A program made the position numbers and the translations under genes. Shown one piece after another: positions 1-64,000 of a stretch of DNA of 64,000 bases. Source of the DNA: the human T2T-CHM13v2.0 reference genome, Homo sapiens; assembly GCF_009914755.1 (NCBI RefSeq), contig NC_060933.1, one strand, 5' to 3'. The notes beneath the pieces are model-generated. The model ran no database searches. It was not told where the DNA came from and saw nothing but the letters and a program-made list of their open reading frames with translations. Numbering within the stretch: the first letter of the stretch is position 1; the number at the start of each line of letters is the position of its first letter.

Positions 1-1170
1 AAGGAATTCTTGCTGGAATTTAGCAAGAAAGTGACGAAAATCCTCTGAGGCACAGAAACTTGGGATGGCAGCATAGAGGGGGAAGCAAAGCACCCAGCTG
101 GGATTGACTTAGAGCCAAGAGGGATTCACCATTGTTAGGAAAAGGTTAACAGGAGATTCTCAAAGTCCACTTTGCCACCACAGATGCCCACAATACTAGC
201 TACAAGAGAGCCCCACAGCCCTCTTAGGGTCCTAAGCCCAGTAGAGGGAACTGCATGGAATCTATGTGACTGCACTCTTCCAGAAAAGAAAATTTATACT
301 GCATGCTCCTCACTCGCTGGGATCCAGCCTACTGCACCATGATGCAATTTTGAGAGAGAGGTCACCAGCAGAGTACATCCTGCCCTGGAGCTGAATAACC
401 CCTGTATCTTTACATCCCTAGGGTTCACTGACACCTCACCCAGAGGACTGCAGCAACATAACACCAGCTGAACACAGCAGTGCAGCCATGACGCAGCATG
501 AGCTCACACAGGGCCCTACACACCAGACACAGGCCATCCAGCACAGTAGGAGGCTGCACTTAGGGCAAAGGGAGCCAACATATGCACTCCCCACAGCCTA
601 AAACCTGCCCACTTGCAACCTTGCCCCCTCCAGCAGCAGAGCTGCTGCACATGCGCATGTGCCACTCAAGGGCTTGAGGGCTAGCCTGCTTGAGGCCCAC
701 TGCTGCTGCTGGCAACCCCATTCCTCCAGTGGCAGAGCCACTACCTGTACACGCACCCCATCCCAATACTAGCTGCTCAGTTTCTCCACCCCAGCAAAGC
801 TGCACCACAGCTTCCAAGAACAACTGCAGCCTAAGCCGTTGAGGCACTCACAGATACCAGTGACATTTATTACAGCCAAAAAAATCATATAGAGAATACA
901 CTACTGTGCCCACTCAGAACCAAAGCCAAAGCACTCTACCCAACCAACACTATAGGACACATCTACAGGAAAAAGTCTCCCTGTAGAACTATCTCATACA
1001 ATTGAAAGAAGCAACTGTCTCACCAGATGCACATATATTAACATAGGAACAGCAGAAACAAGAAAAAGCAAGAAAATATGACACTTCTAAAAACACAATA
1101 ATTCTCCAATAGCAGATCTTCCAAAAAAGGAAATCTATGAAATGTCTAAAAAGGGATCCAAGATAATGAT

Positions 1171-1415
1171 CTTTTTTTTATGATTATTATACTTTAAGTT
1201 CTAGGGTACACGTGCACAACGTGCAGGTTTATTACATATGTATATATGTGCCATATTGGTGTGCTGCAACCATTAACTTGTCATTTACATTAGGTATATC
1301 TCCTAATGCTGTCCCTCCCCCTTCCCTACACCCCACAACAGGCCCCAGTGTGTGATGTTCCCCTTCCTGTGTCCAAGTGTTCTCATTGTTCAATTCCCAC
1401 CTATGAGTGAGAACA
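1171..1415 (-). mobile_element. 5'-truncated L1PA4/5-like 3' end inserted antisense in L1MA ORF1
   Basis: T-tract then ACTTTAAGTTCTAGGGTACACGTGCACAACGTGCAGG...CCCACCTATGAGTGAGAACA, the reverse complement of the L1PA 3'UTR. Confidence 0.92.
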
Positions 1416-1544
1416 AACTGAGATATAAGAGAACACAGACAATTCAACAAAATCAGAAAAACAATTCATGATCTGAATAAGAAATTCAACACAGAAATAA
1501 ATAAATATCATTTTTAATAATGAAACAAATCTTGAAACCAAAGA

Positions 1545-1560
1545 ATATATATATATATAT

Positions 1561-1597
<37 letters not shown>
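1545..1597. repeat. (TA)n(CA)n compound microsatellite
   Basis: Directly visible dinucleotide runs. Confidence 0.95.
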
Positions 1598-1598
<1 letters not shown>

Positions 1599-1959
1599 TA
1601 GAGAACTTCAACAATAGATTAGATCAAGCAGAAGAAAGAATTTCTGAACTTTAAAACTGGTTTTTTGGAATAAACCAGTCAGACCAAAAAATAATAGTAA
1701 TAATAAATAGAAAAAAGATTTTAAAAGAATGAGGAAGGCCTATGGAATGCCATTAAGCAAACCAATGTTCACACAACGGGAATTTCAGAAAGAGAAGGAA
1801 TAGAAAAAGGCATAGGTAACTTATTTAATAAAATAATAGCTGAATATTTTCCAAGTCTTGGAAAAGATACAGACATCTGGATATAGAAAGCTGAAAGAGT
1901 CACAAAAAAACACAATCCTCTCCAAGACACATTATAATCAAACTGTTAAAAAATAAAAA

Positions 1960-2330
<371 letters not shown>

Positions 2331-3397
2331 CTAACAGCAGAGTTCTCAGAAGAAACATTATAGTCCAGGAAACAATGGAATGATAAAGAGCCAAAAGAAG
2401 TAAAGTACCAGACAAGAATACTAGACCCAGTAAAGCTATCCTTCAGAAATCAAGGAGAAATCAATCTTTTTTAGTGAAACAAAAACTGAGGGAATTCATC
2501 ACCACTAAACTAGCCGTATAAGAAATGCTTAAGCGATTCCTACATCTAGAAATGAAAGAATAATATCTACCCTCATGAAAAAACACAAAAGTATAAAACT
2601 CAGTGGTAGAGCAGATGTACAAATACAAAAGAGAAAGGAATCAAATATTATTACTACTAAAGATCACCAAACTGCAAAGATAAACAGTAAGAGAGGAAAA
2701 AAGAAACAAAGGATATATAAGACAATAAGAAAACACTTAACAAAAAGACAGGAGTAAATCCTCACATATCAATAACAACCTTGATTGTAAACCATTTAAA
2801 TTCAGAATTAGAAGATATAGACTGTCTAAATGTATAAAAAAAAGACCAAACTGTATTCTGCCTCCACAAACTCACTTTACCTGTAAAAACACATATAGAC
2901 TAAAAGTGAGGGGATGGAAAAAGATATTCTATACAAATGAAAACCACAAGTAAACAGGAATATCTATACTTACATCAGATAAAATAGACCTTAAGTCAAA
3001 AAAAGACAAAAAGAGACAAAGAAGGTTATTATGTAATGATAAATGTATCAATTCATCAAGAGGATATAACAATTGTAAATATGCATGTACCCAACACCAG
3101 AACATCCAGATATATAAAACAAATATTACTAAAGCTAAAGGGAAAGATAGACCCCAGTACAATAGTAGTTGAGAACTTCAACATCCCACTTTCAGGATTG
3201 GACCAGTAATCTAGATAGAAAATTAACAAACATTGGACTGAACCCGCAATATAGAATAGATGAACCTAACGAATATTTTATCCAACAGCTGCAGAACACA
3301 CATTCTTCTCACCAGGACATGGAACATTCTCAAGGCAAAACCATATGTTAGGCAACAAAATAAATCTCAACAAATTTTTAAAAATCAAAGCAATATC

Positions 3398-7627
<4,230 letters not shown>

Positions 7628-8364
7628 GGAAAATTTTTTTAAAGTGCATACATTTTCAAAAATATGCATAGAAAAATATTTGAAAGGATGTATACCAGAC
7701 TTTTTTAAATGGTCATTTCTTGATGGCATGATTATATGACTTTTTTTCTTTCTGTTTACCTATTTTTTTAAACTTTACATTATAAACTCATCTTAATCTC
7801 TGCCAACAAGAAAAAAAGTGCCGTTAATAATATCTGTAATATGAATGACATAACTTCTAGAATTATTAAGCTTGAGAAGTAGTGTGCAGAAAAGAGTTAA
7901 CATAGCAGGTCTGACTACTATCCTTCAAAAGACCTGCTTAAAAGATGCCTCTTAGCTGGCATTTGGGAACTTAGATTTCAGAACAGTTCCTGCCACTCTA
8001 ACTGGTAAGAGTGGCTCACCGTACCTAAATAATACGGTTTATGCTGAATATTTGCTTTCCTTCTGGGAGTTTGGAATTTCAGTGCATACTAGGCAGAAAA
8101 TGTCTATGTAACCACACCCCCATAAAAACCTAGGTTTTGAGTCACTAATGATCTCCAGTAACACAAAATTTCACATATGTTACAATTTGTTGCTGCAAAA
8201 AAAATAAGTACACCCTGTGTGACTCCACTGGGAGAGGACTCTTAGAAGTCTGTACCTGTTTTCTTGGGATTTCACCCCATCATGCACTCTTCCCTTTGCT
8301 GATTTTTCTTTGTGTGCATTCACTGTAATAAATACTGCTATGAGGAGTATGACCATTAAAAAAA
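7628..8364 (+). other. L1 3'-transduced segment
   Basis: Non-L1PA DNA between the L1PA 3' end and the downstream TSD copy AAAAATCAAAGCAATATC (3380-3397 = 8360-8377); AATAAA at 8327-8332 and A-run at 8358-8364. Confidence 0.88.
7883..8357 (+). mobile_element. ERV LTR (MER68/MER21-like), truncated at its poly(A) site, inside the transduction
   Basis: Starts TGTGCAGAAAAGAGTTAACATAGCAGG; contains TGTGACTCCACTGGGAGAGGACTCTT; ends ~25 nt after AATAAA with no U5 or terminal CA. Confidence 0.8.
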
Positions 8365-11300
8365 TCAAAGCAATATCAAGTATCTTTTCAGACCAAAATG
8401 GAATAAAACTAGAAGTCAATAACAAGAGTAACTTTGGAAACTGTACGTAAAAATTAAGTAACATGCTCTTGAACAACCGCTGGGTCGATTAAATAAATTA
8501 AGAAAGAAAATGGTTTCTTGAATCAACTAAAAGTAAAATTATAGCATAGCAAAATCTATGGGATACAGCAAAAGCAGTACTAACAGAGAATTTTATGGAA
8601 ATAAATACCTACATCAAAAACTAGACAGATTTAAGATAAACAACCTAAAAATACATCTCAAGGAACTAGAAAAGCAAGAACAAACCAAACCCAAAATTAG
8701 TAGAAGAAAAAAAATAATAAAGATTAGAGCAAAACTAAAGAAAATACAGACTGAAAAAAATATGCATAAGATGAATAAAATGAAAAGTTATTTTTTGAAA
8801 GATAAATAAAATCAATAAACCATTAACTAGATTAAGAAAAAAAGAAAGAAAATCTAAATAAAATCAGAAACAAAAAAGGAGACATCACAACTGATTTCAC
8901 AGAGATGTAAAGGATCATTAGAGGCAATATGCCAACAAATTGAAAAGCCTAGAGGAAATGGATAAATTCCTGAACACATATAACCCACCAACACTGAACC
9001 CAGAAGAAATAGAAAAGGGAAACAGAGCAATCATGAGTAACAAAATTGAATCAGCAATAAAAAGTCTCCCAAAAAAGAAAAGCCCAGGACCGGATGGCTT
9101 CACTGCTAAATACTACCAAATATTTAAAGAAAAACTAACATTTACATCCATGTAGTATGGGAAATTAAAAAGAAAAACTAACACCAATTCTTCTCAAACT
9201 GTTCTAATAAAGTTGAGAGGGGTAATTTTTCCTAACTTATCCTATGAGGCCAGCATAATCCTGATACCAAAACCAGACAAGGACACAGCAACAACAAAAA
9301 AAGAAAACTCTAGTGAACATAGATGAAAAAATTCAAACAAAATACTAGCAAACTAAATCTAACAGGACATTTAAAAGATTATACACATGATCAAGTGGGA
9401 TTTATCCCAGGGATGCAATGATGGTTCAACATACACAAATCAATAAATGTGATACATCACATCAAGAGAATGAAGGACAAAAAACATATGATCATCTCAA
9501 TAGATGCAGAAAAGGCATTGGATAAAATTACACATTTCCTCATGATGAAAACTCTCAAAAACTTAGGTAGAAAAAACATACCTCAACAAAATAAAGACCA
9601 TATAAAACAGCTAACATCATATTGAATGAGGAAAATAAAGTTTTCCTCTAAGAACTGGAACAAGACAAGAATGTCCACTTCTACCACTCGCATTCAACAT
9701 AGTACTGGATGTCCTAGCCAGAGAAATTAAGCAAGAGAAAGAAAGGGCATTCACATTGGAAAAGAGTAGGTCAAACTGTACCTCTTTGTAGATGACATAA
9801 TCTTATATATAGAAAAACCTAAAGACCTCACCAAAACACTCTTAGAACTGAAAGAGGAATTCAGTAAAATTTCAAAATACAAAAATCAGTAGCATTTTTA
9901 TATACCAATAACTAGCTGAAAATGGAACAAAGAAAGCAATAACTACAACAAAATAAAAATCTCATGTTCATTAATAGGAAGAACTGATATTATGAAATGA
10001 CCGTACTGCCCAAAGTAATCTACAGATTTAATGCGATCTCTTTCAAAATACCAATGACATTCTTCACAGAAATAGGAAAAACAATCCTGAAATTCATATT
10101 GAACCACAAAAGACTCCAAATAGCCAATCCTGAGCATAAAGAAAAAGTCGGAAGTATTATACCAGAAATACTAGATTTCAAAATATTCTACAAAGCTAAA
10201 ATAACCAAAACACATGGTACTGGCATGAAAACAGACACATAGACTGATGGAACAGAATAGAAAAGCCAGAAAGAAATTTATACATTTATAGCCAACTGAT
10301 TGATAAAGGCACCGTGAACACACACTGGGGAATGGCAGGCTTTTCAATAAATGGTGCTGAGAAAACTGGATATCCACATGCAAAAGAGTGAGACTATACC
10401 CTTATTTATCGCCATAACAGAAATTAACTAAAAATGGATTTAAGACTTAAATGTAAGGCTTAAAACAATAAAACTACTGGAAGAAAATATGAGAGAAATG
10501 CTTCATGACATTGGGCAAAGATTTTATAGGTACAACTTCAAAAACACAGGCAAAAAAGCAAAAATAGACAAATTGGATTATTTCAGACTAAAAAACCTTA
10601 AGCACAACAAAGGAAACAATTAACACACTGAGAGACAACCTGTAGAATGGGAGAAAATATTTGTAAGCTATTAACCTGATGAGGGATTAATATCCAGAAT
10701 ATTAAAGGAACTCAAACAATTCAATAGCAAGAAAAATAATCTGGTTTAAAATGGGCAAAGAATCTGAATAAATATTTCTCAGGTGAAAATATCTCTCAAA
10801 TGGCCAAAAAGTATATTAAAAATGCTCAACATCACTAATCAGGGAAATGTGAATCAAAACCACAACGAGATACCATCTCAACCCAGTTAGAAAGGCTATT
10901 ATTTAAAAAGACAAAAAAATAACAAATTCTGGCAAGGATGCAGAGAAAGGAGAACTCTTACACATTGTTGGTGTCAATACAAATTAGTACAGCTATTTTG
11001 GTCAATAGTATGGAGGTTCCTGAAAAAAACTAAAGATAGAACTATCATATGATCCAGCAATCCCACTACTAGGTACTTAGCCAAAGAAAAGGAAATTGAC
11101 ATATCAAAGAGCTATCTGTCCCCCTTGATATTTATTGAAGCACTAGTCACAGTAGCCAAGCTATGTAATCAACCTAGGTGTCCAAAAACAGATGAATGGT
11201 TAAGTAAAACGTGGTCTGTACACACAGTGGAATACTATTCAGCCATTAAAAAAGAATAAAATCCTGTCATTTGAGGCAACATGAATGAGTCTGTAGGGCA

Positions 11301-11757
11301 TTATGTTAAGTGTAGTAAATCAGGCACAGAAAGATAAATACTACATTTTCTCACTCATATGTGGTAGCTAAAAAAGTTGAGCTCATAGAAGTAGAGAGTA
11401 TAATTGTGATTATTAGGGGCTGGAAAGAGGAGGGAGGAGAAGAGGGTAAGAAGTGGTTGGTTAATGAATACAAAATTGCAGCTAGATAGGAGGAATAAGT
11501 TCTAGTGCTCCATAGTACTGTAGGGTGACTATAGTTAACAACGATTTATTATATATTTACATATAGCTAGAATAGAGGATTTTGAATGTTCCCAACAGAA
11601 AAAAATGATAAATGTTTGAGGTGATGCATATGCTAATTGTTCTGATTTGATCATTATACATTGTATATATGTATTGAAATATCACTCAGTATGCCATAAA
11701 TACATATAATTATGATGTCAAGTTTTTTAAAAAAAGACTACTATGAAGCAATTATTA

Positions 11758-12068
<311 letters not shown>

Positions 12069-12564
12069 AAATTATTATACATTTGTCTGATTAAACTACA
12101 TCTTTTTTCATTCTGTCCATTTTTTGAAAGTTTATAAACATCTGCATTAGAAAAAGATAACGGAAACCAACTTCATCAGTTGGGCTAGTTGCTGCAGCAA
12201 AAGTCTGAATGGTCCAGTTTCTGAATAGCTAAAGAAAACCATCTATTTATGTGTTCCTTGCTATGGATAAATGGACATTTAATTTTTCTGTAGCCAAGAA
12301 GCCATCCTGTATCATCCTTTCTCCCTAGACTTATATTTCTGGAAAACTACCACAATGGTGTGAAATTGCAAGGAGTTGCTTCCGGTTCACAGTGAGAGCT
12401 CAAAACTTGAGTCATTCTACGTAGGTGCCACTGGTATGGAAGATGCTGTAAGAATAGGACACCTTGAATTTGCATTAGCCTAAGTCTTGCTTCCTCTCTC
12501 CTACCTCCCCTTAATTACAAAACACAAATCACTTCACCTCCTCTGGTACAGAACAAATTGACCT

Positions 12565-12582
12565 CTACTCCCCCCTGGTGGA
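12565..12582 (-). promoter_or_regulatory. Candidate CTCF site
   Basis: Minus strand CCACCAGGGGGGAG matches CCASYAGRKGGCRS at 13/14 positions, in non-repeat DNA with nearby CpGs. Confidence 0.4.
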
Positions 12583-15511
12583 TCACTACAGTATGCTGGG
12601 CGAGTCACTTCTGAAATCGCCGCATGGGCCCTTAAGACTTAATAAATCAAGGGCCACCTCTTGTGAGCCTTACATGTTCTAGTCCAACGTACTAGTTATT
12701 TAGAGCTGAAAAGTAATCTGCCCCCATATTGTGCTAGTATTTTTTGGCTTGTGTCTTCCAAGTTGTTCCTTTATTATTCCAATGTTGCATTCTTTATTGT
12801 GATTGCCTGGTTACTTGTCTATCTCCCCAAATAGACCATAAACCACAGAAACACAATAATGTGAAGTGATTTTCTTGAGGCCACATAATCAGGAGAGGAT
12901 CCCAATATAGAAATCAGGTTTCTCTATTCATGAGCCATTGTGCTGTTCATTCACAGCGATGTTCTGTGTTCTGAAATCTCTTTCTCAGAAGAAGCATTGA
13001 GATGGCAACACACCAGGGCTCAGAAAACAGATCCTGCTGTCAGCTCAGTCACTCATCTCGCCAAGCCCCTAATGTTTCTCATCTGAACAATGATGGTAGT
13101 TTCTTCAGACCATTGCTAAGGTTCAGTACAACTTCGAATATCTAGGATTCAACTGGAAAGAATTGCCATTCATGGGCAGTTGTAACACATTGAGAGAGAG
13201 AGAGAAAAGAGAAAGAGGGAGCATTCATCTATTAATTAAACAAATATGTCTTCATTTAACAATTATTCAGCATCTGCAACATGCCAAAGTGGATGCCAGA
13301 TACACTGGTGAACAAAAAACACAATGACCTTGACCCTGAGAACTTTTGTCTTGATCCTTGTGGAGTCACTGGCCAGTGCCTCTCATTGATGATCCCAGAT
13401 AAACAGATTGACAGGCCTTTGATCAGCACGCTATTTTGAAGAATTCTCTCATGGATATGTGTTTGTGTGATGGGGTAGGAGAGAATGCTGGTGACAACTG
13501 CCACACTTAAAATTAGCATATCTCAAATTCTTGAAACAAACAAAAACAAATAAACAGCAGCAACAAAACAGACTGGGTATGTCCAGCACAGGTGTCCCCT
13601 GCCTGTAAATGTGCAGTTTCCCTAAATCAAGCCGTGGTTGCTCTCTGCTGCCAAGATGCCAATGGGAGTGCCCAATTAGTGCCAATTTGTTTCTTGTAAT
13701 ACAGACACCTGTCACCAAAGAGCTTGATAAAAATAACCATCTCAGTCACTGCAGATCCAAACTGGGCTCTAACTAATCACCTAGAGGTAAATAGGAAGGC
13801 TTCAAATCCCACTGCAAATTCTCCAAGGGACTCAGTCCCTCTGACTGTGGACAAATTTATGCCGTATTTCTCACTGATGGCAAGACACCAACTGGCAATT
13901 GATATTTTTTTTTCTTTAAATGCAAGTTATCAGCCTTTCCTCCCAGTCAGCTACAGGCTTCCCCCTGGCAGTTCAAGACTCAGGGTGATAATGGATTATC
14001 TTTACTTTTAATAGCAAATCACCTTCCACTGAGATGGAATGAATGCTGCAGGAGAAGGAGAACAGATTTCACCAAGAAGTCCTTTAACTCTCTTCAGGAA
14101 ACATCTCTAGTTCAAGCATTTAAAAAAAAAAAAATAACCTTTAAAAACTAACCAGGTTTCCGCTGTGTGGTTGAGCCAGCCATGAGGGTTGTGCTGGTTA
14201 CATCTGAATTAGCCCTGCTTGACAATCACTTTCAAACTCTGTTGTACTTCATGCCAGCAGTTTCACTCCCTGGGTGTGCAATCGTATGGGGCAGATGCCT
14301 TCGAAGGAGCTATCGGACCCAGATGAAGAACATATAATATACAATAAACAAATGAGAAGGCAAGACATTTTTACAGAATCACCCAGGCAGGAAAATCAGC
14401 ACGTCCTGCTCTTCAATAGTGGGCCCATCTAGCCTACTGCTTTATGGGGAGCAGAAATGCCTGGAATCTAAATCTGCCACAGGAGGCGTTTCTTTGCCTC
14501 CTCTCGATGCTGTGAGCTGAATGGTAGATTGCATCACCTCCATTGTAAGGCAGCTCTCGTTATGAGAAACCAAACATAGAGCCTGGCTCCTAACTGGAGT
14601 ATTAATAATGAAAATGGATTATGTGCATCCTGTTTGCTAAGCAATTATCCCAAGGCAGGGATTGAGTCCAGATTTTTTGCCTCACTGCCTGAGTGGCAGA
14701 ATGTGAATAGATAGACAGGTATTTGCATGCAGTGTCTCTGACCTGGAGAAAATGTCAGGAGCTTTATAGACTGCAGTGAGAGCTGCAGATGCATATTCTT
14801 TTCAAACATGGCTGGGTTTTGCAGTCTATTCTTGGAAAAGGCAAAGAAAGGGGGAAAGAGTTGGATTTGCTGTTACTGTTTAAAGATATCCTCCTGAGTC
14901 AAGGTGAGATTATTTTATTTTGCCCACCTTAAGTTTTTTATTAACTGGAAGTGACTTCAGCTCCTACCTTCTCAAGGAAATGAAATGAGTTTTATTTAGT
15001 TGATGGCGAGGAATACTTTCCCTGGATGTTTAATAGACCTGGGTCTGATCTGCTGAACCTAGGCACATTTTAATGAGAGGAGGCATTTCTCTAATGCTTC
15101 AGATGTACATTTTCTTCTTCTCCTCCTCTTTCGCTTGCTGTGATCCTGCAAGGTGGCAACTGACTTCCTCTCTCTGATGCTCATGCTCTATTTCAGGGCT
15201 ATATTTCCAGGGTGAAATGAATCCTGCATAGGTGTATGCAGTACTTTAGAATCCTTCAGAGTAAGCCCTGCCACAGCTGTGTCACCTCCAGTCTCTGCTC
15301 ACCACCCTCCTCCTTTGTCTTGCACTCACATGTTAAGTTGCAGGATGGAGAGATGGTAGTGGAAGTTCATGCGGACAAGGCTCATTTTCACGGGACCACA
15401 GAGAGTAGTCCTACAAGACTCAGGCAGGTAGCAGGGGCAGCACACCCCTAATCCTGTGGCAGAGGTCACTCAAACCCTAACACAGATTTTACACTCAGTT
15501 AAAATTGCCTG

Positions 15512-15990
15512 GGGAATGGATAAACAACTGTAATACATCCATGTGGTAGAATACTACTCAGCAATAAAAAGGAACAAATTACTTATATATACAACACCGT
15601 GAAAAAATTATCTAATTCGTTATTCTACGTGAAAGAAGTCAGACTCGAAAGACTACATACCGTATGATTCCAAACTGGAAAGGTAAAACTATAGGGACCA
15701 AAAACAGATGAACAGTTTCGAGGGCTGCAAGCAGAAGGAGAGGCTGACTTAATAGGATGACCAAATCACCTTCATTTGCTTAGAACTGTCCCAGTTTTAG
15801 CTCAAAATGTCTCCATCCCAGAAACCCCTCAGTCCTAGACAAATTGGGACAGCTGGTCTCCCTGGAGCTTGACTACAAAGGGACACAGAGAACTTTTGAA
15901 GGGGATAAAACTGTGTTTTTAAAGCTCAGAGAACTGTACACTTACTTAAAAGGGTGAATTTTACTCTATGTAAATTATAACTTAATAAGT
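15512..15990 (+). mobile_element. Old L1 (L1MB/MC) 3' fragment, interrupted by MER81
   Basis: GAATGGATAAACAACTG...TACTACTCAGCAATAAAAAGGAAC; ends CTGTACACTTACTTAAAAGGGTGAATTTTACTCTATGTAAATTATA. Confidence 0.8.
15753..15864. mobile_element. MER81-like hAT MITE
   Basis: ~112 bp with TIR remnants TAGGATGACC...GGTCTCCCT and internal CTGTCCCAGTTTTAGC / GAAACCCCTCAGTCC. Confidence 0.75.
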
Positions 15991-16311
15991 GAATGGGAAG
16001 AATTGCCCAGTCTCTCCTGTGTCTCTCCACTGGGCAGTGGGCTCTCTTATATGCAAGGATTTCATCTGTCCCATGCCACTGTCCCCCCTGGCACCTAGTG
16101 CTGTGCCTGGCATGACATAATTTGCTAAAAGCATGCATGCTCATTTTCCTCAGATGCTACGCGTCGTGTCAACACCAGTGGATTCTTTAAACAATCCAAT
16201 GGTGACTAAACATGACATTTTCTTCCTGGAAATGCTCGAATTAAGGTTTTCTCTGTTTCTTTTAGGTTGTGAGTTGATCGACGTGCTCTCAATATGATAC
16301 AACTATAGTTA

Positions 16312-16475
16312 TCAGTGTTTTCTAAATACATTGAACATAACAAATTCCTGGAGTGTTTAAAAAAAAAAAATTCCTGGAACTCTACCCAGGTTGACCAAAG
16401 CTGAGCTTCCAGGGGAATGGCCTGGGAATGTGTATATTTTTAAAGTTTCTCAGATGATTCTTATGATCAAATAAG
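16312..16475. mobile_element. MER5-like hAT-Charlie MITE
   Basis: CAGTGTTTTCTAAA...GGCCTGGGAATGTGTATATTTTTAAAGTTTCTCAGATGATTCTTATG. Confidence 0.65.
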
Positions 16476-17251
16476 GAAAGCAGAAAGAAAACTGTGGTGT
16501 CAGACCTCAGCACTGGCCTTTAGGGCTGGTCAACACATCTAAAATGTGATCCTTCTATCAGAGTCTTTCCCTTGAGGAGTCATTCATTCATTGATTCCAT
16601 CTGAGAACTAGTTATTGAGCAACTACTCTAATACTACAGCCTGAAAACAGGACAAACAAATACACGGGATAAGTTCAATCACTGCCAGGAACTGCGACAG
16701 GGCTAGGTACCACTTCAATACAAGTCAGGAAGGATGCAATTCTTGTTGATTTCTGGCTCTAACCTCATGCTGGTTTCCCATGGGGAGTGTACTTGGAATG
16801 CCACAAACATGTTCTCATCCCAGCATTGCCAAAAACATCTGCCACAGACTAGCCTCAGCGTCTGCAAACATGAAGGGAAAGACCTAGACATTGATCCCCA
16901 AGGTCGTCTTCTAGGCCTGACATTGTATGTTTCTGGAGTTTATTATTGTAATCAAATAAAACGAATCTGATACATATTTAATGATATACATAATTGTTAT
17001 TATGCTGCATGATAATTAGCTATCAATGGTAAGCAGTTCACAGAAATGACTGTAATTAGTATTTCTTATACACAGTCAACCCAAGTTTGGGGTTTTTCTC
17101 TCGTCTCACTTTTTTATTCTGTAATCAGCATCAGAGTTCTCTGTTCTTCTACACTATGTATCATTCCAGGATAATCCGTGTCCTTCTCTCACACACACCA
17201 GCTTAGGGATATTGATGCTTGAAAACATCAAGGCCCAGGATATTCTCTTCA

Positions 17252-17704
<453 letters not shown>

Positions 17705-17815
17705 TTAGACAATCAGAATTTTTCCATGAAGGAATGGGAAATCCAACAGGGGAGATAATACATGAGGATGGACCTGATATCTTGGTTTCTGAGACTCTGG
17801 CAGCAGAAGGGAAGG

Positions 17816-18231
17816 TGTGTTAGTTTCCAGGGCTTCCACAACAAAACACCACAGATGAGGTGGCTTAAACAACAGAAACTTATTTTCTCACAATTCTGGA
17901 GGCGAAATGTCTGAGATCAAGATGTCAGCAGGTTTGGTTTTCTCTGAGGCGTCTGTCCTTGGCTTGCAGATGGCTGTCTTCTCACTGTGTCCTCACATGG
18001 TCTTCTGCTATGCACACACATGTCTGGTGTGTATGTCTCTCTCTAGGTCGAAATTTCCTCATCTTGTATGGATACCAGTCATATACGATTAGGGCCCACC
18101 TCAAAGCCCTCATTTTAACCTAATCATCTCTTTGAAGACCTCATCTCCAAATATGCTCACCTTCTATAAGGTACCGGAGGTTAGGACTGCAACATGTGAA
18201 TGGGTACAGGAACGTAATGCAGCCCGTAACA
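17816..18231 (-). mobile_element. MLT1B-like solo LTR (MaLR)
   Basis: TG...CA termini, 5-bp TSD GAAGG on both sides, typical GGCTTAAACAACAGAAACTTATTTTCTCACAATTCTGGAGGC. Confidence 0.88.
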
Positions 18232-19929
18232 GAAGGGAAACTGCGAGGAAGAGCTAACTCTCCAAATATACAAAATCCAGTATCTCTCCAGGTCTAACAA
18301 CTTCCAGAGCTTCCTTTCTGAGACTCCTTAACACCAAAGCCATGCCCCCAGCTAATGACTAGCATCTAGCCACCTTAAACAAAATCTCCCTTTCCACAAG
18401 CAAGAATGAAAGTCTTAAAAGATGTAAATACCTGGGAAAGTGAGCCTATGGGTGAGAAATAATTTCTGGCACCTTGTCAAGGCTCTTTCCTGTTGTGATA
18501 ATGGGAGGGCAGGAGGCCGAGGGTGAACTTTGGGAACTTTGTGGTTGCTGGGAAGTCCCCATTGGTCTTCTCTGCTGGCCAGCTGGTGGCTGGGTGGAAA
18601 GGATCATGGTCAGCTGAGTGAGCCAGCATGCCTTGGGCCCCAGTGAGCTTGCAGACTGTTGCTTCCACTGCACTCTCTGTTCTTGCCCCCCGCCCCCATC
18701 CTCCCTGCCTTCTGAGCGCCAGACTATGATTCTCATAGTGAGATCTGAAAACAGAAACTCCAGAATGATAGAAACTTGCTAGCAAAGCTTTAGTAATAAC
18801 AGCAGCAATGGGGAAAAGCCCCAAAACCTCCTAAGATAGTTTTCTGAGGGCAAAGAGCAGCAACGTGGACTCCTAACAGGCCACATGTGTTTCTCTCATT
18901 CTGCCCAGCCCCTCACACGGCAGGAGAGGCATAATAGCACTTGGTCAGGAGTAAAAATAGAAATGGATGCGAAGAAAAGCAGACCCAGGGACAGAATGGA
19001 AAAACTATGAATATATAATTCTGGAAAAGAATTTTACTTTAACTTGGTGTTTTCACATTATAGGCCTTCTCTATTCTCTTTCTAAAATCTCAATCTAAGA
19101 ACAGGATGCCCAAATTTCAATCTTCCTTCCCTATTACCACGTCAGTCAGCTGGTCATATAACCTCTCTTGGTGTGGTTTCTGTATCCTTAACTTGAAGGG
19201 CTTAGGAAACACCATCTCCGATCCTGCTTAGATATTTTCTTCTGCAAATATATTTTGACAAAACAAAACTGAGCCAATTAATTAGCAGGGCAAGACTTAG
19301 TTACTGTTGTACCTCTTTGGTTAGATGTCCCAGCTAACTTATATGTACTAAAATCTCATATTCTGTTTCTGATGAAACTTGTAATTTACTCATCAATAAA
19401 GTGGGGATAATATTTGTCTCACTGGGCTTTGTGAGAATTTGATTATATACAGGATGTGAAGGAGACAATGGCTGCTGAATAATAGATGCTGAGTGTTAGT
19501 ACTTATCATATAAGCCCTGGTAACCCCCTTTGTGCCTGGCTTGGTTGATATGCAGTAAATATTTGACTGCATATTGGACTACTTGTGAAAGTAAGTTAGA
19601 GACACCGCTTGGGGCAGGACCTAACACAAATACAAACCAAAGGGACTAAAGAGTATCAACAATAGTGGGGAAATAGTTATCTGTCCTTTTTCTGTCTGTG
19701 AAACAATGCTCAGTACCTAAGCACACAAACCCAGGATTTCCATGAAGGTACATTATTTGTCATATTTTAACGTGTTTGAGGCATAACCGCGAGAACCACA
19801 ATGGAACATGATGATCTGGGAAGGGCCAAGGCCTATAACAGGTGGTCCAGGTGATCACCAGTAATATTGGGAATAGAACTGTGCTCACAGGGGCGGGCTG
19901 AAAATGAAATCAGCAGCAGTGCTGGTGGC

Positions 19930-20130
19930 ATTATTGAGCCCTTAAATGCTTTACTAGTTATTTCATTTTATCATCACAACTCTTAGATATGATACTGATA
20001 GTCCCACTTTTTTCTGATAAAGAAACTGTAGTTGTGAGAGGCTAAGAATCTTGCCCAAGGTCACAGAAGTAGTGAACGGTCATTCCTAGATTTGAATGCA
20101 AGACTGCCTTCCTCCAAAGCCCTTGTACAC
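19930..20130. mobile_element. MIR fragment (further MIR remnants at ~19130-19500)
   Basis: MIR core GATAAAGAAACTG...CTTGCCCAAGGTCACAG...ATTTGAA. Confidence 0.7.
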
Positions 20131-20753
20131 TCCACTTCAGTGGTGGACAATCCTGGAGCAGGCTCTCTTCAGAATCAGGGACCTGCATTAGGGATATTGG
20201 CCAGGTGGGAACTGAGGGACCAAGGCATTAATCTAGGGTCAAGACAAAACTCCAGAGGTGAATAAAAGCCAGGCAAAAAAACAAGGAGAGAGCCCTGACA
20301 GGTCGCCAAGGTGGGATCTCAGGCACAGAGAACAAGGCAGAGTTCCCAAGTGTAGCTTGGGGCATAGGGAGAATCTAGGGACGAGGCAGAAATTTTATCT
20401 TAAGAATTAAGATAGAAGGTCTGAGGCAAATAAGTGGCCCAAATGACTCAATAGTCCAGCATATTGGGCAGAAGCCCAAGATTGTAGTTTCTCCTAGAAC
20501 CTGGAGTGGGGCTGAATCTACAAAAGGATGGGAGAAGGAGAAGGAGGTCAAAGGGTCCCTATGGGAGAGAGAAATGTTCTGGCTCACTGGATGTTTTGGT
20601 GATCAGACCAGACACGTCTCCCAGAGGATTCAAATGACCAATTTTGGTGCCCTCTGTTGTCACTGATGTTATCTACAAGACTCAGGAAGTTTGTGCATAT
20701 GGCAGACAATTCCCCAAGACAAGTCTGTGGACATTCTTTGCGTTCATAAGGAC

Positions 20754-21053
<300 letters not shown>

Positions 21054-21142
21054 TTCTTTTTTTTTTTTTTTTTTTTTTGAGACAGAATTTCTCTCTTGTC
21101 ACCAGGCTGGAGTGCAGTAGCGTGATCTCAGTCCACTGCAAC
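21054..21142 (-). mobile_element. 5'-truncated Alu (3' end of right arm plus tail)
   Basis: T-tract then GAGACAGAATTTCTCTCTTGTCACCAGGCTGGAGTGCAG...CACTGCAAC. Confidence 0.9.
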
Positions 21143-22602
21143 TAAAGAGGACTTTCTAAACAGCCTCATAGAAATCTGTTTTCTAGTATTACATGTAACT
21201 AAAACTGAGGCTTCTTAATGCCATCTCAGCATGAGTATCCTACAAAAAATAAAAACTGGCATTCATATAAGCATTGACAAGTAATTTAAATATTTACTGA
21301 AATCTCTGAGGCACCAAAGAAGCATATTACATTTTATGATACAAAAAAATCCTAATGATCCTCGTCAGCTATTTTTCTCCCCAAAGTTCCACTCATTACT
21401 GCTGTTGCTTGCCATTTCCCAAAAATTACTTCTCTCTTTCTCTTCAACTATCTAAAAAATCCCCACCCATGATAGAAAGCAGAAGTAAGAAAGCTATAAT
21501 TAATATGTACCATTTGATATCCTATCACAGACTTTCTGGATGAATTGTAAACAGAAAACCAGTGTTAAGAGTGCTGTTGGCCATTGTTTGTTGCTTCTTT
21601 GCTATTCCTGTTAATACTTTCCAAGTGTCCCCCTCCCGTTGCCACCAGCGGGATACACTCATTCATTCTACCAACCAAAATTCAAGACTTGATTTCCCAC
21701 AGTGCATAGTGAAGTAAGAGACATATAGGACACGAGTCTTGCCCTCAAATAACCTAGAATTGAATAAGGGCAATAGAGCACACACCCAAATTACTACAAT
21801 AGAGTAACAGTATTAAGTGACTGATCCATAAAATGTGGATTAAGATCCCAGAAAATCTGGGAGATGAACTGATACAAATCATACAGTGTAATTACTGCTT
21901 ACTTCCACCTCTCTCACTAAGACACAACCCCCAGCTCCCTCTCTAGTCACATGCTCCAGACAGATTTCTCCATAATATTAGCTTGAAGGAAAATACAATC
22001 AGATCAACAAGGACCTAAGTCCCAGAATGAAAGAAAAAGAATGCGCTCAAAGAGAAAGTGGAGTGTTTGTCGAATGAAAGAACAATCTGACAGATGGCTT
22101 TGTGGGGGCGTAACCTAGAACCCATAAGAATTTTGTTATCAGTAGATCTTACTAATCTAGGCTGTACAGTGACTATCACCAAGATAATTTCTAAAAAAGC
22201 AATCTGATTATGTCTTATTTGAAATGTCTCATCACTTTTGAGATTTCCCCTTGTCCTCCGATTATGACTCACAAGTTCATTTTTGAGTAGACTCCTAGCT
22301 ATCTCTCTAGCCACATATCATACTCCTCCTCATGCCTGTACATTTTCTGCTTCAATCTGACTTTACCATTTGCAGTAATGGGTAATATCTGCATCCCAAG
22401 ACTACCCCCTTCATATCCTTATCATATAGCCCTATAATTGCATTTTCCCAAGTTTTTCAACTACCAGACAATAAGCAGACACAGGCCAAGGTCTACCATA
22501 TTCACCATTGCATCCCTAGATCCTTTCTCAATGCCAGGCATATAGTAAATATTTAATGAACATTGCCTGAATGACTAACCGAAAACATAAGGAAATCACT
22601 GC

Positions 22603-22993
22603 CTGTCTTGAGTTGGGTTTCCTGAAACCGTACTCTGAGATGGAGTTTTGAATTAGGTTTATTGGGCAGTAACTGAGGTAGGACAGTACAGAGAGAGAAG
22701 CAGAATTGCACTGTGGACTCCATAAGGAGCTCTGAAGCTGAGGTGACCCTTCAGACTTGTCTCTAGTGTGGCACAAAGGCCAGGTGCTTATACCCCTGAT
22801 CAGCTGATTATCAAATGCTGGTGCCCTGAGGGAGAAGGTGTCAACTTGGGTAATTTAGCTCCCTTGAACAAGGGAAATTCCTTGAAAAGGACTCAGCTGT
22901 CAGCAGTTAGCATCCAACCCTGCTGGTGGCTAGAGAAATGAGTGTCTTGATCCTGAAGGGGAATTTGAACAACGTACTGCAGTGTCTACGGCA
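22603..22993 (-). mobile_element. LTR16-like ERVL LTR
   Basis: TGTCTTGAGTTGGGTTTCCTG...ACTCTGAGATGGAG...GGAGCTCTGAAGCTGAGGTGACCCTTCAGA pattern. Confidence 0.65.
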
Positions 22994-23144
22994 TTTCCCT
23001 TTAACCAACAGCAAACAGCATGCATGCCTCAATTTGCTAAACTCTAGAAGTATCTCCCTGCTTTGAAATCCATTTAATTAACAACCGCCAGTGCTCAACC
23101 ACTAGTGGAGTGATAATCAGTTCTGCCACCATCACAATCAAGGA

Positions 23145-24340
23145 TCCATTTAGTGAGTATTTGCAGGGCACCTATTATGTGTTGGGCATTATTCTAAGTA
23201 TGAGGGATTCAGCAGTACATCAAACGGGCAAAAGGTCCTGCCTTCACTGAGCTTTCATTCTAGAAGACAGACAAGTTGTGAAGAAAAAATATGCAATTGA
23301 GGGTGATAAGTGCTAAGAAAACAGTAAAGAAGAGACAGGGAATAGGGAGTGCCAGGATTTCAGGAAGGATGGATGTTGTGATAGTAAATAGGGAAGGCCT
23401 CACTAACAAGGAACATTTAAGCAAAGTCACTTAGATATTTGAGGGAAGAGCTTTATAAGCATTGAGAGGAACTTTCATCAAGGCTTTGGGTGGGAGCAAA
23501 CCTGTGTGTTAGAAGATAGCCCGGAGGCCAATGTGCCTGGAAAGGAGAGAAGGAGGGAGAGCCCAATGGGAGACGAGGCCAGAGAGAAGTGGGTAGCAAC
23601 CTCTAGGCCATAATAAAAACTTTGTCCTATCCTGTCAGTGAGCTGTGAGGCCAGGGAAAATTTAAATAGAAGAATAACAAGATCTGACTTACATTTTCAA
23701 AGACTACTCTGATTGCTACTGAAAATAGGTATTTGCTATTAAAATAGGTATTTGCTGTTGCTATTGAAAACAGGAAAAAACAGATGCAGTAAGTCTAGTT
23801 AAGAGGCTATTAATATATTCCAGACAGCAAATAATGGGAACTTGGGCCAAAGTAATAGTGGTGAAGATGATGTGAAGTGTGTAGATTCTGGAAATATTAT
23901 TAAGATAGGGCTGACGGCAATTGCTGGTGGGCCAGATACAGGTTATGAGAAGAAGACTGGAGTCAAGGATTTCAGTCTGAGCAAATGAAAGGACACAGTT
24001 GTCATTTATTGAGATGAGATAAAGCATCTTGGTGAGGGAAGCAGATTTTGGGGAAGATGATTAGGAGTTCAGGGTTGGCCGTCTTAAGTTGGGGATGCCT
24101 ATTGGACAGCTGAGTGGAGATGTTGAGGATATGTGAAGTGCAGGGAAGCAGTCCAGGCTGGAGATATAAACAATCAGAGCCATCCACACACAGATGGCTT
24201 TTAAAAGCCATGGGACTAGATGAAATCACCAGGAAAGTGAGAGGAGGAGAGAGGGTAGGGGAGGGGAGGGGAGGAGAGGGGAGGGGAGGGGAGGAGAGGG
24301 GAGGAGAGAGGTTTTAAGACTGAGCCCTGGGGCACTGCAC
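23145..24340 (-). mobile_element. L2 fragment (with further L2 pieces at ~22180-22575)
   Basis: L2 hallmarks AAGATCTGACTTACATTT, GGAGTCAAGGAT, TTTAAAAGCCATGGGACTAGATGAAATCACC. Confidence 0.8.
24240..24311. repeat. (GGAGR)n purine-rich simple repeat
   Basis: GAGGGGAGGGGAGGAGAGGG... visible. Confidence 0.9.
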
Positions 24341-24509
24341 ACACAGTCTTTCAATCCCTCCCACAGCCTCACACGTCATTCTCCTGCTGTACCATGAGAA
24401 GTTGCATTGGACTGAAATGCCTCCTCACCATATTTGGCATGGCCAAAAGAACTTGGGCTTGAGAATTTGAGACACACCTATGTTAGAATACAATCTCTGG
24501 CATTCACTA

Positions 24510-24903
24510 TGGTAATTGAATTACTGGTTCCAAGTCTTCTCTTTCCCATAGAAATATCATATACCCATTCCTTTGTCATGGCCCAGTGATAGGAGGCATG
24601 TACTTCCCTGCTCCCTCAGCCTTGGCCACATGACTTACTTTGTCCAATGAGATTTTAGTGGCCATGAGGCAAGCAGAGGCTTGCAACGTGCTTGTGTGAT
24701 TGGGTTTACCTGCTTATGTTTCTGCCATTCCCATGAGAATAAGTAGTTTTGGTAGCACACACCTCCAGCCTGGGATTCAGAATGAGATACATGGAGCAAA
24801 GCCACCCCAGACCCCTCACAGAGAACTAAGAAATAAAATGTTTATTGTTTATGCCACTGTGATTTTGTAGCTGCTGGTTATGTAGAAATAGCTGACTTAT
24901 ACA
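24510..24903 (+). mobile_element. MLT1I/J-like LTR inserted in a MIR
   Basis: TTGGCCACATGACTTACTTTGTCCAATGAG...AAATAAAATGTTTATTGTTTATGCCACTGTGATTTTG...AGCTGACTTATACA. Confidence 0.7.
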
Positions 24904-27062
24904 GTACTGACTTACCAGCTGGGTAACTTTGTAGTCTTTGTTCCTTCATCTACCCAAAGAGATATGAATATGCCCTCTCTCTCTGAGTTGTAATAAAGAT
25001 GAAGTAACGTAGCATATGCAAAATTCCTGACATAGTGCCTGGCGCAATATAGATGCTTGTTAAAAGTTAATCAGCATCTTCAGGTTCCTCCCCTCCAGAG
25101 TCAATGGTCAGCAATGACTTTCCACCCATGCTAGCATAGGTTTCAAGAGCAATAATATTTTTGTCAAAGAAAGGTTATCCCTGCCAAGGAGAAGGAGTGG
25201 GTGTCCAAGTTGCATTTGCCAATTGCCTTTATCATTTGGAATTTTAACACAAGCTATAGCAATGCACTTTCCTAGGTTTCGTGATAAACAACTAGAGCCT
25301 GAAAAGCCAGCAAATTCAGTTTCATCATTTCATCATGTGACCCACTATCTTTAGAAATATAAGCCTCTTTCAGCAGTGCACTTAGGATAGCCTATGTCCC
25401 TTGAGAAATAACTGGCTTTTGTTTATGACGAGCCAGAATGCATGCACATGTGCACACACTACACCATACATACTGCCCTTTATCATTCCAGGCTTTTGTT
25501 CATCAAAATAGTAGCAAGTAGTGGCATAAAGCCATTTTCTGAGAAATAATTCATTATAAACAAAATCATCCAAATGCCAGTTCTTCTGACCAGAATGACC
25601 TTCAACAGGATAGCTTCTGTAGACTCACCTGCAGCAGTCAATGGCAGTAACATAACATTAAGTCCAACAGTGCTATTGCCTCACCAGGTTGTCACTAGCT
25701 TTGGCTAATTCTTTTCATGCCTTTACTGACCTTTAATCCTTACAATCAGAATACAAACAGTTCAACAGCTCAAGTAGCGTTCTTTGAGGCTGTGGTGATG
25801 AGCTGAATAACACCTCCCTAAATGCCCCCTCCTCCTTAGGGAAAGCGAGAAGAAAAAATCTAAGCAAGGCCATGGGGGTGCCTTTGTATAGATCTGGGGC
25901 AGCTAGACCACGGAAAAATTTAATGAACTACAGAAAAAAAAAGGCTTGTTACAGGTGTGAATCCCAGTCCACAAAAACAGGATGTGTGATGAATGTCCAT
26001 TTCTTTGTTTTCTTGAATCCACACAGTGTGGCAAGCAATTAGTCCTGCCAATATTGGAACTGACCTCAGGATTGGGATAAGTTCTTGGGGTATTACCTCA
26101 GGCCAAGACATCAGGAAGATTCTTCCTGATATGGGTCCATGCTAGGTACCACCAGACTGCGCACTGTACCAGCGTTTATTCCCTTGAAGCATTAGGTCTC
26201 AGTTGCCATACATACATGATGTCTCGGAGTCTTTACTGAGGCTGGCACCCCACTGCCTGGGGACCAGCCTTCCAAAGCACATCATAGTTTGCTCTGAGGT
26301 TGGCCACAAAGAGGGCATGAGTCCCACACTCCTCTCATGTCACTCCCACAGTTGTCTCTTAGCCTGACCTCTGCCCTCTCTCTTTAGTATCTCAGCAAAG
26401 TTTGCCCTCTCCTCTGCCAAGTATTCTCAAAGACTTCCTTTCTTTTCCAACTGCCCTAAGAGTGCTTAGAAACTCTTCAAAACATTTTGACTTTTGAAAA
26501 TAAGTGAGAGAAAAGTACCTTCTACTTTTGGTAGAAAATTTTGTGTGCAGATTTGGGTTGATGGTGTGAAAAACACACACACACAAATTAACATCCCAGA
26601 AAATTACCCTGCCATAGGTTGATTATTTCATTATTTCTAGAACAGTTGCTTCCTTTCAAGAAGGAATGGAGTGGTGGTTAAGTTGTGTACATATGGGAGT
26701 GAAAAAGAAAAACTGGATGTAGAACCTGTACCCAAAATCAAACATTAGGAATTACCTCAGCCTGGCTTTTCCAGAAAGTAGATCCTGAGCCAAAGGCTTG
26801 GGCCAATAATATACTAGGAAATCCATGCCCAGGAGCCAGGGTGAGGGGCATGGGGAGTGGAGCAGGGAAGGAGGCAGAGCCAGTATGAGCCAACGTTGAG
26901 CTGGGCTGGTCACCTCTAAGTATGTCTGAGGGCGCACCCTCACTGGAGCATCCTCTAGGAGGTGGAATAAACATCTCAGCAGCATCCACCTTACTAGAGG
27001 GAAAGAAGGGGAAATATCCACCACTTTCCATCACTCACAGATCAAACCTCGCCCCAAAATGT

Positions 27063-27419
27063 TGCTGTGGTCTGAATGTTTGTGTTTTCCCCCAGATTCA
27101 TGTGTTAAAACCTAATCCCTAATGTAATGCTTTCAGCAGGTGGAGACTTTGGGAGGCGATTAGGTTATGAGGGCTCATAAGGGGATTTGTGTCTTATAAA
27201 AAAGGCCTCAGAGACCTGTCTTTCCACTTCCACCATGTGAAGACATAGCTGGAAGGCACCATTTATGAACCAGAAAGCTGGTTCTTACCAGACACCAGAC
27301 CTATCAGCACCTTGATTTTGGACTTCCCAGCCTCCAGAACTGTGAGAAAATAATTTCTGTTGTTTATAAGCTACCCAGTCTGTGGTATTTTGTTACAGCA
27401 GCTTGAGCAAATTAAGACA
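27063..27419 (+). mobile_element. MLT1A-like solo LTR nested in an older LTR33/LTR16-like element (~26755-27650)
   Basis: TGCTGTGGTCTGAATGTTTGTG...GGACTTCCCAGCCTCCAGAACTGTGAG...AAGACA. Confidence 0.85.
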
Positions 27420-27726
27420 GGCATGTAACTCCTCCACTATTCCACTTATATGTGCCTAGGTGTCAAGCACAGTACTGCAGGGGTCCACACCTCAATGTCA
27501 ACAGAGAAGCACTGGGGCTGGGACCAAGAGGCTTCCAGGTAGTGAGTGTGTGAAGTTGCTTGGAACCCACAAAGCTGGTCATCTCAGAGACATCTGGAAT
27601 TGGAAGCAGATGAAGCCAGGAGCATATGAAGGATTGCTGAAGGGGTGTGTGATAATGCGTGTAATGTGTGAATGTGCACTAAAAGGCACTGTGAGTGAGC
27701 TTTTAGCAAGCATACTAGGAAAGCTT

Positions 27727-27834
27727 TGTTAAATATGCAATATATTTTATGTAAATTATATACACAGTATTAATTTGCATATGCAAATATATACCGTGTA
27801 TATAATTTACATAAAATATATTGCATATTTAACA
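27727..27834. repeat. 108-bp spacerless AT-rich palindrome
   Basis: 54-bp arms with 3 mismatches, centre between 27780 and 27781 (ATTTGCAT|ATGCAAAT). Confidence 0.95.
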
Positions 27835-30104
27835 GCGAGCAAAAGAGGTATATAAATTATATATTGTGTATATATAATTAATACACCTCTTTTGCTCAAT
27901 GCAATATATAATTTATACACCTGTTTTGCTCATTGTTAAATTATATATACACTATATAATTTATATATCTATACAAAATAATATGTGTAAAAATAAAGTA
28001 TATAATATGTAATTACAAACATTGTATTAATATATTTTATATATATAAAACATTCTAAATCTGAATTAGCATTGTCCTTATCAGATTTGCCATTCATTCA
28101 TTTGCTCATTCATAAGTATTTGTTGGGTTAACAGGTTAACAGTGAGCAAAACAGGTAAAGTCCCTGTTCAAGGATGATATAATTTAAAAAAAAATTTGTG
28201 AAACTTTTAAAATCATCTTAAAAGTCGGCATTGAATTCTTTTAATATCTTTAATCATCTCAAATTATTCTTTTTATGGATCCATTTGATTTGGGAATTAC
28301 CAGCAACCAAAACATTTAGATCAAGAAATGGTCAACCTGGGTAATAATGTGATTGGTCAAGAAATAATATAAAAAATGAGACTATATTTCTTGTAGGTGT
28401 GTCTAGAAAATACAAGTGTTATCAGATGGAGTATGTACATTTTTAAAAGTAGATTTTACTTATATCTTCTGAAACTACCTCTTTTTAATGTGAGAAGCAT
28501 TACTTTGGAAGAGACAGCAAGATAAGTGCTAAGTTGCTCCTTTGTAATCTTCCCTCTTTTTCTATGACATATCAGGAAGCTATGACAATCCTAAAAATGC
28601 TGACATTTTTCTCACTTAAGAATGATGATAGAAATAAAAAAGATTTCTTCTTCTTGCTCAGAAAGTATACAAGCAACTCTATAGTCTCCTTCTAAAATGG
28701 AGAATTGCTTGAATTGGAGACTCTAAGTGAATGCTTATCATCTTTGCACATACAAACACAAAAATTAGCAGAGATAATCTACCCTATCCCGTCACTAAAA
28801 CTCTAAAATTTGAAATGGAAAACAATACCAACTTTAACAATTATTTCCAGTGTATATTTTTTGCTCATCGATCATTCTGTTGGTCTGTTCCACAAATACC
28901 AAGATTCACTTCAGTCTCCAAACTTGCATGCTCCCATTCTACAAATAAGGAAACTGAGGCCCAGAGAGATGAATCTTAACTAGCATTACTCCATTAATTA
29001 ATGACTGCAGACAGTCTGTAATGCAAGGATTTGACTCCTCCGACTGGGATTTTTTCCTATGTATAATCCCTCACAAAGGGGACATTAAAAGTAGCTCAAA
29101 TATATTTTAACTACTTCCTCCTTTGCCATACAAGGCCATCTCTTTTATTATGGACAGCAATTCAACTCAGCCTCAAGTTTGCTTATGCCCATTATTTCAT
29201 TGTTCAGCCAAACAAAAAATAATCCAGTTCTTTAGAAAAATAATCTAGGTTATTTAGAAAAAACTACTTACCATAAATTTTTACCCAGACATACCATTCA
29301 AGGACTCAGCTCCTTATGCCACTGCCACCCCAACAGCTTCCACAACCAGAGTATTGACATGAAAAATATTATACCAAGTGTGGTTTTCTCTTTGAATATA
29401 TTAGTATTTTTATATGAAAAGTAGCCTATACTCTTCTAAACCTCCATTCATCTACGTATTCAACAAATATTTAGTAAGATCCTACTTAATGTGGCAGACT
29501 CTGTTCTGATCAAAATATTATAAACATCTCAAGTCACAAAATATAGTTCTGCAACATTGTTTCAAATGGCTACATGATATTTCATTAGCTAATTTTTCCA
29601 AAGTATATTTAATGTGTTCCCTGTTACTTAAGAGTGAGATCCTGATAGTCCACCATTCCATAAATCATCCATGAGGATGATGGCATCTCCAAGCATTCTT
29701 GTCTGCTAGATCAAAATGCTCCAGCCCCTCTTATTATATATCCCCTAACTTAATTTGATCAAATTTGGAAGAAGGTTATGGAACAACAATAAGCCTTCAC
29801 CTTTTTCTAAGTGAAGAAACAGAGGTGTTCATTATTTCTTCAGTCAATCATTCAACCAGAATTCATCAAGGCCCTCTTTCAGGTCAAGTGATGTGATGGA
29901 GCTAGCAATACAAGGATAAATGAGGCAAAAACACCTCACCAGGGACTGTCACTATCACAGGACAAACTTTTCCTCAAGTTAGACAATTATCCTCCAGCTG
30001 AACCAGAGCAGAGACTAAGCCAGCCTTACCCATTCCTGGTCGAGAATGTAACTCCAATTTGTGTATCTTATTCCTGCACAGCTCTTTCATTTAGTTTTAG
30101 GACT

Positions 30105-30628
30105 TGTATTAGTTACCCATTGCTGTATAACAAATTACCCCCAAAATTAAGCAGCTTGAAATATCAGACATTTATCATCTCACAGTTCCTGTGGGTCAGG
30201 CACCTGGAGTGGCTTAGCTGATAGTTGAGGCTCAGAGTCTTTATAGCTGGATCTGCATCATCTGAAGGATTGACTGGGGCTGGACAACCCACTTCCAAGA
30301 GGGCTCATTCAGATGACTGTTTGCAGGGAGTCTCAATTCCTTTCTGATTTTGGCAGGAGACCTCTGTTCCTTGCCAAGTGGACTTCTCCGGAGAGCTGCT
30401 TGAATGTTTTCATGACATGGCAGCTGGCTTCCCCCTGAGTGAGTGGTCCAAGAGAGAAAAAGATAGCATCCATAAAGCCCTTTATGACCTGTCCTTGCAA
30501 GTCTAATCACTTCTGCTGTATGTTATTGGTCACCCAGACCAACTCTGGTACAATATGGGAGGAGACTACACGAGGGTGTGAATGCTAGGAAGAAGGGCTC
30601 ATTGGGATCCATCTTGGAGGCTGGCTTA
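30105..30628 (-). mobile_element. MLT1F-like LTR
   Basis: TGTATTAGTTACCCATTGCTGTATAACAAATTACCCC...CATCTTGGAGGCTGGCT. Confidence 0.8.
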
Positions 30629-31849
30629 GAGTTTTTAGCAATTTTTAAATCCCAGGTAGCCTAAAAACTCAGAGAAAAATGTTGAAGAGTATTATATTTA
30701 TTTAAGTGGCGTATTTCATATGAAGATCACCAAATAGTTAAAAACTCTCCCTAGCTCCAGGAGAGATCATAGAATAAAAACTATAAAGCAAGAGAGGAAC
30801 TTTGAGATTATTTTCCTAGTCTATTAATTTGATGTGTCTTTTAGGGAACTTGATGAGGTGAAAAACTTTAAAAAAAAAAATTATACCAACCACTTCCCTG
30901 AATAGGACTGGAGACAGACTATCACTTTAAAAAATTTCTCTTTATTAAGAAAAAAGTTGCTTGTTTCATAAATGTAAGGCAAGCAGATACCCAGAGCCCT
31001 GGAGAAAATGTGTAACAGATCCCTTGTTTCTTATGTGCCTTCCAAGACTGCCTGTCCCAATCAATATCCCTTGCTATGCAGAGCTCTAGGGAGGGTGACA
31101 CATATTGCCTAGAGATTCTGGGGCCTTCTTGGAAAAATCTATCAAAATCCTCACCCCTTTCCCGAAAAGTGATGGAAACCTGTCTAGACAGAATAAGCGA
31201 TTTTGACGAAGACCCAATAGTAAGAAGGGCAATGGGGTACCAGAAACGCAATGACCACGAGGGCATACCCCAGTACCAGGTTGGCAAGAGGAAGCGTGGG
31301 GCCTGAGTCTCTGTCTGCCAGGTGGAAGCCCTGAATGTTACCTGTACAGTGTAATGGATAGGGAATACACAGTGCTCCAAGGGCAGCGCTCTTACCTTGG
31401 GAAAATGAGGGAGGAGTGAATCAGCAGAGTGTTGAGCACCCGGAGCAATCATTTGAGGGAGTCAAACCCCAGGGAGTACAGTTGTCTCCTGGAGAGACAA
31501 TCCACAGTTTTGTCCAGACAAGCACCACCACAGGCCAACCACATGGTGCCTGAGAATTAAGGCAGAAAGCAGAGATAGGAGGTGGCAAGAGACTGACTCT
31601 TAGCAGAGTTTAAAGCTCAGAATCCAGTCACAGCTGAAGCCTAGGACTTACCATCAAGAATGGGCATCTGAGTTGGTTTTCTTTCTTGTTTTCCTCTTTA
31701 TGGAACTCAGGTCCATGGAATTGGATTAATTGTAGTCTTTGGTTCATGACAACTGTTAGTTCAAGCATAATCCTCTTTTAATTATTTTAACAATATAATG
31801 AAAACCCATAATCCTTTATCCCAAGCAGGGATTATAACCTAATAGCCAC

Positions 31850-32260
31850 CTTAGGGGTTGAACTGTGTATTCCTAAAATTCAGATGTTGAAGTCCTAACC
31901 CCCAGTACCTCTGAATGTGACCTTATTTGGAAATAAAAGCATTGCAGGTATAATTAGCTAAGAGGAGGTCATTAGGGTGGGCTGTAATGCAATATGATGG
32001 GTTTCTCTATAAAAAGGGGAAATTTGAACAGAGACAGAATTTCATTGAAGCAAAATGATGTGAAGAGATGCAGGGACAAGACAGCCATCTACAAGCCAAG
32101 GAGAGGAGCCTGGAACAGATCCTTCCCTCACAGCCCTCGCAGGAACCAACCTTGATTTTGTATTTCTAGCTTCCAGAGCTGTGAGACAATACATTTCTGC
32201 TGTTTAAGCCACACTCTGAGGCGTTTTTTTTTTAAATGGCAGCCCTAGTAAACTAGTATA
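31850..32260 (+). mobile_element. MLT1B/C-like LTR
   Basis: GTTGAAGTCCTAACCCCCAGTACCTC...AAGCCAAGGAGAGGAGCCTGGAACAGATCCTTCCCTCACAGCC...GCAGCCCTAGTAAACTA. Confidence 0.85.
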
Positions 32261-35200
32261 ATTAGTAACTTACATTTACCCACAGGTTCCTCTCATCCCA
32301 TTCTCCTGCCTTCCCTTTAGAATTGACATGTCCCAAAATTTGCACTTATTATTTATCATTGTCTTCCTTTATTACGATTCATTACACACACACACACACA
32401 CAGAGACACACAATTTGTCATTTAAGTGTATTTGGTTTCTGAATTCTATAAAAAGGGCAAGAGGGCTTTACTGTACAAGCTGTCCTCTGGGACTTGCTTT
32501 TGTGATTCCAAATTATTTAAAAAGATTATCCATGTGTTGTATGTGGCTATAGTTCATTCATTTTCACTCTGATTAATATTCCATAGGGTGATAACGCAAA
32601 TTTTCTTATTGGGTGGACTCAAAGAGTAGCAAAGAATGCAAAACCCTCACAAAGGCACCTCTGAAAAGCTGGCTCATGGCCTCACACCATGAAGTCATAC
32701 CCCAAAACAATCTATTTCTGATGTCAGTTGTGGCACCTTCATCTTTATAAAGTTAGGTCTATAGTTCTGTAGTTGGGTTTCTTATTTAAACACAACAGGA
32801 CAAAAGAAACAACAGGAATGCCTGGAATAGGGTTGGCCGGGAGAAGGGGAAGACTTAAGGGAGAATTTCAGCAGACACTGTGAACAAGATAACCTAGTAT
32901 CCCTTCCTTTCTTCCTTAGCTTGTTTCCACAGTAAAGCTAAACTCTGTGGAATAAAATCCTGTGGTCCCACAACGCACCCCACAATAACACATTCACAAG
33001 CAAGGGATGGCTCCCATGCTCTGCCCAGCTCCCGTCTGTGGGCTGAAGTTTTTTTCTTCTTCAGAAGGAAGGGTGTGTAACTAGGAAGTGACTTTGAGAC
33101 TTTCTCAGTTTAGTGGATGGCCAGCTGAATAAGTGTTTTAGTATTGTTACATAACAGTACATATGGACTTAAAAATATAATTTTTGTTCAACTCAAATCA
33201 ATGCAACCCTACATCCTGTGCAATTAACATTTTAGACCTCACTAAATATATTATGGCAGAGTTTTGCTGTGTTCATCTTCCCATGAACTAGGACTGGCCA
33301 GGTGACAGAATTCTGATCAATCAGACCTGAGCATGAGTCTGCTAGGGATGTTGGGAGAAAGTTTTTGTTCTTCTAAAAAAAAAAAAAAAAAAAAAGCATT
33401 CACAGCTGCTATCACATCCTCCCTCCCTCGGCCCTTTTATAGCAGCCTTAAAAGAGAATTTGCTGCCGGTAGCTATGGTGGCCAACTCACCCCCAAAGGC
33501 GAACAGATAAGAAAACTGCAGAAGCAGCAGTCCTGACATAATTGAGCCACTGAACTGAAGCCAGCAGCTGCCTACCCCCAGAATTCACATTATGCAAGAA
33601 AAATAAACATTTATATATTTAAGTCACTGTTAGTCAGAGTTTCTGTTACTTGCAGCCAAAAACATTACTGGGTAACACAGAGATGGACTAGATTTTCTGC
33701 TGAAGTGGGTGTAAAAGGGTTTGAGAATTGCGTGTTGGAACTCTACTTGTGGAGGAGAAACTATTTGAATATTCAAAACACTAAATATAACGTTAAACAT
33801 CCCAAGCACTTCTAGATGGGTAAACCAAGGCTCAAGGAAGGACAGTGATTTGCCCTGTGGTTTCCTAAGTATGGCAGGGAGAAGCCTCATGGAAAGGACT
33901 AATATGTGTGCACGTTTAAAAAATGGCAACTGAGGCTGAGGATGGCAAATATAGAAATCTCCCAATGCCCAGCTCTATAATTTCAGTTGTCTTATTCCCA
34001 ACTTAACTTTCAATTCACTAGACTTAGTTTTATCTCATTTTGCCTCCCACTTAACCAAAAGCATCTCCCACAGCCAAAAGTTCTGTCTCACTTTCATTAT
34101 CCTTTCCTGCCACAAAGCAACACCAACATCCCTGGACGGGAACCCTGTAAAACAGCTGTTTCAATTAAGTTAAATCACAAGTATTTGGAGAAAATTCTAA
34201 GTGTTGGTGATGGTTAGATGCTGTGTGTGAGGACTGACTCACTGTGCTTTCTTTTTTTTTTTTTTTTTCCTTTTACAAACATCCTTCCCCTCACAAACAA
34301 GTGCACACTATTCTGGAGAGTGTATTCTTGGAAGATAAGCAGCTAAGAAAGATAATCAAGAAAAGACACTTAGTAAGAAATGATCTCATCACTACAGGAA
34401 CAAATATGGAGTGCTTGGCTTTGTCCGTGGGAGGAAGAAACTGTCATCCCTCTCTCCCGGCATAGACCATGGCTGTGTATTTCCCTAATTAATTTCCTAT
34501 TGAATGGCCTGCACAAAGCTACTTTCTGTTGTCTCTTAACTCAGTCCCCAAAGTGCTGAAGAAAATCTTATACTACTTAATTACCACAGCAAAAGTGATG
34601 GAGATCCTTAGTAGCACCGATAATACAGACATTAAGGTTTGGATTACTGCTTTGGAACATTGCTGTTAATGAAACAGTGGTTTGCTAGACTGCAACCATT
34701 CGCCAAATCACAAGGAACAAACTTCTACATGTGAACACTGTTGTTGGTATCTGTGTTGGAGAAGGAGTTGGCAATGGTGAGTTATACCTCAAAATTTTGG
34801 AAGTAATGAAATTGTATGAGATAGAGTACAAAGTCCACACTAAATGGATGGGAGCCAAAGGCATCTCGTAGAGAGAATGGTTCTAAGCCAGTAAGACGAA
34901 ACAGTTGGGAGAACAAGGATAACAACAAATCCTTAGAAATGGTGTCAATCAGGAGAAAAGATGATCTGGAAAGGAGGCATAAACAGAGTTACAATGACAA
35001 GAATTGAATTGCACAAGCAGATTTGATCAGGGGAGAGAAGTCTTGTCTAGTGGACCTTCAATATTACTATTTTACTGGCATATTCCTATATGGAGATGAA
35101 GACATCAAACTAATGTAGTCTGATGTCATTTAAAGATCATCTACCATCCCTTTTTCTGATTTGATGCTCAAGAGCCAAATTATTGATAATATGGTTGTCT

Positions 35201-35774
35201 GTGGAAATCTTCAAATAGAGAGAAGACATGCCAACATAAATATTTCAGACCACAAGACAGGGATAGTTCCAAATATAAGTTAATTAAACAGGATTAGAAT
35301 TTTCTGGTTTTATACACCAGTATCTGCCAGATTGGTTAGGATGAATCTGCCTCTGAAAATGCACCTACTTTCAGTGGCTGAAAACCCAGTTTTATAGACC
35401 TGTGAGACTGAGAACTGGTCCTGCACTGTGGCAAACTTAACATGGTACACCACCGTGTGAGGCATCCTCATGTGGCTATGTCCAATCCTCACCAGTTGTC
35501 TTCCTGGTGCAGTTCTATCTTTAGTAAATATGGAATATGCGGAACCAAGTTAATAGAGCTGGATCCTAGGGCTCTTACATTTCCTTGCTCAAGTCTTTCA
35601 AGAGGCTATGATTTCTGCCTTAATTAAAGCCATGCTCTCATGTCAGAAGGATACATTAGCAAATGGTATGATTAGGCTAGAGCTTGAATGGGCATCTATT
35701 TCATCCTCTTGACTTCAATTAAATAATCAACCTGTTTTCTTCCAAACTCCACAGAAAGGAAAGATGTCCATCAA

Positions 35775-35894
35775 GAACCCCCTGAAGGGAGATGACATTT
35801 TTTATTTCAATCTGGAACCCCTTGAAGGCAGATAACATTTTTTATTTCAACTTGGAACCCCCTGAAGGCAGATGACATTTTTGATTTCAATTTG
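35775..35894. repeat. Minisatellite, 3 x 40 bp
   Basis: GAACCCCCTGAAGGCAGATGACATTTTTTATTTCAAYYTG at 35775, 35815 and 35855. Confidence 0.93.
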
Positions 35895-37344
35895 AAGGGG
35901 CAAAATTGAAAGACATCTGAACATACAAAAGACAGCAGCTTGAGATTCTTTTGCTGAAGCCACCTGTCCCACCATACATTGTGAAAAATAGAGGATGGGT
36001 AAACATTTGAACTTGAGTTATTCATTGCTCTAGTCACCGAGGGATGGGAAACAGCAATGAAAAAAACAAGGTGGTACATAGATAGGACTGCAGTCAGGGA
36101 GTAATAATGCTGAGCTGAGTTCTAGTGCAGTGACTACAGTGGGGCAGAACCTCTGGCCATCTCTTCGCCTTAGTCCTCTCCTTTGCCAAAAAAGAGTGCT
36201 CAACTCTCTGAGATCTAAAAAGTCCCTTCTCGTGCATTCTATAATGCCAGAAGAGAAGGAAGGAAACTGCTGCCTGGTAAGAGCACTTGGTTTTGGCACT
36301 TCCTGCAACATAATTCCTCAAATCCCCAAGAGGTTTGCAGATGAGTCCTGAGGTGGCTGAACATCTAATTGGACCAGGCTTCCCTAATAAAAACCCCAGC
36401 CATTCATTCCTGCCAAGGTAGTGTTTTTACTCCCATTGCAAAATGTGTGGATAAGGAAGGTGATGACTAATTTGTATCATTTGGGAACTACAGATCTTGG
36501 CACCTGATCTTGCTTTAAGGTGAGGGAGTCCCATCTTTAGCTGAAGATGTTTGCAGAGTTATCATTCTCAAATATTGTTATTTATGCTGGTCATCCACTG
36601 AGGACACAGAGACTTCAACTGACTGCATGATCACTAAACAACAAGAATCTATTGATGCTGATGGCCTCTGGGTAAGGACCTGAAACAATGGCAGGGGGTC
36701 TGTGAAAGGGAAAGAAAATTGAGATGTATGGTTAATGTAGGAGGTAAGGGTGTACCAAGAGGCCTCAGGAGGGATCTGCAGCAGAAAGCCTTCACTGAGA
36801 GAACCTATGGAGTTAAGCACCTATTCCCTAAGTTGCCCCTGCAGGGTTCACCTGCAAAGCTAACAGCAACATTTTCTATAGCAATCTTGTTATAGGAAAA
36901 GCACCAACCCCAAACAGTAGATATGACATCTAAGCAAGCTTTGTTGGCAAAGGAATTCCTACAATTTACTAACTTATCTTGCTTTATGTGGGTAAATAAA
37001 AAAATTAAGCCAAGTCTAGGAGTCAGTTAATCTTTGAGTATAGACATATATTGGAATTCATTTTCTTCCCAGCGTAAAGACAAGAAGGTATTGAAAAGGA
37101 GACCTTGCATGAGATACCTATGACCCAGAAGTACAATAAACTTGAGACAAACACTGCCCTGAATTTGCAGAGCAACATCACATGTAGACATACAAACATA
37201 TGTACATATACGTGTGTATATTAAGAGGATAACATGTGCTTAAAGACAAAGTGATTTTCCCAGCATGGAAAAAAAATAAATTCTCAGCATGAAAAGCAAA
37301 CGAGACTATAGCAAGAGTCCCTTGCAGAAACAAAATTGTTATTC

Positions 37345-37654
37345 TTTTTTTTTTTTTTTTTTTTTTTTGAGACAGAGTCTCACTCTGTCACCCAGGCTAG
37401 AGCATAGGGGTGCAGTCTCCGCTCACTGCAACCTCTGCCCTTGGAGTTCAAGCCATTCTCCTGCCTCAGCCTCCTGAGTAGCTGGGATTATAGGCACGTG
37501 CCACTGTTCCTGGCTAAATTTTTTTTGTATTTTTAGTAGAGACGAGGTTTCACCGTATCTTGGCCAGGCTGGTCTTGAACTCCTGATCTTGTGATTCACC
37601 CGCCTCGGCCTCCCAAAGTGCTGGGATTACAGGCATGAGCCACCATGCCCAGCC
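37345..37654 (-). mobile_element. AluS
   Basis: Perfect TSD AAAATTGTTATTCTT (37332-37346 / 37655-37669). Confidence 0.95.
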
Positions 37655-38819
37655 AAAATTGTTATTCTTAAAGGGATCAGATAATAGGTATAACCACCTA
37701 CCATATTTTAATTCAAAAATAACTAACGTGTTCGAAGTTTTGGAGCTTTCTGGGATAATGCAAGTGAGCATTCAATGGGCCATCTGGTCAGTGAATGCCT
37801 TCTGGCCCAAGCTGACTGCACCTAAGTTGATGGAAATCCTTTTATAGATTTTGCTGTTCCTCCATGTTATATCACACAAGGACCTATGATGGCAAAGGCC
37901 TAACCCTATAAAGTGAGACATAATGATGACCTACAGATTGAAGAGGGGGTGGCTTTCACTTTGGAAGTGATGGATATTACTCACCAATATAAAGTAAATG
38001 TGGCAGATGAAAGAAAAGGGAATAGGTTCCTCGCCTGCAGGATTCAATGAATGGACAAAGCTGCTCTGCCAATGAGCTAAATGACTCCAGATAGCTTGGC
38101 AAGCCTCTAGCAGAATAATCTATCTATAAAAGGCATGAAAAAATAGAGTGTGAATTTTAATTTTGGGACACACTTTATGTCTAACGAACCTGAAAAAATG
38201 AGAAGTGATTGGGTTGTGGACATCAGCCCTTTTTAGTATTTTATACGTGCATTACTTTTTAACAAAATACACAATTAAACCTCATTAGTGCTTTCTGTCT
38301 AGGCATTTTAGGAGGAAAAATGTTTCTCTCTGTTACCCTGAACTTCAAGAAACTCAAGATACTTTGTTTTGTTTTACTATGGCCATGGCAATATATGAAC
38401 TTTTTAAAGTATGTATTTGGGCTTTGTCTATCTCCAGTTACATGGTATGAATCACTATAATGCTTACTTGAATTTTTTCTAATTTAACAAGTTGACAACC
38501 ATGGAGCCTAGCCTAGTATTCTCAGCAGTCTTTGATAAATATCTGCTGCATTAACCATATAATCTTCTTGCCTGCTTATGATTAAAACACAATATTTTGA
38601 ATGGCTGTCCCTAGGTCTGACCTTCAGGGGAAAAAATGCAGGAATGTAAAGGAACCTTCAAAAGTCTCTTTCTAGAGGAATGCATTCCATTCTTCAAAGA
38701 TACTCAGTATTTTACAGCTGGAGGCATCTCAAATTATCCATTCTAACTTCTTCATTCTACAGATGAAAATGAAGCTAGGTTATGACATTTGTAAACAGGA
38801 ACATTATCAGGCCACCCTT

Positions 38820-41340
38820 ATTTTCTAATACAAAGTATTCCTTTTAAATGTTCTTTTATCAAAGTAATACTTGAACATTAAAATAGTATAAAATAGTTCT
38901 ACCATTCCACCCCTGCACAACCCTAATTCTGCTACCTAGAAGATCATTCTCTTAAATACTTAACCCTAAATGATATGCCAATAACTGTTGGCCTTGATTT
39001 CTTGATTTCAGAAATCATTCACTGACTTCTCACTAAGAGAGATAAGGATTTGGTTCACTTCAACTACCCTCTTTCTACTTCAGAATTTTATAGCATTTTA
39101 CTCTTATTACTTCTTATAGTGCTTTGTAGTATTAAATAATCTACTAGAACATCTTGTGTTTTATTTTATCAATATGCTACGGTTTTGCTTGCTTCTGTAC
39201 TTGAGACTGTTCCTGCCCAATTCTTCTCTGTCTTTCCAAACTCCAATTCCTGTCCCTGAATGTTCACATTTACATTATGTTCTAAAACCATAATTTTATA
39301 TTGTTTTACATTTATATATATATTCTTTTACGTTTCTAATTAACTGATTTTTAGAGATAAAATAAACAACCACTACTGTGTATTAATTGTTCACATAAAA
39401 CCAATTATATTCTAGGATTACATTTGCTTTCTATGCGTATCTAAAGAGGTAACTATTGTACCATACAAAGATGAATGATCCTAGAATCTAGGATGAATCA
39501 AATCTCTTCTGCTGTATCAGGGCCTCAAAATCATGCCACATTTTAGTTTGCTTCATAGTTTGACCATTACCTTTCTATATAGATTTTTGTTTTTCCTGGA
39601 GTTAGTAATAATATTTTCTTTTTCAGAAAAGAGTTGCTTGATTTCTTTGCTATATTTCATAGCCTTCCTTTTCTAATGCTTAGAAATCATTGCATTCTTC
39701 TTGAAGATATTCTTGGAGCTCATTTAATTCCCATATAAAATAGCTGAGTTGCTTTCAAGGATTATTGAAATGTCTGTCAGCCTGTGATTTCATTTCACTG
39801 GACTCCATATCATTCAGTACCCAGTCAAGAAAACAGAAACCACTCTAGATAATTAAAGCATGAAGGGATTCCATCCAGGTAATTTATCACAAAAGTATTA
39901 GAAGGATATGAGGAGCAAAGGGTGGTCAGTGGTATTCCCCAGGGGCAATAACTGCAAGAGCCACCACCACCCTTGCAGGAACTTGTGAGCTCATGCTTCC
40001 CTTTTCCACCAAGAAGCTCGTAAGCCTCTAATCCCCTTGATGCTGTGGGAACACATATTTCCACGGATGCTGTTGGAAGTCCTGCCAATGTGGCTAGTAC
40101 AGTTGCGCTAATGCCTCTGAAGCCACTGCCAAAATCAGAAGGTGTTTTACCTCCTCTCTACCTTCTGATTTCATTCAAAATCCTCCCACTGCATGAAACA
40201 AACCAGAATCCAGCTGGCAATGGAGTCTCAGAAAGGTAGTTTTCAGGCTCCTGGCCCCAGCAGTAAAAGTACAGAAGATCAGTGTGTGGCTGAGCACCAG
40301 CAGAAAATGTTTGGAACAGATTCTTTAATTAGTTCCATCATTTTTTATGGCTTACATCTTCTTTTTGTTTGTTTGTTTACTTTAAGAACTTTTAATTCCT
40401 CAACTAAGTTCTTGAAAAGTATGCCTGGAAGGTAAACATTCTATATTTGCATGTTGAAAAATCTTTGTATTTTGTCCTCACATTTGGTTGATAGTACAGA
40501 ATTATAGATTCAAGTACAGAATTCTAGGTTCAAAATCATTTTCACACAAAATTGGAAGGCAATAGTTGCTGTCTTCTATAAACTTGTATACCTATCAACA
40601 AGTCTGTTACCAGCCTGGTTCTCATTCCAGGGTTATTAACTGTTTTTCTCTTGAAACAAACAAACAAACAGAGAAACAAAAAAAAAAATCCCTCAAAACC
40701 AATTCTTCCTCAAACCGTATCTTAAGTGTACTCACTTCTCTCACCCTAGGGACATCCACCATCACTCTGGAACTGATCCACTAAATCTCTCAATTGGTTT
40801 ATTGCAATAGCTTCCTAACTGCCTTCTGTTTCCACTCTTTGGCCTCTCAAAAATACATTTCCACAGAGCAGCCAAAGTTATCTTTTGAAAATGTTTATGA
40901 GCTAATGCCATCCTCATAAATTAGAATGATTCAATGGCTTCCTATATCAATTAGCTTTCACTGCACAACAAATCACTCCAAAATTCGGGGGCCTAAAACA
41001 ACAAATATTTCTTACAATTGTATGGACCAATGGGAAGTGTTTCTTGGCTAGTTGAGTTGTAATTGGACCTGGATGGTCTAAGAGAGTCTTACCCATGTGT
41101 CTGGCAGGTGGTAGACCAGTTGATCTGAAAGGGAGGGGGGGGTGGTGGTGTCTAAGTTGAAGTGGCTCATCATTTTTTTGTGCGGCTAACTTACCTTCTT
41201 CACATGGCAGTGTCAGGGTTCCCAAGACAACTAAAAAGAGAAAGTCTTAGTGTACAAGTACTCTTCAAGTTATTGTTAGCATTACACTTACTAATGTCTC
41301 ATTGGCTCATGCAAATCATGTGGACAAAGTGTCATCAGTT
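38820..41340. mobile_element. Mosaic of ancient repeats: L1M fragments (-), an old LTR (~39805-40320), L2 (~40700-40945), MLT1 LTR (~40945-41340)
   Basis: Degenerate family motifs, e.g. GAATTCTAGGTTCAAAATCATTTTC (L1M), TAGCTTCCTAACTG..CCACAGAGCAGCCAAAG (L2); boundaries approximate. Confidence 0.5.
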
Positions 41341-42082
41341 AAAGAAATATACAACTGTAGTTTATGCAGATTTAAGAAATGAAGTGGAAGTTGAATGCAA
41401 TAAAACATTATTCTCTCAGTGGATGGATAGCTCTTTTACTAGAGATTTTTCCAGACAATTCTAGCCTTCATTTACTTCAATAAACCATCATTGTATGTCT
41501 ACTCTGTGCTAAGTGCTAAATAAATAAATATAACTAAGACATAATCTCTGAATTTAGGAGGCCCCTGGGGTGAGGCAGTCATACACAAGTAATCTGTGAT
41601 TAAGATAATTGAAGGAATCTACCTGAATTGAGAAAGACACAAATGTGCAAATTGAAAGAGCTCACCACATCATATTTTAGTAGAACCACCAACCCACACT
41701 GAGACAAACTCTGGCAAAATTTCTGAATGGTAAATATAAGGAACAAAAACTTTTTAAGCATAAGAAAAATTAAAGACAGGAATCATCAAAGGAGAAAGAT
41801 TACAAGCTGACCTCACATTTCTCTGAAACATTATATACAAGAATTCATGAGTAGTATCATGAACAGTTTTTAAAAGGTAATGTCCTAAAAAATTTCCCCC
41901 AAATTGTCTCTGTCTTTAAAGAAAAATGACCTGTTTCAGGGACTTCCTTTTAAAAAGAAAAATTATTTAAGTAAAAAATCTAGTTAATAGAGAAATGAAT
42001 TCATACTAGGAATTCTAAAATAGAGAATTCAAGTTATGAAAAGGCTTGAAGGCCATACTTTCCTGTTTAGGCTATAGATTCA

Positions 42083-45480
<3,398 letters not shown>

Positions 45481-45647
45481 GAAATTAATTAAATTAATTC
45501 AAGAATCCAGTTGGATTATATTTGTATATGTCAAGTGGATACTATAGCCTGGGGAAATGTTTGACCCTGTATTTAGGTATTGTTCTCGTTCAGCTAGTCT
45601 TTATTTCTTTTTCTGCTCTTTTCTCAATTAGAAGAAATATTTTCATA

Positions 45648-48257
<2,610 letters not shown>

Positions 48258-48656
48258 CAGAGGGCATATCTTAGCATGTTTTATGTATGCTTAAAACAAT
48301 TGGTGGAGCCCATCCAAAATGGCTAAATGATTTACATAATTTATACATTGCTTGGATGATTAATTGACAACTTTTTTTTCCTGTTACACTAACGCAGAAT
48401 TGCATTCAGTCATTCATTCATTAATCCCTTCATTCATATATCAATTTATTCAATAGATAGTTATTAGGTGCCTTTATTTGCCACACACTGTATTATACAT
48501 TGATAATATAACAATGTATATTGTAAAATAACAGAGAGTTACTTCTTTTATAAGATTTGTGTATGTGAATAAAATAAGAAAAATACTGTAAAGTCAATTT
48601 TTATTGCTAATTATCTGAATCAACTATAGAGTTTATATTTTTAAAATACATGTTGA

Positions 48657-48700
48657 ATTCACTGGTTTCTCTTCAGATCGAATAAATCTTTCGCCTTTTA
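48657..48700 (+). pseudogene. RNU5: 3'-truncated (tailless) U5 snRNA retropseudogene
   Basis: ATTCACTGGTTTCTCTTCAGATCGAATAAATCTTTCGCCTTTTA matches U5 nt 1-44 as I recall them, with 3 mismatches; flanked by direct repeat AAAATACATGTTGAA (48643-48657 / 48700-48714). Confidence 0.9.
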
Positions 48701-49486
48701 AAATACATGTTGAAGGACTTGAGCAATTGGAGATTTTGACTGGCATATATTTTCTGTCACCAAAACTCTCTTCATAATATCTTCTAGCTAAGACCTATTA
48801 ATGTTCTTATGCAAAAATAAATGCATAGAGAAAATGGCAGTGAGAAAACCTTCTAAAATATTAAAAGTGATTACCTCAGGAGAGTGAAAAAGCAGATTTT
48901 TTTCCTTTTACTTTCTGAATTTACCAAATGATCTATAATTGGCACAAATTTTCATAATAGTGTATCCGTGGAGGTAACTATAGCTCCTGGTACAGGAAAA
49001 AATGTCAGTAGTTTGTCACAACATAAGTTGTTTATTGCTCATATCACAGTCCACTGAAGTTGCTCCTGATTGTATGTCTTTTTTCTTTAAGTCTGATTCA
49101 GACACTCAGAGCTGCTCCATTTTGTGGCTCTGCAATCTTCAATAAGCCACTCCCAAGTTTTCCCTGGGAGTTTTGCTTATCCTGTTTTCCAGAAGGAAAA
49201 AAAGATGCTCCTCTGGGAGGAGTGCATGGAAGTCATCTGTATCACTTTTACCCACATTCCCATGGGCCAAATCTCAGTCACTTGGCCACACTCAGCTGTA
49301 AGGAAAACTGGAAAATGTAGGCTAGTTGTGTGACCCATGTGAAGAAAAAACAGGGCTGGTGAACACATGGAAGGTCTTGGCCCTAATCTGCTCCTCTGTT
49401 CCATTTGGAGCAATTTACTCCCATTCCCATGCATAGAACACCCTTACCCTTCCCCAGAGATGACTTGGAGAGACCGCTCAATGTCC

Positions 49487-49567
49487 CAACCAACCACAGC
49501 ATCCATTTCAAAGCAACCAACCACAGCATCCATTTCAAAGCAACCAACCACAGCATCCATTTCAAAG
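49487..49567. repeat. Perfect 3 x 27-bp tandem repeat
   Basis: CAACCAACCACAGCATCCATTTCAAAG x3, identical copies. Confidence 0.97.
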
Positions 49568-50509
49568 CCCTGTGTCTCCATAAAATGCACAGCCCATGCC
49601 ATCCTTCCAGATGTGGCTCCTCATGGTCCAGGGACCTTTGAATTAGAAAGACAAGTTATATTCCTTTGCCTCTCATCCCAACAAACCCATTCAGTGGGCC
49701 AGGGAAAGGGTAACAGCAATAAATACTCCACATAGACGGTGGATGAATAGAGACACACACTGCAGACTGATATCTGGCAATAATATACTCCTGCTGGGTT
49801 GTCATTGTGAGGTTCTGGTTCCCCGGCAGGATGCTCAGTCCTTGATTCCACCGTGGTTCTGCCCTCTGGGAGAAGCTGTTTCAGCCATTGCTCCTAGAAT
49901 CTGGCTCTTCTGAGAAATTCTTTATTGTTCATTCTTCTGCCAGACCATTTTCAAAGTCACTATTGAGAAGAAAACCCTCCTTGGAGGCTATACATATACA
50001 GTTTAAACAGCAAAATTCAAGCTGATATAAATTCAGGGTCCTGAAGTATGTTTTAAGTCTCAAATAGTTAAGTTTTTTTTCTGTGCAGACTTATGGTTTT
50101 GTTGGCAATCACTGTGCCATAAAAAACATAGTCAGCTTCTGGTATATATGCTTTCATCCAGTTTTGTGTACCAGTAACCACAACCAAGGTTATTTCCTAA
50201 ATGTTATTTTCAGAACTAAATTATTTCTGTGTTTTATCAACCCCACTATGCCTCTCTCACATCAGTGGTGACTTTCTTGTGCTATCTGGGATTATGGTAG
50301 CGGCAGGAAGGCCACATCTTCCACCTGATTTTTGCCACAAGACTGAGTCTTATTGGGCCTTTGATGTATAAATTTGTTTCATGCTTATCTCTTTCTATTT
50401 GTGGCCTAAAGAAAACAGCTTCTCCAACCTTTTGGTGCCCCAAATTCCTAGACTTTCTAATCCCTTTTATCATGCTTGAAAACTGCTCAATTCCATCCTA
50501 AAGTTATCT

Positions 50510-50905
50510 CCTTTTATTTATTATTATTGCAGTAAAGTATTCATAACATAAAATTTATCTTATTTATTTTTAAATATATTCATATTGTTGTACAACCACC
50601 ACCGTCCATCTATCCACAGAACTCTTTATCACCCCAAATGAAATTCTGCACCCATTAAACAATAATTCCCCATTTCCGCCTCCCTCTAATCCCCTGGAAA
50701 CCACCATCATTCTACATTCTGTCTCTATCAATTTGATGACTTTGGGTATCTCATGTCAGTGGAATCATACAATATTTGTCCTTTAGTGTCTGGCTTAGTT
50801 CACTTAACTTTATGTCTTCCAGGTTCATCCATGTTGTAGCATATGCCAGAATTTCCTTCCTTTTAAAGGCTGAATAATATTTCATTGTGTTTATATACCA
50901 CATTG
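50510..50905 (-). mobile_element. L1MB-like 3' fragment
   Basis: CATAACATAAAATTTA...CCCCTGGAAACCACC...GGAATCATACAATATTTGTCC...TTTAAAGGCTGAATAATATT. Confidence 0.85.
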
Positions 50906-50988
50906 ATATATCGATGGCCCATGTTTAAAATTTTGTTATAAATTAGTATCCCATTTGGTATCACTTACTTTGCTTCTGAAGACAACTC

Positions 50989-51185
50989 TTTGGAGCCTGT
51001 CAGAGGGTGGAGGGTGGGAGGAGGGAAAGCATCAGGTAGAATAGCTAATGGTTGCTGGGCTTAATACCTAGGTGATGGGATGATCTGTGCAGACAACCAC
51101 CATGGCCCACGTTTACCTGTGTAACAAACCTGCACATCCTGCACATGTACCCCTGAACTTAAAATAAAAATTGAAAAAAAAAAAA
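50989..51185 (+). mobile_element. Short 5'-truncated L1PA (8-12-like) 3' end
   Basis: L1PA 3'UTR plus A-tail; TSD AAGACAACTC (50979-50988 / 51184-51193). Confidence 0.9.
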
Positions 51186-51224
51186 GACAACTCCAGAGGT
51201 TGTAATAGATAAAATATCAATGGC

Positions 51225-51754
51225 TGTCAGTGAGTTCCCCCAGAAGCAGAGGCTGTTAAGGACCTGAGTGCTGGTAATTCATTTGGGAGGTGAGCTCAGA
51301 AGGCAAGAATGAAGGAATAAGGAGACAAAGACAGGGAAGAAGGGAGACATGGTATAAAGTGTGCTACAGAGGTCACTGCTGTGGGTTCAACTCTGCAGAG
51401 ATTCCTGAGGAGTACATAGAATGCCTTCAAGAATTGTGTACCTGAATGGTAGAGATTGGAGCATTTACCCACTCACTCCTATCCCCACTGGTTGAGTGCT
51501 GCCCCTGGAGATGATAATGTTCTTGCTTGTCCGTGATGCATTTGCTTGTGAGCAGGCCAAGCCTATTTCTGCAAGGTAGAGAAGACCATGAGGCAAAAAG
51601 TAGGGGATGCACATGGCATACTAGAAGTGGGACACTGTCAACACCAAATCTGTCCAAGTTATTACAGAATTCTTCACCTCAGCTACAGCTGAAATCAGAC
51701 GCAAGCTGAGGGGATGTAAGAATGTGACATATGGTACTGGAAGTGTCTGCTACA
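51225..51754 (-). mobile_element. LTR33-like ERVL LTR
   Basis: GTTCCCCCAGAAGCAGA...ATTTGGGAGGTGA...GGAAGTGTCTGCTACA. Confidence 0.7.
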
Positions 51755-52175
51755 ATTAACAAGATACAAGTTTAGTGCTCACTAATGTCACAGCCAATTG
51801 CATGTGTCCCCGGTGGCCCACCTCTAAATAGCAGGACCCAAGTATCTGTCATCCTGTGTACTGTCATATTCAACACATGATTGCCAAGGACACAGTGGTT
51901 GTTTTTTTTTTTTTTTTAATTCAACCGGGACAGGAACATAGGGAATTGCCCAGGGAAGTTTTTATAGTCTAGGTCTAGAACAGGCCTGAATCATTTTTAT
52001 CCACAACCCACTGGCCAGAACTCAGTCACATGACTATACCTCACGGCAAGAGAGACTGGGAGATGTAGTCCATTCTGTGTGCCAGAGGGTGGAACAAATA
52101 AATTTTGTTAAACACAAAGCAGTTTCTACCCTAGGTGTTAAGACTGGTTGTTTGTTTGTTTTTGTCTTTGATTTT

Positions 52176-52657
52176 TTCACTGAAAGAAAACAGTACATGA
52201 TGAACTGTTCAGAAAGGAAGGTTGTTTTAACATTTCATAACCGGATATCTGTTTGGCCCTATATGTGCACATGGGGAAAGAAACTTCTACAGTCTTCTTC
52301 TATTTACCTACAAACACCTCTTGGTGTTAAAATCTTTGATTCATTGAAAGAAAGAAGTGCATGAGAAACTGCTCAGAAAATAAGTTGGTTTTTTTTTGTT
52401 TTTTTTTTTTACTTTTCAGTGCTAGATATCTATATGGCCCTACAGCTGCATATTGGTATAAAAAAACTTCTGCCACCTTCTTTTGAATTTCTGCCTAGAA
52501 ACTCCTCTTACTGTTAACATTTTCCATTCACTGAAAGAAAACAGTACATGATGGACTCTTCAGAAAGGAAGCTTGTTTTTGCTTTTCAGGGCAGAATATC
52601 TTTATTGTTCTATTGGCACCTATGGGTGTAAAAATCTTCTGCTAGTTTCTTCTAAAT
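52176..52657 (+). repeat. Diverged tandem array, ~2.8 monomers of ~165-170 bp, alpha-satellite-like
   Basis: Monomers start TTCA(C/T)TGAAAGAAA at 52176, 52340 and 52527; shared internal motifs; anchors collinear with the remembered alphoid consensus. Confidence 0.7.
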
Positions 52658-52762
52658 AGGACTGTCCTTTTTATAAAGAATAAGATTGAAGGCAATATAT
52701 ATTAAACGTGTTAAGCCTAATCACACCCTTTGTCCTAGAAACTGCACTTGTAGAAATCCTTC

Positions 52763-53192
52763 TGTGGTGGATATTCTCCATTTGGTCCTCCAGATCCATC
52801 CTCCACCCTTCTTTCTCCCTGAATTGGGGCTCCCTAGTCTTCTAACTTCTGGTTAAGTTGGGCCAATGGAAGGCTCCAGCAGAATCAGTAGACAGGATAA
52901 GAGAGAAGTGGGAGTATATAGTTCCCTGGCTCCTCCTAGTGAGGCCACGTGTTAGAAATGGCTGAATTCCCTTAGCACAGGCCATGATTCCTATTGGGAA
53001 GCGACCTCCTGCAGCTGTAGCAACTGCCATGGCTTCAGCTCCACTTGTCTCTCTCATTTCCTGTCACTGCTTCCTCACTTTGCCCCTTTGGTTTACTGGT
53101 CTGCCTCAGTGATGCTCACACTTTCCTAAATAGTCCTCAGTTACCCCATTTAAGTGTGCTTTCAGTTTCTTGTATGAACTCTAACTAATATA
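52763..53192 (+). mobile_element. LTR33A-like LTR nested in an old L1 fragment
   Basis: TGTGGTGGATATTCTCCATTTGGTCCTCCAGATCCATCCTCCACCC...CTAACTAATA. Confidence 0.7.
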
Positions 53193-54109
53193 CTATCCTA
53201 GAGAAATACTCAGAATTTAGAAAAACATACAAAGATGTTCAGTATTGCAATATTTAGAATAGAAAAAGCTCTGAAACTAAGTGCCTAGTATATTACCATG
53301 AATCCATGATAGAAAAAAATACACAAATATGTAAATGTTCACTGCCTTTTCTGTCTCCTACCACCAATAACCCCACCTCTATCCCAGGAAAATTCTGGTG
53401 AAGTCTCTCCCTTGACTTTCCTGTCCTCGAATATGCCCCCTCAGGATGTGTTACTGAGTTCAAAAAGGGGGAGAGGGGGAGGGGTTTGTATTTAAAGAAG
53501 TAAAATAAATAGGTTGATTTACATAGAAGGCAGGCAAGTGTGCCTGGAAAAAGAGAAAACATTATTCCATGAGAGGAATATGAGAACCAAAAAAAAAAAA
53601 AAAAAACAAAGGAAAAGAAGATATGAGGAGATGAATGGGTAAACAAGGGTTTTTCCTGCATGTTTCTTTTTGTAAACTCACCCCGTCAAGGAAACTTACA
53701 ATAAGCACTTTCATTACTTACAACACACTCACTGAAGCCTCTGAGATGGGATTCCTGTGTCTCTGACATTTATTGATTCCTCACTTTGTACTACTGTGTA
53801 AAGTAAGTTACCTGCATTATTTTATTCAATGCTCTTTAAGGCCTTTCCATATTCAAGATGAGGAAACTGAAACACAGGAAGTTTGGCTAGATTTTCATGC
53901 CCCACTACTCAGATGATACATTCATATGAAAATATATTACACAGAAATTGTGTTTTGAAAGTTTAAAAAATCTGAATATGATAGAGTGTTGTCTTTTTAA
54001 ATTATGTTTTATTTTCTGCTTGTAAAACCAAAATATCTAAAAATCTGAAAAACTAAGTAGAGGCAAGAAAAAAGAAAAAGAGAGAGAATAAGGAATGAAA
54101 GCAAATACA

Positions 54110-54680
54110 GTATTTATTTAATAAATATTTATTGAGCTTAGGCTATAGCAGTGAACCAAACAAAATCCCTGCATTTATAGAACCAGCATTCTCAGAGAGA
54201 GACAGACAATTGGACAAAAAGTAACAGGTAGTAACATGATACACTTATACCATTGGGATAGTAGGTGAAAGGGGCTATTTTAGACGGGATATTCCCAGAA
54301 GCATCTTTACAAATTGACATTTGAACAGAAACCTGAGGAGGCATCGTTGAAGAAATGAACGTGGTGAGGCAGTCGGCAATAAGACCATCTGGAAGAAGAG
54401 CAGTTCAGAAGAAAAAAATAAAGCAAGTACAGGACTCAGGCGAGAGTGTGGGATACACAAGAGGCTTCCCTTACTGGAGCTCAATGAGTGAGAGGAAGAG
54501 CATACTCTCTGGGGTCTTAGGGACAGCATGGATGTCACGTGGGCCTTGGAGGCCACAGGAGGAGCTTTGGATTATAGTCCAAACATAATGAGATCTCACT
54601 GGATGTTTTTGAACAGGGGAGTGACATGATGTGATTCATGTTTTAAATAACTTACTCCATCTACCCTGTGGAGAATAATG
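54110..54680 (-). mobile_element. L2 fragment
   Basis: AATAAATATTTATTGAGC...TGACATTTGAACAGAAACCTGA...TTTTGAACAGGGGAGTGACATGAT. Confidence 0.75.
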
Positions 54681-54812
54681 GTAAACTCTTGGTTAAACTT
54701 TGGGTGTTTTTGTTTTGTTTTTTGTTTTCTGCTTTAACCAAAAGCATATTTTAGTTTTGCATGCAAAAAAAAAAAAAAAAAAAAACGTAACTTTAAAAGA
54801 CCAAAGGTCAAC

Positions 54813-55318
54813 TGTATTAATTATTCATTACTGCATAACATATTACCCCAAAGCTCAGCACCTGAAATCCATAAGCATTTATTATCTCATGGTTTCTGTG
54901 GGTGAGAAATCCAGAAGTGGCTTAGTTGAGTGGCCCTGGCTCAGGATCTCACAAAAGGCTGCAATCAAGGTGGCAGGTACCTCATCGCCCCAATAGGGGA
55001 AGATCTGCTTCTGGGCTCTCTCATGTGGCTTTTGGCCAGCCTCAAATCTTCTCTGGCTTTTGGTTCTTCACAAAATGGGTAGCTTCCTTTCCCCAGAGTA
55101 AGAATATCCAAGAGACAGAAAGAATGAGAGAGTTCCTAAAACAGAAGCCACAGTCTTTTTATAACCTAATCTCAGAAGTGACATCCCATCACTTCTGCTG
55201 TATTCTACTCATTAGGAATCACTAGATCCAGTATACACTCAAGGGGATAAATTACCCAGGAACATGAATACAAGGTGGCAGGGAACATCAGGGGCCTTGT
55301 TGGAGGTTGCTAACACAA
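54813..55318 (-). mobile_element. MLT1F/G-like LTR
   Basis: TGTATTAATTATTCATTACTGCATAACATATTACCCCAAAGC...GTGACATCCCATCACTTCTGCTGTATTCTA. Confidence 0.8.
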
Positions 55319-57001
55319 CAATCATTTCCTCCAAGCTCTCTCATTTACAGAAGCAGAAACAATCCAAGTATAAACCTGGTCTCTACCACTTGCCTTCAGG
55401 CCTTCACAGGATGGTTGTGAGGATGCCTCTGAAAGGAGTTTGAAAATGGTCCAGCATGGGGGAGGATAGGGGCTTACTTTGCTTTTCTCATTGGCCCATT
55501 CTCTTAATATCCAGTCCAGATCTGGTCTATGTTCTTTTTCATCTTTTGTATCAATGACTTGTTTTCATACATGGGTTACAATTTTTTTTTTTTACTGGAA
55601 TAAAAACCTTCTAGTTTGAACAAAAATATACAACAGGGAGGAACAACACAGAGTGCCAACTCCTCCAGGTTCAGGAAGAACTTTCTAACTGCTTACCTCC
55701 TAGTAACAGCAGTTCTGACAGCCCAATCCCAAAAGACCCACACATCCAGCAGACGTGAAGCCAACAGGATGTGTATGTGAGGGGAGGGCCAATGATAAGC
55801 AGGATGTTCTATATATTTGTATTGACAGTTGTCTTATCTCATTCCATAGTTCTCCAAATTTGATTATAAATCCCTTGAAGGCAGAGACCTCATTAGTATC
55901 TAAACTCTGTCCTCAAGCTCCAACATTAAAGAATTCCCTGGGAAAAATCTTCATCTCTTGAAAGCAACTCAGTTTTTTAAAACAGCAGCAACAAAAACAA
56001 CCTTAAATTCAAACTTGCTTAAAGTGTATCATGGCACTCCACAAAGAACATTCCTCAGAACACAGCTTCCACTTTAAGACACAAAGATCTGACTCTGGGC
56101 AATTCTCTAAATCTTCATGACTTTTTCACCCCCAGTTGACTTCTCCTTCATCCTCAGCCTTCTCTTCAAGTACTGATACTTACCTCCTATACCCACCTTT
56201 TATCTGATTTCCCTGAGACAGAAATTCAATTCATACTCTTCATACTACTTAAGTATTTGCACAGACACAATTTCTCCCTCCATCTAATTACAGTCTGGAA
56301 GGCTTTTTCCACCCGCTAGAGGAATTCTTCGGCAGCGGCAGGTGGCCACAGGGAGTGGGGAAGAAAGGAAGCTCCTGAAATCACAGTAGTTCAACTTGTT
56401 TGAGCCAAAAATTAAGCAAGAGTCGGTCTCTTTAGGGTGAATGAATTAGGAGGGAGGTGTCAGAATGGACTGCCTATTATCTGAATTGCTTATGAATACA
56501 TTAGCATTAATTAATACATACATGAATATGTTTTACATTAATTTGTGTTGTTGAAATATATGTGGGCCGACCATCTGCCTAAGGGCATGCAGGAAGCGTT
56601 CCCAGAATTCTCTCAGTAGCCATGAACTAAACAGTTCACCCTTATGTTCTCTGTCCATGTTTGGACAAGGGATGTTTCAGCTACTCAAACAATTAGGTAA
56701 AGACTTGTTTACAGGGAAAAAGGCTAAGACAGGAAAATGATGGTGTCAGCAGCTGTTCTATTTAAATAAAACATGAATGATGTATGCTAAATGTTTGGTG
56801 CCTACTCTATGCCAAGCATTTTACAACTATGACCTTATTTGAAGAAGCTGAAAAGAGAAGCAGCTACAGTTTACTGATTGATTTATACAGTCTCAGGTAC
56901 TTGACACGCATGATTTCATTCAGTTTTCCACAAAAACCCCAAAGTAGGTAAATTAGACCAATTCTACAGAGGGGAAAGGCGAGGTCCAGAGAACATAGTA
57001 A

Positions 57002-57390
<389 letters not shown>

Positions 57391-58104
57391 AGCATATCAG
57401 CTTTTACAAAAAGAGACTCTGAGGTCAAAAAGGCCAAGTCCTCAGAAGTCCTTTTCAAAAGTGAGAGAGGAAAGCAAAAGTAGGCAGAGACTTGGGAGAA
57501 GAAAGGAAAGAAGACAAAGAGAAGAGGCTCTTGGAAAGGATAAAAACATAGAAAATGAAGAATAAAAAGAGAAAGAAAATGAGCTTCAGGAAAGGAAGAG
57601 AGAAAAAAAAATGACTACAGTATAAGGGAGAAATTAACTGCTTTTTAAGAGAGAAACAATCACAATTAACAATGTTCCTTAAGAGTTCTATTGCTGAACA
57701 GAAAATTCATTTGCTTTTATCTTTTAGCCCTCCAAATAAGTAACGACTATAAAAGAGAAAAGGAAAAACTACTATTTGTTAAGCGTCTTATTTGTTAAGT
57801 GTCTTCTATGAGGGCTTTGGCTAGCCCACGGGTTTGGGGAAAATTAGAAAAAAGAAATCCTCTCTTGTTTGAGGCAGCTCCACAAGCATTGTGCTTATTC
57901 CCTCCTCTGGAGAACAGCCGGAAGAAATGTGCAAGATGGCTGGTCTGCTGTGTGCTAGGACCTTGATGTATTATCGCATTACTATAATACAACAACAATT
58001 ATCCCCATATTGCAGACTAGCAATCTTAGGAACCTGAGGTACAAAAGAATTAAATCTCACACCATACCACACACACATGCACACACACACACCCCAACAT
58101 CTTA

Positions 58105-59120
58105 AAAGTCTAAAATAGTATTAATTGCAAGTAATTTAAACCCAATAAACAATAAAGGTAATTTATTAGCTGACCTAATTAAAAATCCCAGAAATAGGGT
58201 GAGCTTCAGGTTAGGATTGATCAGGAAATGAACTGATTTTCCTACAGTCTCAATCATAAGTCCTCCCTGTGCACCACCTTCATCCTCACACCCTCACACC
58301 TCAGCAGTTGCAAAAGGCACAGCTACACACTACACAGTTCAAGGCATCTTTTCTAGTAGTTCTCACTGAGTAAGAAGAAAGCCCGTTTTCTACGAGTTCC
58401 TAGCAAATGTCTCCTCTATTCTCATTGTCCCCAATTGGATTGCATGTTTATCCTTAAACTAGTAATTATGCCCAGAGGGTAGGATTATGCTGGTAACCTA
58501 AGCCTGATCACCTTCCCAATCTATAGAACTGAGTAAAGCATTAGTTTTCCCAAAAGGTACAATTGCTAAGGAATCGTGGATACCAAAATGAAAATGAAAG
58601 TAATTACCAAAAGAAGGAATGAATATTTGGGTGGGCACCAATACGTCCATCACAGCAAGTGTGATAGATTTTATGCTATCACTTAATTATTTTTCATTCC
58701 TTCCCTACCTTCGTGAGGGGGTTATATTTCCTGGCCCCCCATTGAACCTGAGCTTAAGCATGTGACTTACTCTTCCCTGCTCTTGGCTTCCAGCTTGTTC
58801 ATATGACTTGCATTGGCCAATGGAATATTAGCAGATGTGATATAAGCACTGTTAGATTTACCTTCGTGCACTTCTGCCGTCTCCATAAGAACTCAAGCCA
58901 GGTAGCCCACTTGCCCAAGAGAATGAGAGCCCACATAGCTCTCATAGAGCAGACGTGGACCTAATCTGCAGCTCGGAGGCAAACCCGGATAGACCAAACC
59001 TGGGTCAGCCAACCCCCACCTGACCTGCAGACTTATGGGTGAGATTGAATAATTGTGTGAAGCTGCTGAATCTCAGAGTGTTTTGCCATGCAGCATTATT
59101 CTGGCAAGAGTTGACTGAGA
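58105..59120. mobile_element. Two adjacent old MLT1 LTRs (~58105-58655 minus; ~58660-59120 plus)
   Basis: TTGCAAGTAATTTAAACCCAA...GGGTGAGCTTCAGG; CATATGACTTGCATTGGCCAATGGAAT...CAGCATTATTCTGGCAAGAGTTGACTGA. Confidence 0.65.
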
Positions 59121-60819
59121 GAGCAGCTAAGTCAATTCTAGGTGTGTATTATTTTTTTACAATGCAGTGCAGAGCATTGCTCTGTACGTGTTTTCTCTTC
59201 TCCTTGGCTGCAATCTAGCCTGGGTCTCAGCTGAAAATAAAGCCTGTGGCTTTATTCTCCATTCTCAGTCTCACAGAAACATCTGATCCTGTCGGCAGCA
59301 GCTTTCGAAGGTCCTTCAAGATGGCTTGCTGTCACACCACGTGAGGTGGTCACCCCATGCAGCAAAACCACACAGCCATCGCTTCCAAACCCTGCCAAGC
59401 GAAAGCTTGCAACATTGAAATGGCTGCACCTCAAACTGTCATGTGATTTCTGTATCATAGGAATTTTAGAAACAGATGGTGAGCACAGACGACAGTGACG
59501 GTTGCACTACGCGTATGGGGCAAAGGGGAATGAGCGAGCAAGGGGGCGAGAATCAAGCAAATTCTGGAGGAGCACTGGAAGAAAAGAGGACTGCTGAGAG
59601 CTTGCCTTCTGCCAGAAAATACAACCACAGGTTGCAAGAAGTTGGGGGAAACAAAATGCCTGACAGGCAGTTGGGGGAGCAGGGTGGGGAAGAAGCAAAA
59701 AGAGGTATTTTGCTTCTAAAACAAGGAGGACTATATGATTAAACATTTTTTTTAAGTTACACCAGAAAAATAGGCAGCCAAATTGATCGATTCACCTAAG
59801 CTTGACCTTTTGGCAAATGATTTTGTTGCTTGAGGAAATATGCAGTGTCAGAAGAGTAGAAGATTGAGAGCATGCCTGGGAACCGGTTTTAGAAAAATGA
59901 CCCGATACCCCACATCCACGGCCACCAGTGCCCTGCTCCCCAGACACCGCCTTCCATTTCGAGGGGGGTGGCGATTTCTGTGGACGTCTCAGATGGCTGC
60001 TCTCCTAATTCTATCATGAAATGTATTTCCCCTGGAGCTGGCATTTATCGCTGAATTCTGGCACCGCTCCTGAAATGTTGCATCTGCACCGCTAAACTGA
60101 GGTTACTTGTAGTTCATTAATATGCAAAAGGGGCCATGAAATCATTCCTGTTCCTGACAGGAGTTCGTACATGCCTTTCTGGAATGCTTCATTTCTGAAG
60201 TGGTCTGGCACTGAGACTTCCCTTGTCTTCTTTTAATCAGCTCCATCTTGTCACTGCATAAAGAGTTAAAAAAAAAAAAAAGAAAAAAATTGCTTTCTGA
60301 ATTCTCCAGGAAGATGTGGTGCCTCTTTCTTTCTCTTTTCTTTCGTTTCTCCTTTTTTTTTTGTCATCCCCCACCCCCTTCCATGAACACATCAAAGTAA
60401 GAAGTGACATGCAGTGCCCTGGAGCTCTTAGCAACATGCTTTTAGGTTTGGAAAATTTCATTTGCTACCTTATGATGATTACATGAGGAAAGATGAAATG
60501 CTCGCTTTGAGCTTTATTTGAGAAAGAGATGTAATAAATGTTGTGGCTTCCCACTGAATGGGACAAATCCATTTTAGTCATGTGAGGATATTAAAAATTA
60601 CATATGTGTGTGCACAGACATAGCCCGTGTGACTTAGTTGGCATTTGTGGTCCCAGATACTGAAAAAGGAGACCTTGGGTGGCTTCTTTCAGAAAATGCT
60701 GAATAAAGTTTTTCGTTTTATCTGGCTCTGAAAGCATTTGATTCCAAATGAAAATGAGTTCCCGCCCTGTCTGAGCTACAGCAGTCCCCTTTAAACCAGT
60801 CCCCCACCCCCACCAACAT

Positions 60820-60886
60820 ACAGACACACACACACACACACACACACACACTCATTCATGCACATAAACACACACACATACACACA
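60820..60886. repeat. (CA)n microsatellite, imperfect
   Basis: Visible CA runs. Confidence 0.92.
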
Positions 60887-62289
60887 AAGAAATGTAGAAT
60901 TCACACCAACTGACACAGCTTTCAGAGTCCCCATAGCTGAAACCCACAAGTGTGCCTGCCTGTTGAGGAATTAATTCAATGTCCCCTTTCCAGCAAGTTT
61001 ATTTTTCCAAACACTGGAGAAAGGCAGAAGACATTTGTGTTTTGTTCCATCTATCCTGATTTTTTTGTGTTCGTGTGTTTGTGTTTTTGCCTGAGGAACT
61101 TCTCTATTAGCTGAGAGCTGAATGGAAAATGATATGCTCACCTTGCTCAGGAAACACAGCCAGCAAAGTAGAGAAATCGCCTCATGGTTTCGGCCCTAAG
61201 CTCCAAGTAGGAAAGGATGCTGGAAAAGAAAGAGTATTCACTGAGTAAACCATTTTCCTGCACACAGAAACATGCAATCTCGGGCTCTATTCAAAGCTCT
61301 CCCATCACATATGCCACTCTTTGTTCAGCCCACAGCTGGACCACACAGGTTGTGAGATCCAGCATTTGCCTAAGCTTTGTTTGTCAGCTCTGGCAGCCCA
61401 TCCGCTATAAAAAGTCAGTCATCAACCACCCTCAGGGTCAGTTCCTCAGCTACTTGTGATCACGCTGATCATTCACATTTGGAGTATAACTATGAAATTT
61501 TTGCTTTGGCTGCAGGAATAGGAGAGATCCTGATCCTTTTTCATGAATAACCTAAACTCCAGCTATTCAATGATGAGTAATCTCTGTTTACTCTCCCTCC
61601 TAAGGCAAAAAGAAATCGCTTTGGTTGAATGCTTACTATGTGCTCTCAGATAGATTTCCTGCCCTTCTCCCGCTCAGCTCTATATCTAAAGGGAGATGAC
61701 AACTTGTAAATATATTTAAATATTTAAAGTTTAAAAGTTTTCTCATTTAAGCCTCACATTCCCTCTGGGGCAGGTACTATTACATTTCCTACTTTATAGG
61801 AGAGGAAATCAAAGCTCCTTGAGTCTATACAATTTCCCTACGGGCACACATGGATGGAGGAGCTGAGATTCAAATCCCCAGGATTTCGCTTTACAGCCCA
61901 TGCTGTCAACTGCCATGCTAGACCGCCTCCTGTTGGTGGGAGGGTCTTGGGGTCCCAAGGTCCTGTGTTCCCCTCCTAATCACAAAGTATTGCAATTTCT
62001 GCTTATAAGTTCATTTCCTCCATAGATTGTGAGCCCCTGGAGGAATTTTAAGCATTAGCTCTCCAGCGTCTGACACCTTAAAAGTGTTAGATTAAATGTT
62101 TGTTGAATGAATTAAAAAACTAACTAATGAGGCACAGAATGTCAGCACATTTAAGGGAAGGCAAGTAAAGAATAAAATTCAGAGGAGAAAAAATTAAGTC
62201 TCTGGTTGAAAAAAAAAAAGAGATAGAATGATGCAGGGAGGTGGATTCAAATAAGGAAAGGGGAGGAGATCTGGTGCCAGTAGGACTCT

Positions 62290-62410
62290 TTCCGGATACA
62301 TTACGCCGCCATTTTTGGGAAGGTCCCTGAGAAGGGATGGGCAGGGAGAGTGTGCACACCAAGGAGAGACGTTGTTGCGATTCCTGATTGAATCGGAAGG
62401 GCCGCGTTTA
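62290..62410. promoter_or_regulatory. Small CpG cluster with YY1 and ETS motifs (candidate promoter/enhancer core)
   Basis: GCCGCCATTTT (YY1 consensus) at ~62306, TTCCGGA ~62290, CGGAAG ~62394; about 8 CpGs in ~120 bp. Confidence 0.4.
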
Positions 62411-63609
62411 CTACTCACTAGCTGTCTAATTTGGGGCAAGTTCTTGACCCTCTTTGGGCTTCAGGCTCTTAGTTTGCGTGGTGACAAAACTGGATTAGAG
62501 GTCCTTGCAGCAGGGTAGAGAAGCAGAGAAATATAATTATGTCATAAACTGGCTGCATGCATCTTAGAAATACAGCATATGAATAACTTATTATTGTCAA
62601 TACTAAAAATAACACATCAAATAAGTGCTTTTTATGAACCAAGCATGGCGGGTGGCTGGGTCTGTGTGTGTGTGTGTGTGCGTGTGCATCCCTGCCCAAG
62701 AAGATATGATATAGTCCTCACTTTAATGAAGGCAGAGATTGAGAGTCAAAGAAATTATAAAATATGCTCAAGCTCATGTAGCTAGTAAGTGGCCAAGCTG
62801 GGATTTTAATTTAGGTCAGTCTGTCTCTGAAGTCCACATTTAGGCACATTAAGAGCCCAGTGCCACTCCATTCCTCAGGAAATGTCCCTCAGAGGAACCT
62901 GCTGTCATTTTGACTCAAAAAACCCTGGTGACTGCCCAACTCCCATGTTCAATCCTGCTCTGTCCAGTGTGACAGTCCCTGGAGAGAGGCTCCTCAGAGG
63001 TCCCTTCAGAAGGTTAGAAAACATTTAGCAGTACTACTATAGTGCTGCCTCTACAGCCGCCGCTGTGCCTGCTGCGGTCAGACCAGCAGCAGACTGCCTC
63101 AGGATGAGTAAACTGTTCCCCAGAAACCAATCTTTCCTGCTCCTCTCCCTTGTACACATTGAAGCAAAATCCCCTTGTTAATTCAAGAGGAAGCAAAATG
63201 TGACTTCACTGTCTCTAAGGCTGTCATTTGCCCATTCATTCAGTACTTATTTGCAAAAATTCTTTCCGGATGATATCAAATCTTTTTCCTACAGTGTCTC
63301 TAGCTACTCCCTCCCATATTTAAAATTTGCTTCCAAATATTGTATCAAAGATATCAATAGAAAATTAGTATAGAACGTAGGAGCTTTTAAATAAGTCATC
63401 CTCTGGCTGTGATCATTATATTCTAAATATCTTTAAATAAACTCTTTAAAGACTACCAGTATATCCATAGTCTTTTAAATATAATTAAATCTTATATATC
63501 TATGAATATATAAATGTCATATGTGTGCATGTATATACCTGTGTGCGAGGTAAATGTCAATATCTATATGTAGGTATCTTAATCACACACAAAGGAAAAG
63601 CTTATCTTG

Positions 63610-63901
63610 TTTGTTGTCATTGTTGTTGTTGTTTTGAGACAGAGTCGCACTCTGTCACCCAGGCTGGAGTAGGTGACATCATAGATCCCTGCAGCCTCCA
63701 ACTCCTCAGCTCAGGTGATCCTCCCACCTCAGCCTCTCAAGTAGGTGGGACTACAGGCACATGCCACCACACCTAGCTATTTTTTAAACATTTTTTGTAT
63801 AGATGTTGCCCAGCCTGGTCTTGAACTCTTGGGCTCAAGCACTCCTCTAGCCACAGCCTCCCAAAGTGCTGGAATTACAGGCATGAGCCACTGTGCCAGC
63901 C
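63610..63901 (-). mobile_element. AluJ
   Basis: GGGCTCAAGCACTCCTC and CAGCCTC J-type residues, strongly diverged; TSD TATCTTGTTT. Confidence 0.9.
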
Positions 63902-64000
63902 TATCTTGTTTTTTGAGGAGTGGAACCTGGGTCAATAATTTGCTCATTTGTTCTCAGATAATTCCACTGCCACCCTAGTCCTGCTCAGCCATGTTTTTTG

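What the first reader, a model, noticed from the sequence alone, without database searches (positions are those of the whole stretch)
52138..52715. Relic ~170-bp tandem array collinear with alpha satellite, outside any centromeric context, ending in a piggyBac-like terminus
Seen: three diverged monomers, 52176-52339 (164 bp), 52340-52526 (187 bp including a ~18-nt poly-T expansion) and 52527-~52657 (partial). They lie in ordinary chromosome-arm-type DNA among old MLT1/LTR33/L1ME repeats. Against the 171-bp alphoid consensus as I recall it, anchors occur in the same order and at nearly the same spacing. Offsets from AGAAAC (52497), here vs alpha: TCAC +31/+30, TGAT +52/+52, GAAA +66/+67, G(G/A)ATAT +97/+96, CCTATGG +122/+118, ATCTTC +137/+138. 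Base identity is low, far below normal monomeric alpha. After the array comes TTTTTATAAAGAATAAGATTGAAGGCAATATATATTAAACGTG|TTAA (TTAA at 52711), reminiscent of a piggyBac right end (...AGGG|TTAA). Another TTAA lies at 52138, and GTGTTAAG flanks both sides. Inference: this may be a very ancient proto-alpha-satellite unit dispersed as cargo of a DNA transposon (piggyBac/Looper-type), i.e. a fossil bearing on the origin of primate centromeric DNA. No CCC left TIR is visible, so the transposon part is tentative.
Basis: partly seen in the sequence, partly recalled or inferred. Interest (0 to 1): 0.85.

Follow-up and report, generated by a model that had tools for sequence, protein, structure and literature searches.

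The report
Fossil 171-bp repeat, not piggyBac
This is a decayed three-unit piece of a very old 171-bp tandem repeat that is scattered over dozens of human chromosome-arm sites; it is not transposon cargo, and its resemblance to centromeric alpha satellite is weak but above chance, so it is a lead on alpha's origin and not proof.

Summary
The array is real: three head-to-tail units at 52178-52339, 52342-52527 and 52529-52658 (+), 72-76% alike. It is not unique. The same unit occurs at 47 or more other places on many chromosomes, as arrays of 0.5-3.9 units, plus one array of at least 22 units on chr19. Copies are about 75% identical to the family consensus, so the family is far older than primates.

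The piggyBac reading fails:
- No other copy shares sequence beyond 52657.
- There are no terminal inverted repeats.
- Both flanking TTAAs sit in GTGTTAA, a motif that recurs once per unit and in phase.

L1 sequence next to several copies comes from later L1 insertions into the arrays.

Similarity to alpha satellite is weak but above controls. A 50-column central core has 34 of 50 consensus matches. HMMER E-values are about 1e-4 to 6e-3, and 0-14 of 300-1000 shuffles reach the observed scores. The reverse-complement orientation scores as well or better, because the unit's centre is quasi-palindromic.

Verdict: an ancient dispersed satellite-like fossil. Kinship with alpha is possible (about 30%) but unproven. 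I could not check it against Dfam.

The parts
52178..52339 (+). unit 1 of the array (model positions 1-169 of 171)
   Evidence: Infernal R1 103.4 bits, E 3.7e-31; nhmmer E 3.2e-35.
52342..52527 (+). unit 2 (model positions 1-170), lengthened by a T-run at 52389-52410
   Evidence: R1 86.3 bits; TRF finds a T-run of period 1 at 52389-52410.
52529..52658 (+). unit 3, partial (model positions 1-133); the last point at which other genomic copies still align is 52657
   Evidence: R1 93 bits; no BLAST HSP from any other locus passes 52657.
52143..52177 (+). T-rich (TTTG)n-like stretch between the left GTGTTAAG and unit 1; possibly the degenerate end of an upstream unit
   Evidence: Read directly. Not significantly unit-like: 12.4 bits against a null of 13.9 +/- 2.0. 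The reading is by eye only.
52659..52707 (+).
   Evidence: Not shared with any other copy; not significantly unit-like; no inverted repeat with the left end.
52135..52142 (+). left GTGTTAAG (contains the TTAA at 52138)
   Evidence: GTGTTAA also occurs at 52324 inside unit 1, and CTGTTAAC at 52511 inside unit 2. Spacings are 189, 187 and 197, i.e. the array period.
52708..52715 (+). right GTGTTAAG (contains the TTAA at 52711)
   Evidence: There are 4 copies of this 8-mer on the + strand of the 64-kb window, and two of them flank the array.

Best explanation
The stretch 52178-52658 is a 2.8-unit relic of an ancient satellite-like repeat with a unit of about 171 bp. The family survives in the human genome as short, decayed arrays at dozens of chromosome-arm sites and as one array of about 7 kb on chr19.

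The window's copy arrived, or was left behind, as a block. Its three units are no closer to each other than to copies on other chromosomes, so there has been no homogenisation since. It has since decayed neutrally and gained a T-run. I infer that it has no function now.

It is not cargo of a piggyBac or other DNA transposon, and it is not part of an L1.

How the short arrays were spread is not shown. My preferred guess is L1-mediated retroposition of array transcripts; reintegration of excised circles is the alternative. In the retroposition reading, the A/T-rich 52659-52707 would be a decayed tail and GTGTTAAG a target-site duplication.

The resemblance to alpha satellite is a weak similarity centred on the quasi-palindromic middle of the unit.
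For: DISPERSED FAMILY
- A BLAST search of the window's own genome gave 24 other places. Of these, 3 are T-run-only hits and several rows share a locus.
- A chr19 array used as query gave 53 places.
- By my count from the two tables, that makes 47 distinct other loci. The family HMM confirmed 35 of them.
- Array sizes are 0.5-3.9 units in 34 loci (window included), with start and end phases scattered.
- chr5:159.64 Mb holds 2.8 copies of a 171-bp period.
- chr19:31.277-31.284 Mb holds at least 22 units.

AGE
- Mean identity to the majority consensus is 75%, K2P 0.31.
- The window's units are 72-76% identical to each other, but 79-82% identical to the chr7 copy L003.

NO CARRIER ELEMENT
- In 34 loci the only shared flanks are Alu and L1.
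- The L1 is genuine ORF2 C-terminus (E 2.9e-59 against solved human ORF2p, residues 969-1272).
- It abuts the arrays in both orientations and at different unit columns.
- In L060 an L1 of about 1.15 kb is flanked by the same roughly 20 unit columns on both sides, 16 of 20 identical, i.e. a target-site duplication.

RETROPOSITION HINTS (weak)
- 3' flanks are at least 50% A in 7 of 26 loci and at least 50% T in 1 of 26.
- There is an 11-bp direct repeat at the ends of L042 and one of at least 21 bp in L058.
Against: - No repeat library (Dfam/Repbase) was at hand. The unit could be an annotated piece of a named element that I failed to recognise.
- 11 of 34 arrays start at unit columns 25-47, several right after an L1 3' end or an A-run (L045, L048, L049, L016). 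This could instead mean a fixed junction such as L1 3' transduction.
- The A/T skew of the flanks is not significant (Wilcoxon p = 0.09).
- Convincing target-site duplications were seen in only 2 of 34 loci.
- The age estimate lumps subfamilies into one consensus and so overestimates divergence.
- No orthologous locus in another species was examined.
Confidence: 0.8

Rival explanations
1. The family is a distant relative, or the ancestor, of primate alpha satellite. Either alpha arose from one such relic array in the haplorhine ancestor, or both descend from an older 171-bp centromeric satellite.
For: - Same period, 171 bp.
- Profile-profile circular alignment gives 27.1 bits forward: 50 columns, 34 identical. 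Controls: column-permuted 13.5 +/- 2.0, max 19.6 (n=200); natural AT-matched decoys 14.1 +/- 2.1, max 25.0, with 0 of 1500 reaching the observed score; Gumbel p about 2e-4.
- With both profiles repeated, family(+) against reverse-complement alpha gives 38.9 bits over 321 family columns in one register, 179 of 328 identical. Decoys reach at most 25.0 (n=400).
- The reversed-only control scores 12.3 and the complement-only control 18.0.
- An HMM of monomeric X-pericentromere alpha against the family consensus gives 10.9 and 10.5 bits (E about 1e-4). None of 1000 shuffles reaches this; their maximum is 3.5.
- Infernal family model with filters off: the best alpha hit is 23.8 bits over model positions 5-152. 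The best in 64 kb of ordinary window DNA is 12.8 bits, on a low-complexity run.
- The top 14 Infernal hits are all in the monomeric array L031, not in the HOR arrays.
Against: - The alpha HMM against real family copies gives at best 6.5 bits, E 0.022, and 5 of 100 shuffles reach that. With the L031 HMM the best is 7.5 bits, E 0.017.
- Both orientations score, because family columns 36-114 are quasi-palindromic (21.6 bits against 13.2 +/- 2.0). The two signals are therefore not independent.
- The long reverse-strand alignment drops to 18.7 bits with gap penalties of 7/1.5.
- Family HMMs against alpha consensus give only 3.0-6.3 bits, and 1-14 of 300-1000 shuffles reach that.
- Infernal E-values here are optimistic: 17 non-array hits at E <= 0.5 in the window.
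- The CENP-B box core is absent.
- The finding was picked because it looked like alpha, which is a selection effect.
Confidence: 0.3
2. The array is the internal repeat of a non-autonomous piggyBac-type (MER75/MER85/Looper-like) or other cut-and-paste transposon bounded by the TTAAs at 52138 and 52711.
For: - TTAA is present on both sides within an identical 8-mer, GTGTTAAG.
- The 8-mer occurs only 4 times on the + strand of the 64-kb window.
Against: - No terminal inverted repeat: the best match is 10 of 15, reached by 190 of 500 shuffles. The repeat finder lists no inverted pair joining the two ends.
- Family matches at none of the 24 other places extend past 52657, nor left of 52151.
- There is no shared non-Alu, non-L1 flank in 34 loci.
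- Array ends fall at scattered unit phases.
- GTGTTAA is an in-phase motif of the unit itself.
- TTAA occurs once per 164 bp here.
Confidence: 0.03
3. The units are the tandem-repeat part of a larger retroelement, for example the 3' UTR of an old L1 subfamily or sequence carried along by L1 3' transduction. The window holds a 5'-truncated copy.
For: - In 5 loci an L1 ORF2 end and 3' end lie directly upstream of the array in the same orientation (L016, L019, L045, L048, L064).
- Four arrays start at unit columns 34-36 after that end or after an A-run.
- The window copy is followed by an A/T-rich stretch.
Against: - In 4 other loci the L1 is on the other side and inverted (L043, L051, L060, L061).
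- Junction columns differ between loci: about 34, 95-101, and 59-82.
- In L060 the L1 is flanked by a duplicated piece of the unit, so it was inserted into the array.
- An Alu splits L016 in the same way.
- The 7-kb chr19 array has no ORF2 next to it.
- The 3' ends of the copies are not fixed. L1-borne sequence should have fixed 3' ends.
Confidence: 0.07

Closest known systems
Primate alpha satellite (ALR/Alpha), compared here with real CHM13 arrays from chr1, 7, 9, 17 and X (L026-L032)
   Same: - Tandem, AT-rich, 171-bp period.
- A central segment of about 50 columns is 68% identical between the consensuses (TGGATAT..CCTAT.GG..GGAAA.GAAA..TTC).
- Dispersed euchromatic copies of 1-4 units, often about 1.2 units, resemble what is reported for euchromatic alpha repeats (PMC7719264, passages read).
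   Different: - Outside the core there is no demonstrable collinearity in that orientation.
- No CENP-B box.
- Not centromeric.
- About 25% diverged from its own consensus, hence far older than alpha. Alpha is not found in lemurs (PMC2729386 passages; lemur preprint 10.64898/2026.05.16.725662 abstract and passages).
- An alpha HMM does not detect the genomic copies at a usable threshold.
piggyBac-type MITEs of the human genome (MER75, MER85, Looper); names recalled, sequences not available here
   Same: TTAA on both sides of the stretch.
   Different: - No terminal inverted repeats.
- No shared termini among copies.
- Variable ends.
- The TTAA is part of the repeat unit.
Satellite repeats dispersed in euchromatin as short arrays, and TE-to-satellite conversions (reviews PMC10048060 and PMC6947457, seen only in a search listing)
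   Same: Short arrays of variable phase and copy number scattered through chromosome arms, with one larger array.
   Different: Here all copies are very old and none is homogenised. No carrier element and no living source array were found.

Membership tests
alpha satellite | tandem monomers of about 171 bp | tested here: met
   Period 171 x 2.8 copies at chr5. Window units are 162, 186 and (partial) 130 bp. The full-unit alignment has 172 consensus columns.
alpha satellite | significant match of the genomic copies to an alpha monomer profile | tested here: not met
   An alpha HMM built from 201 monomers, run against 6,030 nt of family arrays, gives at best 6.5 bits, E 0.022, and 5 of 100 shuffles reach that. 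The L031-only HMM against 8,861 nt gives at best 7.5 bits, E 0.017, with 0 of 60 shuffles.
alpha satellite | consensus-level homology over the whole monomer | tested here: inconclusive
   Forward core: 34 of 50 identical, 27.1 bits, 0 of 1500 decoys. Rest of the unit: rank 27 of 171. Reverse-complement full-period alignment: 38.9 bits, 0 of 400 decoys, but 18.7 bits with stricter gap penalties.
alpha satellite | CENP-B box (core TTCG....A..CGGG, motif recalled from memory) in a share of monomers | tested here: not met
   0 in the window array, 0 in 14 complete units (2,370 nt) and 0 in 10 kb of the chr19 array. The HOR alpha controls have 7-12 per 4 kb. Monomeric alpha L031 also has 0, so absence is not decisive.
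alpha satellite | haplorhine-restricted age and (peri)centromeric origin | tested here: not met
   K2P to consensus is 0.31. All loci lie in chromosome arms. Presence in other species is not testable here.
piggyBac-type transposon (MER75/MER85/Looper) | terminal inverted repeats directly inside TTAA duplications | tested here: not met
   Best match is 10 of 15 between the left end and the reverse complement of the right end; 190 of 500 shuffles reach that. No such pair appears.
piggyBac-type transposon (MER75/MER85/Looper) | the same termini in other genomic copies | tested here: not met
   Family matches at none of the 24 other places extend beyond 52657. No shared flanks in 34 loci.
piggyBac-type transposon (MER75/MER85/Looper) | sequence similarity to the named consensus sequences | not testable with these tools
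   No Dfam or Repbase library was available.
L1 3' UTR or L1-borne repeat | fixed junction with the L1 3' end, one orientation, fixed 3' terminus | tested here: not met
   Both orientations occur (5 against 4 loci). Junction columns vary. There is a duplicated unit piece around the L1 in L060. The 3' ends are scattered.
unnamed ancient dispersed 171-bp tandem family (defined here) | significant full-length match to the profile built from copies on other chromosomes | tested here: met
   The window units score E 3e-35 to 5e-30 against the iterated HMM. Caveat: the window units were themselves in the training set. Independent BLAST identity to other loci is 72-82%.

The most novel reading that the evidence does not exclude
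A Mesozoic-age 171-bp satellite, now surviving only as scattered relic arrays in chromosome arms, may be the sequence from which haplorhine alpha satellite was recruited, or may share an ancestor with it. In that case the alpha monomer's length and its central GGATAT..CCTATGG..GGAAA segment would predate primates by tens of millions of years.
Probability: 0.3. Interest if true: 0.85.

Novelty: new member of a known kind. Interest (0 to 1): 0.5.

Why it matters
The origin of alpha satellite is unsettled. The papers I read report none in lemurs and offer only a speculative snoRNA origin (PMC2729386 passages; PMC4233971 passages; 2026 lemur preprint). A named, datable, pre-primate repeat family with the same unit length and a similarity above controls would make the question testable with ordinary comparative genomics.

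If the similarity turns out to be convergence, for example on a dyad-symmetric core, the locus is an ordinary neutral fossil. Its only practical value would then be as an old repeat family that should be masked.

Tried and rejected
- TRF on 51000-54000 found no ~170-bp period. The array is too diverged for TRF.
- The covariance model could not be run on the window's own genome. I used DNA queries instead.
- The L1-3'UTR idea was followed for several searches and dropped after the duplicated unit piece around the L1 in L060.
- A by-eye extension of the array into 52040-52177 and 52658-52900 was not significant: 12.4 and 16.5 bits against a null of 13.9 +/- 2.0. An nhmmer run on the same flanks returned nothing.
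- 'Empty site' test: 19 paralogs of the left-flank repeat (51954-52130) do not continue into 52717+. The insertion boundaries could therefore not be fixed this way.
- Rfam: no match in 51900-52900 at E <= 1.
- Single-strand folding of a window unit and a chr19 unit is not better than shuffles (z -0.79 and +0.30).
- Pfam on six read-through frames of the flanking L1 piece gave nothing useful. The PDB sequence search did.
'Both arms in one locus' and 'older alpha is closer' therefore remain untested.
- Literature searches found no description of this family. This is not evidence that it is undescribed, because Dfam and Repbase were not searched and bioRxiv supplements, including the list of new T2T satellites, are closed.

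Full report
WHAT IS THERE

The sequence at 52178-52658 holds three head-to-tail units.
- The repeat finder reports direct repeats of 62-100 nt at 63-79% identity, spaced 170-187 bp apart.
- A profile iterated from a unit on chr5 hits 52178-52331, 52342-52517 and 52529-52657 with E 3e-35 to 5e-30.
- A sequence-only Infernal model hits 52178-52339, 52342-52527 and 52529-52658.
- TRF does not see the array.
- Unit 2 carries a T-run at 52389-52410.

IT IS A DISPERSED FAMILY

Searching the window's own genome with 52138-52715 gave 24 other places at 67-94% identity. Three of these match only the T-run.

A second search with five units from chr19 gave 53 places. From the two tables I count 47 distinct other loci on chromosomes 1-8, 10-12, 18-20, 22 and X. 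The family HMM confirmed 35 of them. These counts are lower bounds, because the tool scores only its best candidates.

- Arrays hold 0.5-3.9 units in 34 loci, window included.
- chr5:159.64 Mb has 2.8 copies of a 171-bp period.
- chr19:31.277-31.284 Mb has at least 22 units, with alternating unit types.
- Start and end columns of the arrays are scattered. Loose clusters follow the A-rich parts of the unit.

AGE

- The 25 aligned units average 75% identity to the majority consensus, K2P 0.31.
- At the 0.216% per My quoted in PMC2729386 (passages read), that is on the order of 100 My or more. It is an overestimate, because one consensus lumps several subfamilies.
- The window's units are 72-76% identical to each other, but 79-82% identical to the chr7 copy L003. 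The array has therefore not been homogenised since it was laid down.

NO CARRIER ELEMENT, AND NOT PIGGYBAC

- In local BLAST, no match from any other locus extends right of 52657 or left of 52151. The alleged terminus 52659-52715 is private to this locus.
- All-against-all comparison of 500-bp flanks of 34 loci found only Alu and one other shared sequence.
- That other sequence is the C-terminal end of L1 ORF2. Read through its stops, it matches solved human ORF2p residues 969-1272 at E 2.9e-59.
- It abuts the arrays upstream in direct orientation in 5 loci and downstream inverted in 4 loci. The junctions fall at different unit columns, which are A-rich or T-rich.
- In L060 the L1 is flanked on both sides by the same roughly 20 columns of the unit, 16 of 20 identical. 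It was therefore inserted into an existing array. An Alu splits L016 in the same way.
- For L045, L048, L019 and L064, secondary insertion is inferred and not shown.
- The two ends of the window element share no inverted repeat. The best match is 10 of 15, and 190 of 500 shuffles reach that.
- TTAA occurs once per 164 bp in the window.
- The flanking GTGTTAAG copies (52135 and 52708) are in phase with GTGTTAA at 52324 and CTGTTAAC at 52511, at spacings of 189, 187 and 197. GTGTTAAAA is part of the unit consensus.
- The simplest reading is that these are the same unit motif in degenerate outer units. A target-site duplication cannot be excluded, and the flanks themselves are not significantly unit-like.

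SIMILARITY TO ALPHA SATELLITE

Material. I fetched real alpha arrays from five centromeres and from the X pericentromere. From these I built an alpha profile of 201 monomers.

Alpha HMM against family copies.
- The best hit is 6.5 bits, E 0.022, on the minus strand. Five of 100 dinucleotide shuffles reach it.
- The sum of the ten best hits exceeds all 100 shuffles.

Profile against profile, forward orientation.
- Circular alignment gives 27.1 bits: family columns 65-114 on alpha columns 31-79, 34 of 50 identical.
- The reverse complement gives 24.6 bits.
- Controls:
  - Column permutation: 13.5 +/- 2.0, max 19.6 (n=200).
  - Natural AT-matched decoys: 14.1 +/- 2.1, max 25.0, with 0 of 1500 reaching 27.1; Gumbel p about 2e-4.
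  - Reversed-only: 12.3.
  - Complement-only: 18.0.
- With the core register fixed, the remaining 122 columns rank only 27th of 171 rotations.

Reverse-complement orientation.
- The family unit is quasi-palindromic over columns 36-114: 21.6 bits against 13.2 +/- 2.0. This explains why both strands score.
- With repeated profiles, the reverse-complement alignment runs through 321 family columns in one register: 38.9 bits, 179 of 328 identical. Decoys reach at most 25.0 (n=400).
- The best circular global score is +14.2. Permuted profiles give -18.1 +/- 5.9 (n=25).
- However, the score falls to 18.7 bits with gap penalties of 7/1.5.

HMMER on consensus sequences.
- E-values range from 9e-4 to 6e-3, with 0-2 of 300 shuffles reaching the observed scores.
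- With an HMM of the monomeric X array, the scores are 10.9 and 10.5 bits (E about 1e-4). None of 1000 shuffles reaches these; their maximum is 3.5.
- The family HMMs against that array's consensus reach only 3.0-4.7 bits, matched by 6-14 of 1000 shuffles.

Infernal, filters off.
- The best alpha hit is 23.8 bits over model positions 5-152.
- The best hit in 64 kb of ordinary DNA is 12.8 bits, and that hit lies on a low-complexity run.
- Infernal's E-values are optimistic here: 17 background hits at E <= 0.5.

CENP-B box. The core is absent from the family and present in the HOR controls.

Overall. There is a reproducible similarity at a nominal level of about 1e-3 to 1e-4, centred on the middle of the unit. 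The orientation is unresolved, and the finding was selected because it looked like alpha. I put kinship at about 30%.

LITERATURE

- Alpha is reported absent from lemurs (PMC2729386 passages; preprint 10.64898/2026.05.16.725662 abstract and passages). The 2009 paper also found none in tarsier reads, whereas the preprint counts Tarsiidae among the alpha-bearing haplorhines.
- Euchromatic alpha repeats date back only to the ancestors of Simiformes (PMC7719264 passages).
- A snoRNA origin of alpha has been proposed on structural grounds (PMC4233971 passages).
[quoted passage not shown] Their list is in supplements that I could not open, so the chr19 array or this family may be among them.
- Searches found no description of this family.

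VERDICT

This is an ancient, dispersed, satellite-like fossil.
- The piggyBac part of the finding is refuted.
- 'Ancient and dispersed' is confirmed.
- 'Proto-alpha' remains a testable lead and is not a result.

Noticed in passing
L034 (own genome, chr19:31,275,001-31,285,000), units at 2114-4052 and 6406-8945: The largest array of the family: at least 22 units over about 7 kb in two blocks. Two unit types alternate (compare L012e with L012f and L012c in the alignment), giving a period of about 342 bp. There is no L1 ORF2 next to it.
   Followed up: partly
window 50995-51187 (+) and 50513-50904 (-): Two unrelated L1 fragments sit left of the array. One is a 3' end ending in a poly(A) run at about 51170-51187 on the + strand. 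The other is an ORF2 C-terminus plus 3' end on the minus strand. They explain the BLAST links between this window and the L1-containing loci.
   Followed up: partly
window 51954-52130: The left flank is an old dispersed repeat with at least 39 other genomic matches at 69-86% identity (one further match lies upstream, outside this span). In the two longest of the 19 fetched paralogs the match ends at about 52127-52130, a few bases before the left GTGTTAAG. The family name was not determined.
   Followed up: partly
family unit columns 36-114 (window 52213-52291 in unit 1, approximately): The middle of the unit is quasi-palindromic, centred on GATATC and CCTATAGG (79 columns, 21.6 bits against a null of 13.2 +/- 2.0). 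Present-day copies do not fold better than shuffles.
   Followed up: yes
L060, L051, L043, L016, L019 (own-genome loci): L1 and Alu insertions into the arrays fall at the A-rich unit columns (about 34 and 95-101, element in direct orientation) and at the T-rich columns (about 59-82, element inverted). This is as expected from the L1 endonuclease target preference.
   Followed up: partly
L058 (chr12:104.64 Mb) and L042 (chr10:14.59 Mb): L058 holds a single unit flanked by a direct repeat of at least 21 bp (about 27 bp by eye). L042 holds a 3-unit array flanked by an 11-bp direct repeat, with a short A-run before the right copy. These are candidate target-site duplications of the family's own insertions.
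   Followed up: partly
L005 and L006 (chr5:178.46 Mb and chr5:176.47 Mb): The same copy with the same flanks appears twice in opposite orientation, so it lies inside a segmental duplication.
   Followed up: no
window 60225-60313 (-): This is the best non-array hit of the family model in the window (12.8 bits). It lies on an A-run/T-run low-complexity stretch and is not a copy.
   Followed up: yes
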